64,000 nt of DNA from Dehalococcoidia bacterium (GCA_965200555.1 OZ241365.1:371719-435718); one strand, 5' to 3'; positions 1 to 64,000 are shown, counted from the first letter of the stretch. Numbers and translations are program-made. The notes: generated by a model not told the origin, from the sequence alone.

Positions 1-647
1 GCGCGGCCGCCGGCCGACGAGGCGGCGGAGGGCGGGGGATCGCCGTCGGGGCGCAGGCCGTAGTCCTCGGGCCGGTGGCGCACGAGCTGGGCGGCGGGCA
101 GGCCGACGACGAGCACGATCGCGGCCGAGACGAGCGCGGTGCCGCGCCAGCCGATCTCCTCGATCAGCAGCGCGATCACGGGCGCCGCGAGGCCGCCGCC
201 GGCCACCCCGATCAGCGCGATGCCGACGGCCAGCGTGCGCCGCCGCACGAACCAGTTGACGACGGCGGTCGTGACCGAGAGGAAGCCGGCCAGCGCCGCG
301 CCGATCGCCATCAGCAGGAAGGTCACGTAGAAGGTCAGCAGCGAGTTCATCGCGCTGAACGCGACGAAGCCGAGCGCGAACAGCACGACGCCGACGCGCA
401 TCACCGCGCGCGGCCCGAAGCGGTCGATCATCCAGCCCTGCACCGGGCCGAGCAGGCCGTCCTCGACGCGCGCGAGCGAGAACGCGATCGAGAGCCGCGT
501 GCGGTTCCAGCCGAACTGCTGCTCGAACTCGACGACGTAGATGCCGAAGGGGTGGAACAGCAGCGCGCCGACCGTCGCCTGCACCGCGAAGCCCGCGGCG
601 ACGACCCACCACCCGTAAAAGACGTTGCGCGGCGACGGCAGTCTCAT
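1..647 (-). CDS. MFS transporter (3' end runs off the window)
   Basis: Not in the ORF track. Manual translation from ATG 647 gives MRLPSPRNVFYGWWVVAAGF...FGWNRTRLS...GWMIDRFGPR (MFS motif A) with alternating hydrophobic segments. Confidence 0.85.
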   Translation of the reverse strand, partial: MRLPSPRNVFYGWWVVAAGFAVQATVGALLFHPFGIYVVEFEQQFGWNRTRLSIAFSLARVEDGLLGPVQGWMIDRFGPRAVMRVGVVLFALGFVAFSAMNSLLTFYVTFLLMAIGAALAGFLSVTTAVVNWFVRRRTLAVGIALIGVAGGGLAAPVIALLIEEIGWRGTALVSAAIVLVVGLPAAQLVRHRPEDYGLRPDGDPPPSAASSAGGR

Positions 648-806
648 CCGGTCGTGCTCCGCTCGGTGCGCGGGGTGCGTCGATGCGCGGGGGGCTGAGC
701 CTACAGCCTCGCGCGCTGTGGGCCAGCGACGCCGCCGCGCGCGGCCTCGCGGTCCTCGCCGCCTCGCGCCGGGGCGTATCATCGCCGCGCGCGAGGGGAG
801 GCGGCG

Positions 807-1202
807 ATGCGGAGCGACGACGCGAGGCGCGTGCTCGACGCGGCGAAGGCGCGCGCGCGGGACATGGGCAAGGCGGTGACGATCATCGTCGTCGACGCGG
901 CGGGGCTGCCGGTGGTGCTCGAACGGGTCGACGACGCGGCGGCGTTCACCGCGGTGGTGGCCGAGGGCAAGGCCAGCGCGAGCGCCTTCATGGGCCGCGA
1001 CTCCGCCGAGCTGCAGGGCATGGCCGAGCGCTTCCCGGCGCTCGTCGCCGGCTTCGCGACGCGCCTCGGCGGGCGCTTCGTCGCCCTCCGGGGCGGCGTC
1101 GTGCTGCGCGAGGACGGCGCGGTCGCGGGCGCCGTCGGCGTCTCCGGCGCCACCGCCGAGGAGGACGAGGAGATCGCCCGCGCCGGCGCCGGCGCGCTGT
1201 AG
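807..1202 (+). CDS. Heme-binding protein, GlcG/HbpS family
   Basis: AVTIIVVDAAG, AEGKASAS, GGVVL...GAVGVSGATAEEDEEIARAG motifs. Confidence 0.85.
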   Translation: MRSDDARRVLDAAKARARDMGKAVTIIVVDAAGLPVVLERVDDAAAFTAVVAEGKASASAFMGRDSAELQGMAERFPALVAGFATRLGGRFVALRGGVVLREDGAVAGAVGVSGATAEEDEEIARAGAGAL

Positions 1203-1229
1203 CCGGCGCCGTGCTGGCGGCGCCCGAGG

Positions 1230-2521
<1,292 letters not shown>

Positions 2522-2525
<4 letters not shown>

Positions 2526-3016
2526 CGCGGATCGCCTTCGCCCGCTCCGCTGACCGAGAGCGCCATCGCTTGCTTCTGCGTCTCCTGAGTGTGGCGCAGC
2601 CCCACGCGGACTACTTCCGGCAGATCGACCACCCTGACTTCAATGCCCGCAGCGTCCAACGCCTGCGCCCTCCAGCCTTTTCCGCAGAAGGGCGCCGCTG
2701 CCCGATCGTCGGCGAACGCGAGCATGAGCCGGGGCTTCGGCTGCCCAACGCCTTTGAAGATGGAACGCGCGTAGATCAGCTTGAAAGCGTCGTTCATCAC
2801 CTTGTGGTACTGACCGCCCCGAGGCGGCCCTTGATGCGCCCAGGCTTCCACGAGGATCGGAGGGGACTGGCTCACGCCATCGATTTCCATCGCTCCGATC
2901 CTGTCGTCGATGGCGAGAGTGCAGTCGAGTTCATCTCCCAGCCGTTCGAGCATCATCATCTGCGCCTCGCGCTGCACGCTGCTGTCGCTGCCGTGCGGCG
3001 CGCGCTGCTCAGTCAT
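2522..3016 (-). CDS. Hypothetical protein, possible PD-(D/E)xK nuclease-like fold
   Basis: Lower-GC ORF overlapping both neighbours; EIDGVS...ILVEAWAH...KVMNDAFKL pattern. Confidence 0.6.
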
Positions 3017-3347
3017 CGGCGAAGTCCTCGCGGACGGGGGAGAAGGCCTCGATCAGCGTGACCGCTTCGAGGGCGAGGGCGCGGTGGGGGAGGGCGCCGG
3101 GGATGAGGTAGGCGTCGCCGGGGCCGAACTCGTGCTCCTCGCCGCCGAGGCGGAAGCGCACGCGCCCCTCGGCGACGCGCCCGGCCTGCTCGTGCGGGTG
3201 CTCGTGCTCCGGCACCTCCGCGCCCTCGGCGATGCGGATCTCGACGAGCGTCAGCCGCTCGCCGGAGACGAGCGTGCGGCGCGTCACGCCCGGGAACTGC
3301 TCCACCGGCCGCTGCTCGACGCGGCGGCGCGTCCTCGCCCCGGTCAT
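3009..3347 (-). CDS. Cupin domain protein
   Basis: PEHEHPHEQ...GDAYLIPGALPH cupin motifs; ends FSPVREDF. Confidence 0.9.
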   Translation of the reverse strand: MTGARTRRRVEQRPVEQFPGVTRRTLVSGERLTLVEIRIAEGAEVPEHEHPHEQAGRVAEGRVRFRLGGEEHEFGPGDAYLIPGALPHRALALEAVTLIEAFSPVREDFADD

Positions 3348-3368
3348 GGCGTCGCCTCCCGGCGCGGC

Positions 3369-3860
3369 TCAGCGCCGCGCCTGCTCCTCGCGGTACGCGG
3401 CGAGGGCGTCCGCGATCGCGGGGTGCTTCAGCGCGAGGATACGCGCCGCGAACACCGCCGCGTTGCGCGCGCCCCAGCCGCCCACGGCCATCGCCGCCAC
3501 CGGCACGCCCGGCGGCATCTGCGCGATCGCGTGCAGCGCGTCCACGCCCCCCAGTTCCGAGGACGCCAGCGGCACCCCGATCACCGGCAGGGGCGTGTAG
3601 GCGGCGACCACGCCGGGCAGCGCCGCGGCGCCGCCCGCGCCCGCCACGATCACCTCGACGCCGGCGTCCGCCGCGCCCAGCGCGTAGGCGCGCACCGCGT
3701 CCGGGGTGCGGTGCGCCGACATCACCCGCTGATCGTAGGCCACGCCGAGGCGCTCCAGCAGCTCGCCGCAGCCCGCCATCGCCTCCTCGTCGGAGCGCGA
3801 TCCCATGAGCACGGCGACCAGCGGCGCAGCGCCCGCGGCGTCCCGCGCGTTCGTCGTCAT
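3369..3860 (-). CDS. purE: N5-CAIR mutase
   Basis: MGSRSD, SAHRTP, AGAGGAAALPG, PVIGVP, QMPPGVPVA. Confidence 0.97.
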   Translation of the reverse strand: MTTNARDAAGAAPLVAVLMGSRSDEEAMAGCGELLERLGVAYDQRVMSAHRTPDAVRAYALGAADAGVEVIVAGAGGAAALPGVVAAYTPLPVIGVPLASSELGGVDALHAIAQMPPGVPVAAMAVGGWGARNAAVFAARILALKHPAIADALAAYREEQARR

Positions 3861-3893
3861 CGCGTCCTCCTCACGCCGTCCGCCGCGGCCCGC

Positions 3894-4304
3894 CTATGCC
3901 GGCCGCATCGCGCCGCCGCCGAGCATGGGGTCGGGGCCGGCGATGATCTGCGCGAGGTCGCGGCAGGCGGCGGCGCGCTCGTGGCGGTCGCCGAAGGCCG
4001 CGCCGCCTGCGCCCGCCTCGGTCACGTGCAGGCGCTCCCGCACCACCGCGGCGAGGCTGGCGGCGTCGGCCTCGCGGATGCGGCGCCGCACCTCGGCGTC
4101 GCGCACGCGCAGGTTGCGGATCGTGAACTCGCGCTCCCCGTCGAGGCTCGCCACCACCGCGTCCACCATCCCGCCGGGGCTGCTCCAGGCCGCCACGAAG
4201 TGGATGCACGGCTCGCTGACGCGCGTCGCCGTCGTCGAGAAGAACTCCGACTCCAGCGCGCGGCGGCACTCCGGCATCGGGCAGCGCAGCGGCGAGGCGC
4301 TCAC
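3894..4304 (-). CDS. Hypothetical protein with CxxxxC...CxH motif
   Basis: GTG overlaps the purD stop (GTGA); VSASPLRCPMPEC...EPCIHF; host-like codon usage. Confidence 0.65.
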   Translation of the reverse strand: MSASPLRCPMPECRRALESEFFSTTATRVSEPCIHFVAAWSSPGGMVDAVVASLDGEREFTIRNLRVRDAEVRRRIREADAASLAAVVRERLHVTEAGAGGAAFGDRHERAAACRDLAQIIAGPDPMLGGGAMRPA

Positions 4305-5602
4305 CGCGCCCCTCCGTCCGCCGCCGCGTCCGCGGCGATGTCGGTGCGGTAGTGCGCCCCCTCGAACGAGATGCGCGCCACGTTGTCGTAGGCGCGCGCG
4401 CGCGCCTCGGCCAGCGTCGGCGCCTTCGCGACGACGCAGAGCACGCGCCCGCCCGCCGTCCGCAGCGCGCCGTCCGCGTCTCGCCGCGCCCCAGCGAGGA
4501 ACACCTCCACGCCGCCGTCCGCGTCCACGTCCCCGACGCCCTCGATCCTCGCGCCCGTCGCGTACTCGCCCGGGTAGCCGCCCGCGGCCATCACCACGCC
4601 GACCGTGGCGTCGTCGTCCCACTCGACCCCGGCCCCGGCGAGGCGGCCGCCGGCGGCGGCCTCGCAGATCGCGAGCAGGTCGGAGCGCAGGCGCGGCAGC
4701 AGCGCCTGCGCCTCGGGGTCGCCGAAGCGGCAGTTGAACTCGATCGCCATCGGTCCGTCCGCGGTCAGCATCATGCCCGGATAGAGTACCCCGCGGTACT
4801 CGCGTCCGGCGGCGGCGAGGGCGGCGACGGCGCGCTCCGTCGTCTCGCGCTCGATCGTGCGCGCGTCGGCCTCCGTCAGCCACGCGGGCGGCGAGTAGAC
4901 GCCCATGCCGCCGGTGTTGGGGCCGCGGTCGCCGTCGAAGGCCGGCTTGTGGTCGCAGCTGAACGGCATGTGCGCCACCGCCGAGCCGTCGGTGAAGGCG
5001 TGCGCCGAGGTCTCCCGCCCGCGCAGCCGCCGCTCGACCAGCACCCGCCGCCCCGCCGCCCCGAACGCCCCCGCGACCATCGCCGCCTCGATCGCGTCGA
5101 GGGCCTGCGCCGCCGAGCCGCAGACGGTGACGCCCTTGCCCGCGGCGAGGCCGTCGGCCTTGACGACGCACGCGCCGCCGCCGGGGAGGCCGAGCACGTG
5201 CGCGCGGGCGGCCTCGGGGTCGTCGAACGCGGCGGCGGGGGCGGTGGCGATGCCGGCCTCGGCCATCAGCCGCTTGGCGAACGACTTCGAGGCCTCGATC
5301 TCCGCGCCCGCGCGCGAGGGGCCGAACACCGGCACGCCCTCGGCGCGCAGGGCGTCGGCGACGCCCGCCGCGAGCGGCGCCTCCGGCCCCACCACCACGA
5401 GGTCGGCGCGCATCCGCGCCGCCGCCGCGGCGACCGCGCGCGGATCGGCGGCGTCGAGCGCCTCGAGGTTCTCGCCGTACGCCTCGGTCCCCGCGTTGCC
5501 GGGGGCGACGGCGAGCGCGCCGAGGCGCGGCGAGCGCGCCAGCCGCGAGGCGAGCGCGTGCTCGCGCCCCCCCCCGCCGAGCAGCAGCACGTTCAGCGCC
5601 AT
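4301..5602 (-). CDS. purD: Phosphoribosylamine-glycine ligase
   Basis: GGGGREHAL, VVGPEAPL, VKADGLAAGKGV, GPNTGGMG, EFNCRFGDPE. Confidence 0.98.
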   Translation of the reverse strand: MALNVLLLGGGGREHALASRLARSPRLGALAVAPGNAGTEAYGENLEALDAADPRAVAAAAARMRADLVVVGPEAPLAAGVADALRAEGVPVFGPSRAGAEIEASKSFAKRLMAEAGIATAPAAAFDDPEAARAHVLGLPGGGACVVKADGLAAGKGVTVCGSAAQALDAIEAAMVAGAFGAAGRRVLVERRLRGRETSAHAFTDGSAVAHMPFSCDHKPAFDGDRGPNTGGMGVYSPPAWLTEADARTIERETTERAVAALAAAGREYRGVLYPGMMLTADGPMAIEFNCRFGDPEAQALLPRLRSDLLAICEAAAGGRLAGAGVEWDDDATVGVVMAAGGYPGEYATGARIEGVGDVDADGGVEVFLAGARRDADGALRTAGGRVLCVVAKAPTLAEARARAYDNVARISFEGAHYRTDIAADAAADGGAR

Positions 5603-6402
5603 GTGCCGATACCTGCATGTCCCAGCAGACTGCGGCGTCCATGGTGCTTGACGCGCTGCTCAAAGAAATTCAAAACCTCGTCGTTTCGTCCCCAATTTTC
5701 TTGGTTGAGGCCGGGGAGAGCAAAGACGAATCGAGGCCAGCCACTACCCTTTCGAGCTTCGCGGAATCTGAAGTTGGCGCTCTGCGGTTTACCCTCGTCC
5801 AGGTCCCACTCACAGTGCGGCGGATTTCCCAACCTTCGCATGAGGCGCTTCCATTCAGGTTGCGAACTGGCAATGAGGATCAATACGCGTGGCTTGGCGA
5901 TGTCGATGAGCCGATAACCGATGTTCCGGCCGAACGTCTTCGGCTCAGGCGTGAGGGTGTTGGCCGTTTCGGACCTGAAGGGGATGAGGTTGCCGGTCGG
6001 GCTGTTGCGGAGGAGCGGTTCCACCCGCTGTTGGCTACCGCTGACGATCTCCGCCACCCGCTGAACCGCGAGTTGCGTGTTGTGCTGACCCGGCTGCCCA
6101 TTCCACACATCATCGAGGTACGACGACCACCCCGGGCGCTCGAAGGGACTGGATGCCTCATACATCTCGGATCGGGTGTGGTCGCCGCCGGGATTCGTTC
6201 CGATGATCATGACGCCACCGGGCTGCTCGAACGTTTCAGCGGAGGAGAAAGCGAGCAGGAAGTTGGGGTATCTCCTTTTCGCGGGATTTCCGAAGGGAAC
6301 CCATTTCGGATCACCGCTGTACCTGTGGCAGAACGCCTCGCACTCCTTGTTCAGGTCCTTCAGCTGCGCGCGCACCGAGGGCGTCATGCCCACTGCTCCC
6401 AT
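5593..6402 (-). CDS. Hypothetical protein, uracil-DNA-glycosylase-superfamily-like motifs
   Basis: Lower GC; VMIIGTNPGG, GNLIPFRS, IAKPRVLILI resemble UDG-superfamily motifs. Start may be ATG 6387. Confidence 0.55.
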   Translation of the reverse strand: MGAVGMTPSVRAQLKDLNKECEAFCHRYSGDPKWVPFGNPAKRRYPNFLLAFSSAETFEQPGGVMIIGTNPGGDHTRSEMYEASSPFERPGWSSYLDDVWNGQPGQHNTQLAVQRVAEIVSGSQQRVEPLLRNSPTGNLIPFRSETANTLTPEPKTFGRNIGYRLIDIAKPRVLILIASSQPEWKRLMRRLGNPPHCEWDLDEGKPQSANFRFREARKGSGWPRFVFALPGLNQENWGRNDEVLNFFEQRVKHHGRRSLLGHAGIGTWR

Positions 6403-6430
6403 CCGCCGAAGCGCTCGCGCGCGGCGAGCG

Positions 6431-6841
6431 TCATGCGATCCAGTTCTCGACTTCGAGGCCGGGCACGCGGCCGAAGTGCCGTTCGTTGCCCGTGACCACG
6501 GTGAGGCCGTACGCGAGCGCCGTCGCCGCGATCAGCGTGTCCATGTCGCCGATCGGCGCGCCGGCGGTTTCGAGGTGGGCGTAGACGTAACCGTAGGACT
6601 CGGCGCACGCGGCGTCGAACGCCAGGATCGTGAAGCCGCCGAACAGTTCGCCGCGGATGCTCGCGAACAACGCCTCGGAGCGCGCGCGGTTGCGGTGCGC
6701 GCCGCCCAGCGGCTCGGCGATCACGATGCTGGACGTGGCCCGATCCGCGCGCGGCGTCGCCGCGACGCGCCGCACCAGCCCGGACGGCGGCCTGCGCGCG
6801 ATGAGCCCGCTCAGCGAGTCGGTGTCGAACAGGTACTTCAG
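6431..6841 (-). CDS. vapC: VapC/PIN-domain toxin
   Basis: Frame extends beyond the track ORF to (L)KYLFDTD (CTG overlapping the antitoxin stop); DTLIAATALAYGLTVVTGNERHF...GLEVENW. Confidence 0.9.
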   Translation of the reverse strand: MKYLFDTDSLSGLIARRPPSGLVRRVAATPRADRATSSIVIAEPLGGAHRNRARSEALFASIRGELFGGFTILAFDAACAESYGYVYAHLETAGAPIGDMDTLIAATALAYGLTVVTGNERHFGRVPGLEVENWIA

Positions 6842-7134
6842 GACGCGACGGCCCGCTCGGCGCCGCTGCGCGCCGCGCGCACGTGGGTCAGGAACTCTTC
6901 CGCGACATCGTCCGGCAAGCCGCCGAGAATCCCGATGAGCGCCGAGATGGTGTCGGGCGCCTCGCGATCGGGGTAGTGCTGTTCGAGCCTCCAGAGGTCG
7001 GCGACGCTGACGAGCGCGGCCACGTCGCGCCCCTCGAGCACGATCGCGTACCGCTCGCCGTAGCGCAGCCCGCGCTCCGGCAGCGCCGCCAGCGTGTCCG
7101 GCACGGCGGCCTCGTCGAGGTGCTTCACGGCCAT
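6838..7134 (-). CDS. Type II antitoxin, Phd/YefM-like (VapB partner)
   Basis: GERYAIVLEGRDVAALVSVADL Phd-like motif; lies directly upstream of and overlaps vapC. Confidence 0.75.
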   Translation of the reverse strand: MAVKHLDEAAVPDTLAALPERGLRYGERYAIVLEGRDVAALVSVADLWRLEQHYPDREAPDTISALIGILGGLPDDVAEEFLTHVRAARSGAERAVAS

Positions 7135-7165
7135 GGGCGCCTCCTCGCGGTCAGGGTAGCACGCC

Positions 7166-8869
7166 TCACTCCCACTCGATGGTGCCGGGGGGCTTGGAGG
7201 TGATGTCGTACACCACGCGGTTGACCTCGGGCACCTCGTTGACGATGCGGCGCGAGATGGCGGCGAGGAGGTCGTAGGGGAGGCGCGCCCAGTCCGCCGT
7301 CATCGCGTCCTCGGCGGTCACGCAGCGCAGCGCCACGCAGTAGCCGTAGGTGCGGCCGTCGCCCTGCACGCCGACCGTGCGCGAGTCGGTCAGCACCGCG
7401 AACGACTGCCACAGGTCGTAGTACATCGCCGCGCCCTTGATCTCGTCCATCACGATCCAGTCGGCGCGGCGCAGGATGTCGAGCTTCGCGCGCGTGACCT
7501 CGCCGATCACGCGGATCGCGAGGCCGGGGCCGGGGTAGGGCTGGCGGTGCACCATCTCGTCGGGCAGCCCCAGCTCCGAGCCGACGCGCCGCACCTCGTC
7601 CTTGAAGAGGTTGCGGAGCGGCTCGATCAGGCCCAGCCGCATGTCCTTCGGCAGCCCGCCGACGTTGTGGTGCGTCTTGATCTTCGCCGTCGCGTCCGTG
7701 CCGCTCGAGGCCGACTCGATGACGTCGGGGTAGGTGGTGCCCTGCACGATCCAGCCGACCTCGCCGATGCCGCGCGCCTGCTCCTCGAACACGCGGATGA
7801 AGGTCTCGCCGATGCGGATGCGCTTGGTCTCCGGGTCGGCGACGCCGGCGAGGCCGTCGAGGAAGCGGTCGCCGGCCTCGACGTGGCGGAGGTCGATCGC
7901 CATGTGGCCGCGGAAGGCGCCGACGACGCGCTCCGGCTCCTCGGCGCGCATCAGGCCGTTGTCGACGAAGATGCACGTCAGCTGGTCGCCGACGGCGGCG
8001 TGCACGAGGCTGGCCGCGACCGCCGAGTCGACGCCGCCGGAGAGGGCGCAGATCACGCGCCCGCCGCCGACCTGCTCCCCGATCGTCCGCACCGACTCGC
8101 CGATGAAGGAGGCGGCGGTCCAGTCGCCGGCGCAGCCCGCGACGCCGAACAGGAAGTTACGCAGCAGCTGCGCGCCCTGCGGCGTGTGCGCGACCTCGGG
8201 GTGGAACTGGATGCCGAGGCAGCCCGCGTCGTTGGCCATCGCCGCGATCGGGGAGTCCTCGGAGTGGGCGACGGCGCGGAAGCCGGGGGGTAGTTCGGCG
8301 ATGCGGTCGGAGTGCGACATCCAGACGGGCATCGAGGGCGGCAGCTCGCGCAGCAGCGCGTGGCCCGGCTCGGAGAGCGTGAGCACCGCGTGGCCGTACT
8401 CGCGCCGCGAGGCGGGCGCCACGCGCCCGCCCAGCGCCTGCGCCAGCAGCTGCATCCCGTAGCAGACGCCGAGCACCGGCAACCCCGAGGCGATGACATA
8501 AGGCGGGAGCGTCGGCGCGCCCTCGTCGTAGACGGAGGCGGGGCCGCCGGAGAGCACGAAGCCCTTGACGCGGAGGTGGGAGAGGCGTTCGGGCGGGGTG
8601 TCCCAGGGCGCCAGCTCGGAGTAGACGCCGGCCTCGCGGATGCGGCGCGCGATCAGCATCGAGTACTGGGAGCCGTAGTCGAGCACGACGACGGCCTCGG
8701 GCGCGTTGGGGGCGGGGGCGAGCAGCTGGCCCGGGGCGCGCGCCTCGGCGATTTCGAGGTAGGCGCCGACCTCGCTGTCGCCGGACGGGCGGGTGCGGCC
8801 GCCCGCGGAAGCGGGGGGAGCCGCCGGCGGGGCGGCGGCGCTGGCCTCCGTGCTGGCCTCGGCCATCAA
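7166..8869 (-). CDS. guaA: GMP synthase (glutamine-hydrolysing)
   Basis: [46 protein letters not shown]. Confidence 0.98.
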
Positions 8870-8963
8870 GCCCTCAGGCCCCGCCGGGGAGGGCGGGGGC
8901 GCGATCGTAGCCGCGCGCTATAGTCCGGTCAACGAACGGCGGGCGGCGCGAGGGACGGAGCCG

Positions 8964-9575
8964 ATGCCCGTACTCGGACCGGAGCGCGCGGACGAGGTGG
9001 TGCGCGCGCTGCGCGCGGGCGGCCTCGCCGCCATCCCCACCGACACCGTGTACGGCGTCGCGGCGATGCCGGGCGACGCCGGGGCGGTGCGCGCCCTCGC
9101 CGCCCTCAAGGGGCGCCCCGGCGAGCAGCCGATCGCGGTGCTGTTCGACGACCTCGAGGCGGTCGCGCCGCACGTCGAGGACGCCGCGCAGCTGGCGCGG
9201 CTGGCGCGCTTCTGGCCCGGCGCGCTGACGGCGGTGGTGCGGGCGCGCGGCGGCTTCGCCGTGGCCGCGCTGACCCCCGGCGGCACGCTCGGCCTGCGCC
9301 AGCCCGACGACGCCCTCGCGCGGCGCGTGCTGCGCGCCTGCGGCGGGGCGCTCGCCGTCAGCAGCGCCAACCGCACGGGCGAGCCGCCCGCGCTCAGCGC
9401 CGCCGAGGCCGACGCCGCGTTCGGCGGCGCGCTGCCCGTGCTCGACGGCGGCGCGCGCCCCGGCGGCGCCGCCTCGACCGTCGTCGACGTCAGCGCCGTC
9501 CCGCCGGCCGTGCTGCGCGAGGGCCCGATCGACGCCCGCGCCGTCCTCGCCGCGCTCGCGGATGGCGTGGAGTAG
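8964..9575 (+). CDS. tsaC: L-threonylcarbamoyladenylate synthase (Sua5/TsaC)
   Basis: AIPTDTVYG, LKGRP, FWPGALT, SSANRTG, ASTVVD; ATG 8964 follows GGAG. Confidence 0.92.
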   Translation: MPVLGPERADEVVRALRAGGLAAIPTDTVYGVAAMPGDAGAVRALAALKGRPGEQPIAVLFDDLEAVAPHVEDAAQLARLARFWPGALTAVVRARGGFAVAALTPGGTLGLRQPDDALARRVLRACGGALAVSSANRTGEPPALSAAEADAAFGGALPVLDGGARPGGAASTVVDVSAVPPAVLREGPIDARAVLAALADGVE

Positions 9576-9576
9576 G

Positions 9577-9867
9577 CTACGACGGCTCGGCGGCGGGATC
9601 GCGCACGAGCAGGAGCCTCGTGATCTCGATGTCGCTGCCCGCCTCGCGCATCCCGATCAGCAGCGGCTGCATCAGCAGCAACCACTCGCCGGGTCGGCCG
9701 CCCGTGTCCGATCTGCCTGCGTAGAGGCGAACGCGCCCCGGCTCCCTCAGCAGCGTCCCGATCGCTCGTTGGAGCAGGGAGCGTTCGGTGGGCGACAGAC
9801 GCTCATACTGGGCATCGGCGGGCGGGATCGGAATGATGCGGCGGTCGCCAGCGCGAAAGGCCTCCAC
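9577..9867 (-). CDS. Putative toxin (RelE/ParE-like N-terminal pattern) downstream of Panacea antitoxin
   Basis: 96 aa, lower GC; ADAQYERLSPTERSLLQRAIGTLLREP; starts 7 bp after the antitoxin stop. Confidence 0.5.
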   Translation of the reverse strand: MEAFRAGDRRIIPIPPADAQYERLSPTERSLLQRAIGTLLREPGRVRLYAGRSDTGGRPGEWLLLMQPLLIGMREAGSDIEITRLLLVRDPAAEPS

Positions 9868-9874
9868 GCGGTGG

Positions 9875-10423
9875 TCAGCGCGCTGTCGGCAGCGGCGGCA
9901 GCACGCCGGCCGCGACGTCCTCGAGCGGGCCGAGGTCGATGACCGGCTCGATCGGGGGGAACTCGGCGGCTTCGGCGAGGACGCCGAGGCGGTCGCGGTA
10001 GTAGAGCCGCATCTGCTCGTGCGCGATCGCGTCGTCGCCGCCGTCGCCGGCGCGCTCCCACGCCTGCCGCCACGGCTCTTCGCCGTGCGTGCGGCGCACC
10101 AGCTCGAAGCTCGACAGCTCGCGGAAGCGCTCGTGCACCAGCTCGATCACGTCCCGCTGGCGGGCGGTGAAGACATCGGCGGCGGGGGCGTCCGGCGGCG
10201 GAATGTCGCCTCGGCGATGCTGATACCGGCGCCACAGATGGGGCGAGACGGGGCCGTACCGCCAGGCGCGGATCGGCTCGCCGAACAGCGGCTCGCCCTC
10301 GCAGCCGAGGTGGAACGCCTGCGCGTAGTAGACCAGCTTCTGCAGCTTGAGGTGGCTGAGGCCGGCGCCGTCGCGATCGGCGAGCCGCAGCAGCTCGTCC
10401 GCCACGTCGTGTACGGTCGGCAT
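9875..10423 (-). CDS. Panacea (DUF4065/SocA-like) antitoxin
   Basis: MPTVHDVAD...LSHLKLQKLVYYAQ...LFGEPIRAWRYGPV...LVRRTHGEEPW. Confidence 0.92.
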   Translation of the reverse strand: MPTVHDVADELLRLADRDGAGLSHLKLQKLVYYAQAFHLGCEGEPLFGEPIRAWRYGPVSPHLWRRYQHRRGDIPPPDAPAADVFTARQRDVIELVHERFRELSSFELVRRTHGEEPWRQAWERAGDGGDDAIAHEQMRLYYRDRLGVLAEAAEFPPIEPVIDLGPLEDVAAGVLPPLPTAR

Positions 10424-10535
10424 ACGCCTGCTCCCCAAGTGTCCGCTTTCAGCATACCCGCGCACGCAAGTTCGCACGAGGGGCGCACGCGCGGGGGCGT
10501 CGGCCCGTTCGCCGCCGGTCGGGTAGGATCGCGGC

Positions 10536-12947
10536 ATGGCGGCGGCGCTCTCGCGGCTGCGTGCGCTGGGCGGCATCGCCGCCGGGGCCGCGCGCGCGCT
10601 CGCCGTCGCGAGGAGCGGGCGCTCCCACCCCGTCCTCGACGGCCGGCTCCGCGTCGGCGGCCTCGACGCGGCCGCCGAGGTGGTGCGCGACCGCCACGGC
10701 GTGCCCCACGTCGAGGCCGCCTCGGACGCGGGGGCGCTGTTCGGCCTCGGCTTCGTCCACGGCCAGGACCGCCTGTTCCAGATCGAGCTGTTCCGCCGCG
10801 CCGCCGCCGGACGGCTCGCCGAGGTCTTCGGCGCGCGCGCGCTCGGCGGCGACCGCTTCGCGCGGCGCGCCGGCTTCGCCGCCCGCGCCGATCGCGACCT
10901 CGCCGCGAGCGGGGCCGAGGCGCGCGAGCTGCTCGAGGCGTACGCCGCCGGCGTCAACGCGGCCATCGCCACGCAGCCCGCGCCGCCGCCCGAGTTCGCG
11001 TTCACGGGGACAGCGCCGGAACCCTGGAGCGCGCGCGATCCGCTGCTCGTCGCGCGGCTGCTGATGTTCGGCTTCGCCACCAACTGGGACGCCGAGCTGC
11101 AGCGCGAGCGCCTGCTGGCGGCGGCGGGGCCGGAGCGCGCGGCGCTGCTCGACGCCGCCTTCCCCCCGGACGCCGCGACGGCGACGGGCCAGCCGTACGA
11201 GGGCGCCTCGGAGCGGCTGCTGGCGGCCTACCGGGGCTTCGCCGAGGCCGGCGCGCCCGCGGGCGGGGCCTCCAACGCATGGGCCGTCGCCGGCTCGCGC
11301 ACGGCCAGCGGCGCGCCGCTGCTGGCCAGCGACCCGCACCTGCGCGCCGCCGTGCCCGGCATGTTCCACGTCGTCCACCTCGCGGGCGGGAGCCTCGACG
11401 CGATCGGCGCGGGCGTGCCGGGCGTGCCCGGCATCGTGATCGGCCACAACCGCGAGGTCGCGTGGGGCATGACCGCGGGCCTCGCCGACGTCAGCGACTG
11501 CTACGTCGAGGAGGTCGACCCCGCGCGGCCCGGCCGCTACCGCACCCCCGACGGCTGGGAGCGCGCCGAGCCGCGCGTCGAGCGCATCGAGGTGCGCGGC
11601 GGCGCGGCGGTCGAGGAGACGGTGTTCGAGACGCGCCACGGGCCGATCGTCGGCCCCGCGCTGCCGGGCGAGGATCGCGCGATCGCGCTGCGCTCGACCG
11701 CCCTCGAGGCCGGCGAGACCGTCGGGCCGCTGCTCGACGCCAACCGCGCGGCCTCGGCCGCGGCGTTCGGCGAGGCGATCGCGCGCTGGCCGGGCGCGAC
11801 CTTCAACTTCGTCTTCGCCGACCGCGGCGGCGCGATCGGCTACCGCATGTCGGGCGCCGTGCCCCGCCGCGCGCGCGGCGAGGGGCTGCTGCCGCGCGAC
11901 GGCGCCTCCTCGCCGGGCCCGCCCGACCGCCTCCCCCCCGAGGCGATGCCGGGCCTGCTCGACCCGCCCTCGGGCTTCGTCGTCTCCGCCAACCAGGCCC
12001 CCGGCGGGCCGCACGAACTGGGCGAGGAGTGGACCGAGGGCTTCCGCGCCGAGCGCATCGCCGATCTGATCGGACGCCGCGAGGGGCACACCGTGGCCTC
12101 GATGCAGGCGATCCAGCACGACCTGCACAACGCCGCGCTCGCCGCGCTGCGCGACCTGCTGATCGCGCGCGGCGCGATCCTCGACGACGAGGCGCGCGAC
12201 GTCGCCGAGGCGTGGGACGGCCAGTCGAACGCGGGCAGCGCGGGCGCGGCGATCGTGCAGACGATCTACGCCGAGGCCGCCCGCGCGCTCGTCGCCCGCG
12301 TCGCCGGCTCCGCCGCCGAACTGGCGCTGGGCCGCGGCCTCGGCGGGCCGAGCGGCGAGGAGTCGCGCTTCCACTATCGCCTCCAGCGCCGCCTCGTCGC
12401 CGCCCTCGCCGCGGCCGAGCCGCCGTGGTGCGACGACGCGGCCGACCGCGACCGCGTGCTGCGGGCGGCGGCGGAGCGCGCGCTCGGCGAGCTGCGCGAC
12501 CGCCTCGGCGGGGCGCCGCGCTCGTGGCGCTGGGGCGCGCTGCGGCGGCAGCGCCGCGCGCACCCGCTCGCGCGCGTGCCGGCGCTCGGCCGCGCCTTCT
12601 CGCTCGGCCCCTTCGCGCTGCCCGGCGACGTCAACACCGTCTGGCAGGGCGGCTACACGCTGCACCGGGGCCCCGGCGCGACGGGCGCGTTCTCGCCCTC
12701 CTACCGCCAGGTGATCGACCTCGGCCGCTGGGACCGCTCGACGTTCCAGCTGCCCGCGGGCAACTCCGGCATCCCCGGCCATCCCCGCTACGGCGACTGC
12801 GCGCGCGAGTTCCTCGCCGGCCGCCAGCGCCCCCTGCTCTTCTCGCGCGAGGCCGTGCGCGCGCACGCCGAGCACGTGCTCGCGCTCGAACCGCGCGAGG
12901 AGGCCGCGGGCGGGGCGACGGGGGGCCGGACGGAGCAGCGCCCGTGA
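10536..12947 (+). CDS. Penicillin acylase family Ntn hydrolase
   Basis: VRDRHGVPHV, GFVHGQDRLFQ, GASNAWAVAGSRTASGAPLLASDPHL, GNSGIPGHPRY. Confidence 0.95.
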   Translation: MAAALSRLRALGGIAAGAARALAVARSGRSHPVLDGRLRVGGLDAAAEVVRDRHGVPHVEAASDAGALFGLGFVHGQDRLFQIELFRRAAAGRLAEVFGARALGGDRFARRAGFAARADRDLAASGAEARELLEAYAAGVNAAIATQPAPPPEFAFTGTAPEPWSARDPLLVARLLMFGFATNWDAELQRERLLAAAGPERAALLDAAFPPDAATATGQPYEGASERLLAAYRGFAEAGAPAGGASNAWAVAGSRTASGAPLLASDPHLRAAVPGMFHVVHLAGGSLDAIGAGVPGVPGIVIGHNREVAWGMTAGLADVSDCYVEEVDPARPGRYRTPDGWERAEPRVERIEVRGGAAVEETVFETRHGPIVGPALPGEDRAIALRSTALEAGETVGPLLDANRAASAAAFGEAIARWPGATFNFVFADRGGAIGYRMSGAVPRRARGEGLLPRDGASSPGPPDRLPPEAMPGLLDPPSGFVVSANQAPGGPHELGEEWTEGFRAERIADLIGRREGHTVASMQAIQHDLHNAALAALRDLLIARGAILDDEARDVAEAWDGQSNAGSAGAAIVQTIYAEAARALVARVAGSAAELALGRGLGGPSGEESRFHYRLQRRLVAALAAAEPPWCDDAADRDRVLRAAAERALGELRDRLGGAPRSWRWGALRRQRRAHPLARVPALGRAFSLGPFALPGDVNTVWQGGYTLHRGPGATGAFSPSYRQVIDLGRWDRSTFQLPAGNSGIPGHPRYGDCAREFLAGRQRPLLFSREAVRAHAEHVLALEPREEAAGGATGGRTEQRP

Positions 12948-13987
12948 GCGGGAGCGAGGGCGGCCTCGAACGGCGGCTGGAGCGCTACCGCCCGCTCGTC
13001 GAGGCCGAGATGCGCGCCGTTGTCGGCGGCGACCCCTCGCCGCTGTTCGCGTGGATGCGCCACCACCTCGGCTGGGAGGACGGCGAGGGGCGCGCCGCGG
13101 GCGGCGGCCCCGGCAAGATGCTGCGCCCCGCGGCGCTGCTGCTCGCAGCCGAGGCCTGCGGCGGCGACGCCGCGCGCGCGCTCCCCGCCGCCGCCGCCGT
13201 CGAGCTGGTGCACGGCTTCTCGCTGCTCCACGACGACATCGAGGACGGCAGCGAGCTGCGGCGCGGGCGGCCCGCGCTGTGGACGTTCGCCGGCGTCGCG
13301 CAGGCCATCAACACCGGCGACGGCATGTTCGCCCTCGCCCGCCTCGCCATGCACCGCCTGCCCGCCGCAGGCGCGCCGCCCGCCGCCGCCCTCGCCGCGA
13401 TGGAGGAGCTCGACCGCGCCTGCCTGCGCCTCGTCGAGGGCCAGCACCTCGACATCGCCTTCGAGTCGCGCCCCCGCGTCGGGCGCGAGGAGTACCTCGC
13501 GATGGTCGAGGGCAAGACGGCGGCCCTGTTCGCGGCCTCGGCCGGCATCGGCGCGCTGCTCGCCGGAGCGCCGCGCGAGCGCGCCGAGGCGCTGCGCGAG
13601 TGGGGGAGGCAGACCGGGCTGGCGTTCCAGGCCGCCGACGACCTGCTGGGCGTCCGCGGCGACCCGGCGGCGACGGGCAAGCCGGCCGGCGACGACCTCG
13701 CGGCGCGCAAGCAGACCTGGCCCGTCATCGCCGCGCTCGCCTCGGGGCGCGCGCCGCGCCTCGAGGCGGCCTACGCCGCGGCGGGCGGGGAGGGGGCCGC
13801 CGCGCCGCCGGACGCCGAGGCGCTGGCCGCCGAGATCGAGGCGGCGGGCGGCCTCGCCGCCACCGAGGCGCTGGCCCGCGAGCGCCTCGCCGCCGCCCGC
13901 GCCGCCCTCGGCGCGGCGGGCCTCGCCCCCGGCGCGCGCGAGGCCTTCGAGCAGTTCGCCGCCCTCGCCGCGCAGCGCGAGGCGTGA
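12944..13987 (+). CDS. Polyprenyl diphosphate (GGPP-type) synthase
   Basis: GTG overlapping the upstream stop; GKMLRP, SLLHDDIED...RRGRP, GKTA, FQAADD. Confidence 0.93.
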   Translation: MSGSEGGLERRLERYRPLVEAEMRAVVGGDPSPLFAWMRHHLGWEDGEGRAAGGGPGKMLRPAALLLAAEACGGDAARALPAAAAVELVHGFSLLHDDIEDGSELRRGRPALWTFAGVAQAINTGDGMFALARLAMHRLPAAGAPPAAALAAMEELDRACLRLVEGQHLDIAFESRPRVGREEYLAMVEGKTAALFAASAGIGALLAGAPRERAEALREWGRQTGLAFQAADDLLGVRGDPAATGKPAGDDLAARKQTWPVIAALASGRAPRLEAAYAAAGGEGAAAPPDAEALAAEIEAAGGLAATEALARERLAAARAALGAAGLAPGAREAFEQFAALAAQREA

Positions 13988-14258
13988 GGGGGGCAGCGAC
14001 ATAACTAAGTGCCGCAGCGCGATTCCACCGTCGCGAGGATCCGGTCGGGGGCTATAGCGTTCGCCTTACGAGCGAGGGAGCAACGACGTTGCGCCAACCA
14101 AGGTCAAGCCTCGCATGTGAGCGGACGACGCGACCGGCGCCTCGCGGAGGAAGCCGCCGAGACGGCGCGCATCTGGCTGTCGTCCCGTGTCGAGCGACGC
14201 ATTGAGAGCGCGCGAAGACACGCCGTTTACCGGAGCCGGAGGATGACACAGGCTCCCA

Positions 14259-14675
14259 TCAGTCATTCCTCGGCGTGCACGACGCCGACCAGCGCGCCGT
14301 TCGCATCGCGATCACGTTCAGCGCGTATTTGCCGCCGTTGACGCGGACGATCGCGCTGCCCTCGGCACTCACGGCTTCCGCGTAGGGGATTAGCTGCGCG
14401 CGAGTGGTCAGCTCGCGGGTGCGCGTGTCGCGGTGGATCGGCTCGCTGTCGCTGAAAATCTCGATGCGCGCAAGGGCGCCGCCGCCGCCGAACTGGTCGC
14501 GGTAGTTGTCGCTGAGCCGTGCTCGGCAGGTGTACCCGCCACGGGCGAGCTCGATGACGCGCCATTCCTCGCCGGTACCCTCCCAGCGGAGCGCATCGCC
14601 ACCGCCACCGCCGTCGCAGGCCGCGACGATCAGAACGAGCCCCACGGTCACCACGATGGCCAGCTTGGTCATCAT
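14259..14675 (-). CDS. Putative lipoprotein
   Basis: MMTKLAIVVTVGLVLIVAAC lipobox-like signal peptide; ATG overlaps the stop of the upstream peptide. Confidence 0.65.
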   Translation of the reverse strand: MMTKLAIVVTVGLVLIVAACDGGGGGDALRWEGTGEEWRVIELARGGYTCRARLSDNYRDQFGGGGALARIEIFSDSEPIHRDTRTRELTTRAQLIPYAEAVSAEGSAIVRVNGGKYALNVIAMRTARWSASCTPRND

Positions 14676-14773
14676 CGGGCATCCCGCAGGCGGATCGTGG
14701 CCTCCGCCACCGCCGTCGCGAACACCACGCCCGCGAGCCAGCCCGCCATCGCCATCACTCCGGGGCCGTCCAT
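14672..14773 (-). CDS. Small hydrophobic peptide (33 aa)
   Basis: GAGGAGG RBS; MDGPGVMAMAGWLAGVVFATAVAEATIRLRDAR; translationally coupled to the lipoprotein; below the ORF-track cutoff. Confidence 0.45.
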   Translation of the reverse strand: MDGPGVMAMAGWLAGVVFATAVAEATIRLRDAR

Positions 14774-14986
14774 CCCTCGTCCTCCTCACGCGAGGGCGAT
14801 ACTAGCCCGTGCGCCCATCTATCTCTCGCCTCACGCGGGGCGATGCTAGCCCCGCGTGCCCGCTAACCGACACCCTCGGCTTCGGGCTCGTCGCCCGACG
14901 GAACAGGGTTGCCCGCTGGTGCCGAGGCCGACTGCCGCCACCGCCGAGCAGGGGCAGGATTGGGGTCCAAGCACCTCGCAGGCGGA

Positions 14987-15014
14987 ACTTCGCACTATTC
15001 GGGTTATGTTGCGG
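14987..15014 (+). other. dif-like XerC/XerD site
   Basis: ACTTCGCACTA-TTCGGG-TTATGTTGCGG has 11-6-11 architecture resembling dif/pdif. Confidence 0.45.
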
Positions 15015-15077
15015 ATGCTCGCGCCCTCGCGCAAGTCCTCTTGTAGCCCTGATCGCGGTCTCGCGCAAGCGAGGCGC

Positions 15078-15296
15078 CTACCCCCCGGCGTCGTCCTCGC
15101 CGTCCTTCGCCGCCGCGCGGCGCGCCAGGTCAAGCATCTCCTTCTCGCGCGCCTCGCGCTCGCGGTCCTTCTTGTCAAACGAGTAGCCGATGGCGAGGCC
15201 GCCAACCAGCACCACGCCGATCATGAACAACAGAAGGGCGAAGGTGAAGCGCCAGTCGACGCCGCTGCTCGTCTGTAGCACCCACCAGTCAAGCAT
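15078..15296 (-). CDS. Small single-pass membrane protein
   Basis: FTFALLLFMIGVVLVGGLAIGY TM segment followed by a charged tail. Confidence 0.65.
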   Translation of the reverse strand: MLDWWVLQTSSGVDWRFTFALLLFMIGVVLVGGLAIGYSFDKKDREREAREKEMLDLARRAAAKDGEDDAGG

Positions 15297-15401
15297 CGCC
15301 TCGCCCCTATCACGCGGGGCGAGGCTAGCACGCGCGCGTGCTAGCCGACACCTTCGCCAGCCTGCTCTTCGGGCACGTCCGCCACGGCGGACGCCATCGA
15401 T

Positions 15402-15430
15402 TTGACTCGACAGAACGAGTGTGCTAGTCT
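15402..15430 (+). promoter_or_regulatory. Sigma70-type promoter
   Basis: TTGACT-N17-TAGTCT with extended TGn, upstream of ORF 15479. Confidence 0.6.
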
Positions 15431-15478
15431 GCTTCGCGGCAGTCCAGACTCTGCCACGTTGGACACAGGAGGCGAATA

Positions 15479-15679
15479 ATGGCCGGAGAAAGGGAGCGCG
15501 CCCGTGAAGCGGCGCGGCTCGTCTTGGACGAACTGATCAGTAACAACCCGGTGCGTGAACTCTTGGAGGAACTGATCGCCGCCGGATGGCGGTCGGGCTA
15601 TTCGGCGGGTCTCGAGGATGGCCGCCACGAAATCGAAGTGAAGTTCGTCGCTCCGCCGAAGGACAAGGACACGGACTAG
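15479..15679 (+). CDS. Small hypothetical protein (66 aa)
   Basis: AGGAGG RBS and its own promoter; lower GC. Confidence 0.65.
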   Translation: MAGERERAREAARLVLDELISNNPVRELLEELIAAGWRSGYSAGLEDGRHEIEVKFVAPPKDKDTD

Positions 15680-15807
15680 ATCAGCAGGCGCGGGCCGCGC
15701 GGAGCGCGCGGCGGGGACGCTGGCGCGGGCGATGGTAGACTACGCGGCGCGATCGCCCACCGGCGCCGCGTCCGGCGCGAGCGGACGGACTGCAAGGAGC
15801 ACCGGGC

Positions 15808-17079
15808 ATGAACTCCAGCACCGCGCGCGCTGCGCTCGTGGGCGCGCTGTCCGCCGTCATCGCCGTACTGCTCGTCGCGGCCGGCTTCCTCGGCCGCGTC
15901 GCCCTCGAGGGCGGCGGCGGCTCCGGCGCCGCCTCGCCCGCGGCGTCCGAGGCGCGGCCCGCCGCCGCTTCCGCCTCCGGCGGCGACGGCATCGGCTACG
16001 AGCTGCTCGACGAGATCGTCGAGGTGCTCGAGGGCGAGTTCGTCGAGCCCGACCGCATCGACCGCGAGCTGCTGTACGAGGGCGCCATCAACGGGCTGTT
16101 CCAGGCGCTCGGCGACCCGCACTCGCTCTACATCGACCCCCAGACCTACGCCGTCTCGCGCGACGACTTCAGCGGGGCCTTCGAGGGCATCGGCGCCACG
16201 GTCTCGCGGCAGGACGAGTACGTCGTGATCGTGCAGCCGCTGCCCGACACGCCCGCCGAGCGCGCCGGCGTCCGCGCCGGCGACCTCATCCTCGCCGTCG
16301 ACGGCGAGGACGCCCAGGGCTGGAGCGTCGAGCAGGCCGTGCTCCGCATCCGCGGCCAGCGCGGCACCGAGGTCGTGCTCACCGTCCGCCACAGCGACGG
16401 CTCCGAGGAGACGATCCCGATCGTGCGCGACAACATCCTCGTCGCCTCCATCACCGCCGCCCCGCCCGGCGGCGTCCTCCGCGACGCCGCCGGCGAGGCC
16501 GTCACGAATATCGGTTATGTCCGTATCCGCAACTTCACGGCGCGCACCCCGCAGGAGCTGGGCGACCTCGTGCGCCAGCTGGAGGAGGACGGCGCCGCCG
16601 CCATCATCCTCGACGTGCGGGGCAACCCCGGCGGGCTGCTGGTCGAGACGGCGCAGACCACCGACCTCTTCCTCGACGAGGGCGTGATCCTCGTGCAGGT
16701 GGGGCGAGGGGGACGGGAGACGGTGTTCAACGCGCAGCAGGGGATGGCCACGTCGCTGCCGCTGGCGGTCGTGCAGGACGAGTTCTCGGCCTCGGGCTCC
16801 GAGGTGCTGGCGGCGGCCATCCAGGAGAACGGACGCGGCATCGTCGTCGGCGCGACCTCGTTCGGCAAGGGCACCGTCAACCAGGCGCGCGACCTCAGCA
16901 ACGGCGGCGCCGTCTACGTCTCGATCGCCCGCTGGCTGACGCCCGACCGCAACCTGATCGAGGGCCGCGGCGTCATTCCCGACGTCGAGGTCGCGCTCAC
17001 CGCCGAGGACATCGAGGAGCGCCGCGACGTCGCCGTCCACCGCGCGATCGAGGCGCTGCGCGCGCTGATCGCTCCCTGA
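15808..17079 (+). CDS. ctpA: Carboxyl-terminal processing protease, S41A with PDZ domain
   Basis: LGDPHSLY, FEGIG, ILDVRGNPGG, SASGSE, SFGKGTV. Confidence 0.95.
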   Translation: MNSSTARAALVGALSAVIAVLLVAAGFLGRVALEGGGGSGAASPAASEARPAAASASGGDGIGYELLDEIVEVLEGEFVEPDRIDRELLYEGAINGLFQALGDPHSLYIDPQTYAVSRDDFSGAFEGIGATVSRQDEYVVIVQPLPDTPAERAGVRAGDLILAVDGEDAQGWSVEQAVLRIRGQRGTEVVLTVRHSDGSEETIPIVRDNILVASITAAPPGGVLRDAAGEAVTNIGYVRIRNFTARTPQELGDLVRQLEEDGAAAIILDVRGNPGGLLVETAQTTDLFLDEGVILVQVGRGGRETVFNAQQGMATSLPLAVVQDEFSASGSEVLAAAIQENGRGIVVGATSFGKGTVNQARDLSNGGAVYVSIARWLTPDRNLIEGRGVIPDVEVALTAEDIEERRDVAVHRAIEALRALIAP

Positions 17080-17201
17080 CCCGCGCGGCGCGCCGGGGGC
17101 GGCGCCCTGCCCGCCCGCGGCCGGGACGCCTCGATCCGGCGGCGCTCCTCGATATTATGTAGACGGCTCCCGCGGGCTGCGGGCGGAGCGAGGCGGCGGC
17201 G

Positions 17202-17684
17202 ATGGCCAAGCGCAAGAAGGCGGCGCCTCGCGGCGAAGGGGCCGTCGCCACCAACCGCCGCGCCCGCTACGACTACGACATCGAGGACAGCCACGAGGCC
17301 GGCATCGTGCTCACCGGCTCCGAGATCAAGTCGATCCGCGCCGGACGCGCCAACATCGCCGAGGGCTTCGCCCGCTTTCGCGACGGCGAGTTGTGGCTCT
17401 ATAATGTCCATGTCGCTCCCTACGCGCCGGCGGGCGAGAGCCACGATCCGGTGCGGGCGCGGAAGCTGCTGCTGCATCGCGGCGAGCTCGAGCGTCTGGA
17501 GCGGGCGCTGCGCGAGCAGCCGGGGATGACCGTCGTCCCGCTGCGGCTCTACCTGACCCGCGGCATGGCGAAGGTCGAGATCGGCCTGGCGCGCGGCCGC
17601 CGCCGCTACGACAAGCGGCAGGCGATCGCGAAGCGCGAGGCCGAGCGGACGATGCGGCGTGCGCTGCGGCGCGACGCACGCTAG
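17202..17684 (+). CDS. smpB: SsrA-binding protein
   Basis: NRRARYDY, EAGIVLTGSEIKSIR, RKLLLHR, YDKRQAI. Confidence 0.98.
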   Translation: MAKRKKAAPRGEGAVATNRRARYDYDIEDSHEAGIVLTGSEIKSIRAGRANIAEGFARFRDGELWLYNVHVAPYAPAGESHDPVRARKLLLHRGELERLERALREQPGMTVVPLRLYLTRGMAKVEIGLARGRRRYDKRQAIAKREAERTMRRALRRDAR

Positions 17685-17731
17685 TCCGCTCCGGCGGCGG
17701 ACGCGGCGCCCCCTCGGGGGGCAGGCAACGT

Positions 17732-18087
17732 GGGGACGAAAGGAGTCGACAGCGGCCGACGGATACGGTTTGCGGGTCGAGGACGCCGCCCATCCTCGTA
17801 AATCCGGGTGGCAAACAGTAACCGGCGACAACGAACTCGCCCTCGCCGCCTAGGCGGTGACGTCGCCCCCGGTTCCCGTCCGGCGAGCCGGGGAGCGGCG
17901 ACGAAATGCCGGACCGCAACCGCGAGCGCGCGCCTCGGGCGCCGCGGCCAAGACCACCGGGGCTGGCCGGTCGCCTCCCTCGTCGGCGCAGGGAGATCGG
18001 CGAGACTACCCGCACCGACTACGCCCGTAGCAGATCCGTGACGGAGGTTCGCTGGACGGGGAGTTCAATTCTCCCCCGTCTCCACCA
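17732..18087 (+). ncRNA. ssrA: tmRNA
   Basis: 5' GGGGACG pairs with 3' CGTCTCC-ACCA; T-arm GGGAGTTCAATTCTCCC; tag ORF GDNELALAA* (17824-17853); adjacent to smpB. Confidence 0.96.
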
Positions 18088-18175
18088 CACCGACCTGTCA
18101 CCTCCCTCGCAGCGCGCCGTCCGCGCCGCGATGCGAGGGATGTGACAGGCCCAACCCACCGCCGAGGCCGCCACG

Positions 18176-19057
18176 ATGCCCGACGCCCCCGACGCCGACG
18201 AGACGCGCTCCCTCGCCGCGGCGATCACCGCCGGCTTCCGCGACGGCAGCCTCGACCTGGCGGGCCGCGCGGGCGCGCCGGCGCCCGGCTGGGACGCCAT
18301 GCCCGAGTTCCGCGCCGTCGCGGCGATGCGGCGCGCGGGCGCGAGCGGCCTCGACGTGCGGCTCGCGCTCACCTTCGGCGCGGCCATGGATCGCGCGCGC
18401 GACTCCGATCGGCTGTGGGACGCCGTCGCCGCGTTCTTCGCCGCCCGCCGCTGGGCGTTCAGCCCCGAGGAGGTCTCGCGCCGCCCGTTCGCCGAGCTGT
18501 GCGCGGCGCTGAAGGCCTCGGGCGTCAGCCAGCGGCACGGCGAAGACTGCGGGGCGTGGCGCACGATCGCCGCGTCGCTGCTCGACCCCGCCTCGCCCGA
18601 AGCCGTGCGCCGCGCCGTGTTCGAGGCCGAGGGCGACGCGCGCGAGCTCGTGTCCGCGGCGCAGCGCGGGCGGTGGTTCCCGCTGCTGCGCGGGCCGAAG
18701 ATATCGGTGATGTGGGTGCGGATGCTGGCGGCGCCGGGCGGCGCCGCCGTCGCGAACCTCGATGCGCTGCCGGTCGCGGTGGACACGCAGGTGCGGAAGG
18801 TCACGGAGCACCTCGGCGTGATCCCGCGCGCCCGCGACGAGCGCGCCGTCTCCCGCGAGGCCGTGCAGCGGGCGTGGCGCGACGCGGCGGACGCCGCCGC
18901 GGGGCCGCCCGCCCTCGCGGGCACGGGGGCGGCGCTCGACCCCGCGCTGTGGTTCTTCGGCAAGTGGGGCTGCACGTTCTGCGTGGACGCGGGGCGGCGG
19001 ATGCCGATCGCCGGCGTCTGCCGCGCCCGCTGCCGCCTCGGCGCGCGCGAGGCGTAG
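18176..19057 (+). CDS. HhH-GPD superfamily DNA glycosylase/lyase-like protein
   Basis: LRGPKISVMWVR (HhH-like), LPVAVDTQVRKVT (catalytic Asp), C-terminal Cys cluster. Confidence 0.7.
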   Translation: MPDAPDADETRSLAAAITAGFRDGSLDLAGRAGAPAPGWDAMPEFRAVAAMRRAGASGLDVRLALTFGAAMDRARDSDRLWDAVAAFFAARRWAFSPEEVSRRPFAELCAALKASGVSQRHGEDCGAWRTIAASLLDPASPEAVRRAVFEAEGDARELVSAAQRGRWFPLLRGPKISVMWVRMLAAPGGAAVANLDALPVAVDTQVRKVTEHLGVIPRARDERAVSREAVQRAWRDAADAAAGPPALAGTGAALDPALWFFGKWGCTFCVDAGRRMPIAGVCRARCRLGAREA

Positions 19058-19087
19058 CCGCCGCCCGCCGCCCGCGCCGTCCTCGCG

Positions 19088-20212
19088 ATGCGGCGCGGCG
19101 GCGCCTTTGCTACCGTCGGGGGCGCGCGAGGGGAGCGGCGTACGCGCGTCACCGCCACCTACGACCCCGGCGGCACGATGGGCGGCGCCGCCGGCTGGGC
19201 CGCCCGGCGCGAGGCGCTGGGCTACGACGCGCTCTACTTTCCCGAGGCCGCGCACGACCCCTTCACGGCGCTCGCGCTGGCGGTGGAGCGCACCTCGAGG
19301 GTGCGCGTCGGCACAGGCGTCGCGATCGCGTTCGCGCGCTCGCCCTACGTCACGGCCGGCCTCGGCTGGGACCTGCAGGAGCACTCGCGGGGACGGCTGC
19401 TGCTCGGCCTCGGCGCGCAGACGCGGGCCCACAACGAGCGGCGCTTCTCCGTGCCCTGGGGCCCGCCCGCGCCGCGGCTGCGCGAGTACGTCGCGGCGAT
19501 GCGCGCCGTCTGGCGCGCCTGGCGCACCGGCGAGCGCCCCCGCTTCGAGGGCGAGCACTACCGCTACACCCTCGACTCGTGGCGCTTCAACCCCGGCCCC
19601 ATCGACTGGCCCGACCCGCCGATCGCGCTCGCCGCGGGGGGGCCGCGCCTCACCCGCCTCGCCGCCGAGGCCGCCGACGGCGTGCTGTGGCCGATGCTGG
19701 GCCGCGCCCGGCGCGACGGGGCGCTGCTGCCCGCGTTCGAGGCAGGCGCGCGCGCCGCCGGCAAGGACCCGCGAGGCCTCGTCGTGGCGGGCGGCAGCCT
19801 CGTCGTCACCGCGCGGGACGAGGCGCGCCTCGGGGCGGCGCTCGGCGAGGCGCGCCGCGCCATCGCCTTCCACGCCTCCACGCCCGAGCACCGCGCCGGC
19901 GCCGAGGCCGCCGGCTTCGGCGACGAGGCGGCGATGCTGCACCGCCTCTCCCGCGATGGGCGCTGGGCGGAGATGCCGAAGCTCGTCGGCGACGACTTCG
20001 TCGAGGCGTTCGCGGTCGTCGCGACCTGGGACGAGCTGCCCGCGCGCATGGCCGAACGGCACGCCGGCGTCAACACCGAGGTCGCCTTCCCCGCCGACGT
20101 CGACACGCCCGGGGACGAGGAGCACGCGCGCGAGGTGATCGCGCGCCTGCGCGCCATCCCCGCCCGGGGCGAGACCGGCGGCGAGGCGGCGCCCGCCGCT
20201 GGCGGCGGGTAG
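19088..20212 (+). CDS. LLM-class (F420-dependent) oxidoreductase
   Basis: EAAHDPF, GTGVAIAFARSP, GRLLLGLGAQTRAHNERRFS. Start uncertain; a GGAG-preceded ACG near 19142 may be the original start. Confidence 0.9.
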   Translation: MRRGGAFATVGGARGERRTRVTATYDPGGTMGGAAGWAARREALGYDALYFPEAAHDPFTALALAVERTSRVRVGTGVAIAFARSPYVTAGLGWDLQEHSRGRLLLGLGAQTRAHNERRFSVPWGPPAPRLREYVAAMRAVWRAWRTGERPRFEGEHYRYTLDSWRFNPGPIDWPDPPIALAAGGPRLTRLAAEAADGVLWPMLGRARRDGALLPAFEAGARAAGKDPRGLVVAGGSLVVTARDEARLGAALGEARRAIAFHASTPEHRAGAEAAGFGDEAAMLHRLSRDGRWAEMPKLVGDDFVEAFAVVATWDELPARMAERHAGVNTEVAFPADVDTPGDEEHAREVIARLRAIPARGETGGEAAPAAGGG

Positions 20213-20238
20213 CGGCGGGCTGCCTCGCCCCGTGTCCG

Positions 20239-21792
20239 CTACGGGCCGCTCCAGAGTTCGCTGTCCGGGTAGAAGGCGTGCCAGCCGAGCCAGAACGCGA
20301 TGTGCCCCGCGATGCGCTCGGCGCGCTCGCCCGAGGGTCCGATCAGCGCCTCCTCGGTCACGCTCCAGCGCCCCCCGGCGTCGTCGAGGAGCGTGCCGGG
20401 ATCGGGCCCGGGCGCGAACTCGCGGCCGCCGCGCGCGTAGGAGCGCACCTCGCCGCCGTAGTCGTAGTTCGGGTACGGGATGCGCCTCGCGATGCCCTCG
20501 ACGTCGGCGAGGCCGCGCGTCGCGACGAGGACGATCGGCTCGCCCGCGAACTCGTCGTTGAGCACGCGCCGCCCGGCCAGCGCCGCGACGGTCCACGCCT
20601 TGCGCTCGCCGCCGTCGCGGAGGCCGTAGACGCGATCCTTGACGCCGAGTTCGCCGCTGCGCCGCCAGACCGGGAAGCGCACCTCCTCGCTGCGGAAGTA
20701 GTCGCCGTAGGGCTGCCCGAAGATCTCGTAGAGGCGGTGGTGGCCCGTCCGCACGTCGAGCACGCGCGTGTGCGGGTGCTGCTCGCGCCAGTCGGCCCAC
20801 GAGGTCGTCACGAGCGGCAGCAGCTCCAGCCGCGGCGGCGGCCCGCCGTCCGCCGTCCCCGCCGCCAGCGGGCCGATCACCGGCTCGCCCGTGAACTGGT
20901 TCCACAGCGAGCGCGTGCGGCGGTCGTACATCAGCTTGTTGCTGCGGTAGAGCAGGCCGGACGTGCCGAAGGTGTAGACCTCGCCGTCCAGCCCGCGCCC
21001 GTCGTAGGCGATGCCCGCGCCGCAGAGCGTGCAGTACGCGAGCAAGACCGGCACGCCGCCCACCACGTCGTTCGCCATCTCGTGCCAGTCCATGAGGCGC
21101 AGCGGGTACGCCGTCGCCTCGCCCCCGAGGGCGACGCCGAACACCGGCTCGTCGGGATCGAGGTAGTCGGCGTCGGCGGCCTCCAGCTTGGCCGGGTCGT
21201 CGAGCGAGGGGATGCCGTCGGGGCGCACGCCGCCGAACACCACCTCCTCGACGCGGATGCGCGTCGGCGCGCCGGGGGCGAGGAACTCCGCGAACCCGTC
21301 GTCGATGTGCGCCAGCAGCCGCCCCTTCCAGCCAGTGAAGCCCGGCGGCGGCGTCAGGTCCGTGCCGCCGTACCACTCGATCCACCCGAAGGGGTGCGGC
21401 CCGAAGTCCTCGCCCGAGAGCGCGACCAGCGCCGAGGACACCACCCGCAGCGACTCGACCCCCTGCACGATGCCGAGCTGGCTGGCGCGCACGATCTCGA
21501 TCATCGGGCCGATGAAGCGGTAGTCGCGCGCCTCGACGATGCGCGCGACGGCGGCGCGGGTGCGCGGCGGGTCGGCGCCCGTGATCAGCAGGTCCTCCAG
21601 CAGCGAGCGCGCCTCGGCCTCCGCGATCGGCGGCGCGGGCGCCGCCCCGGGCGTGGCGGTCGCGGCCGGCTCGCCGCCGCCCGCGCAGGCGGCCGCCAGC
21701 AGCGCGATCGCGGCGAGGAGCGCGAGCGCGGCGAGGCCTCGCCGCGGCGGGCGCGCGAAGGATGCGGAGCGGCCGGCGGCCCGTCCGTGCAT
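20239..21792 (-). CDS. DUF3179 domain lipoprotein
   Basis: LLAAAC lipobox; GGVRPDGIPSLDDP, WHEMAND, YCTLCG, FGTSGLLYRSNKLMYDRRTRSLWNQ, FWLGWHAFYP. Confidence 0.9.
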   Translation of the reverse strand: MHGRAAGRSASFARPPRRGLAALALLAAIALLAAACAGGGEPAATATPGAAPAPPIAEAEARSLLEDLLITGADPPRTRAAVARIVEARDYRFIGPMIEIVRASQLGIVQGVESLRVVSSALVALSGEDFGPHPFGWIEWYGGTDLTPPPGFTGWKGRLLAHIDDGFAEFLAPGAPTRIRVEEVVFGGVRPDGIPSLDDPAKLEAADADYLDPDEPVFGVALGGEATAYPLRLMDWHEMANDVVGGVPVLLAYCTLCGAGIAYDGRGLDGEVYTFGTSGLLYRSNKLMYDRRTRSLWNQFTGEPVIGPLAAGTADGGPPPRLELLPLVTTSWADWREQHPHTRVLDVRTGHHRLYEIFGQPYGDYFRSEEVRFPVWRRSGELGVKDRVYGLRDGGERKAWTVAALAGRRVLNDEFAGEPIVLVATRGLADVEGIARRIPYPNYDYGGEVRSYARGGREFAPGPDPGTLLDDAGGRWSVTEEALIGPSGERAERIAGHIAFWLGWHAFYPDSELWSGP

Positions 21793-21889
21793 GGCGTCGC
21801 CTCCGGTGTCGGTGGCCTCGGGTAGGGGCGGGTGCGTCCTCCACCGTACCACCGCGCCCGCGCGGGGGCGCGAGGCGGCGCGCACGCGG

Positions 21890-22303
21890 TCAGGCGGGCG
21901 TGAAGACGGGGATCGGGTACTCGCCCTCGTCCTGCTCCTCGAACGCCACGCGCACGCGCATCCCGCAGGCGATGTCGCGCGTCGGGTCCTCGACGCCGAC
22001 GACGTTGGTCAGCACGCGGAAGCCCTCGTCGAGGTCGACGTAGGCCACGGCGTACGCGCCGAGGTCGGCGAAGCGCGGGTTGCGGTTCTGGCGCACGACC
22101 GAGAACGTGTAGACCTCGCCCTCGCCCTTCGAGACGCGCCACTCGAGGCGGCCGGCGCCGCAGCCCGTGCAGTGCGAGCGCGGCGTGAACACCACGGCCG
22201 CGCAGTCCTCGCAGGTCTGGTAGCGCAGCTCGCCGCCGCGGACGCCCTCCCAGTAGTGCTGCGTCTCCGGCTCGGGGAAGCGCGGCTGGGGCCGGTTCGG
22301 CAT
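21890..22303 (-). CDS. Zn-ribbon/OB-fold (DUF35) protein
   Basis: YWEG...QTCEDC...PRSHCTGC...VDLDEGFRVLTNVV; pairs with the thiolase. Confidence 0.92.
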   Translation of the reverse strand: MPNRPQPRFPEPETQHYWEGVRGGELRYQTCEDCAAVVFTPRSHCTGCGAGRLEWRVSKGEGEVYTFSVVRQNRNPRFADLGAYAVAYVDLDEGFRVLTNVVGVEDPTRDIACGMRVRVAFEEQDEGEYPIPVFTPA

Positions 22304-22338
22304 GGCGTGACCTCCTCGGTGCCCGCCCGCGGCGCGCG

Positions 22339-23541
22339 TCAGTCGCGCGCGAGGACGATGGTGCCGGCGGCGTGCGAGCCGCCCAGCGTGCCGCCGTTGC
22401 CGTGCGCCACCGCGAGCCGCGCGCCCTCGACCTGCGAGGTCGATTCGCCCCGCAGCTGGCGCACCGACTCCAGCAGCAGGAACAGCCCGCGCATCCCCGG
22501 ATGGTTCGAGGACAGCCCGCCGCCGTCGGTGTTCAGCGCCGGCCCGCGCGGGTCGTCGAAGCGCAGCCGCCCGCCCTCGGCGAACCCGCCGAATTCGCCC
22601 TTGCCGCAGAAGCCGAGGTCCTCGAGGCAGACCGCGACGGTGATCGAGAACGAGTCGTAGATCATCGCGACGTCGATCTCGCCGGGGCGGACGCCGGCTT
22701 CGCCGAAGGCGGCGGGGCCGCTCTGCGCGCCCGCGCTGGTGGTGATGTCGCCGCCGTTCTCGCGGTACTTGACGGCCTCGCCCGCGCCGATGATCCAGAC
22801 GGGCGGCTTGCGGACGCCGGAGGCGACCTCGGGCGCGACGATGACGGCGGCGCCGCCGCCGTCGCTGACCATGCAGCACTCCAGCAGGTGCAGCGGGTCG
22901 GCGATCACGCGCGACTCCAGCACGTCGGCGACGCCGATCTCGCCGACCGGGTGCACCGCGCCGAACTCGAGGTCGTTCATCGCGCGCACCGCCTCGGGGT
23001 TACGCATGGCGTGGGCGCGGGTGGCGACGGCGAGCTCGGCGAACTGCTCGTCGGTGCTGCCGTACTCGTGCATGTGGCGCGTCTTGACCATCGCGTAGCC
23101 GGCGATCAGCGTGACGCCGTAGGGGTCCTCCATGTTGCCCTGCCAGTTCGGCGGGCCCTGTCCGGTCATGCCGCCGGTGCCGATCGCGCGGCGCTCGGAG
23201 TGGGCCGTCGAGCCGTAGCTGAGGACGGCGACGCGGCACTTGCCGGCGGCGATGTCGCGCAGCGCGTGCGCCGCCTGGAACTCGAACGACGAGCCGCCGA
23301 CCTGCGTGGTGTCGATCACCGCCGGGCGCACGCCGAGGTACGCGGGCAGGCCGAGGCCGCCCCCGCCCTCGCCGTCGGCGGTGTCGTAGAGGCCGTCGAC
23401 GTCGGACCAGGCGAGGCCGGCGTCGTCGAGCGCGGCGCGGATCGAGGCGGCCTTGATCTGCATCGCGCTGACGCCGGGGGCGACGCGCAGCGGGTACTCG
23501 TGGATGCCGGCGATCGCGGCTTGGCGGGTCTGGGCGGCCAT
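22339..23541 (-). CDS. Thiolase-like (SCP2/lipid-transfer type) protein
   Basis: VGGSS, PLHLLECCMVSDGGGA, YDSFSIT, LNTDGGGLS...HPG. Confidence 0.92.
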   Translation of the reverse strand: MAAQTRQAAIAGIHEYPLRVAPGVSAMQIKAASIRAALDDAGLAWSDVDGLYDTADGEGGGGLGLPAYLGVRPAVIDTTQVGGSSFEFQAAHALRDIAAGKCRVAVLSYGSTAHSERRAIGTGGMTGQGPPNWQGNMEDPYGVTLIAGYAMVKTRHMHEYGSTDEQFAELAVATRAHAMRNPEAVRAMNDLEFGAVHPVGEIGVADVLESRVIADPLHLLECCMVSDGGGAAVIVAPEVASGVRKPPVWIIGAGEAVKYRENGGDITTSAGAQSGPAAFGEAGVRPGEIDVAMIYDSFSITVAVCLEDLGFCGKGEFGGFAEGGRLRFDDPRGPALNTDGGGLSSNHPGMRGLFLLLESVRQLRGESTSQVEGARLAVAHGNGGTLGGSHAAGTIVLARD

Positions 23542-23655
23542 GCGCGCACTCCCCTTCGCGCCGCCCTCGCTGCGGACGGCGCCCCTCGCCGCGCACTATA
23601 GCCCACGCCGCGCCCGCCCTGCCGGTGGGCGCGGCGGCGAACGCGGGCAACCGCA

Positions 23656-25170
23656 TCATGGCGCGTCAACCGGCGGCAGCAGGCTGCGCGCGATCTCGAT
23701 CAACGGCTCGACGTTACTGCCCCTCATGTTGCGGTCGACTCCGTTCACGAAGTACTCAATCCCGGTATCCGCGTCGAAAATCCAGACTTCGGTGGAGAGC
23801 AGCCTGTCGTGCGCCGCTCCCTGTGGGCTGTAGACCACTATCGCGGCGTGCCCGTCCAGCACGCGCGGCTCGTAAACTACCCAGCCGCCGCCTGCCTCGA
23901 AGTAGCTCGGCCGTTGTATGTTGTAGTACACGTGGATATCGACTCCGTCGTAGCCCAGTTCGTTTTGGTAGACGGCTTCGTAGTCGCGTCCGTTCCAGGA
24001 TTCCGCCCACTTGAACGTCCAGCCCGCGGGCAGCGCGGGATCGCGCCAGAGCAAAATGCCGCGCCGCGCCTCGTCGAGGTCGTATGTATAGACGCCTGTT
24101 TCGCCGTCCGTGGTTGCAGGCGGCGGCTCGTAATCCTGTTGCGGTTCACGGGAACCAGCCCAATTCCGGGGGTAGACCAGGTATGCCCCGTGGCGCACCG
24201 GCGCGAGGATCGTGGCCGCGGGGATGGCGTCCGGCGCGGCCTCGTTGGCGCTGAGCGCGGTAGCCACGCCGACGGCGCCCGTGCAGCCCTCGCCGGTGGC
24301 GGCGTAGGTCATCCACTCGACGGGGAACTCCCATCGTCCCGATCCCCCCGAGGGCCGCACGGGCGGCCCCGTCACGAGGTAACGCACCCAGCAGTCGGAG
24401 GCCTTGCGCCACTCGAAGAGGTCGCTCTCGGAAACGGCGCCGAACTCCGAGGCCCACGAGGTTCCGCCGGCGTCGGTCTGGTGGACGCGCAGCGTGGCCG
24501 CCTCGGAGCGCAACCCCTCCCACGTCGCGAGGACCTCGCCGTTGCCGTCGAGGACCGCCCAGCCGCCCGCCTCGGCGACCTCGCCCGTGGCGTCGAGGCG
24601 GTCGTAGCGCAGGCACCACGGCAGGCCGAGGTAGAGGGCGTCGCCCCTCGCGTCCCCGAACGCCGAGGGCACGCAGCCCGTCAGCGCATTGCCCGCGAGC
24701 CGCACCTCGTCCAGCCGCAGCCGCCGCAGCTCGCGAGGGATAGACCCCGTCAGGCCCCGATCGCGCAGGTCGAGGCGGACGACGCGCGGCGGCTCGCCCT
24801 CGACAGCGACGCCCTCCCAGCGCCCGATCGCGAGGCCGCCGCCCCAATCGAGCGAGGCCTCGCCGCGCAGCGCGTCCCTCGACGCGAGCAGCGCCACGCA
24901 GTCGGCGACGAGGCCGGGGCGCGCCTCAGGCTCCTCGACCGCGACGCCGTTCGCGCACGCCGCCTCCGGCGGCGGCTCCGGCGTCGGGGCGGGCGCGGGC
25001 GTCGGCGTCGCCTCGGCGGTGGGCGCGGCCGTCGAGGGCGCCTCGGCCGCCGGCGTCGCCTCGGGCGCGGCGGCGGGCGCGGGCGGCGGCTCGCCGCCGG
25101 TGCACGCGCCGAGCGCGAGCGCGAGCGCGGCGAGGAGCGCGGCGGCGGTGGCGAGGCGGCGAGGGCGCAT
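23656..25170 (-). CDS. LRR-containing surface lipoprotein, paralog 1 (intact)
   Basis: LALGAC lipobox, Pro/Ala/Thr linker, plant-type LRR (RLDLRDRGLTGSIP...LAGNALTGCVP), lower-GC C-terminal domain. Confidence 0.8.
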   Translation of the reverse strand: MRPRRLATAAALLAALALALGACTGGEPPPAPAAAPEATPAAEAPSTAAPTAEATPTPAPAPTPEPPPEAACANGVAVEEPEARPGLVADCVALLASRDALRGEASLDWGGGLAIGRWEGVAVEGEPPRVVRLDLRDRGLTGSIPRELRRLRLDEVRLAGNALTGCVPSAFGDARGDALYLGLPWCLRYDRLDATGEVAEAGGWAVLDGNGEVLATWEGLRSEAATLRVHQTDAGGTSWASEFGAVSESDLFEWRKASDCWVRYLVTGPPVRPSGGSGRWEFPVEWMTYAATGEGCTGAVGVATALSANEAAPDAIPAATILAPVRHGAYLVYPRNWAGSREPQQDYEPPPATTDGETGVYTYDLDEARRGILLWRDPALPAGWTFKWAESWNGRDYEAVYQNELGYDGVDIHVYYNIQRPSYFEAGGGWVVYEPRVLDGHAAIVVYSPQGAAHDRLLSTEVWIFDADTGIEYFVNGVDRNMRGSNVEPLIEIARSLLPPVDAP

Positions 25171-25237
25171 CGGACGGCCTCCCGCCGCGAGCATACGCCG
25201 CCTTGCCCCGCGCGCGCGGCGCGGCTAGGGTGCGGCG

Positions 25238-25870
25238 ATGCGCGTGGGGCTGATCTCCGACACGCACCTGCCCTCGCTGATCCGCGACCTCGACGCGCTG
25301 GGGCCGGAACCCGCCGCGTTCCTCGCGACGGTGGACCTGATCCTCCACGCGGGCGACATCAGCACGCGCTCCGTGCTCGACTGGTGCGAGCGCTTCGCGC
25401 CCGTGCTCGCCGCCCGCGGCAACCACGACGCCTTCGACGACCCGCGACTCGCCGACCGCCAGATCGTCGAGCTGGAGGGCTGGCGCATCGGCATGACGCA
25501 CGACCTGCGCCCGCGCGCCGCCTCGCCCGCCGAGCTGTCGGCGCTGCACTTCGGCGGCGCGGACCTCGACGTGATGATCGCCGGCGACACCCACGCCGAG
25601 CGGCTGGAGCAGCGCGACGGGGTGGTGATCGTCAACTCCGGCAGCCCCAACCTGCCGCACCACAAGGAGACGCGGCTCGGCACCGCCGGCCTGCTCGAAC
25701 TGGAGCGCGGGCGGCTGCGCGCCGAGATCGTGCTGCTCGGCCAGACCGAGGGCGCGCCCAACCCCGGCTCGCCCAGCCGCCTCGTCCTCGAGGCCGGCCG
25801 CGCCGGCGCGCCGCCCGCAACGGGCGGCGCGCCGTCTCAGCCCAGCGAGGCGAGCAGCTCGCGGTCGTAG
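25238..25870 (+). CDS. Metallophosphoesterase, YfcE-like
   Basis: ISDTH, HAGD, RGNHD, THD, GDTH, VNSGS. Confidence 0.92.
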   Translation: MRVGLISDTHLPSLIRDLDALGPEPAAFLATVDLILHAGDISTRSVLDWCERFAPVLAARGNHDAFDDPRLADRQIVELEGWRIGMTHDLRPRAASPAELSALHFGGADLDVMIAGDTHAERLEQRDGVVIVNSGSPNLPHHKETRLGTAGLLELERGRLRAEIVLLGQTEGAPNPGSPSRLVLEAGRAGAPPATGGAPSQPSEASSSRS

Positions 25871-26622
25871 ACGACGTTGCCGGTGTAGGCGGCCGGGTCC
25901 TGTCCGCAGATCCAGACCGCGGCCTCGCCCATCGGGTCGGCGGCCTCGAAGTCGAGGTCGGGGTTCCCGGGATCGTTGCCCGCGAAGATCAGGCCGGGGG
26001 TGCGGTAGCCGCTGTCGGGCGAGAGCACGTTGACGGCGATGCGGTCGTCCTGCAGCTCGACGGCCTGCTGCTGCGAGAAGTGTTCGAGGCCGGACTTGAT
26101 GCCGCCGTAGAGCAGGTCGCCGCCGCGCCGCACGCCGTCGCCGTACGGCCCCGGCCCCGGCGTGATCGCCCCGCGCGAGGAGATGTTGACGATGTGCCCC
26201 CCGCCCGCGGCGCGCAGATGGGGGACGGCGGCCCGCATCATCAGGATGTAGCCGATGAAGTTCACGTCCACGCTGAGGCGGACGTGGCGCTCGCGCGCCG
26301 ACTCGATGTCGCCGGGGATGAAGATCGCCGCGTTGTTGACGAGGATGTCGATGCGCCCCCACTCCTCCGCGACGCGGCTCGCGCAGGCCTCGATGCTCTC
26401 GGCGTCGCGGAGGTTGAGGACGACGGGCAGGGCCTCGCCGCCGGCCTCACCGATGGCCCCGGCGACGGAGTGGATGGTGCCGGGCAGGCGCGGGTCCTGC
26501 TGCGTCTCGGTGCGCGCGGCGACGGCGACCTTCGCGCCGGCGGCGGCGAGATACCTCGCGATGTCCGCGCCGATGCCGCGGCTCGCGCCGGCGACGATGG
26601 CGACCTTGCCCTCGAGCGTCAT
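25837..26622 (-). CDS. SDR oxidoreductase
   Basis: AGASRGIG, ILVNNAA, IVNISS, YGGIK. Confidence 0.93.
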   Translation of the reverse strand: MTLEGKVAIVAGASRGIGADIARYLAAAGAKVAVAARTETQQDPRLPGTIHSVAGAIGEAGGEALPVVLNLRDAESIEACASRVAEEWGRIDILVNNAAIFIPGDIESARERHVRLSVDVNFIGYILMMRAAVPHLRAAGGGHIVNISSRGAITPGPGPYGDGVRRGGDLLYGGIKSGLEHFSQQQAVELQDDRIAVNVLSPDSGYRTPGLIFAGNDPGNPDLDFEAADPMGEAAVWICGQDPAAYTGNVVYDRELLASLG

Positions 26623-26729
26623 GCGTGTCCTCCGTCCCTCCGCTTCGCGCGTCCGAGTCTAGCCGCGATCGGCGCGACGGCGCACCCGCCGCCCGCGCCG
26701 GGCGTATGCTTGCGGCGGGAGGCCGTCCG

Positions 26730-28041
26730 ATGCGCCCTCGACGCCTCGCCCCCGCCGCCGCGCTCCTCGCCGCGCTCGCGCTCGCCCTCGGCGCGTGCAC
26801 CGGCGGCGGGCCGCCGCCCGCCGCCACGCCCGAGGCGACGCCGGCGGCCGAGGCGCCCTCGACGCCCGCGCCCACCGCCATCGCCACGCCCGAGGCGTCG
26901 CCGCCGCCCTCGCCCGCGCCGACGCCGGAGCCGCCGCCGGAGCAGGCGTGCGCGAACGGCGTCGCGGTCGAGGAGCCCGATGCGCGCCCCGGCCTCGTCG
27001 CCGACTGCGTGGCGCTGCTCGCGTCGAGGGACGCGCTGCGCGGCGAGGCGGCGCTCGATTGGGGCGGCGGTCTCGCGATCGGGCGCTGGGAGGGCGTCGC
27101 CGTCGAGGGCGAGCCGCCGCGCGTCGTCCGCCTCGACCTGCGCGATCGGGGCCTGACGGGGTCTATCCCTCGCACGCTGCGGCGGCTGCGGCTGGACGAG
27201 GTGCGGCTCGCGGGCAACGCGCTGACGGGCTGCGTGCCCTCGGCGTTCGGGGACGCGAGGGGCGACGCCGCATACCTCGGCCTCCCGTGGTGCCTGCGCT
27301 ACGACCGCCTCGACGCCACCGGCGAGGTCGCCGAGGCGGGCGGCTGGGCGATCCTCGGCGCGGACGGCGCGGTCCTCGCGACGTGGGAGGGGCTGCGCTC
27401 CGATGCGGCCACGCTGCGCGTCCACCAGACCGACGCCGGGGGGACCTCGTGGGCATCGGAGTTCGGCGCCCGAAGGCTCCGGCGCGTCCGGATCAGCGGA
27501 CCAGTCCGTGGACAGCACGGCTCCGGAATGGCCGGACGGCTACCCTCACGCCTCCCAGCTCCGCAGCTACCAGATGCGGTTGGACGACACGGCGCCAGAC
27601 TGGCCGACCGCTTATTCCCGCAAGATGAGTCCCGCCGAGGTACGGCAGCACCCGCTGTGGCGCGATCCCGTGCTGCCACCTGGGTGGTACATGCACAAAG
27701 CTGAGGTTGCGTTGCGAGGTTATGAAGCGTACTACGCGAACGCCCAAGGCTTCGCTGTAGCGACAATCAGAATCTGGTGGCTCCCGTGGGAGCCCTATGC
27801 GGGGCATGTCATCGATCATCCTACGCGCATCCACGAACTGAGGATCATCGACGGTCATCCGGCGAAGGTGGAGTATGGTTCTCTGGACGGTCACTATCCC
27901 CCTCTATATGTCACTATCTATGACAAGTCCACCGGTATCGAGTACGAGGTCATGGGAGCGAATGTGGGCGTGAAGGTGGGCGATATCGACGCCGCGATCG
28001 CGATAGCGCGCAGCCTGCTGCCGTCGGCTGACACGCCGTGA
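26730..28041 (+). pseudogene. LRR lipoprotein paralog 2, internal deletion with frameshift near 27469
   Basis: Near-identical to paralog 1 up to SEFGA, then continues out of frame into a variable C-terminal domain ending IARSLLPSADTP. Confidence 0.75.
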
Positions 28042-29586
28042 ACAAAATGGCGGCGTTCCTCGCCGCGCTCGTGCTCGCCCTCGGCGCGTGCTCCGGCGGC
28101 GAGCCGCCGCCCGCGCCCGCCGCCACGCCCGAGGCGGCGCCGGCGGCCGAGGCGCCCTCGACGCCCGCGCCCACCGCTATCGCGACGCCCTCGCCCGCCC
28201 CGACGCCGGAGCCGCCGCCGGAGGCGGCGTGCGCGAACGGCGTCGCGGTCGAGGAGCCCGAGGCCAACCCCGGCCTCGTCGCCGACTGCGTGGCGCTGCT
28301 CGCGTCGAGGGACGCGCTGCGCGGCGATGCGGCGCTCGACTGGGGCGGCGGCCTCGCGATCGGGCGCTGGGAGGGCGTCGCCGTCGGCGGCGAGCCGCCG
28401 CGCGTCGTCCGCCTCGACCTGCGCGATCGGGGCCTCACGGGCGCGATCCCGCGCACGCTGCGGCGGCTGCGGCTGGACGAGGTGCGGCTCGCCGGCAACG
28501 CGCTGACGGGCTGCGTGCCCTCGGCGTTCGGGGACGCGAGGGGCGACGCCGCGTACCTCGGCCTCCCGTAGTGCCTGCGCTACGACCGCCTCGACGCCAC
28601 GGGCGAGGTCGCGGAGGCGGGCGGCTGGGCGGTCCTCGACGCTGGCGGCGAGGTCCTCGCGACGTGGGAGGGGCTGCGCTCCGAGGCGGCGACGCTGCGC
28701 GTCCACCAGACCGACGCCGGCGGCACGTCGTGGGCGGCCGAGTTCGGCGCCGTCTCCGAGGGCGACTTCTTCGAGTGGCGCAAGGCGTCCGACTGCTGGG
28801 TGCGCTACCACGTCACCGGCGCGCCCGCGCGCCCCTCGGCGGGATCGGGCCGCTGGGAGTTTCCCGTGGAGTGGCGCGCCTACGCCGCCACCGGCGAGGG
28901 CTGCACGGGCGCCGTCGGCGTGGCTACCGTGCTCAGCGCCGACGAGGCCGCGCCTACCGTGGTCAGCACGGCAGAGATCGCATTGCCCGTGCGTCAGGGG
29001 CCGTTCCTGATCGCGCCGATGGGCTGGGAGGGCGAGATCGAGCGCGCAACGCCGCATCCGAAGCCTGCGGCATCCGGGCCGAGCGGAGCGGGCGCGTCAG
29101 GACAACGGAGGGCGATCGCGGACTATTTTGCGGACAATATCGAGGATGCGAGGATTCTTTTCCCGTACTGGCGCGACCCCGATCTCCCTGCCGACTGGTC
29201 CTTTACCGGGGCGGTCCAGGACCCGACCGGCGTAAACGGTCCTACAGACGGGTACTGCGCTGGGTACCAGAACGGCAGAGGGTATATCAGCGTAGAAAAT
29301 TTGCGCTTGGTACAAGAAGTATCGTCCTCATTACGAGCCAGTGTGGCGGCGCGACGGCGCCGAGGTCTATGAGCTGTTCATGATGGGCAATGACCCTGCG
29401 TTCGTGGCGTACAGTCCGCGCGGCGCCGCGCACGACGATGCCCTGAGCATCCGCGTCTCTGTATTCGACATCGAATCGGGAGTCGAATACTCCGTCAGGG
29501 GTTTCGACCCCAGCCTGAGTGGTGGCGACACAGACGCGGCGATCGCCATCGCGCGCAGCCTGCTGCCGTCGGCTGGCGCGCCGTGA
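28038..29586 (+). pseudogene. LRR lipoprotein paralog 3, in-frame TAG (28569-28571) and +1 frameshift (~29297)
   Basis: TAG stands where the paralogs have TGG; removing one A from GAAAAT restores a frame ending IARSLLPSAGAP. Confidence 0.78.
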
Positions 29587-29639
29587 GGGCGCGCCGCCGC
29601 GAGGTCGCGGCGGGGGGCGCGTGGCCTACACTGCGGCGC

Positions 29640-31020
29640 ATGGGCGGAGCGCACGGACGATCGGGCGGCGGGAGGCGGCGGGGCGAGCCTCCGGGGGGGC
29701 TGCAGCGCGGCCTCTTCGGCGGCGACGGCCCCGCGCTGCCCGGCGGCGCGGCGGACGGCGGCTCCGCCCCCCTCGCCGCCCGCCAGCGTCCGGCGAGCCT
29801 CGACGACTTCGTGGGGCAGGAGGCGGTGGCCGGGCCGGGCGCGCCGCTGCGCGCGATGATCGAGCGCGACGAGACGCCCTCGCTCATCCTCTGGGGGCCG
29901 CCCGGCTCCGGCAAGACGACGCTGGCGGCGATCGTCGCGCGCGCCGCCCGCCGCTGGTTCGAGCCGCTCTCCGCCGTCGGCGCGGGCGTCGCCGACATCC
30001 GCCGCGTCGTCGCCGACGCCCGCGAGCGCCGCGCCGCCGCCGGCGTCGAGACCATCCTCTTCATCGACGAGCTCCACCGCTTCAACCGCGCCCAGCAGGA
30101 CCACGTCCTCCCCCACGTCGAGGACGGCACGATCACGCTGATCGGCGCGACGACGGAGAATCCGTCGTTTTATGTCGTCGCCCCGCTGATCTCGCGGGCG
30201 CGGGTGTTCCGCCTCGAACTGCTGGGCGCGGAGCAGCTGCGCGCGATCCTTGAGCGCGCGCTCGCGACCGACGGGCAGCTCGCCGAGCTGCGCGCCGAGG
30301 CCGACGAGGACGCCCTCGCAACCATCGCCGGGCTCGCGGGCGGCGACGCGCGGGCGGCGCTCAACCTGCTGGAGTTCGCCGCCCACGCCGCCGAGCCGGA
30401 CGCCGGCGGCGCGCGCCGCGTCACCCGCGCCGTCGTCGAGGCCGCGGGCCAGCAGCCGACGCTGCTCTACGACCGCGCCGGCGACGCCCACTACGACCAC
30501 ATCTCCGCCTACATCAAGTCGGTGCGCGACTCCGACCCCGACGGCGCGCTCTACTGGCTCGCGCGCATGGTCGAGGCCGGCGAGGACCCGCTGTTCGTCG
30601 CCCGCCGCATGGTGATCCTCGCCGCCGAGGACGTCGGGCTGGCGGACCCCCCAGGCGCTCGTCGTCGCCGTGGCCAGCCAGCAGGCCGTGCACTTCCTCG
30701 GGATGCCCGAGGCGCGGCTGCCGCTGGCCTAGGTCACCGTCTACCTCGCCCGCGCGCCCAAGTCGAACTCGGCGTGGGCCGCCTACGCCCGCGCCGCAGG
30801 GGACGTGGAGCGCACCCGCAACGATCCCGTGCCGCTCCACCTCCGCAACGCCGCCACCCGCCTCATGCGCGAGTTCGGCTACGGCGAGGGCTACCGCTAC
30901 GCCCACGACTTCGAGGACCACCGCGTCCCCGATCAGACCCACCGCCCGCCCGCCGCCGAGGGCAACGTCTACTACGAACCCGGCGCGCTCGGCGACGAGC
31001 CCCGCCCCGGCGGCCCGTAG
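29640..31020 (+). pseudogene. rarA: Replication-associated recombination protein A, disrupted
   Basis: GPPGSGKTT, FIDELHRFN, GATTENP, KSVRDSD, VPLHLRNA; extra C in run 30647-30652 and TAG at 30730-30732. Confidence 0.88.
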
Positions 31021-32105
31021 CCCCGCGCCCGCCCTGCCGCCCGTCGCCCGCCGAGGCGCGGCGGCGCCTCGGCCGCCGCGTACGCATCGAGGGCCGCGCG
31101 GCGGCGGGCGAGCTCGTCCGCGTCCGGGGCGGCGCCGCCGCCGAGCGCGGCGGCGAGCCCGGCGCGATCGAGCAGGAAGACGGCGCCGGGCTCCGGCAGC
31201 GCCCCCCGAGCCGCGAGGGGCCGCGCGAGCCGCAGCCACGCCGCCCGCGCCGCCGCCGTCAGCCGCCCGGCGTGCTCCGTGAGCGCGTCCAGCTCCCCGG
31301 CGCGCCGCCTCGCTTCCTCCGCCAGCGCGCGCAGCGCGCCGTCCGCCTCCGCGGCGAAGGCGTCGCGGCGTTCGAGGGCGGCGCGCCCCGCATCGAGGGG
31401 GCTGGCCGCGCGGGGCAGGGTCGCCGCCTCGCGCACGGCCTGCGTGAGCAGCGCGCGATCCTCGCGCCAGCCGGCGACGTCCTGGCGGCAGCCCGGCGCG
31501 GCGTCGCCGAACTCCTCGACGGCGCGCGCGAAGCGCCGCAGGTACTCGCGCTGCCCGCCCGTCGGCCCGAACGTCTGCGAGAGCCTGCTGCCCTCGCTCC
31601 GCAGCAGGCGGCTCAGCTCCCACACCGCCTCCGCGCGGCGCGACGCCCTCGACGGCAGCGGCGCTGCGAGATCGCGCGCCTCGCCGCGCCGCCCCTCGCC
31701 GAAGCGCGCGGCGTACGCCTCCCCGAACGCATCGAGGGCGCGCGCCGCGGGCGCCGCGACGGCCGCGCGCAGCCCTCGCGAGACCGCCGCCCACGCCTCG
31801 AAACGCTCGCCCAGCGCCTCGTCCCAGCGGCCGGAGGGCGCGGCGTCCGGTCCGAGGCCGCCGAACGAGCCGATCAGCGCCTCGATCCGCGGCAGCCACT
31901 CCTCGCGCCAGCCGCCGTCGCCGGACGCGGCCTCCGCGGCGGCGGCGGGGTCGTCGCGGACGTAGACGTAGCCGCCGACGGCGACGGCCCAGGGCGGCTG
32001 CGCCAGCAGCCCTGCGACGAGCGGCGGATGCGCCTCGCGGCCCTCGAGTCGCCAGCGGCGCCCGGCGAGGGCGCCGGGCAGCGCGAACCGGGCTTCGCCG
32101 CTCAT
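30972..32105 (-). CDS. Hypothetical protein resembling the substrate-binding domain of PEP-utilising phosphotransferases
   Basis: EEFG...WREDR, LAARGALPEPGAVFLL...PPRL resemble that domain; no His-swivel domain visible. Confidence 0.5.
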   Translation of the reverse strand: MSGEARFALPGALAGRRWRLEGREAHPPLVAGLLAQPPWAVAVGGYVYVRDDPAAAAEAASGDGGWREEWLPRIEALIGSFGGLGPDAAPSGRWDEALGERFEAWAAVSRGLRAAVAAPAARALDAFGEAYAARFGEGRRGEARDLAAPLPSRASRRAEAVWELSRLLRSEGSRLSQTFGPTGGQREYLRRFARAVEEFGDAAPGCRQDVAGWREDRALLTQAVREAATLPRAASPLDAGRAALERRDAFAAEADGALRALAEEARRRAGELDALTEHAGRLTAAARAAWLRLARPLAARGALPEPGAVFLLDRAGLAAALGGGAAPDADELARRRAALDAYAAAEAPPRLGGRRAAGRARGYGPPGRGSSPSAPGS

Positions 32106-32255
32106 CCCGCCCCCGATCGCCTCGCGGCGCGCGCGCCACATGCTACCGCCGTCCGCGGCGAGGAGCCGCGCCGCCGCGCCGTCGCGCCGCCGTTGGTGTA
32201 CCCTCGCGGGGAAGCGGCGCGCTCGGGCGCGGCGCGGCAGCGAGAGGACGCCGGC

Positions 32256-32465
32256 GTGTCGAGGGAGCATGTGCTGGGCTACCTGCTGTGGTGCGCCGTC
32301 GCCGTGCCCGCCGTCTGGCTGCTGTTCGCGATCGTGCTTGTGCCGCTGATGTCGCTGGCGGGAGACCACACGCTCTACCTCGGGCTGCCCGCCTACGTCG
32401 TCCCCGTCCCGCTCACCGCCTTCTTCATCCCCGCGCTCGGCGCCGGCCCCTCCGGCTCGTCCTGA
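32256..32465 (+). CDS. Small membrane protein
   Basis: Two hydrophobic segments; GAGG upstream of the GTG start. Confidence 0.55.
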   Translation: MSREHVLGYLLWCAVAVPAVWLLFAIVLVPLMSLAGDHTLYLGLPAYVVPVPLTAFFIPALGAGPSGSS

Positions 32466-32482
32466 CGGCGGCGGGCGCGGCG

Positions 32483-33682
32483 ATGGCGGCGGCGGACGCG
32501 GCCCCCGGCCCCCCCGAACGGGCCACCGCCGCCGAGGCGATCGAGGAGTTCCGGCAAGGCCGCCCCGTCGTCGTCGTCGACGACCGGGGCCGCGAGAACG
32601 AGGGCGACCTCTGCATCCCCGCCCGCTTCGCCGACGCCGCCGCGATCGCCTTCATGGCCGCGCGCGCGCGCGGCCTCCTCTGCGTGGCGATGACCGGCGA
32701 GCGGCTCGACGCGCTCGACATCCCGCTGATGACGGGCAACAACACCTCGCCGCTGTCGAAGCAGTTCACCGTCACCGTCGAGGCCCGCGACGGCGCCGCC
32801 AGCGGCGCCTCCGCCGAGGGCAAGGCGCGCACCGTCGCGGCGCTGCTCGACCCCGCCTCGACGCCGGCCCACTTCACGCGGCCGGGGCGCGTCTTCCCGC
32901 TGCGCGCGCGCGACGGCGGCGTGCTGGCGCGCGCCGGCCACACCGAGGCGTCGGTCGACCTCGCGCGCCTCGCCGGCTGCGAGCCCGCCGCCGTGATCTG
33001 CGAGCTGATCCGCGAGGACGGCGCCGTCATGGGCGCGGACGACCTCGTCGCGTTCGCGCGCGAGCACGGCCTCCGCATCCTCGCCGTCAACGACCTGATC
33101 GCGCACCGCCTCCGCACCGACGCCCTGATCGAGCGCGTCGCCGAGGCCGGCCTGCCCAGCCGCCACGGCGAGTTCACCGCCGTCGCCTACCGCACGCTCC
33201 TCGACACGCGCGAGCACGTCGCGTTCGTCCTCGGCGACGTCGCGGCGCCGGAGCCGGTGCTCGTGCGCGTGCACGACCAGTGCGTGACCGGCGACGTCTT
33301 CCGCTCGCTCGACTGCGACTGCGGCGAGCAGCTGCGGGCCGCGATGGACCTCGTCGCCGAGGCCGGGCGGGGCGTCGTCGTCTACCTCTACCAGCAGGGC
33401 CGCACCGGCCACCACCGCAAGGGCGCCGCCCCCGGCGCGCCCGCCGCCGCGGGCCCCGCCCCCGCCGAGGCGCTCGGCCTGCCCGACTACGGCATCGGGA
33501 TGCAGATCCTCGCCGACCTCGGCGTGCGCGCGATGCGGCTGATCACCGACAACCCCGTGCACCGCTCCGGCCTCGAGGGCTACGGCCTCGAGATCGCCGG
33601 GCTCGTCCCCCTCGAGGAGCGCGCGCGCGCCCGCCGCGAGTCGGCGCTGGCCGCGGCCGGCGAGGGCGCCGCGGGCGCGTAG
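32483..33682 (+). CDS. RibBA-like DHBP synthase / GTP cyclohydrolase II fusion (divergent)
   Basis: VVDDRGRENEGDL, RAGHTEASVDL, VRVHDQCVTGD...DCDCGEQL; several canonical motifs altered. Confidence 0.85.
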   Translation: MAAADAAPGPPERATAAEAIEEFRQGRPVVVVDDRGRENEGDLCIPARFADAAAIAFMAARARGLLCVAMTGERLDALDIPLMTGNNTSPLSKQFTVTVEARDGAASGASAEGKARTVAALLDPASTPAHFTRPGRVFPLRARDGGVLARAGHTEASVDLARLAGCEPAAVICELIREDGAVMGADDLVAFAREHGLRILAVNDLIAHRLRTDALIERVAEAGLPSRHGEFTAVAYRTLLDTREHVAFVLGDVAAPEPVLVRVHDQCVTGDVFRSLDCDCGEQLRAAMDLVAEAGRGVVVYLYQQGRTGHHRKGAAPGAPAAAGPAPAEALGLPDYGIGMQILADLGVRAMRLITDNPVHRSGLEGYGLEIAGLVPLEERARARRESALAAAGEGAAGA

Positions 33683-33701
33683 CGGCGCGGAGGTATCGCG
33701 G

Positions 33702-36188
33702 GTGGGCGCGTTCCTGCGGCTGATCGGCGACATGGGGCGGCTCGTTCTCGAAGCGGCGCCGAGGCGCGAGCGGAGTTCCAGGCGTCGCGACCTGAAGCGC
33801 GAGCTGCGGGACCAAGCCACCCCCGACTACTGGCGACGGCGCGAGGAAGCGCGGTCGCGACGCTTCCGGCTCGTCAAACTGCGCCACGGCTTCAGACTCC
33901 GTTCCCGCTCCCTCCGCGACCGGGCCGTCGCCGTCCGCGCGGACGCGACGGGAATGTTGCCCGCATTCGGCGGCGGCGCGCTGGCGTTCGGCACGGCGTG
34001 GGCAATCGAGTGGGCGCTGGCCCGCCACGCCGAGCCTCGCCTCGTCCCCGCCGGGGAAGCGCCTCTCGGCGTTGTCCCCGTCATCGCCGTGCCGGTGGCC
34101 GCAACCCTGTTGGGCATCTACTTCGCGAGCGTGGGCATCGTCCTCTCCACGTCGTACCAGCGCGTATCCGCCCGCGTGCGATCCCTCGTGCTCGGCGACG
34201 CGCGCAGGCGGGGCCGCCTGCAAACGATCGTCTTCGCCATCGGCTGGGGCATCGCACTCGTGCTGTTGCCGGGTTTCGGTATTCCGTACGGGTACACGGT
34301 CGCTTCCTTGTACGTCGTCCTCGTCGCCCTCAGCGCCTATTACCTGATCCGGCTGAATACGGATGCGTTCGCGCTGTTCGACCCCGCGGCCTTGTCCGTT
34401 GAGCCGCTCTCGGCTATCGCCCGATCGATCGATCGCATGGGATCGGCGGGAGACGACGCGGTACTGGATGCTGCAGCCCGCGAAGCCGACAGTAACCTCG
34501 GCACCCTTACCGAGCTCATCGCTCTGAGGAGCGTTCGATCCCCTGCCCGCCAGGATAGCCTCGCCGACATGGCCGAGTACTTGATCATGCTGGTCCGCCG
34601 CTACTCCCGGAAGAAGCATCTGCTGACGCCCGATAGCGGTTGGTTCATGCGAAGACCCGTCTACCAGAGGTGGGTCGAAGCGGACCCGTCGCTGGTGGAA
34701 ATCGCGCTCCGGACAGCCGTACCTTTGCCTGCCCAGCTGCAACCCGTGCCCGATTGGCTCGAAGATCGCTCCGCACATGTCGCTGCAGCCGCGATCGAGG
34801 CATGCGTCAGCTCGGACGACCGTAACTCCGCGTTGCGGATCATGGATGCGCTCAGGATCACGGTGCAGGCGCTGGCCGGGACCGGACACACCGACGACGC
34901 GCTCGCCGTCGCCGGCATCGTTCGCGACCGCTGCGGCGCCGTCCAGCCCGGGAAAACGGCTGCGGCACCCGTGGTGTCCGAGATTCCGACCGTCTTCGCC
35001 TCGTTGTTCCTGGGGTGGATCGAGGCAGCATCCTCTTGGCCGGACGAGGTGCGTTCCGTGGTGACGAGTACCGAGTGGGGGCCCGACACCGAGGCGGTAC
35101 GCATCCGCGGGCCGCGCCGCGTGCGGGATGCCGCCCAGCGCCTGCTTCGCGGAATCCAGTCCGAGATCGCCGTCGATGGGAAGCGGGCAACTCCCGACTG
35201 GTACCTGCGTCATGCGCTGGCGACCGAGTACGTCATCGCGCTGCGCGAGTTCGCACGACTGCTGCCGAACCTGCTCGACGAGCACCTTGTCGGCGCGTTC
35301 AGGCCGCCGGGCGAGCCCATGCTGAACGTCGCGATCGGCGGGCAAGCGCTTCAGGCGCTGGCCAGGTCCGAACTGCTCGTTGCCGCCATCCCCGGGGCCA
35401 TCTGCGCGCTCGAGGCTCTGCGTTCGCCCAACGAACCGATGCCGACCGCGGAACTCGACGGAATCGGCAATCGCATCCGAGGGAGCCGCTCCCAGGTCCT
35501 CAAGCACATGGCGGACGCCATCATCGCCCTGCAACCGGAAGCGGAGCCGTCCGCCCCCGATTTCTTCGGGGGAGCATGGTTCACGCTGGTCCACCACATG
35601 GAGCGGGCGCTCAGGGAACGGGAAGACGCCGTGGTGCGCGACGTGTTCCCGAAGCTTCTGCTGGCGACGTACAACTTCCAAGGGCACTTGCTGGCTACCT
35701 ACCAGCCGCCGTCCTACCTAGCGGCGGGGACATGGGCGGCGACGGTCGACAAGATGGTGGAGGTCATCGAGCTGTCGGGGCTGGCGCTGATCTACGACGA
35801 GCTGCACGGCGGCATGCTCGCCGAGCCAATCAGAGAAGCGTGGACATCTCTGGACGCTGGTTTCGTCAAGTACGCGCTGGATCAACTCGACTACCAAACG
35901 TTGACTCTTTCCCATAGTATGCGGATATCGCAATGGCGCATAAGTCTCTCGAAGGCGATCGTGGCTGCCGGTTATGCCAGACCACAGTACGGCTCCTTCG
36001 ATCCTTCGCCGCACCAGGACGCGCCGCGGCTCATCGGAATGTTGAACGTGGACGAGGCCCATGACCTCGGCATCGCTCCCGGAGCCGTCTTCGCTGGGGA
36101 AGTCCTCGGTCCGCTGAGCGAAGAAGGGGACGAGAACCTGGCGGAGCGCCCCGGACTGCGACGCTACTACGAGGTCATGTCCAAGTGA
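33702..36188 (+). CDS. Large hypothetical membrane protein (about 4 N-terminal TM segments)
   Basis: 828-aa ORF with lower GC than its flanks; hydrophobic N-terminal segments, then a long soluble region. Confidence 0.75.
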   Translation: MGAFLRLIGDMGRLVLEAAPRRERSSRRRDLKRELRDQATPDYWRRREEARSRRFRLVKLRHGFRLRSRSLRDRAVAVRADATGMLPAFGGGALAFGTAWAIEWALARHAEPRLVPAGEAPLGVVPVIAVPVAATLLGIYFASVGIVLSTSYQRVSARVRSLVLGDARRRGRLQTIVFAIGWGIALVLLPGFGIPYGYTVASLYVVLVALSAYYLIRLNTDAFALFDPAALSVEPLSAIARSIDRMGSAGDDAVLDAAAREADSNLGTLTELIALRSVRSPARQDSLADMAEYLIMLVRRYSRKKHLLTPDSGWFMRRPVYQRWVEADPSLVEIALRTAVPLPAQLQPVPDWLEDRSAHVAAAAIEACVSSDDRNSALRIMDALRITVQALAGTGHTDDALAVAGIVRDRCGAVQPGKTAAAPVVSEIPTVFASLFLGWIEAASSWPDEVRSVVTSTEWGPDTEAVRIRGPRRVRDAAQRLLRGIQSEIAVDGKRATPDWYLRHALATEYVIALREFARLLPNLLDEHLVGAFRPPGEPMLNVAIGGQALQALARSELLVAAIPGAICALEALRSPNEPMPTAELDGIGNRIRGSRSQVLKHMADAIIALQPEAEPSAPDFFGGAWFTLVHHMERALREREDAVVRDVFPKLLLATYNFQGHLLATYQPPSYLAAGTWAATVDKMVEVIELSGLALIYDELHGGMLAEPIREAWTSLDAGFVKYALDQLDYQTLTLSHSMRISQWRISLSKAIVAAGYARPQYGSFDPSPHQDAPRLIGMLNVDEAHDLGIAPGAVFAGEVLGPLSEEGDENLAERPGLRRYYEVMSK

Positions 36189-37159
36189 ACGATCGCCGCT
36201 CCAGTCCCTTTGGCGTCGGATTCGAAAGGTGGAGTCCGTCGTCCGGCAGCGAATGGATGCTGTACCAGGATTTCAACACCCGTATCGTGCCGTACCGGAG
36301 CGGGTCTGACGCATACGCTATGTCCGCCGAAGGGATGCCGATCCCTTCGATCGAGAAGTCGCTGGCGCTGAGGTCCGAGGGGGTAGACGATTTCGTCAGA
36401 CATACGGCGCTCGAATTGTTCGCGGGCTACGAGGCGTGGCTGGAGGTGGTGGCCGGCGATGGGGACGAACGCGAGGGCCTGCCCCCGGGCTTCCGGCTCT
36501 TCGCAGCCGACGGCGTGAGGAGGACGGCCGCAGGCGCGTTGGTGCAGGATGTGCTGGCGCCCGAGGACCTTCCGCCCGGGTACCGGCACAAGGGCGCCTG
36601 GGAGCCGGAATTGGAGCTCGATGCCGAGCGAATGGTGCAAGTGTCCCTGCCCGGCGAGTACCCGGCTACGATGCTTGCACAGGTATTCGGTGACTTGGCC
36701 GCCATCGGCGCCGAGGGAGTACCGGACTGGTTCATGCAGCGGATGGCCGAACCGACGACCGGCGCCGCCGCTGTCGACATCGGAGAATTCCATCGGACGC
36801 AGCGACTCGGCATCCTGCAGGCCGCCAGTCCGATCGGGTGGGCGGCGCGGGACGCACTGTACGGACCTCACGGGCAATTGGGCGAGTACTATCGCTTGTG
36901 GCGCGAGCTGAAGTTCCTGCACTTCATCGCGTCGATGCGGGCGAGCGCGGAGGAGGCGCTGCGGCGCGTGCTGGTCTTCGCCGGGGCGAGGTGCGGCTTC
37001 TCGGCGTCGGTGACCGCGCACGGGGTGCACACGCCGCACGAGGTCGAGGAGGTCATGCGCGGATTCGAGGCAGGCAAGATTCCTCTGTCCGAGGCCGAAC
37101 GGATCGCCTACGAGAGTCTCGGCGACGGCGAGCAGCCGATGCCGCGACAAGTCGTCTAG
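36185..37159 (+). CDS. Hypothetical protein
   Basis: 324 aa; GTG overlaps the upstream TGA; same lower-GC patch. Confidence 0.7.
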   Translation: MNDRRSSPFGVGFERWSPSSGSEWMLYQDFNTRIVPYRSGSDAYAMSAEGMPIPSIEKSLALRSEGVDDFVRHTALELFAGYEAWLEVVAGDGDEREGLPPGFRLFAADGVRRTAAGALVQDVLAPEDLPPGYRHKGAWEPELELDAERMVQVSLPGEYPATMLAQVFGDLAAIGAEGVPDWFMQRMAEPTTGAAAVDIGEFHRTQRLGILQAASPIGWAARDALYGPHGQLGEYYRLWRELKFLHFIASMRASAEEALRRVLVFAGARCGFSASVTAHGVHTPHEVEEVMRGFEAGKIPLSEAERIAYESLGDGEQPMPRQVV

Positions 37160-37230
37160 CCGAGGCCCCGCCTGTGCGCGGCGGGGGGATGTGCGACACT
37201 GGGGCCGGCGGGGGTGCGGAGGTTCGAGGC

Positions 37231-38688
37231 GTGCCCGGCCGCACGATGTCCCGCCGCCGCTTCCTCGCCGCCGCCGCCGGCGCCGCCGCCGCCTTCGCCT
37301 CGGCGCCCCGGGGCGTCCTCGCCGCCGCCGCGCGGCCCGATGCCGCGCCGCGGCCCGCGCCCGCGCTCGACGCCGCGATCAACAACCCCGCGCTCGACGG
37401 CCTGCGCCACATCGCGTGGGTGTGGCAGTTCGGCGAGGACGACGACCGCCACAGCGTGCGCGACGCGCTCGCCGCGCACGGTCTCGCCGTCGCGGTCAAG
37501 ACGCACGACGGCGTGCACTGGATGTCGGAGTTCGACCCCTCGCCCGACGCCGTCGCCGGCCCGCGGCAAGCCGCCGAACTCGCCGCCTTCTTCGAGGAGG
37601 GCGGCGTCCAGTTCCACGCCTGGTACAACGCGAAGGGCATCGATCCCCTGACCGAGGCGCGGATGGCCTCCGACATGCTCGACGCCGGCGCCCGCAGCCT
37701 CTTCATCGACCTCGAACCGCACCCCGGCTTCTGGGAGGGCACGCCCGAGGCCGCCCGCCGGCTGGGCGAGGAGCTGCGCCGCCTCCAGCCGGACGCCTGG
37801 CTCTCGACCTCGATCGACCCGCGCCCGTGGGAGATCGGCAAGATCCCGCTCGCCGAGTTCGCCGCCTTCACCGACGAGATCTCGCCCCAGATCTACTGGA
37901 GCCACTTCCGCGACTGGGGCAACCTGCTGCGCTTCCGCAGCGAGGGGTTCGACCCCGGGAGCGTGTCGGGCATCACGCCGCGCTTCGTCCTCGAAACGAC
38001 GATGCGGCGGCTGACGGCGTACGACCTGCCGATCCACCCCGTCGGCGACGGCACGGCGCTGGCCGGCGACGGCTGGGCCGAGTTCCTCGACGAGTCGTTC
38101 GCGCGGGCCGCCGAGGCGGTCTCGGTGTGGCGCTTCGGCGTCGCCGGCGACGGCGTGCTGCGGCTGCTGGGCGAGACGCCGCCGCGCGAGCCCTCCTACG
38201 CGATCCGCCCCGGCGACAACCTGACGGACCTCGCCGCGGCCTGGGGCGTCACGCTGGAGGAGCTGATCGCGTTCAACGGCATCGCCGACCCCAACCGCAT
38301 CTACGTCGGCCAGCAGCTCCTCGTCCCGCGCCGCATCGGCGGGCGCCGCGCGATCGCGACGCCCTCCCCCGTCCCGCCCGGCGGCCTCTACACCGTGCAG
38401 CCCGGCGACAACCTCTCGACGCTCGCCGAGGTCTGGGGCGTCGAGGTCGCCGCGATCGTCGAGGCCAACGGCCTCGCCGACGCGAACAGCATCCGCGCGG
38501 GCCAGCAGCTGGCGATCCCCGGCCACGGCGCGGCGCGGCCCCACGGCGGCAGTTACGTCGTCCAGCCGGGCGACACCCTCACCGCCCTCGCCGCCGAGTG
38601 GGACACCACCGTCGAGGCCATCGCCGAGGCCAACGCCCTCGACGACGCGGGCCGCATCCGCATCGGCGACACGCTGCGCGTGCCGTGA
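37231..38688 (+). CDS. Tat-exported glycoside-hydrolase-like protein with three LysM domains
   Basis: SRRRFL twin-arginine signal; LysM repeats YAIRPGDNL, YTVQPGDNL, YVVQPGDTL. Confidence 0.88.
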   Translation: MPGRTMSRRRFLAAAAGAAAAFASAPRGVLAAAARPDAAPRPAPALDAAINNPALDGLRHIAWVWQFGEDDDRHSVRDALAAHGLAVAVKTHDGVHWMSEFDPSPDAVAGPRQAAELAAFFEEGGVQFHAWYNAKGIDPLTEARMASDMLDAGARSLFIDLEPHPGFWEGTPEAARRLGEELRRLQPDAWLSTSIDPRPWEIGKIPLAEFAAFTDEISPQIYWSHFRDWGNLLRFRSEGFDPGSVSGITPRFVLETTMRRLTAYDLPIHPVGDGTALAGDGWAEFLDESFARAAEAVSVWRFGVAGDGVLRLLGETPPREPSYAIRPGDNLTDLAAAWGVTLEELIAFNGIADPNRIYVGQQLLVPRRIGGRRAIATPSPVPPGGLYTVQPGDNLSTLAEVWGVEVAAIVEANGLADANSIRAGQQLAIPGHGAARPHGGSYVVQPGDTLTALAAEWDTTVEAIAEANALDDAGRIRIGDTLRVP

Positions 38689-38773
38689 GCGCGGGCGCGC
38701 CGCGCCCCCGTGCGGGTACACTCGCGGGCGGCGCTCCGGCGGGAGCCGCCGGACGAGGGGAGACGCGGGAGCC

Positions 38774-39700
38774 ATGACGACGAGCCCCCTGCTCGGTACG
38801 GCGTTCGCCGGGAAGGCGCACGAGGGGAAGGTGCGCGAGCTGTACCGCCTCGGCGGCGGACGGCTGCTGATGGTCGCGACCGACCGCATCTCCACCTACG
38901 ACGTGGTGATGCCGACCGGCGTGCCGCGCAAGGGCGAGGTGCTGACACGGCTGTCGGCGTTCTGGTTCGCGCGCACCTCGGACGTGGTGCCCAACCACAT
39001 GATCGCCGTCGTCGAGGCCGGCGACCGCCTCGACCTCGGCGGCGAGAGCGTCGAGGCTGGCGAGGCCGGGCTGGCGGGGCGCTCGATGATCGTGCGCGAG
39101 GCGCAGCCGCTGCCCGTCGAGTGCGTCGTGCGCGGCTACCTCGCGGGCTCCGGCTGGAGCGAGTACCAACGCTCCGGCGAGGTCTGCGGCGTGCCGCTGC
39201 CGGAGGGCCTGACCGAGTCGCAGCGGCTGCCGGAGCCGATCTTCACCCCCACCACCAAGGCCGAGACCGGCCACGACCTGCCGATGACCTTCGCCGAGGT
39301 CGAGGCGCTGATCGGCGAGGAGACGGCGAACGCCGTGCGCCTGCGCTCGCTCGCGCTCTACCGCTACGCCGCTGGCGTCGCCGAGGAGCGCGGCATCGTC
39401 ATCGCCGACACCAAGTTCGAGTTCGGCCTGATCGAAGGCGAGGTGACGCTGATCGACGAGGCGCTCACGCCCGACTCCTCGCGCTTCTGGCCCCTCGGCG
39501 GCTACGAGGCGGGCCGCGCCCAGCCCTCGTTCGACAAGCAGTACGTGCGCGACTGGGCCAGCGCCACCGGCTGGAACCGCGAGCCTCCCGCCCCCGAACT
39601 CCCGCCCGAGGTCGTCGCCGCCAGCAGCGAGCGGTACCTCGAGGCCTACCGCGCGCTGACCGGCGAGCCGCTGCCCCCCCCGCCCGGCGCGCCGCAGTGA
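38774..39700 (+). CDS. purC: SAICAR synthase
   Basis: GKVRELY, ATDRISTYD, VECVVRGYLAGSG, IADTKFEFG, TPDSSRFW, SFDKQ. Confidence 0.98.
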   Translation: MTTSPLLGTAFAGKAHEGKVRELYRLGGGRLLMVATDRISTYDVVMPTGVPRKGEVLTRLSAFWFARTSDVVPNHMIAVVEAGDRLDLGGESVEAGEAGLAGRSMIVREAQPLPVECVVRGYLAGSGWSEYQRSGEVCGVPLPEGLTESQRLPEPIFTPTTKAETGHDLPMTFAEVEALIGEETANAVRLRSLALYRYAAGVAEERGIVIADTKFEFGLIEGEVTLIDEALTPDSSRFWPLGGYEAGRAQPSFDKQYVRDWASATGWNREPPAPELPPEVVAASSERYLEAYRALTGEPLPPPPGAPQ

Positions 39701-39981
39701 CGCTGTGGCTCGCGCGCATCGGCGTGATGCTGAAGCCTGCGGTCAACGACCCGCAGGGCCTCGCCGTCGCCGGCGGCCTGCGCGACCTCGGCTACGGCGG
39801 CGTGCGCGGGGTGCGCGTCGGCAAGCGCATCGAGGTCACGCTCGAAGCCCCCGACCGCGCCGCCGCCGAGGACGCCGCGCGCGGCATGTGCGAGCGCCTG
39901 CTCGCCAACCCCGTGATCGAGGACTTCGCCTTCGGCGTGGAGCCCGCCCCTGACGGCGCGCCCCCGCCGCCCGCCCCCTGA
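39697..39981 (+). CDS. purS: FGAM synthase subunit PurS
   Basis: LKPAVNDPQG...VRVGK...MCERLLANPVIEDF; GTG overlaps the purC stop. Confidence 0.95.
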   Translation: MTLWLARIGVMLKPAVNDPQGLAVAGGLRDLGYGGVRGVRVGKRIEVTLEAPDRAAAEDAARGMCERLLANPVIEDFAFGVEPAPDGAPPPPAP

Positions 39982-40026
39982 ACGGGACGAGGCGGGCCGC
40001 CTGCGGCGAAGCCCGCCACGGATCGG

Positions 40027-41893
40027 GTTTCGACCTCGTCCAGCCCGAAGGCCGGGGCGCTACGCTCCGAACTCGTTTCAATCCTCGCCCCGCCCGAGGG
40101 CGAGGCGCTACCTGGCGGTTGCCGGCGGACACGGCGGCGCGCGCAGCGGGTTTCAATCCTCGCCCCGCCCGAGGGCGAGGCGCTACCTCGATGCTCAAGG
40201 CGAAGGAGGACGGCGATGGCGGCGTTTCAATCCTCGCCCCGCCCGAGGGCGAGGCGCTACTCGTAGAACAGGTCGTCGATGTCCACGTTCGCGATGGAGT
40301 TTCAATCCTCGCCCCGCCCGAGGGCGAGGCGCTACTACGGACGGTTGAAGGTCGCCTTCACGCTACCACCAGTTTCAATCCTCGCCCCGCCCGAGGGCGA
40401 GGCGCTACCGACGAACAGCTCGTCGGTGGAGATCACCGTGATGTTTCAATCCTCGCCCCGCCCGAGGGCGAGGCGCTACCCGCCGAGGGGGACCACGTCG
40501 CGCGGGCCAGCCTGCCGGTTTCAATCCTCGCCCCGCCCGAGGGCGAGGCGCTACCGGGGGTGACTGAGCGCACCATCGGGCGCGCCAAGCAGGGTTTCAA
40601 TCCTCGCCCCGCCCGAGGGCGAGGCGCTACCCGACATCCCGCCCGTCCCGCCCGTCCCGTCCGTTGCGGTTTCAATCCTCGCCCCGCCCGAGGGCGAGGC
40701 GCTACGGCTACGGCTACGGCCACCTGCGGCGTATCGCCGAAGTTTCAATCCTCGCCCCGCCCGAGGGCGAGGCGCTACAAGGACAGCTCGCCGTCCGCCT
40801 CGTGCGTCAGCCAGTTTCAATCCTCGCCCCGCCCGAGGGCGAGGCGCTACGAGCAGGCGGCGGCGATCCTCGACGACGCCGCCGCGTTTCAATCCTCGCC
40901 CCGCCCGAGGGCGAGGCGCTACCAAGCGCGGGACGCCGCTCTTCACCGGCGACGACCTGTTTCAATCCTCGCCCCGCCCGAGGGCGAGGCGCTACGGGTA
41001 GCAGATCGGCTCGGTCATGCGGCGCCTCCCTCGTTTCAATCCTCGCCCCGCCCGAGGGCGAGGCGCTACGCGCCCCGTGGGGCGCTCCGGCGCTCCACCG
41101 CCTCGTTTCAATCCTCGCCCCGCCCGAGGGCGAGGCGCTACGCGCCCCGTGGGGCGCTCCGGCGCTCCACCGCCTCGTTTCAATCCTCGCCCCGCCCGAG
41201 GGCGAGGCGCTACTAGCATCGGCGGGCGCTCGCACGGGGCGGGCGCGAACGGTTTCAATCCTCGCCCCGCCCGAGGGCGAGGCGCTACAAGTGCTCAAGG
41301 GCTGGCAGCAGTCGCGCAAGATCAAGTTTCAATCCTCGCCCCGCCCGAGGGCGAGGCGCTACAGGCGGCGACGGCCTCGCGGGCCGGCCCTCGACTACGA
41401 GTTTCAATCCTCGCCCCGCCCGAGGGCGAGGCGCTACCCTACTCGGCGCGCGTCATGAACCTCGGCGTCCACGTGTTTCAATCCTCGCCCCGCCCGAGGG
41501 CGAGGCGCTACATCTGCGCGGCGAACGCCGCCTGCTTGTTCTCGCCGCGGCCCCGGTTTCAATCCTCGCCCCGCCCGAGGGCGAGGCGCTACCCGTGCTC
41601 ACCCCCGGCGGGGGTGCTCTACCTCGGAACCGTTTCAATCCTCGCCCCGCCCGAGGGCGAGGCGCTACCCGGTAGAGGGAAGGGAGACACCCCGAATGAC
41701 CGGTCAGTTTCAATCCTCGCCCCGCCCGAGGGCGAGGCGCTACGCGACCGGCTGCGCGCGATGTAGAGGAGGCCGGAGATGTTTCAATCCTCGCCCCGCC
41801 CGAGGGCGAGGCGCTACCCGCACGCGCGGCGCGTCCACAGCCGGAGGGGGACGCGAGTTTCAATCCTCGCCCCGCCCGAGGGCGAGGCGCTAC
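40027..41893 (-). CRISPR. Type I-C CRISPR array: 25 copies of a 37-bp repeat (40075-41893), 24 spacers, plus a degenerate trailer repeat at 40027-40063
   Basis: Repeat on the minus strand GTAGCGCCTCGCCCTCGGGCGGGGCGAGGATTGAAAC (palindromic, ATTGAAAC end); spacers about 34-44 bp. Confidence 0.99.
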
Positions 41894-42068
41894 CTCCGCC
41901 CATCTCTTTCGCGATGGGCAGCGCGCAGCGATCATCCCACGATCGCGGATTCCTGTCACCCGGCCGCCGCTCCGCTGTTCGCGGAACCGCTGCGCGAGGG
42001 AATACGAGTGCTCCCGGCTGCGCGGACCTGACGGGGATGCGTGATCCCCGGAGGTTCGCGCACGCGGC
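41894..42068 (-). promoter_or_regulatory. CRISPR leader
   Basis: Non-coding segment between cas2 and the first repeat; the degenerate repeat is at the opposite end of the array. Confidence 0.75.
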
Positions 42069-42359
42069 TCAGAACACGAGGGAGCCGCGCGGATCGAAGG
42101 ACGGCTGGACGCCGAACATGCGGAGGTGCCGGCTCAGCGGCTCGCGCAGACGGTAGATGCGGACGCTGTCTTCGGTCTCGTCCATCTCCTCCCGCAGCCG
42201 CGCGACGAGGCGCTCCATGTCCATCTCGTTGAGCACGCACTCGAACACCGATTTCTGCACGCGCTGGCCGTACGCCTCGCAGGTCCGGGCGACGCGGCGC
42301 AGCCGCCTCCGCCCGGCCGCGTCGTCCGTCGCCACGTCGTACGCCACGAGAATCTCCAC
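42069..42359 (-). CDS. cas2: CRISPR-associated endonuclease Cas2
   Basis: ILVAYDV...RRLRRVARTCEAYGQRVQKSVFEC...DSVRIYRL. Confidence 0.96.
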   Translation of the reverse strand: MEILVAYDVATDDAAGRRRLRRVARTCEAYGQRVQKSVFECVLNEMDMERLVARLREEMDETEDSVRIYRLREPLSRHLRMFGVQPSFDPRGSLVF

Positions 42360-42373
42360 GGGCCGTGCTCCCC

Positions 42374-43405
42374 TCAGCGGGCGATGTACGGCAGGTAGTG
42401 CCGCAGATCGCCGCGAAGATGCCGCGCCAGCAGACGCGCCTGCACGTGCGGCACGAGACCCAGCGGCACTCGCTGCTCGAGCAGGCGGTGCCGGACGGCG
42501 CGCTCCTTGCGTTTCGCGTAGGCGGCGAGCGCGGCGCGGCGTCCGTCGTCGGTGAGGCTCACGGCTCCGCCGGGCGTGACCTCGAAGTGTGCGGCCCGTA
42601 TCTGGCGCCGGTTGATCATCCGCAGGGCGAGCCGGTCGGCGACGGCGGGGCGCAGCTCCTCCATGAGGTCGAGCGCCAGCGCGGGGCGTCCGGGGCGGAG
42701 GCCGTGCAGGTACCCGACCTGGGGATCGAGGCCCACGCCCTCGAGCGCCGCCTCGCACTCGGAACGCACCAGCGCGTAGAAGAACGAAAGCAGCGCGTTG
42801 GCGCGGTCGCGCGGCGGCCTGCGGCTGCGGCCGTCGGGAGCGAGCGGGGACGGGCGCTCGCGCACCATGCGGCCGAACGCCGCGAAGTAGGTGCGCGCGG
42901 CAAGGCCCTCCGCGCCGCGCAGCGCGTCGAGGTCGGAAGCGGCGGGCAGGCCGCCGAGGATTCCGTCCAGCTGCCGGGAAGCGTCGCGGAGCGCGCGTTC
43001 GTCCTCCTCGTCCGGGTGGTCGCGGGCCGCGCGCATGAGCAGCAGCCGCGCGTTCTGCACCTTGCCGGCGACGAACTGCCGGGCGATCGCGAGCGGCCGT
43101 CCGGGATCGTCGAGGGCGCGGTGCTGGGCGCGCCTCAGCAGCACGTTGCCGAGGGAGCGGCCCGCGAGCCTGGCGCGGAAGCGCCCCCGCCGCGTAAGCC
43201 AGACGACGTCGCGTCCGTCCTCGGCGCAGCGGTGGATCAGCGGCGTGGTCACCGTGACCCGTCCGAAGACCGCGATGGCCTGGAGCCGCAGGAGCGGCAG
43301 GCGGGCGCGGGTCTCGCCGTCGGCCACGACGCGCACCGTGTCGTGATCGAGCCTCAGGAGCGCGTCCTGGCTCGTCACGTAGAGCGTGTTCAGCAGCTCA
43401 TGCAT
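42374..43405 (-). CDS. cas1: Cas1, type I-C
   Basis: LLNTLYVT, GNVLLRRAQ, LRGAEG, GLDPQVGYLH, ALALDLMEELR. Confidence 0.98.
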   Translation of the reverse strand: MHELLNTLYVTSQDALLRLDHDTVRVVADGETRARLPLLRLQAIAVFGRVTVTTPLIHRCAEDGRDVVWLTRRGRFRARLAGRSLGNVLLRRAQHRALDDPGRPLAIARQFVAGKVQNARLLLMRAARDHPDEEDERALRDASRQLDGILGGLPAASDLDALRGAEGLAARTYFAAFGRMVRERPSPLAPDGRSRRPPRDRANALLSFFYALVRSECEAALEGVGLDPQVGYLHGLRPGRPALALDLMEELRPAVADRLALRMINRRQIRAAHFEVTPGGAVSLTDDGRRAALAAYAKRKERAVRHRLLEQRVPLGLVPHVQARLLARHLRGDLRHYLPYIAR

Positions 43406-44084
43406 CGTCGTCCTCGTCGTCGCCGTCCGGCTCCAGCGGGCGGAAGAGCGATCCCTGCAGGCCGCGCAGCCGCGACGGCCGCGCGGCCACGCCGGGCAGG
43501 CAGGCGTGGACGAGCGAGCAGGGCGGGCAGCGGGCGTCGTCGACCGCGGGCGGCAGGCGCTGCCCGCGGATCTGGTCGCGCACCTCCCGCACCAGCGTTT
43601 CCGTCCGCCGGCGCAGTTCGCCGCCGAAGGGCACCGGGTGGCGCCGCCGCTCGGCGTGCGAGTAGATCGCCCCCTCCGGCACCTCCGCGCCCAGCATCTC
43701 CTCGAGGCAGAGCGCCTGCGCGCAGAGATGGATGTCGGCGTGCGGGGGGCGCCGCCGCCCGACCTTGTACTCGGCGGGAAACGGCGGGCGCCCGGGGCGC
43801 AATTCGACGACGTCGGCCTTGCCGCGCAGTCCGAGCCGCTCCGACCAGAGCGGGATGCCGCGCAGCGTCCGCACGCCGGGCCGCGTCTCCCGTTCCCCGG
43901 CGTCCACCCGCTCGTGGGCGATGCGCCCGCGCACGGTGAAGACGTTCTCCTCGAAGGTCTGCTCGACGTGGATCAGCGCGCACTGGCGCGGGCAGTAGGA
44001 GTAGTGCTCGAGCGCCGAGATCGGCACGTCGGGCGGCGTCTCCCCGCTCCAGTCCGGCGGCGGGACGGCTTCGGAGCCGATCAC
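43398..44084 (-). CDS. cas4: Cas4
   Basis: ISALEHYSYCPRQCALIH, GKADVVE, EYK, CPPCSLVHAC. Confidence 0.97.
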   Translation of the reverse strand: MIGSEAVPPPDWSGETPPDVPISALEHYSYCPRQCALIHVEQTFEENVFTVRGRIAHERVDAGERETRPGVRTLRGIPLWSERLGLRGKADVVELRPGRPPFPAEYKVGRRRPPHADIHLCAQALCLEEMLGAEVPEGAIYSHAERRRHPVPFGGELRRRTETLVREVRDQIRGQRLPPAVDDARCPPCSLVHACLPGVAARPSRLRGLQGSLFRPLEPDGDDEDDDA

Positions 44085-44099
44085 GTTCGCCTCCCTGTC

Positions 44100-44150
44100 G
44101 CGGGATGGACGGCGGCGCGACCGGACAAGGCCGGCCGCCGTCCGTCCCGC
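44100..44150. terminator. 17-bp inverted repeat between cas7 and cas4
   Basis: GCGGGATGGACGGCGGC / GCCGCCGTCCGTCCCGC; no clear U-tract, so it may be a stabilising hairpin. Confidence 0.5.
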
Positions 44151-44163
44151 CTGCGGATGTGCG

Positions 44164-45066
44164 TTATCCGACGAGCCGGGTGAGTTCCACGCCGTTCGGC
44201 ATGCGCTCGCCGCCGATCGTCACCTCGTAGTCGCCGAAGGCGCGCGGCGGGGACGTCCCGTCGCGGCGGGAGGCGGCGACGCGGTCGAAGAGATCGCTGG
44301 CGGGGGCGTTGCCGAGGCGGTTTTCGTGGCTGAACACGTACAGGCCGCGGCAGGCCACCAGACCGCGCGAAGCCGAGCGGTCGAGGTCCCACATCATCCG
44401 CAGCGCGAGCCAGAACAGATCGAGGTCGGCCGCGTCCGCTCCGGTCTGCTGCGCGAAGTGCGGGTTGAAGAAGCCGTGGGCGCGGTACAGCGCGTAGGGG
44501 ACGGTCGCCTTGCGGCCCAGCGTGCCGTGGGTCGGCGCCTGCTGCTCGTCCCCGTCGCGCTGCTCCTGCCGCTCGCCGGCGTTCTCGAGCGCCACGCGGC
44601 CGATCGTGTGGTCCGTCGGGAAGACGGGATCGACGGAGCGGGCGAAGGTGAACTGCACCGGGCCGCGCACCTGTCCCGCGTTGCGTTCCTTCATCGACAT
44701 CACCGCGCCGAACATGCGGATGTCCCAGAACTCGTCGCACATCCACTCGCGGGCGGTGCGCGGTTCGGGGTCGGAGCCGTTCGCGCGCTCGCCGAACACG
44801 CGCCCGCGCGCGTCGGTCAGGTAGCTTTCGCGCTGGACGTAGATCTTGTGGCGCCGCTCCTCGCCGCGCGCGGCGTCGACGTAGTCGCGCACCTTGCGCT
44901 TGATCGCCACGTCGGTGACGAGGCCGTGCATCGTCTCGGGGTCGACGCGCGGGGCGTTGCCGGCGTCCGGGTCGCCGTTGGGGTTGCCGTCCTGCACGTC
45001 GAACAGCAGCACGAAGTCGTGGCGGCGGTCCGGGTCGGTGTGGACGGCGGCCGTCGTGGTGGTCAT
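44164..45066 (-). CDS. cas7c: Cas7c (Csd2)
   Basis: DGNPNGDPDAGNAPRVDPET, KRKVRDYV, FWDIRMFGAV, GQVRGPVQ. Confidence 0.97.
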   Translation of the reverse strand: MTTTTAAVHTDPDRRHDFVLLFDVQDGNPNGDPDAGNAPRVDPETMHGLVTDVAIKRKVRDYVDAARGEERRHKIYVQRESYLTDARGRVFGERANGSDPEPRTAREWMCDEFWDIRMFGAVMSMKERNAGQVRGPVQFTFARSVDPVFPTDHTIGRVALENAGERQEQRDGDEQQAPTHGTLGRKATVPYALYRAHGFFNPHFAQQTGADAADLDLFWLALRMMWDLDRSASRGLVACRGLYVFSHENRLGNAPASDLFDRVAASRRDGTSPPRAFGDYEVTIGGERMPNGVELTRLVG

Positions 45067-45161
45067 CGGAGTCCTTCCGTTCGCTCGATCTTCCGTCGCC
45101 CGTTTTCGGGGCGCATGGCCGGCGGCGAGGCCTCCGGCGCAGGGATTGGGTCCGTCCGCGC

Positions 45162-46976
45162 TCAGGACACCTGGGCCGCGGTCTCCTTTCCGGGCGCTTC
45201 GCCGTTGGACCGGGCCGCCGCCTCGGCGCGGTTCGCGGCGCGCTGGTGGTAGTAGCCGAGCACGAACTCGCCCTGCTCCCGGGGGGCGAGCACGCCGGGG
45301 AACTCGCCGGAGATGCGATCCGCGATCTCCTCGATCCGCCGCTGGATGGCGTGGTACGCCGCGCGCTTGCGCTTGTCCTTATCCCGCTCGAGCTTCGAGA
45401 GGTGCGGCTGCGCCCGCTCGATCAGCGGCCCGAAGACCGAGCCGGGGGCGGTCGAGGCCTTGCCGAAGTAGCGATCGGCGATCGTCGCGTTGACGCGCCC
45501 GAGGGCCGTCCGCTGCGCGTTCTCCAGTTCGGCGAACAGCCGCCCGCAGTGGTAGGCGGTGCTCGCCGATTCCTCGTTCAGGCTCACCAGCGTGTCCTCC
45601 CCGTCGTGTTCGCCGTGCTGCGAACGCAGCACCATCTTGATCAGCGCCGCGTGGCTGCGGCGCACTTCGCGATCCGCCTGCGCGCGCCGCACGGCGCGGA
45701 TCAGCAGATCGTCCGGCAGCGGCCCACCAGTCAGGAAACCCTCCAGCAGCGCGCGGGGCACGGCCGCCGGCAGGCCGCGCAGCTCGCGCACCGTCGCGCC
45801 GGCGAGCTCGTACAGCCCCAGCCGCCGGGCGCCGGTCCAGGGCTGCTCGCCGGACGCCCCCACGATCTTCTGGCGGGCGTACCACCGCGCCGCGTTGCGC
45901 GCCGCCTCGCCGACGGTGACCGTGTGCCAGCTCCGCACCGCCGCGCGTCCGCCCGCGGCCGACAGCCCGACGGCATGGAGCTGGTCCTGCCGGTCGCCGT
46001 CCAGCGGCGGCGGGGCCTTGCCGGAGCGGACGCCGAACTGCGCCGCGAAGTCCTGCGGCGTCGCGTCCGGCCGCTCCGCGGCCCATGCGTCGAGTTCGTC
46101 GAGTTCGTCGAGTTCGTCGCCGAAGTCGCCGGGGCTGGTGAGCAGCCCGAACGCGCGGAATTCGCGCTCCTCGCGCGTCCACGCGACGAACGCCATGTCG
46201 CCGACGCGCACGGCGTCCTCCGACGCCAGCAGCGCGTTGAGGCCCTTCGTGAAGCGTTCGCCGCAGTCGCCGCAGACGGGAGCGATCAGCGACTCCTCGA
46301 GGCCGTACGAGGAGAACGCATCGGTGTTCGCCGAAATCATCGCAGTTCCTGCGGTCTGGCCGCCGGGGATGCGCTTGATCTTCTCCTTCAGCCGCCGCTC
46401 CGCCGGCCGTTCCCGGGCGCAGACGAGGCATTGCAGCACGTCGGCGGCCTCGCCCCCGGAGCCGTTGTGCTCCGCCCAGAACGCCCGCACCGAGGGCAGA
46501 TCGGCGACCGCCACGCCGCCGGCGTTGAAGTCGATCGAGGCGGAGGCGTCGAATTCCCCGTCCCCATCCACCTTCAACGCCTCGAGCGGCGACGACTCGA
46601 GGAAGCGCAGCACCGCGCCGACGGCGGGCTCCTCCGTCCGCCGGTGGCATTCGGCCAGCAGTTCGAGGTACGCGGCGTGGCGCCGTCCGGCGCGCCCGGC
46701 CTGCTTCCCGTCGTCCGGGTCCGCGACGTAGCCGAGGGTGTACTCGGCGGTGTCGGCCAGCAGCAGCGGACGGGTCGCCGAGGAGCGCGCCACCGTGGGC
46801 ACGGAGCGGCGCACGCCCCGCCGCTGCGCCCGGCTGTCGGCGATCGCGGTGTCCTCCATGCCCTTGAGATCGCCCTCGGCGGTCAGGTGGATGCGGTAGC
46901 GGACCGGGCGTTCGGAGTAGAGCGGCGGCGGCAGGTCGAGGCGCTCCGCGTAGTCGCGGAGCAGCTGCAGCAGCAT
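45162..46976 (-). CDS. cas8c: Cas8c (Csd1)
   Basis: MLLQLL start, LLADTAEY, CLVC...AFSSYG, AYHCGRLFA, FVLGYYHQ. Confidence 0.95.
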   Translation of the reverse strand: MLLQLLRDYAERLDLPPPLYSERPVRYRIHLTAEGDLKGMEDTAIADSRAQRRGVRRSVPTVARSSATRPLLLADTAEYTLGYVADPDDGKQAGRAGRRHAAYLELLAECHRRTEEPAVGAVLRFLESSPLEALKVDGDGEFDASASIDFNAGGVAVADLPSVRAFWAEHNGSGGEAADVLQCLVCARERPAERRLKEKIKRIPGGQTAGTAMISANTDAFSSYGLEESLIAPVCGDCGERFTKGLNALLASEDAVRVGDMAFVAWTREEREFRAFGLLTSPGDFGDELDELDELDAWAAERPDATPQDFAAQFGVRSGKAPPPLDGDRQDQLHAVGLSAAGGRAAVRSWHTVTVGEAARNAARWYARQKIVGASGEQPWTGARRLGLYELAGATVRELRGLPAAVPRALLEGFLTGGPLPDDLLIRAVRRAQADREVRRSHAALIKMVLRSQHGEHDGEDTLVSLNEESASTAYHCGRLFAELENAQRTALGRVNATIADRYFGKASTAPGSVFGPLIERAQPHLSKLERDKDKRKRAAYHAIQRRIEEIADRISGEFPGVLAPREQGEFVLGYYHQRAANRAEAAARSNGEAPGKETAAQVS

Positions 46977-47620
46977 CAGGCGGCCTCCCTTTCGAGGCGC
47001 GGCACGCGGAGCACGCCGTCCTCGAGCGCCGCGTCGAAGAACCGGGGCTCGCCGCTCCCGTCCGCGGCGAACTCGACCGAATGCAGCATCAGGCCGAACT
47101 GCTCCGTGACGGGAATCGGCCGTTCGCCGTCGCCGGGTTCGCGGAAGTCGGCGGCGAACTCGCGGCAGCCGAGGTAGGGCCGCGCGAAGCACTGCCCGCG
47201 CGCGACGCGGCGCCGGAACTGGTCGCGGTACTTCGCCGGGTCGTCCCCGCCGGGCGCGACTTCGGCCTGCGCGCGGATGACGTAGTCGACGTCGCGCAGC
47301 GCCAGCGTGTGGCGCCGCTCGCGGTGATCGGCGACGTAGTAGCCGCCCGTCCCGCCGCCGCGCGCCCAGCCGCGCGCGCGTTGCTCGGTCTGGCGATCGC
47401 GGATCTCGTTGCGCCGGATCGAGACGTGGCGGATCGGCGCGAGCACGAGGATCTCCTCGATGCGCCAGCGGAACTGCGGCTTCCAGAAGATCGATTCGAG
47501 CACGCCGCGCGCCGCGGACGGCGTCATCACCGGGTAGCTGACGCGCTCCACCTTCATCTCGGGCCGAGTGAAGCACGCCAGCGGTCCGCTGACCCTGACC
47601 TCCACGGGGTTCATCGCCAT
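46976..47620 (-). CDS. cas5c: Cas5c (Cas5d), crRNA-processing endoribonuclease
   Basis: ACFTRPEMKVERVSYPVMTPSAARG, PYLGCREF; AAGGAGG RBS. Confidence 0.97.
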   Translation of the reverse strand: MAMNPVEVRVSGPLACFTRPEMKVERVSYPVMTPSAARGVLESIFWKPQFRWRIEEILVLAPIRHVSIRRNEIRDRQTEQRARGWARGGGTGGYYVADHRERRHTLALRDVDYVIRAQAEVAPGGDDPAKYRDQFRRRVARGQCFARPYLGCREFAADFREPGDGERPIPVTEQFGLMLHSVEFAADGSGEPRFFDAALEDGVLRVPRLEREAA

Positions 47621-47629
47621 CGTCGCCTC

Positions 47630-47726
47630 CTTTCGTGCGCCGCCCTGTTGGTGCAGGGCGCGACGATAGCAAGCACTTGCGGAACAACGCTTCAACCCTT
47701 CGCCGTGCGGCGCTTGAGGGGGACAC
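47630..47726 (-). ncRNA. CRISPR-like mini-array (two degenerate repeats and a 24-nt spacer), CreR/CreA-like regulatory RNA
   Basis: psiR1 ends GGCGAAGGGTTGAAGC; spacer GTTGTTCCGCAAGTGCTTGCTATC; psiR2 GTCGCGCCCTG...CAGGGCG...GAAAG; spacer resembles 47806-47827. Confidence 0.7.
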
Positions 47727-47796
47727 CCGCTCCGTGCTGGCTGCACGGCCTGGGTGTCCACCCATGACTTCTTTCTACTACACGACCAGCGAGAGC

Positions 47797-47830
47797 ACAA
47801 GATACAATAGCAGCAGTGCGGGACAAGTAA
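47797..47830 (-). promoter_or_regulatory. Probable promoter of the cas5-cas8-cas7 operon and target of the mini-array spacer
   Basis: AT-rich; TTGTCC-N16-TATCTT, or extended -10 TGCTATTGT. Confidence 0.55.
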
Positions 47831-47867
47831 GATCAAGACGCCGCGGCGCCCAAGCCGCAGATCGCAT

Positions 47868-50099
47868 CTAGACGATGAACTCGTCGACCGAGGGTTCGCC
47901 CAGCACGATCCCGCGCCCCGCGATCCCGCCGTCGTAGCGGCCGAGCCACTCGTAGACGCCGAGACCGCCGATCTCGCTCAGCAGTCCGCGCGGCTGCCGG
48001 CGCAGCGGCGAGGCGTAGAACGGTACGACGTACGGCTGGAGCCGGCGGAGCGCCGGGAAGCCGCCCTGTCCCCTCTGCGCGGCGTCGCGCAGCTCGCCGA
48101 GCAGCTCCCCGATCCGCTCCTCCTCGCCGCCGTAGCGCACGACGACCGGGATCGTCGGATCGATCATCCGGAACCTGTCAGCGACCTTGGGGAAGTTGAA
48201 CTGCTCGCGCAGCGGCTGGATGCCCGCGCCGTCGGTCTCCGTCCCTTCGATCAGCCGCTCGAAGTAGCGGCGCTGGACGCCGAGGTCGTCGAGGCGCATT
48301 TCGGCGCCCGCTTCCGCGAGTGCGATCAGGGCCTGTTGTTTGCCCTGCTTGTACCCAGGCGGCAGCGGCGACGGCTCCGCCGGCTCGAAGACGACGACGC
48401 GGCCCGGCTCCGGCATCCGGCCGTTGCGGTTGCAGCGGCCCGCCGCCTGCACGATCGAGTCGAGCGGGGCGACGGCGCGCAGCACGAGGGGGAAGTCGAT
48501 GTCCACGCCCGCCTCGACCACCTGCGTCGAAACCAGCAGGCACGGCTCGCCCGCATCGAGGCGGCGCTCGACCTCTTCCAGCACGGCGCGGCGATGCGCT
48601 CCGCAGAGCAGCGTCGAGAGATGGAGCGCGCCGTCTTCGCCGGCGGCTTCCAGCGCGCCGAGGAGCGCAAGCGCGTCGCTCTTGGTGTTGACGATCGCGA
48701 GCGCCTGTCCCTGCGGTCCGTCCAGCATCAGGCGGGCGGCATCGTCCCACGCGAGCGGCGCGGCGGGCCGCTCGTACTCGACGCGCCGCAGCGCCCCGAA
48801 CCAGCGCTCCGGCCGCGGCACGATGTCGCGGGCGTCCGCGTCGGCGAACTCCGGAACGGCCTCGAACGCGGGCTGCGTCGCCGTCGAGAGCACGACGGTC
48901 GTGCGGTAGTGCGTGGCGAGGCCGCGCAGGGCGTCGAGGATCGGCGCCAGGAGCTTGCGCGGCAGGCCCTGCGCCTCGTCGAGGATCAGGACGCTGTTGG
49001 CGATCCGGTGCAGTTTCCGCATCCGCCCCGGCCGCCGCTCGAAGAGGCTCTCGAACAGCTGCACGGTCGTCGTGACCACGACGGGCGCGTCCCAGTTCTC
49101 GGCCGCCAGCTTCGCCCAGCCCGGCGCGGACGCGCCGCTCCGTTCGCCTTCGATCAGGTCGCCGGCGTTGCTGTGGTGCTCCAGCACGGCGGGGGCGGCG
49201 TCGCCCGCGCGTTCGAGGATGTCACGCATGGTCTTCGCGGTCTGCGTGGTGATGCTCGTGAACGGCACGGCGACGATCACGCGCCGCTGACCGTGCCGCA
49301 TGGCGTGCCGCAGCGCGAACGCCATGCCCGATCGCGTCTTGCCTCCGCCGGTGGGCGCCGTGAGGCGGAAGAAGCCGGGCGGCTCTCCGGCCGCTTCGAG
49401 GCAGGAGCGGTAGATCGCGTCGCGGGCCTCGTCGACCGGGCCGCCCGCTCCCCCGATCCGCCGCTGGCCGTCCTCAAGGCGGCTCCACAGCTCGGCGAGG
49501 TCCGGAGCGGCGTGCGCCCGCGCGCGTCGCCGTTCCGGCGCGAAGTGCGCCTCCGTGTCGAGCCAGTCCGCGTCCACGAGGCACGAGAACAGCATCCGCA
49601 ACAGCAGGTCTGCTTCGAGCTCCGTGCCGGCGATGCCGGCGGGCGGCGCGAAGTACGGCGCTTTCACGAACTGGTCTCCCAGCAGGCTCCGGGCCGCATC
49701 GCGCGCCTCGCGCAGCTCGCCGTCGCGCCCGTCGATCTGATCGCCGACCGCGCCCCGCATGTCCTGCGGCGTGGACAGCCCGCCGTGGTGTCCGTGCAGC
49801 ACGAGCGGGAAATGCTCGCCCAGATGCTTCTTCGCGATCACCGCGCCCGCGGTCTTGTGGTCCGGACCGCTGCCGCGCCGCGCCTTGCCCGCTTCGCTGC
49901 GGACGAGGTACTGCTGCCAGTCGTCCGCGAGCTTGCCGACGTCGTGCCAGAGGCCGAGCAGCCGTCCGTACTCCGCCATGCCGAACTCGCCCGCGAAGGC
50001 CTCCGCGAGCGCGGCGGTCCCCTCGGCGTGCGCGATCCACTCGTGCCGTTCGCCGTCGCCGTTGGCCGAGTGCGCCCACGGCCCGTTCGTCGCGCTCAT
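47868..50099 (-). CDS. cas3: Cas3 HD nuclease-helicase
   Basis: WHDVGK, HHGGL, LVDADWLD, APTGGGKT, ILDEAQ, QAAGRCNR; ATG 50099 follows AAGGAG. Confidence 0.97.
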   Translation of the reverse strand: MSATNGPWAHSANGDGERHEWIAHAEGTAALAEAFAGEFGMAEYGRLLGLWHDVGKLADDWQQYLVRSEAGKARRGSGPDHKTAGAVIAKKHLGEHFPLVLHGHHGGLSTPQDMRGAVGDQIDGRDGELREARDAARSLLGDQFVKAPYFAPPAGIAGTELEADLLLRMLFSCLVDADWLDTEAHFAPERRRARAHAAPDLAELWSRLEDGQRRIGGAGGPVDEARDAIYRSCLEAAGEPPGFFRLTAPTGGGKTRSGMAFALRHAMRHGQRRVIVAVPFTSITTQTAKTMRDILERAGDAAPAVLEHHSNAGDLIEGERSGASAPGWAKLAAENWDAPVVVTTTVQLFESLFERRPGRMRKLHRIANSVLILDEAQGLPRKLLAPILDALRGLATHYRTTVVLSTATQPAFEAVPEFADADARDIVPRPERWFGALRRVEYERPAAPLAWDDAARLMLDGPQGQALAIVNTKSDALALLGALEAAGEDGALHLSTLLCGAHRRAVLEEVERRLDAGEPCLLVSTQVVEAGVDIDFPLVLRAVAPLDSIVQAAGRCNRNGRMPEPGRVVVFEPAEPSPLPPGYKQGKQQALIALAEAGAEMRLDDLGVQRRYFERLIEGTETDGAGIQPLREQFNFPKVADRFRMIDPTIPVVVRYGGEEERIGELLGELRDAAQRGQGGFPALRRLQPYVVPFYASPLRRQPRGLLSEIGGLGVYEWLGRYDGGIAGRGIVLGEPSVDEFIV

Positions 50100-50391
50100 C
50101 CCGCTCCTTCGCTTTGCGTTCCGTACGCCGCGGTCGATGGCAAACCCCACGCCGCTACCGCTGGGCTTCCTTGCGGCTGGCTGCCGCCTTGTGTTCCTCG
50201 ACTTCGCGGCGAAGCGACGCCACTGATACAAGTACCGTACGCCCTGATTGGTGCTGATATCAAACGCATGTTCCGCAACCTCGCGGCGGAGCGACGCCGC
50301 CCCTTTCCGCCAAGCGGCTTCCGCGCCCTTCCTCTGCCGGCTCTCCCGCAGTCTCAGTTCCGCGAGCACCAGCGCCCTCTCGCGATCCACA

Positions 50392-50511
50392 CGGGTCGAG
50401 GTAGACGAGGTCGACCGAGCCCGCCTCGATGCGGCGCGCGACCTCGACGCCGTCGGCGAGGTGGACGACGCCGCGGACGCCGCCGGCCGGTGCGGGCGCG
50501 GGGGCGGTCAT
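50392..50511 (-). pseudogene. 5' fragment of a site-specific (N4/N6) DNA methyltransferase
   Basis: VVHLADGVEV...GSVDLVYLDP, truncated within the DPP(Y/F) motif at the edge of the cas locus; ATG coupled to the hisB stop. Confidence 0.6.
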
Positions 50512-51107
50512 GCGGTGAGCGTGCCTTTGGTGCTGGGGGGCTCGCCGGGGATGCGGGGGTCGGGGCGCGTGGCCGCGTCGAGGGCGCGCGCGAGCGCCTT
50601 GAAGGCGGCCTCGGCGACGTGGTGGTCGTTGGCGCCCGCCAGCTGGCGGACGTGGAGGGCGACGCGCGCGCCCTGCGCGAAGCTGTGCAGCGCGTGGCCG
50701 ATCATCTGCGTCGGCGCGCCGCCGATGCGCTCCCCCGCCCACGCGAGGCCGATCTCCGCCCAGGGCCGTCCCGAGCAGTCCACCACGGCCTGCACCAGCG
50801 CCTCGTCGAGCGGCACGGTCGCGTCGCCCATCCGCACGATGCCGGCGCGCTCGCCCAGCGCCTCGTCGAAGGCCGCGCCGAGGGCCAGCGCGCAGTCCTC
50901 GATGGTGTGGTGCTCGTCGACGTGGAGGTCGCCCTCGCAGCCGAGTTCGAGGTCGAAGCGGCCGTGCTTCGCGAAGGCCTCGAGCAGGTGGTCGAGGAAG
51001 CCGACGCCGGTCGCGATCCTCGACCGGCCCGCGCCGTCGACGTCGAGTTCGACGCGGATGCGGGTCTCGGCGGTGGCGCGCTCCAGCGTCGCGCGGCGTG
51101 CGGTCAT
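50508..51107 (-). CDS. hisB: Imidazoleglycerol-phosphate dehydratase
   Basis: TGVGFLDHLL, GDLHVDEHHTIED, NDHHVAEAAFKA, PSTKG. Confidence 0.97.
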   Translation of the reverse strand: MTARRATLERATAETRIRVELDVDGAGRSRIATGVGFLDHLLEAFAKHGRFDLELGCEGDLHVDEHHTIEDCALALGAAFDEALGERAGIVRMGDATVPLDEALVQAVVDCSGRPWAEIGLAWAGERIGGAPTQMIGHALHSFAQGARVALHVRQLAGANDHHVAEAAFKALARALDAATRPDPRIPGEPPSTKGTLTA

Positions 51108-52264
51108 GGGGCGGTCCCTTCGAGGTCGGCGCGCGCCCCGTCGAGGGCGGCGAGCAGGCGGTCGCCGTCGGCGGGCGAGCCGGCGGAGATGCGGACGTGG
51201 CGGCGCAGGCGCGGGTCGCCGAAGACGCGCACGAACACGCCGCGCCGCGCCAGCGCCTCGCGCAGCGCCGTACCGTCGCCGGGGACGCCGGCGGCGATGC
51301 GGCAGAGCAGGAAGTTGGCCTGCGAGGGCGCGGGTTCGAGCCAGCCGAGGCCGCGCAGCGCCGCGGCGAGGCGCTCGCGCTCGCCGGCGACGGCGCAGGC
51401 GCGCTCGTCGAGCAGCGCGGCGTCCTCGAGCGAGGCGAGGGCGGCTGCCTCGGCGGCGGCGTTGACGCCGTAGGGCTGCTTGCAGCGCATGAACGCCTCG
51501 GCGATCGGAGCGGGCATCACGCCGTAGCCGACGCGCAGCCCGGCGAGGCCGGCCCACTTGCTGAAGGTGCGGAGCACGATCAGCGGAACCTCGCCCGAGG
51601 CTGCCCGCGCCGCCAGCGAGTCTCCGTGCGAGAACTCGGCGTAGGCCTCGTCGACGACGAGCAGCGCGCCGCCGGCGAGCAGCCGCCCGGCGAGATCGGG
51701 CGGGAGCAGGCCGCCGGTGGGGTTGTTGGGCGAGGGCAGGAACACGGCCTTCGCCCCCTCCGCGGCGGCGGCGAGGGCCTCGGCGTCGAGGTCCCAGTCC
51801 GGCTCCGTGCGCGGGGCGTCGAGGAGCCTCGCCCCGGCGAGGCGCGCGCCGAAGGCGTACATCCCGAACGTGGGCGAGGCGACGGCGACGGCGTCGCCGG
51901 GGTCGACGAAGACGCGGAACACGAGGTCGATCAGCTCGTCGGCGCCGGCTCCGGCGACGACGCAGGCGGGCGGCACGCCGTGGCGCGCGGCGAGGGCGGC
52001 GCGCAGCCGCCGCTGCTCCGGGTCGGGGTAGCGGTGGACGGGCAGCGGCCCGCGCAGCGCCTCGAGCGCGCGCGGCGAGGGGCCGTAGGGGTTCTCGTTG
52101 GCGTCGAGCTTGACCACGGCGGCGGGGTCGAGGCCGTAGCGGGCGGCGAGCGCCTCGGGCGGCTCGACCGGCTCGTAGCCGGCCATGCCGCGCAGCGGCG
52201 GGCGCAACGCCGCGTCGAGGTCGCCGAGGGGGAAGCGGGGCGCGGGGGGCGGGGCGGGCGGCAT
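51104..52264 (-). CDS. hisC: Histidinol-phosphate aminotransferase
   Basis: KLDANENP, SPNNPTG, VDEAY, RTFSKWAGLAGLRVGY. Confidence 0.96.
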   Translation of the reverse strand: MPPAPPPAPRFPLGDLDAALRPPLRGMAGYEPVEPPEALAARYGLDPAAVVKLDANENPYGPSPRALEALRGPLPVHRYPDPEQRRLRAALAARHGVPPACVVAGAGADELIDLVFRVFVDPGDAVAVASPTFGMYAFGARLAGARLLDAPRTEPDWDLDAEALAAAAEGAKAVFLPSPNNPTGGLLPPDLAGRLLAGGALLVVDEAYAEFSHGDSLAARAASGEVPLIVLRTFSKWAGLAGLRVGYGVMPAPIAEAFMRCKQPYGVNAAAEAAALASLEDAALLDERACAVAGERERLAAALRGLGWLEPAPSQANFLLCRIAAGVPGDGTALREALARRGVFVRVFGDPRLRRHVRISAGSPADGDRLLAALDGARADLEGTAP

Positions 52265-53610
52265 CAGCGGCCCTCGATCCGGCGCTCGATCGAGCGGGCG
52301 TGGCCAGTCAGCCCCTCGGCGCGCGCGAGGCGGGCGGCGTGGGGGCCGAGCAGCGCGAGGCCGTCCTCGGGCAGCGCGACGACGGAGGTGATCCTGAGGA
52401 AGTCGAGCACCGACAGCGGCGAGGCCCAGCGCGCCGAGCCGCCCGTCGGCATGACGTGGCTCGGCCCCGCGACGTAGTCGCCGAGCACCTCCGGCGAGTG
52501 CTCGCCGACGAAGACGCCGCCGGCGCAGGCGATGCGGTCGGCGAGCGCCGCCGGGTCGCGCACGAGCAGGCAGCAGTGCTCCGGCGCGAACTCGTTGGCG
52601 AGCGCCACCGCCTCGTCGAGGTCGGCGGCGACGACGGCGCCGCCACGCCCGATCGCAGCGCGCGCGATCGCGCCGCGTTCGAGGCCGGCCAGCTGCGCCT
52701 CGACGGCCTCGCGCACCGCCTCGGCGAGGCCGCGATCGGTGGTCACGAGCACGGGCGTGGCGAGGACGTCGTGCTCGGCCTGCGCGAGCAGGTCGGCGGC
52801 GCAGAGGTCGGGCGGCGCGGCGTCGTCGGCGAGCACCAGCGTCTCGGTCGGCCCGTAGAGGGCGTCGATGCCGACCTCGCCGAAGAGCTGGCGCTTGGCG
52901 AGGGTGACGAAGAGGTTGCCGGGGCCGAAGACCTTGTCCACGCGCGGGATCGTCTCGGTGCCGAGCGCGAGCGCGGCGACGGCCTGCGCGCCGGAGGCGC
53001 GGAACACCCTCCCGACGCCCGCGATGCGCGCGGCGGCGAGTTTGAGCGGGTGCACGCTTCCGCCGGGCTGCGCGGCGGTCACGCCGACGAGCTCGGGCAC
53101 GCCGGCGACGGCCCCCGGCAGCGCGGTGTGCAGCACCGAGGACGGCAGCACGGCGGCGCTGCCCGCCATGTAGACGCCCGCGCGCGCGATCGGCCGCACC
53201 GTCTGGCCCAGGCCCTCGAACAGGAACGAGCGCGGGCCGTGCTCCAGCTGCAGCTCGTGGTAGACGCGCACGCGCTCGGCCGCGTAGCGCAGCGACTCGA
53301 CGACGTCCGGCGGGGCCGCCGCGAGCGCCGCCTCGAACTCCTCGGGGGCGACCTCCATCGGCGCGTCGGCGGAGCCGTCGAGGCGCCGCGACCAGCGGCG
53401 CACGGCCTCGTCGCCCTCGCGCCGCACGTCCCCGACGATGCGCGCGACGGCCTCGTCCGCGCCGAGGTCCTCGCCGAACGCCTCGCGGATCGAGGCGCGC
53501 ACGGCGTCCGGCAGCGCGGGCGCGCCGCCGGGGTCGCGGCGCAGCACGCTCGCGCGCGCCGCCGCGGCCCCCTCGACGATCCGCAGCGCGTAGGCCGCCT
53601 CGCCGGTCAT
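52264..53610 (-). CDS. hisD: Histidinol dehydrogenase
   Basis: GAQAVAAL, GPGNLFV, GPTE, LAQAEHD, APEH, GDYVAGPSHVMPTGG. Confidence 0.97.
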   Translation of the reverse strand: MTGEAAYALRIVEGAAAARASVLRRDPGGAPALPDAVRASIREAFGEDLGADEAVARIVGDVRREGDEAVRRWSRRLDGSADAPMEVAPEEFEAALAAAPPDVVESLRYAAERVRVYHELQLEHGPRSFLFEGLGQTVRPIARAGVYMAGSAAVLPSSVLHTALPGAVAGVPELVGVTAAQPGGSVHPLKLAAARIAGVGRVFRASGAQAVAALALGTETIPRVDKVFGPGNLFVTLAKRQLFGEVGIDALYGPTETLVLADDAAPPDLCAADLLAQAEHDVLATPVLVTTDRGLAEAVREAVEAQLAGLERGAIARAAIGRGGAVVAADLDEAVALANEFAPEHCCLLVRDPAALADRIACAGGVFVGEHSPEVLGDYVAGPSHVMPTGGSARWASPLSVLDFLRITSVVALPEDGLALLGPHAARLARAEGLTGHARSIERRIEGR

Positions 53611-54362
53611 CGCGGCGGCAGGTACTCGCGCAGGCGGTCGAACGCCAGCTCGGTCGCCTCCTCGGCGTAGCGGGCGACGCGCTCCTCGCTGACGTGTCCG
53701 ATCGCCTCGCTCACGATCTTCGGCGGGTCCTCGCCGAGTTCCTCGATGCGCTCTTCGCTGTAGCCGGCGCGGCGGAGGTGGATCTGCATGACGCGCGGGA
53801 AGCGCTCCCAGTCGGGGCGCTGGCGGGTGATGCCGCGCGTGAAGTCGCGCCACTCCGGCCACAGCGCGTCGTCGATGAACGGCGTTCCGACCGCGGACTG
53901 CGAGGCGTCGATGGCCGCGCGCACGTCGGCGAGCGCCGCGTCGTCGCCCAGCTCGCGGCGGTTCATCTCGTACTGCAGCGCGCGGTCGAGCACGTTCGCC
54001 CAGAGGTCTCCGCCCAGCGGCGAGCGTTCGCCGAAGTAGACGCGGTAGACGCTCTGGATGTAGTGCTCGTCCATGAGCAGGTGCGTCACGTAGCCGGCGA
54101 CGAACGCGCGCATCCCGGCGTCGAGGCTCACCGCGTCGCCGAGCTCGGGGTGGGCCTCGAACATGCGCGCCACCGAGTCCTGCTCCCCGAAGTCGTCGAG
54201 GTCGAAGAAGTGGGTGAGGCGGCGGTCCACGCGCATGAGGATACGCATGTCGGGCGCCGTCGAGCCGAGGTAGTAGGCGCCGCGATCGGCGTCGATGTGC
54301 GGGCTGCCCAGCCGCGAGGCCAGCCCGTAGGCGCTCGTCAGGTGCGAACCGAGCGACGGCAT
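53607..54362 (-). CDS. Zinc-dependent phospholipase C family protein
   Basis: MP...H N-terminus, YLGSTAPD, THFF, GYVTHLLMD. Confidence 0.8.
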   Translation of the reverse strand: MPSLGSHLTSAYGLASRLGSPHIDADRGAYYLGSTAPDMRILMRVDRRLTHFFDLDDFGEQDSVARMFEAHPELGDAVSLDAGMRAFVAGYVTHLLMDEHYIQSVYRVYFGERSPLGGDLWANVLDRALQYEMNRRELGDDAALADVRAAIDASQSAVGTPFIDDALWPEWRDFTRGITRQRPDWERFPRVMQIHLRRAGYSEERIEELGEDPPKIVSEAIGHVSEERVARYAEEATELAFDRLREYLPPR

Positions 54363-54385
54363 CCGCGCGACTCCTCGCCCCGATG

Positions 54386-55870
54386 CTACGACGGCTCGCC
54401 GTCGCCCGCCCGTTGCGCCGCCGCCGCCAGCCGCTCCACCAGCCGGTCGCGCAGCTCGCCGCGCGCCCCCGGCGGGCGCTCCGCCGCCCCGATCACGCAG
54501 TTCGTCGACTCCATGATCACGTCGATCATACGGAGCCGGTTGGCGCGCAGGGTGGCCCCCGTCTCCGAACCCTCGATCAGGATCTCGGCGTCGTCGGGCA
54601 CGAAGCCCTCCGACGCCCCCGCGATCGGGATCACGCGGTAGCGCCCCAGCTGGCGCTCGCGCGCGTAGTGGTCGGCCAGCTCGGCGTACTCCGAGGCGAC
54701 GCGGATCGCGCGCCGGGGGTCGCCGCGCCGCCACCACGCGACGGCCCCGGCGATCGTCTCGGCGGGCACGTCCGCGGAGACGACGGCGCCCATGCGGTAG
54801 CGGCTGCGCCGCAGGTCGCACAGCTCGGCCACGGGCGAGGCGGGAAACGCCGCGAGGTGCGCGGCCAGCCAGTCGCGTCCCGTCAGCGCGAGGTCGAAGC
54901 AGCCGAGGGCGACCGCGCGCGGCATGTCCTGCGGGCGGATCACCTTCACCTCCACGCCGCCGATCGGCGAGCTGGGCCGCCGCACGGCGCGCTCCTCGCC
55001 GTAGCCGCCGAAGGCGATGCCGGCGGCGGCCAGCGCGCGCACCGTGTGGCGCTGCGCGTGGCCGTCGGGCGCCGCGATCCGCAGCGCCCCCCCATCGGGC
55101 CTCGCCCCCTCCGATCGCGGCCCGGCGGGGCGCGCCGGCGCGGCGAGGGAGGCGGGACGCGCGGGGCCGTCGCCGCCGCCGGGGTCGCGGGGGCGCGGGG
55201 GCAGCCGCAGCAGCGGCTCCAGCGCCTCGCCCAGGTCGCGTTCGGCGAGCGAGCGGCGGTGGGCGACGAGCCACGCCGAGCCGCGGTGCAGCTCGGCGAC
55301 GGCGCGCAGGCCCTCCGCGGCGAGCGCGGGCGGCTCCGCGCCGTCCTCGCCGCCGCCGGGGACGGCGAGGACGGCGGCGTCGGCGTCCTCGGGCGGCCAC
55401 GCCTGGGGCTGGCCCCAGACCTCGATCAGCCGGTAGTCGGGGACGCGCAGCGCGTTGAGGTAGCGCGCCGTGAGGTGCGGGTGCGTCGTCGCGACGCGCA
55501 GCGGGCGCCGCGCGGCCAGCCCCGCCGGCGTCTCGCCGGGCGCCGCCGCCAGCACCACGCGCTCGCTGCCGAGGTCGAGCGCGCGCAGCGGCGCGATCGT
55601 GTCGTGCCCGAAGCGCGTCACCAGCTCGTCGATCGCCGACAGGCTCGTGACGCCGAGGTCGTACTGCCCCAGCGCGATCTGGATCGGAATGTCGGCGTCG
55701 GAGAACACGCGCACCGCCACGCGCGAGCGGCCCTCGACGGCGAAGCGGTAGGCGCGCGATCCCTCGCCGTAGCCGATTGCCGCGAAGCCCGCCGCCGCCA
55801 GCCGTTCGGCCAGCGGCGCGCGCAGCCCGCCGCGCGGCAGCGCGACGCGGATCGCGCCGTCCGCGCTCAC
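54386..55870 (-). CDS. hisG: ATP phosphoribosyltransferase with two tandem short-form HisG domains
   Basis: Two copies of the RxAxPxG...D(I/M)P...G..DL module; only the second has ETGATLRANRL. Confidence 0.88.
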   Translation of the reverse strand: MSADGAIRVALPRGGLRAPLAERLAAAGFAAIGYGEGSRAYRFAVEGRSRVAVRVFSDADIPIQIALGQYDLGVTSLSAIDELVTRFGHDTIAPLRALDLGSERVVLAAAPGETPAGLAARRPLRVATTHPHLTARYLNALRVPDYRLIEVWGQPQAWPPEDADAAVLAVPGGGEDGAEPPALAAEGLRAVAELHRGSAWLVAHRRSLAERDLGEALEPLLRLPPRPRDPGGGDGPARPASLAAPARPAGPRSEGARPDGGALRIAAPDGHAQRHTVRALAAAGIAFGGYGEERAVRRPSSPIGGVEVKVIRPQDMPRAVALGCFDLALTGRDWLAAHLAAFPASPVAELCDLRRSRYRMGAVVSADVPAETIAGAVAWWRRGDPRRAIRVASEYAELADHYARERQLGRYRVIPIAGASEGFVPDDAEILIEGSETGATLRANRLRMIDVIMESTNCVIGAAERPPGARGELRDRLVERLAAAAQRAGDGEPS

Positions 55871-56931
55871 GGCGCGCCCTCGCCGCCCTCGCCGCCGCCG
55901 TCCGCGAGCTCGGCGAGGCCCAGCAGGTCGGCGGCGAAGCCCGATGCCGCGTCCGGCCGCCCGCCGATCGTCTCCGCGAGCCGCGTCCGGCCGCCCGATC
56001 GTCTCCGCGAGGCCGTCGTAGCGCCCGCCGCGCAGGCGCTCGGCGCCGCCCGCGAGGAAGCGGAAGGTGACGCCCGTGTAGTACTCGAAGTTGCCCGTGG
56101 CGGCGGCGGCGACGCGGAACGGGCAGCCGCCTCGCCGAGCACGCGCGCCGCCGCCTCCAGCTCGGCGATCGGCGCCTCGGCGGCGGGGACGGCGGCGGTC
56201 AGCGCCGCGCGCAGGTTCGCGAGGTAGCCCGCGCCCTCGCCCGCGACGCCGAGCAGCACGCGCAGCGCGGGCGCCTGCGAGGGGTGGGCGTCGGCGAGTT
56301 CGGCGATCACCGCCTCGTCGCCCTCCAGCAGGCGATCGCGCGCCGCGAGCTGCGCGGCGGCGTCGAGGCCCGTCGCCGCCAGCGCCTCGCGCACGAGGCC
56401 GCCGTGCGAGAGTTCGGCGCTCACGCCGCCCGCGCCCAGCGCCGACAGCAGGCCGAGCGCCAGCCGCAGCAGCTCGGCGTCGCCCTCGGGCGCGGCGAGG
56501 CCGAACAGCTCGACGCCGCACTGCCACTGCTCGCGCTGGCCGCCGCCGGGGGCGAAGCGGTAGACGGGCTGCACGTAGCAGAGCCGCGACGCCCCGCCGT
56601 CGGCGCGCTCCTCGCGCCAGCGCACCGCCGGCAGCGTGCTGTCGGGCCGCAGCACCACGCGCTCGCCGCTCCAGCCGTCCCAGTCGAGGAAGGAGTAGAC
56701 GCGGTCGAGCATCCGCGGCGAGAGCGCGCCAGCGCCCGTGAAGAGGTGCAGCGGCTCCACCGTCGGCGTGCGGATCTCGGCGTAGCCCGCCCCCGCGGCG
56801 ACCTCGAGGAAGCGCGCCTCGGCGGCGCGGAAGCGCCGCATCGCGGCCGGCCCGAGGTCGCGCATACCGGGGCTGCGCGGGTACGCCGCGCCGCCGTCCG
56901 CCGGCTCCGTCTCCCCGCTCCCGCCGCTCAT
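55867..56931 (-). CDS. hisZ: ATP phosphoribosyltransferase regulatory subunit (internal out-of-frame segment)
   Basis: GMRD, EIRTPTVE, VLRPDST, YVQPVYR, QCGVE; FEYYTG and GGRYD lie in another frame between about 56128 and 55981. Confidence 0.85.
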   Translation of the reverse strand: MSGGSGETEPADGGAAYPRSPGMRDLGPAAMRRFRAAEARFLEVAAGAGYAEIRTPTVEPLHLFTGAGALSPRMLDRVYSFLDWDGWSGERVVLRPDSTLPAVRWREERADGGASRLCYVQPVYRFAPGGGQREQWQCGVELFGLAAPEGDAELLRLALGLLSALGAGGVSAELSHGGLVREALAATGLDAAAQLAARDRLLEGDEAVIAELADAHPSQAPALRVLLGVAGEGAGYLANLRAALTAAVPAAEAPIAELEAAARVLGEAAARSASPPPPRATSSTTRASPSASSRAAPSACAAGATTASRRRSGGRTRLAETIGGRPDAASGFAADLLGLAELADGGGEGGEGAP

Positions 56932-57168
56932 CGCGCGTCCCGTCGCCGCCCGCGCCGGCCGCGGACGCGAAAACGCCGCGGCGTCCCCCGCCGCGGCGCG
57001 CTTCCGGCATCGGGCGGACGGCTACCGATGCGCGCGGCCCCGCGACGGCCTGCGATGGCCTCCGCCCGCATGATCGCCCTCGCCCTGCCGGGTCCTCGCC
57101 TCGTCCCCCATGCGTTGAGCGTGACCGCCCCCCCGCCGTGCGTCAACCCGCGCCGCGCGCGGCCTGCG

Positions 57169-57615
57169 TCAGCGCTCCCGCACGGCGAGGGCCACGGCGT
57201 AGCGGATCAGCTGATCGAGGTCCGGTAACGCTTCGAGCGATACGGGTGTGCGTCCGGTCTCCTCGCCGGTGGCGGGGTCCGGCAGGTGGAGGTGCAGGCC
57301 GCCGTGCGCCATGTCGTAACGGAACAGCACCCGTCGCTCGCTGCCTGCGTCGCGCCATGCGTGGTAGGTGTAATCGACGCCGCGCACCTCGGTGCGCCCG
57401 TCGCGGCGCGTGCGCGCCTCCAGCCGCGTGTCGGCGTAGACGGAGGCGCCGAACGCGCACCTGATCCGCCCTTCGACGCGCACCCGCGCGAGACGACCGC
57501 GCGCGTCGGTCAGGTCGGAGACGGAGAGACCGCCGCCGAGGACGATCCCTTCGTCGTCGAGTTCCCTCGGCTGCCGCCACAGGACGGTCAGGTACTCGTC
57601 GTAGTCCGGCCAGTC
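57169..57615 (-). CDS. DUF6516/TumE-like toxin
   Basis: YTYH...LFRYDMAHGGLHLH motif. The frame stays open upstream of GTG 57483 to DWPDYDEYL and overlaps the antitoxin end; start uncertain. Confidence 0.65.
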   Translation of the reverse strand, partial: DWPDYDEYLTVLWRQPRELDDEGIVLGGGLSVSDLTDARGRLARVRVEGRIRCAFGASVYADTRLEARTRRDGRTEVRGVDYTYHAWRDAGSERRVLFRYDMAHGGLHLHLPDPATGEETGRTPVSLEALPDLDQLIRYAVALAVRER

Positions 57616-57662
57616 GCGGGGCCGGCGAGGGCGCGGAGGTCCTGGAGGCGTCGGTACCTAGC

Positions 57663-58711
57663 TGTAGGTCCCAGGGAGGTTGTTGACAGGCGAGGAGCCT
57701 CGCTGCTGCCGTTGCGTGAGCAACAGCGACGACGGCAGGAGGCTCCTCGTGTCCCACCCTAACGCACGGTTGACCCCGAAGGCGCGCCTCGACCTCGTGT
57801 TGGAGGTCGAGGCCGGCTGGACCCGGGCCGAGGCGGCGCGGCGGTTCCGTGTCTCGCGCGCCACCGCCGCCAAGTGGGTGCGCCGCTACCGCGGCGAGGG
57901 CGAGGCCGGCCTGCGCGACCGCTGCTCGCGCCCGCGCCGGTCGCCCGGCATCACGGCGCCGTCCGAGGCGGAGGCCGTCCTCGGGTTGCGCCGCGAGCGC
58001 GGCTGGGGGCCGCACCGCATCGCCTGGGCGCTGGGCATGGCCCCCTCCACCGCATACGCCGTCCTGCGCCGGGCCGGTCTCCACCGCCGCGACCGGATGC
58101 ACCGCGTCAGCCGCGAGGTCGTGCGCTACGAGCGCGGCAGGCCGGGCGAGCTGCTGCACCTCGACGTCAAGAAGCTCGGGCGCGTCCCGCCGGGCGGCGG
58201 CAAGCGCTTCGCGCCCGGCTTCGCGGAGACCCGCAGCGGACCGAGGGGCAGGGGCAGGGGCGGCGGCGGCATCGACTGCGTGCACGTCGCCGTGGACGAC
58301 CGCTCGCGCTACGCCTACGCCGAGGCGCTGCCGGACGAGCGCGGCGTCACCACCGCGGCCTTCCTCGAGCGGGCGATCGCCCGCTTCGCCGGCCTCGGCG
58401 TGCGGGTGGAGCGGGTGCTCACCGACAACGGCGGGAACTACCTCAGCGGCGCCTTCCGCGAGATGGCCGCGGCGCACGGGGTGGGGCTGCGGCGGACGAG
58501 GCCGTACCGGCCGCAGACCAACGGCAAGGCCGAGGCGTTCATCAAGATCCTGCAGGACGAGTGGGCGTACCGCCGCGCCTACGGCTCGAACGCGGAGCGG
58601 CTCGCCTGCCTCCCGGTCTTCCTGAGCGAGTACAATCACGCCCGTCCGCACGGCGGCATCGGCGGGGCCGTGCCCGCCTCCCGCCTGTAAACAACGTCCC
58701 TGGGACCTACA
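57663..58711 (+). mobile_element. IS481-family insertion sequence (1049 bp)
   Basis: 26-bp imperfect IRs TGTAGGTCCCAGGGAGGTTGTTGACA / TGTAAACAACGTCCCTGGGACCTACA; 6-bp TSD CCTAGC at 57657-57662 and 58712-58717. Confidence 0.97.
57749..58690 (+). CDS. IS481 DDE transposase
   Basis: HPNARLT, PGELLHLDVKKLG, VDDRSR, LTDNG, PQTNGKAE, YNHARPH. Confidence 0.97.
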   Translation: MSHPNARLTPKARLDLVLEVEAGWTRAEAARRFRVSRATAAKWVRRYRGEGEAGLRDRCSRPRRSPGITAPSEAEAVLGLRRERGWGPHRIAWALGMAPSTAYAVLRRAGLHRRDRMHRVSREVVRYERGRPGELLHLDVKKLGRVPPGGGKRFAPGFAETRSGPRGRGRGGGGIDCVHVAVDDRSRYAYAEALPDERGVTTAAFLERAIARFAGLGVRVERVLTDNGGNYLSGAFREMAAAHGVGLRRTRPYRPQTNGKAEAFIKILQDEWAYRRAYGSNAERLACLPVFLSEYNHARPHGGIGGAVPASRL

Positions 58712-58996
58712 CCTAGCCAGCCACAGGTCCACCTCCGCGGAGCAGTCCGCCTCGCCGCACAGCACGGCCTCGGCCATCTCCGCCGACGAGCGCCCGTACT
58801 CGCGCTCGAAGCGCCGCACGTAGCGCTCGAACAACCGGATGTCGTCCGCGAGCGCCCGCGACCGCCGCCGGATGCGGACGGCCGAGGGCAGCGCCTGCGT
58901 CTCCGCCGTCAGTGTACCGCCGCGCCTCGACGCCGCACCGTGCGGACGAGGACGACCCGCGCCGTGGCCGCGCCCGTGAGTGGCGCGGCGGGGCGC

Positions 58997-59782
58997 TCAC
59001 AGCACCGTCACGTCGCCCGCCGCAAAGGCGTGCGTGCCGCCGCCGTCGAGGCGCAGCACGAGGCTGCCCTCGGCGGTGACGTCGACGGCCTCGCCCTCGA
59101 CGTCGCCGCCGGGGGTGGCGAGGCGCACGCGCGAGCCGAGCATCGCGAGGCGCGCGCGCCAGTCGGCGAGCAGGCGGTCGGGGGCCGACTCGGCCTGCGC
59201 GGCGCGGCCCTCGAGGGCCTCGCAGAGCGCGGCGAGCAGCGTCTCGGCGTCCGGCGGCGCCGCGCCCTCGCCCTCGATGCTCGTGGCGAGCGCGCGCTCG
59301 GCGCCGGGCAGGCCGGCGATGGCCGCCTCGCCGAGGTTGACGCCGACGCCGAGGAAGACGTCGGCCTCGACCGCCCCCTGCTGCGCCTCGGCGAGGACGC
59401 CCGCCAGCTTGCGCCCGCCCGCGAGCACGTCGTTGGGCCACTTGAGCGCCGTTTCGAGGCCGCTCGCGGCCGTCACCGCCTCGGCGGCGGCGAGCGCCCC
59501 GGCGAGGCCGAGGAACGGCGCGAAGGCGATGTCGAGGGCGCAGAGGTGGAACGTGACGGCGAGCGAGGCGCCGGGCGCGCCCTGCCACGGGCGGCGGAAG
59601 CGCCCGCGGCCGGCGGTCTGCTCGCCCGCGAGGTAGGCGTCGCCGCAGCCCTCGCCGCCGCGCGCCGCGGCCCCTGCGCGCGCGTCGTCCATCGTCGAGG
59701 GGGTGCGCTCGCGGTAGTGCACCAGCGCGCCGATCAGGCCGCCGTGGTGCAGCTCCTCGTAGCGGTCCTGGTCGAAGGGCAC
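58997..59782 (-). CDS. birA: Biotin-[acetyl-CoA carboxylase] ligase (no HTH)
   Basis: STMD, QTAGRGR...W, LKWPNDV, KLAGVL, GVGVN. Confidence 0.95.
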   Translation of the reverse strand: MPFDQDRYEELHHGGLIGALVHYRERTPSTMDDARAGAAARGGEGCGDAYLAGEQTAGRGRFRRPWQGAPGASLAVTFHLCALDIAFAPFLGLAGALAAAEAVTAASGLETALKWPNDVLAGGRKLAGVLAEAQQGAVEADVFLGVGVNLGEAAIAGLPGAERALATSIEGEGAAPPDAETLLAALCEALEGRAAQAESAPDRLLADWRARLAMLGSRVRLATPGGDVEGEAVDVTAEGSLVLRLDGGGTHAFAAGDVTVL

Positions 59783-59836
59783 GGGGCGCTCCTCGCGGTT
59801 CGGGCCTCGCGGCGGGGCGGCGACTGGCGGGGGCGG

Positions 59837-59869
59837 AAAAGGAGCACCCCGGCCGGAGCCGGGGTGCTC
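59837..59869 (-). terminator. Intrinsic terminator
   Basis: GAGCACCCCGGC-TCCG-GCCGGGGTGCTC followed by CTTTT. Confidence 0.8.
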
Positions 59870-59890
59870 GCGAAGTCACACGGGCCCGGA

Positions 59891-59959
59891 TCAGCCCGCC
59901 GACACCTCCGCGGAGATGTCCCGCTGCCCCTCCGGGCCGTGACTACGTTGGTCGTCCAT
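59891..59959 (-). CDS. Putative 22-aa peptide or short ORF within a small RNA
   Basis: Extended SD AAGGAGGTGAT; MDDQRSHGPEGQRDISAEVSAG; own promoter and terminator. Confidence 0.45.
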   Translation of the reverse strand: MDDQRSHGPEGQRDISAEVSAG

Positions 59960-59987
59960 GCAGGCATCACCTCCTTCCTTGCCCGTG

Positions 59988-60016
59988 ACCATAGGGCCGG
60001 AACGCGTCGGCGTCAA
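59988..60016 (-). promoter_or_regulatory. Sigma70-type promoter
   Basis: TTGACG-N17-TATGGT. Confidence 0.7.
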
Positions 60017-60288
60017 ACGCCCCCGCGACGAGGCGAGACGCCCGCCACGAAGCCGGTGCGCCTGCCGCTCCAACCTCCGTCGCGCCGTCCTGCCCGCACG
60101 CGGAGGCGGGCCTGCTCCGCGGCCCGCGGGCGCTCCCCTGCGCGCCGTAACAGCCGCCCGCGCGTTATGTCCTATGCTCTCATCCGCCTCGCAGCCTGCC
60201 GCCCCTCGCCGCCCGCGTCGCGCCGTGGGCTACGATGGCGGCCCCGCGCCCGCCGCCGGCGGGCGGCCCTCGCCGTTGGGAGGCGCCC

Positions 60289-61596
60289 GTGGCGCAGAGC
60301 GCGCGTCCCGAGGGCGCGGCGGCGCCCTCGCGCCGTCCCCGCGTCTTCTACGGCTACTACATGCTCGGCTCGATGATGGGCATCCACTGGTACATGAGCG
60401 CCGCGTTCGTGTACGGGTTCGGCGCGCTGTTCGTGCCGATCCTCGACACCTTCGGGTGGAGCCGCGGCGTCGGGTCGCTGGCGGCTTCGTTCCGGCAGCC
60501 GGTCGGCGGGGCGATGGGGCCGCTCGTGGGCCTCTTCGTCGACCGCTACGGGGCGCGGCCGGTGGTGATCGCGGGCGTGCTCGTCACGGCGCTGGGGCTG
60601 ATGTCGCTGAGCCAGCTGCGGGCGCTGTGGATGCTGTTCGCCTCGTTCGGGCTGATCTCGCTCGGCATGAGCGCGACGCTCGGCGTCGGCTTCAACTCGG
60701 CGATCGTCAACTGGTTCCGGCGCAGCCGCGGGCGCGCGCTCGGCATCGGCTACTCGGGGGCGATCCTGAGCGGGCCGTTCGTGGGCGTCGTGGTGTGGAT
60801 GGAGGCGGCGTGGGGCTGGCGGGAGACGGCGTTCCTGCTCGGCCTCGGGATGCTGGCGATCGGCCTGCCGCTGTCGCTGATCGTGCGGACGCGCCCCTCC
60901 GACGTCGGCCAGCTGCCCGACGGCGACGACCCCTCGGACCCCGAGGCCGCGGCCGCCGCCCGCGAGGCCGAGGCCGGCGGCCCGCAGGCGGGCGCGCGCG
61001 AGGCGCTCGGCGACCGCAACCTGTGGCTGCTCGGCCTCGTCTACGGCCTGCTCTCGATGGGCGTCTCCGGCTTCATGCTGCACCAGATCCCGTACTTCGA
61101 GAGCCTCGGCTTCGGGCGTGCGGCAGCGGCGAGCACGCTCGCCTACTTCACGCTGCTGAGCGTGGCGGGGCGTGTCGGCACGGGCCTCGCGATGGACTGG
61201 ATGGGGCGGCGCGGCCTCGATCTGCGGCTCGTGCCGGCCGGGCTGCTCGCGATCCAGGCGCTGGCGCTGGCGTGGGTCGCGCACGTCGAGGCGTACTGGC
61301 AGGTGTTGCCCTTCGCGCTCGCGTTCGGCGTCTCCTTCGGCGGCATGATCCCCTCGCGCCCGATCCTGACCGCGCGCCTCTTCGGGCTGCGCCGCTATGG
61401 CACGATCCAGGGCACGCTCAACTTCCTCGTGATCCCGTTCTCCGTCGTCTCGCCGATGCTGCTCGGCCTCTTCTACGACTGGCGCGGCGACTACTACGCG
61501 GCGGTGCTGCTGCTGGCCGCGCTCAACGCCGCCGGCGTCGCATCCGCCTTCCTGCTCCGCCTCCCGCCCCCCGAACCCGAGGCCCGCGCCGCGTGA
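60289..61596 (+). CDS. MFS transporter
   Basis: VFYGY, FGWSRG, GLFVDRYGAR, VNWFRRSRGRALG, about 12 TM segments; alternative start at 60235. Confidence 0.93.
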   Translation: MAQSARPEGAAAPSRRPRVFYGYYMLGSMMGIHWYMSAAFVYGFGALFVPILDTFGWSRGVGSLAASFRQPVGGAMGPLVGLFVDRYGARPVVIAGVLVTALGLMSLSQLRALWMLFASFGLISLGMSATLGVGFNSAIVNWFRRSRGRALGIGYSGAILSGPFVGVVVWMEAAWGWRETAFLLGLGMLAIGLPLSLIVRTRPSDVGQLPDGDDPSDPEAAAAAREAEAGGPQAGAREALGDRNLWLLGLVYGLLSMGVSGFMLHQIPYFESLGFGRAAAASTLAYFTLLSVAGRVGTGLAMDWMGRRGLDLRLVPAGLLAIQALALAWVAHVEAYWQVLPFALAFGVSFGGMIPSRPILTARLFGLRRYGTIQGTLNFLVIPFSVVSPMLLGLFYDWRGDYYAAVLLLAALNAAGVASAFLLRLPPPEPEARAA

Positions 61597-61713
61597 CGAG
61601 GACCGGGGACGGCGGCCCGCCCCTCCATGCGATGAACGGCCGCCGCACCCGAGGCCGCCGCCGCGCGGCGTGCGGCCCTCGCGCGCTGCGGCGAACGCGC
61701 TACGCTGTGCGCG

Positions 61714-62208
61714 ATGGCGGCGAAGAAGACGATCTACCTCGCCAACCCCTACGGCTTTTCCGCCCAGCAGAAGGCGGCGCTGCTGCCGCCCCTCGTCTCC
61801 GCACTGGAGGCGCTGGGCCTCGAGGTCTGGGAGCCGTTCGGGCGCAACAACCAGATCGACTTCCTCGCGGCGGGCTGGGCGCACCGCATCGCCCGGGCCG
61901 ACGCGCGCGACGTGGCCGGGGCCGACGCGATCTTCGCCGTCGTCAACGGCGTCCCGCCCGACGAGGGCGTGATGGTCGAGCTCGGCATGGCGATCGCGCT
62001 CGGCAAGCCCACGTTCCTCTTCCGCGACGACCACCGCCGCGCCACCGAGAGCGAGGAGTACCCGCTCAACCTGATGCTGTTCGCCGGCCTCCCCGCCGAG
62101 GGCTGGCGCGAGTCCTTCTACACCTCGATCGGCGAGATCGGAGCGCCCGACAAGGCGCTCGCGCGCTGGGCCGCCGGCGACGACGGCGGGGACGGAGCGG
62201 CCCGCTAG
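61714..62208 (+). CDS. Nucleoside 2-deoxyribosyltransferase family protein
   Basis: IYLANPYGFS, PPDEGVMVELGMA, LNLML. Confidence 0.9.
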   Translation: MAAKKTIYLANPYGFSAQQKAALLPPLVSALEALGLEVWEPFGRNNQIDFLAAGWAHRIARADARDVAGADAIFAVVNGVPPDEGVMVELGMAIALGKPTFLFRDDHRRATESEEYPLNLMLFAGLPAEGWRESFYTSIGEIGAPDKALARWAAGDDGGDGAAR

Positions 62209-64000
62209 CCGATCACGCCCGCCGCGCGCAGCTCGTCCAGCTCCGCGTCGGTGAGGCCGAGCAGCCCGCCGAACACCTCGCGGTTGTGCTCGCCGAGCAG
62301 CGGCGAGGGCCGGTAGCCGCGATCGGGCATCGCCGAGAAGCGTCCGGGCGTGCCCGCGATCTCGCGCGGCCCCAGCTCGGCGTGATCGACGGTGGCGAGG
62401 TAGCCGCGCTCGCGCAGATCGCCGTCGGCTGCGAGGTCGCGCACGCCCCACGAGGGCCCCGCCGGGACGCCGCGCGCCTGCAGCAGCGCCGCGAGCGCCT
62501 CGGCCTCGCCGCCGCGCGTCCACGCCCCGATGCCGGCGTCGATGGCGTCGTGGTGCGCGCGGCGGCCCTCGGCCGAGGCGTAGCGCGCGTCGAGCGCCCA
62601 CGCGGGCCGCCCCATCGCCTCGGCGAGCGCCGCCCACTGCCCGTCGGTCTCGACGGTGAGCGCGAGCCAGCGGTCGTCGCCGGCGGCGCGGTAGACGCCC
62701 TGCGGCGCGTGCCGCGGGTGGCGGTTGCCGTCGCGCGGCGGGTCGAGGCCGCGGTACTCGTGCTCCAGCAGCGGCTCCGGCGTCATCGCGGCGACGGTCT
62801 CGGCCATCGAGAGGTCGATGTGCTGGCCGCGCCCGCTGCGGGCGCGTTCGCGCAGCGCGACGAGCACCGAGAACGCCATCTGCACGCCGATCGCGAAGTC
62901 GGGGTAGGCGCCGCCGTAGGCCGCGGGCGGGCCGCCGCGGTAGCCGGTGATCCAGGGCAGGCCCGTGTACGCCAGCGTCGTCGGCCCCCAGCCCGTCGCC
63001 GCCGCCTCGGGGCCGGTCTGGCCGAGCGGCGAGCCGGACAGCATGACGACGTCCGGCCGCGCCTCGCGCAGCGCCTCGTAGCCGAGGCCGAGGCGCTCGA
63101 GCACGCCCGAGGAGAAGTTCTCGGTCACGACGTCGCAGCGCGCGGCCAGCCGCAGCGCGAGGTCGCGCCCGCGCGGGTCGGAGAGGTTGAGGGTGACGCC
63201 GAGCTTGCCGTAGTTGAGGCCGTTGAACGCGCCGGAACGGTTGAGGCCCAGCTCCCCGTCCACGCCGCGCGTCATCCCCTGCGCGCGGATCAGGTCGAGC
63301 CGAGCCTCGCTCTCGACGCGGATCACCTCCGCGCCGAACGCTCCCAGCCACGCCGTCGCGTGCGGCACGGAGAGGATCCACCCGAAATCGAGGACCCTCA
63401 CCCCCTCCAGCGGCCGGTCGCGCGCGCCGCCGCCCGCCGCCCCCGCGCGCGGCGGCGCGCCGCCCGCCCCCCGCGCCTCGCGAGGGGCGGCCTCGGCCTC
63501 GGCGAGCGCCTCGGCGGTGTGCTGGCCGAGGCGCGGCGCAGGGCGGTCGAGGGCCCAGCGCGTGACCGAGCAGCGCACGGGCGCGCCGGGCTGGACGCGC
63601 CGCCCGGCCTCGCCGTGATCGGCCTCGGCGAAGAAGCCGCGCGCCCCGAACTGCGGCGAGGCGCGCATCTCGGCCGGCGAGTAGACCGGAAAGCACGGAA
63701 TCCGGTGCGCGATCGACATCCGGTACAGCTCGTCGCGCGTGTACGCCCGCGCCCACTCCCGCACGTGCGGCTCGATGTCGCCCACGCGCTCGTTGCGGCC
63801 CGTGCCGGTCAGGTACGCCTCGTCCCGCGCCCACTCCGGCTCGCCCATCATCCGCCGCAGCGACAGCCACCAGTGGTCGAGGCCCCACGGACTGAGGAAC
63901 ACCCAGCCGTCGGCGCAGGGCACGACCATCCCGAACGACGCCTTCTCGCGCCCGCCCAGCGGATCGGGGTTGTGCGCGAGCATGTTCCACGTCATCCGCA
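62205..64000 (-). CDS. CaiB/BaiF CoA-transferase, two-domain form (5' end outside the window)
   Basis: PAPRLGQHT, PLEGVRVLDFG, GAEVIRVES, DVVTENF, PLLGEHN. Confidence 0.93.
   Translation of the reverse strand, partial: RMTWNMLAHNPDPLGGREKASFGMVVPCADGWVFLSPWGLDHWWLSLRRMMGEPEWARDEAYLTGTGRNERVGDIEPHVREWARAYTRDELYRMSIAHRIPCFPVYSPAEMRASPQFGARGFFAEADHGEAGRRVQPGAPVRCSVTRWALDRPAPRLGQHTAEALAEAEAAPREARGAGGAPPRAGAAGGGARDRPLEGVRVLDFGWILSVPHATAWLGAFGAEVIRVESEARLDLIRAQGMTRGVDGELGLNRSGAFNGLNYGKLGVTLNLSDPRGRDLALRLAARCDVVTENFSSGVLERLGLGYEALREARPDVVMLSGSPLGQTGPEAAATGWGPTTLAYTGLPWITGYRGGPPAAYGGAYPDFAIGVQMAFSVLVALRERARSGRGQHIDLSMAETVAAMTPEPLLEHEYRGLDPPRDGNRHPRHAPQGVYRAAGDDRWLALTVETDGQWAALAEAMGRPAWALDARYASAEGRRAHHDAIDAGIGAWTRGGEAEALAALLQARGVPAGPSWGVRDLAADGDLRERGYLATVDHAELGPREIAGTPGRFSAMPDRGYRPSPLLGEHNREVFGGLLGLTDAELDELRAAGVIG

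Follow-up and report, generated by a model that had tools for sequence, protein, structure and literature searches.

In a type I-C CRISPR-Cas locus, the 247 nt that separate the cas3 stop codon from the start of cas5c probably hold a regulatory repeat unit of the CreR/crlRNA type, through which the Cascade genes of the locus would be placed under negative feedback, a reading to which we give a probability of about 0.68. The element had been put forward in a preliminary description as a type I-C autorepression circuit, and comparative evidence, from guide-target covariation in related loci and from a census of type I-C loci, argues for such a function. A stretch of intergenic DNA in an uncultured Chloroflexota-like organism would in this way gain an annotation, namely that of a guide RNA likely setting the level of Cascade.

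The type I-C locus and its intergenic element

A complete type I-C system lies on the minus strand of the window, the 64-kb stretch of DNA analyzed here, with its genes in the order cas3, cas5c, cas8c, cas7, cas4, cas1c, and cas2, followed by the CRISPR array (Table 1). NCBIfam matches for all cas genes of the locus were above or near the curated cut-offs, and the cas5c product also matched PDB Cas5 chains named 'pre-crRNA processing endonuclease' (E ~1e-46). The coordinates given for cas3 are the limits of its open reading frame, and the real start is probably located further downstream. The array repeat, GTAGCGCCTCGCCCTCGGGCGGGGCGAGGATTGAAAC, alternates with spacers of ~35–38 nt and is recognized by the Rfam model CRISPR-DR9 with 43.6 bits per array repeat and 21.1 bits for the terminal repeat. 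It forms a hairpin of 9 bp with an 11-nt tail, AGGATTGAAAC, behind it, and repeat tails of this type are described, in the available part of a recent preprint, as the 5' handle remaining on type I-C crRNAs once Cas5c has cleaved (10.1101/2024.12.27.630466). Two adjacent spacers of the array are identical (41033-41213), with the duplicated unit at 41105-41141 and 41177-41213.

Table 1. Features of the type I-C locus and of the element upstream of cas5c, in window coordinates.
Feature	Coordinates	Strand	Basis or detail
cas3, HD nuclease and helicase	47868..50390	-	NCBIfam cas3_core and cas3_HD; ORF list
Low-GC stretch, putative cas5c-cas8c-cas7 promoter region	47770..47840	-	GC profile, 47-53% GC
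TTA flank, 5' of target, PAM position	47828..47830	-	Read from the sequence
Predicted crlRNA target (protospacer, non-target strand)	47806..47827	-	Only positions 2-5 and 7-11 pair ungapped
psiR1, degenerate repeat	47689..47726	-	4-bp stem CGCC/GGCG (47712-47701), extra A at 47700, 11-nt handle
psiS, spacer-like segment	47665..47688	-	24 nt, versus ~35-38 nt in true spacers
psiR2	47630..47664	-	Start GTCGCGCC agrees with repeat start at 7/8; 7-bp hairpin 47660-47641, then 11-nt tail
cas5c, type I-C pre-crRNA endonuclease	46976..47620	-	TIGR01876, 150.9 bits
cas8c	45162..46988	-	TIGR01863, 350.8 bits
cas7 (Csd2)	44164..45066	-	TIGR02589, 296 bits
cas4, cas1c, and cas2	42069..44084	-	TIGR00372, TIGR03640, TIGR01573
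CRISPR array	40027..41893	-	25 identical 37-nt repeats (41893-40075) and a degenerate terminal repeat (40063-40027)

The element occupies the gap between cas3 and cas5c, inside the cas locus and upstream of the effector genes, and is composed of a degenerate repeat (psiR1), a spacer-like segment directly after it (psiS), and a second repeat-like part (psiR2); a direct check located all strings quoted in the preliminary description on the minus strand, at the coordinates it had given. The 5'-handle nucleotides are kept in weakened form, given that the psiR1 handle AGGGTTGAAGC (47699-47689) is identical to the true handle at 9/11 positions and is preceded by an extra A. The match previously proposed between the psiR1 tail GGCGAAGGGTTGAAGC and GGCGA-GGATTGAAAC indeed comprises 13 positions, with that one extra A. 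Compared with the true repeat, psiR1 retains the AGCGCC of the stem base and the GGCGA behind the stem, while the inner stem is missing, and psiR1 of the related locus L018 shows a comparable truncation relative to its own repeat. Allowing at most 2 mismatches, the 11-nt handle occurs outside the array at two sites of the window, 47689-47699 and 36267, with 1.8 expected on both strands, and the former is the sole non-array match on its own strand. This handle-like 11-mer is in sense orientation, and the guide that follows begins 68 nt before the cas5c ATG. The fold of psiR1 was no better than that of shuffled sequences (z = 0.1), and its minimum-energy fold pairs part of the handle. Taken before any comparison with other loci, the handle and hairpin features are suggestive, not compelling.

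The hairpin that had been described in psiR2 is real (-16.8 kcal/mol, z = -2.9) and ends 20 nt upstream of the cas5c start codon, with 11 nt preceding the ribosome-binding site. A different conclusion applies to the 'GAAAG end', which had been read as part of this second repeat: from 47637 down, the psiR2 tail is the conserved cas5c leader and ribosome-binding stretch, kept in strains that lack the element. The GAAAG tail is common to the leader of all strain variants, and therefore it is probably ribosome-binding context and probably not a handle remnant.

We also considered whether psiR1 and psiR2 form a canonical CRISPR array and rejected this, since they are unlike one another and unlike the 37-nt repeat, enclose a spacer of only 24 nt, and were matched by neither type of model. 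An Rfam scan of 39500-51000 with E up to 1 returned the true array only, and a covariance model made with 29 true repeats (37 nt) from related type I-C loci gave no match to psiR1 or psiR2 in 10 kb with E up to 10. The same 29-repeat model scored psiR1 of other loci at 28.3 (L165), 24.8 (L177), 21.2 (L098), 19.9 (L175), and 18.9 bits (L018), and that of L024 at only 6.9 bits.

The target proposed for the guide is located in the lowest-GC part of the intergenic region (47–53% GC), which holds TGCTATTGT, an extended -10-like word picked by eye. A strict sigma-70 promoter scan returned 0 sites, and the minus strand had no terminator-like site, the only one seen being on the other strand. From sequence only, we infer that 47840-47770 is the promoter region and that the target site could carry the '-35/-10' label of the preliminary description.

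Predicted guide and target in the window, in relatives, and in other type I-C loci

Read from the first base past the handle, the guide GTTGTTCCGCAA meets CTTGTCCCGCAC at 47827, 139 nt upstream of the spacer and at -207 from cas5c. The alignment reported earlier for this site was reproduced in full, with 18 identities out of 24 and two 1-nt gaps, ungapped mismatches within the first 12 guide positions at 1, 6, and 12, and TTA as the 5' flank. The gapped 18/24 alignment is nevertheless correct yet weak evidence alone, as its score was equalled by 42/5000 shuffled spacers and 111/3000 random 24-mers of the window, and it may reflect shared ancestry and not pairing. Without gaps, no pairing extends past position 11 and the maximum is 9 bp; pairing beyond position 11 is unlikely to count for Cascade.

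The PAM-proximal end of the guide, in register with the handle, is more informative when scored over the first 12 positions minus 6 and 12, which leaves 10 scored positions, of which the window site matches 9. These seed thresholds (12-nt seed, 6 and 12 ignored, TTN) were set after the first cases were known and are in line with published practice. Even when no PAM is demanded, the window site has the best seed of the 430-nt region, a result that shuffled spacers reach at a fraction of 0.026, and with TTN required 0/2000 shuffled spacers reach a 9/10 seed. Among random 24-nt pseudo-spacers drawn from the cas5c-upstream regions of 156 loci, 26/6240 reach 9/10 together with TTN. A search of the whole genome for the 24-nt guide with at most 3 mismatches found no copy besides psiS itself. 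The canonical type I-C PAM is TTC according to the available parts of two sources (10.1101/2022.06.15.496202; PMC8406640), and TTA is reported beside TTC as PAM at the targets of type I-C repeat units (10.1101/2024.12.27.630466, as available in part).

For comparison, type I-C loci were gathered with the Cas5c of the window at the level of the order and of the class, together with 80 loci from genome contigs and 80 from metagenome contigs. The closest relatives were L018 (genome G032, 75–77% Cas5c identity) and L024 (79%); Cas5c searches of the order (99 genomes) and of the class (401 genomes) found none closer than L018, and the metagenome scan gave no Cas5c identity above 66%. In a DNA search of the 401-nt region against 61 relatives, the flanking genes were common to G032 only, and the intergenic part remained unaligned. 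In L018 and L024 alike, cas3 and cas5c are separated by a long gap, in which a handle-like word is located at -81 and -80 from the ATG, respectively (-68 in the window), and a strong hairpin immediately precedes the ribosome-binding site. In L018, the spacer TCTATGGTTGCG matches TCTATCGTGGCT, which is preceded by TTC and located at -228, and in L024 the spacer AACGTACTCCGC matches AATGTGCTCCGC, likewise preceded by TTC and located at -221. The seed is 9/10 in both, with a single mismatch at position 9 and position 3, respectively, and each site remains the best seed of its own region when the PAM constraint is dropped. The intergenic regions of the window, L018, and L024 align with one another only at the handle, and spacers and targets are unrelated across the three loci. 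The covariation that had been suggested as a check on homologous cas3-cas5 regions was thus found, with the same layout holding distinct matching pairs in the two relatives.

Another locus, L022 from a genome of the window's own genus (G008), carries a repeat-like unit ~147 nt upstream of cas5c on the opposite strand, with a handle that has 1 mismatch and 14.9 bits in the repeat model. No target was found for this unit in the scanned region, and a TTGACA / TATCTT promoter-like pair lies on its cas5c side.

The same logic was then applied as a census to 156 type I-C loci in which 250 nt or more were available upstream of cas5c, a locus being counted as positive when a seed of at least 9/10 was combined with a TTN flank. 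Targets were present for 12 of the 14 candidates whose handle had 0 mismatches to GGATTGAAAC, for 3 of the 15 with 1 mismatch, and for 2 of the 59 with 2 mismatches (the window and L101); the two perfect handles that lacked a target are located at the edge of the scanned region. L101 (2-mismatch handle, TTA, 42 nt away) was treated as a likely chance match and not counted. This left 16/156 positive loci, 8 with the unit in sense orientation before cas5c and 8 with a divergent unit (Burkholderiales-type loci), so that beyond the window, L018, and L024 there were 13 more type I-C loci with the same order of handle, seed, and TTN. The positives represent ~10 independent guide-target families.

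The best seed found without constraint was the same TTN-flanked site in 16/16 positives, and when the guide start was moved by 1–6 nt only 0–4/16 remained. Mismatches across guide positions 1–18 fell mostly at 6, 12, and 18, which is the Cascade signature. The flank was TTC in 14, TTT in 1, and TTA in 2 (the window and L101) of the 17 loci that include L101. A further 16 class-level loci yielded one more match, L194. The apparent targets of L197 and L198 overlap psiR1 itself through a tandem duplication and were therefore left out of the count; in these two loci, what follows a perfect handle is a second copy of the unit's own 5' part, which mimics a target, a trap for automated searches.

The eight divergent loci (L065, L073, L081, L089, L098, L102, L175, and L177) carry a half-repeat with a perfect handle ~250–300 nt upstream of cas5c on the opposite strand. 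Their guides match a TTC-flanked site 56–80 nt upstream of the unit at 9–10/10 seed positions. In these Burkholderiales-type loci, -10-like words lie ahead of the unit, and the target, just upstream of the unit, overlaps them. Since the guide matches a site upstream of its own unit, the unit would act as a repressor of its own promoter and probably also of the divergent cas promoter.

Other arrangements were also observed. L032 has a perfect handle and no second repeat, with the handle ending 44 nt before the cas5c ATG and the guide region reaching the ribosome-binding site; its target has a TTT flank and matches at 14/15 over 18 nt, on the other strand, where it spans a clear promoter (TTGACA / TATTAT). 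If Cascade assembled on such a leader, it could mask translation as well. In L059 and L172, where the unit is ~214–224 nt upstream of cas5c, a TTC-flanked site on the opposite strand matches at all scored positions of the first 18; the mismatches in L059 are at 6 and 18, and L172 has a further one at 12. The L059 site adjoins a TTGAAA -35-like word.

Proposed feedback loop, strain variation, and alternative readings

In the proposed loop, transcription from the low-GC stretch 47840-47770, or read-through from cas3, would yield an RNA with psiR1, psiS, and psiR2 in its leader before cas5c-cas8c-cas7. Cas5c would cut this leader at the 3' base of the psiR1 hairpin, as well as at or in the psiR2 hairpin, and free an RNA of ~59 nt composed of a handle of 11–12 nt, the guide of 24 nt, and a hairpin at the 3' end. 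After loading with this RNA, Cascade would bind the TTA-flanked site at 47827-47806, paired at guide positions 2–5 and 7–11 only, and these ~9 bp would permit binding without Cas3 recruitment or cleavage. Once bound, the complex would obstruct RNA polymerase, so that guide and Cascade genes would both be transcribed less, closing a negative feedback loop. Given that only ~79 nt separate the target from the unit, the regulated genes could only be cas5c-8c-7 and the guide itself, and because the guide would sit in the leader of the operon that it represses, guide and Cascade proteins would be throttled as one transcript. By analogy with other systems, the loop might respond to crRNA load or to anti-CRISPRs. 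The analysis itself shows the sequence features, with their register and statistical excess, and the covariation of guides with targets among relatives, whereas promoter position, RNA processing, Cascade loading, and repression are predicted from these.

The window copy is the weakest of its clade, with a handle of 9/11, an extra A, a truncated hairpin, a TTA PAM, a mismatch at position 1, and no covariance-model match, and its TTA flank is the only one among loci with the recognized architecture of solitary repeat units (SRUs). By handle quality alone, it belongs to the 2-mismatch class (2/59 with target), which is mostly noise. Given this weak or partly decayed look, repression may be mild; mild repression and ongoing decay are both live possibilities for this copy. 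The foremost alternative takes decay to its end. According to it, the element is a relic descended from a working CreR-type unit such as those of L018 and L024, which has lost binding and repression and is tolerated since cas5c-8c-7 can be expressed anyway. The 9/11 handle with its extra A, the 4-bp stem, the TTA flank, the position-1 mismatch, the 9-bp pairing, and the failure of the covariance model all fit a relic, as does the absence of the block from close strains, which carry a 39-nt linker instead (runs X7 and X10). On the other hand, neither the seed register nor the TTN flank has been lost, the cas genes and the array are intact, and TTA is itself a PAM reported for type I-C repeat-unit targets in the available part of 10.1101/2024.12.27.630466. 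Moreover, L018 and L024 each have one seed mismatch (positions 9 and 3), so that seeds in this clade may normally be imperfect. We therefore regard a relic as rather unlikely, if a reading to be taken seriously.

The strain variants were obtained by aligning contigs of four public runs to window 47000-48400; among 24 runs listed for the sequence, none is an RNA run. The linker of X7 and X10 takes the place of 47638-47871, which extends from the cas3 stop to the psiR2 foot, and in run X6 the same slot holds other blocks of 183 or 145 letters. In run X5, a contig aligns to the 526 nt of 47256-47781 with 21 differences. Of the adjacent As at 47699/47700 it has only one, which results in the canonical 11-nt handle spacing, and ~86 nt including the target were unaligned at 80%, so that pairing may not be kept in this strain. 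The cas3-cas5c spacer appears as a replacement hot spot among related strains (X6, X7, and X10). Given that the whole block 47638-47871 is swapped or absent in the variants, target and repeat unit come and go together. It is conceivable, and we propose it only tentatively, that target, psiR1, psiS, and the psiR2 hairpin make up one swappable cassette of ~234 bp, which fits precisely into the slot from the cas3 stop to the conserved cas5c leader. If blocks of the X6 type were alternative guide-target pairs, populations of this organism would be switching the Cascade autoregulation module between strains. Such switching could be an answer to Cracr, phage RNAs that hijack regulatory circuits of this kind; viral mimics aimed at I-C circuits are reported in the available part of 10.1101/2024.10.29.618823. 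Our viral scan for handle plus seed gave 28 matches, a number consistent with chance, and no phage mimic of the window guide was found among them. The viral match with a perfect handle, L224, was rejected, as it sits within a 1522-aa ORF of a repetitive gene.

Control could also act at the RNA level only, with Cas5c binding or cutting the hairpins of its own mRNA leader and thereby altering stability or translation, in which case the DNA match would be irrelevant. The sense orientation of the unit in the presumed leader and the psiR2 hairpin ending 20 nt before the start codon would suit such control, and so would L032, with its handle just 44 nt from the ATG and no second repeat. This alternative is improbable, as it leaves unexplained the TTN-flanked DNA matches directly after the handle in 16/16 loci, with their mismatches at 6, 12, and 18; RNA-level control could coexist with DNA-level repression.

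Still less probable is an addiction module similar to CreTA, in which the guide would repress a gene for a small toxic RNA or peptide at 47805-47727 rather than the cas genes themselves. CreA RNAs are of one kind with CreR RNAs (10.1101/2023.03.10.532045, available in part), ~79 nt lie between the target and psiR1, and an ATG at 47765 follows a purine-rich word. However, this word is only 2 nt from the ATG, whose frame is open for 867 codons and runs through cas5c/cas8c out of frame, as is typical of high-GC DNA. A stretch of 79 nt is too small for a cargo gene and contains no closed small ORF, and no conserved sequence was found at this position in the relatives. Finally, a chance resemblance in a GC-rich intergenic region, with which the 111/3000 random 24-mers reaching the gapped score and the lack of Rfam and covariance-model matches to psiR1 and psiR2 would agree, is disfavored to a similar degree by the joint rarity of a handle and an in-register TTN seed (26/6240) and by the occurrence of this layout, with pairs that covary, in L018 and L024.

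Relation to known regulatory guide RNAs

The likenesses and differences drawn below hold for those parts of the cited sources that were available. With CreTA, the pair of CreA antitoxin RNA and CreT toxin, the window element shares a crRNA-like guide and, as proposed, Cascade binding without cleavage (10.1101/2023.03.10.532045). It differs in that the window has no candidate toxin gene between target and guide, a tiny toxic RNA being improbable.

The mini-arrays of Shmakov et al. (PMC10120712) are similar in that they are repeat-like sequences in long intergenic regions beside cas3, with a short spacer, mismatches at 6 and 12, and a target in a predicted promoter. Of 1206 I-C loci in that study, a fraction of 0.34 had a repeat-like sequence and 0.07 a mini-array; for I-C, the available part of the paper gives counts only, whereas it details I-B, I-D, I-E, I-F1, and V-A.

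Experiments have demonstrated autorepression by CreR in I-B, I-E, and V-A systems, and the same source mentions manually identified I-C examples (10.1101/2023.03.10.532045, in the part available). As in CreR, the window has a degenerate mini-CRISPR in a cas intergenic region, with a psiR1 that carries 5'-handle nucleotides and a psiR2 that carries the 3' part, and the guide partly matches a site with a putative PAM at or near the putative effector promoter; there is no toxin partner, and autorepression is the proposed function. The CreR of S. enterica has 15 consecutive matches and a canonical PAM, in contrast to 9 matches and TTA in the window copy. Our literature search found no paper on this particular clade, and the supplementary lists of the CreR and type I-C preprints may already include cargo-less I-C units.

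The closest counterparts are the type I-C SRUs located directly before cas5c, whose RNAs have an 11-nt 5' handle and a 3' hairpin, are processed in a Cas5c-dependent manner, and repress a reporter promoter ~21-fold (10.1101/2024.12.27.630466, as available in part). Their targets are promoter sites flanked by TTC or TTA, with a mismatch at position 6 in the case shown there. Like these SRUs, the window unit lies between cas3 and cas5c, in sense orientation and just before cas5c, and it combines an 11-nt 5' handle, a 3' hairpin, an upstream target, a putative PAM within the TTC/TTA range, and partial PAM-proximal pairing with a position-6 mismatch. Some SRUs with psiR1 and psiR2 yield an RNA of 57 nt, and ~59 nt are predicted for the window; SmuCas5c is reported, in a source available in part, to tolerate changed sequence downstream of its cut. 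The differences concern host, strength, and gene content. SRUs are described from Neisseria, and the window belongs to a Chloroflexota-like MAG; pairing amounts to 9 bp in the window versus 16 bp in the Nezha SRU case, and the window handle is degenerate. SRUs come after cargo defense genes (Nezha, Gabija, 'CRISIS') with the target before the cargo, whereas the window unit is cargo-less.

The mechanism is therefore already known, including in type I-C directly before cas5c, and the window element opens no new one; it is a cargo-less version of the SRU design. The census adds that such units are common and clearly recognizable upstream of cas5c in many lineages, which supports autoregulation of the CreR type for type I-C generally, and it offers a search rule for units that ordinary array finders overlook, namely a handle, then an in-register seed, then a TTN flank.
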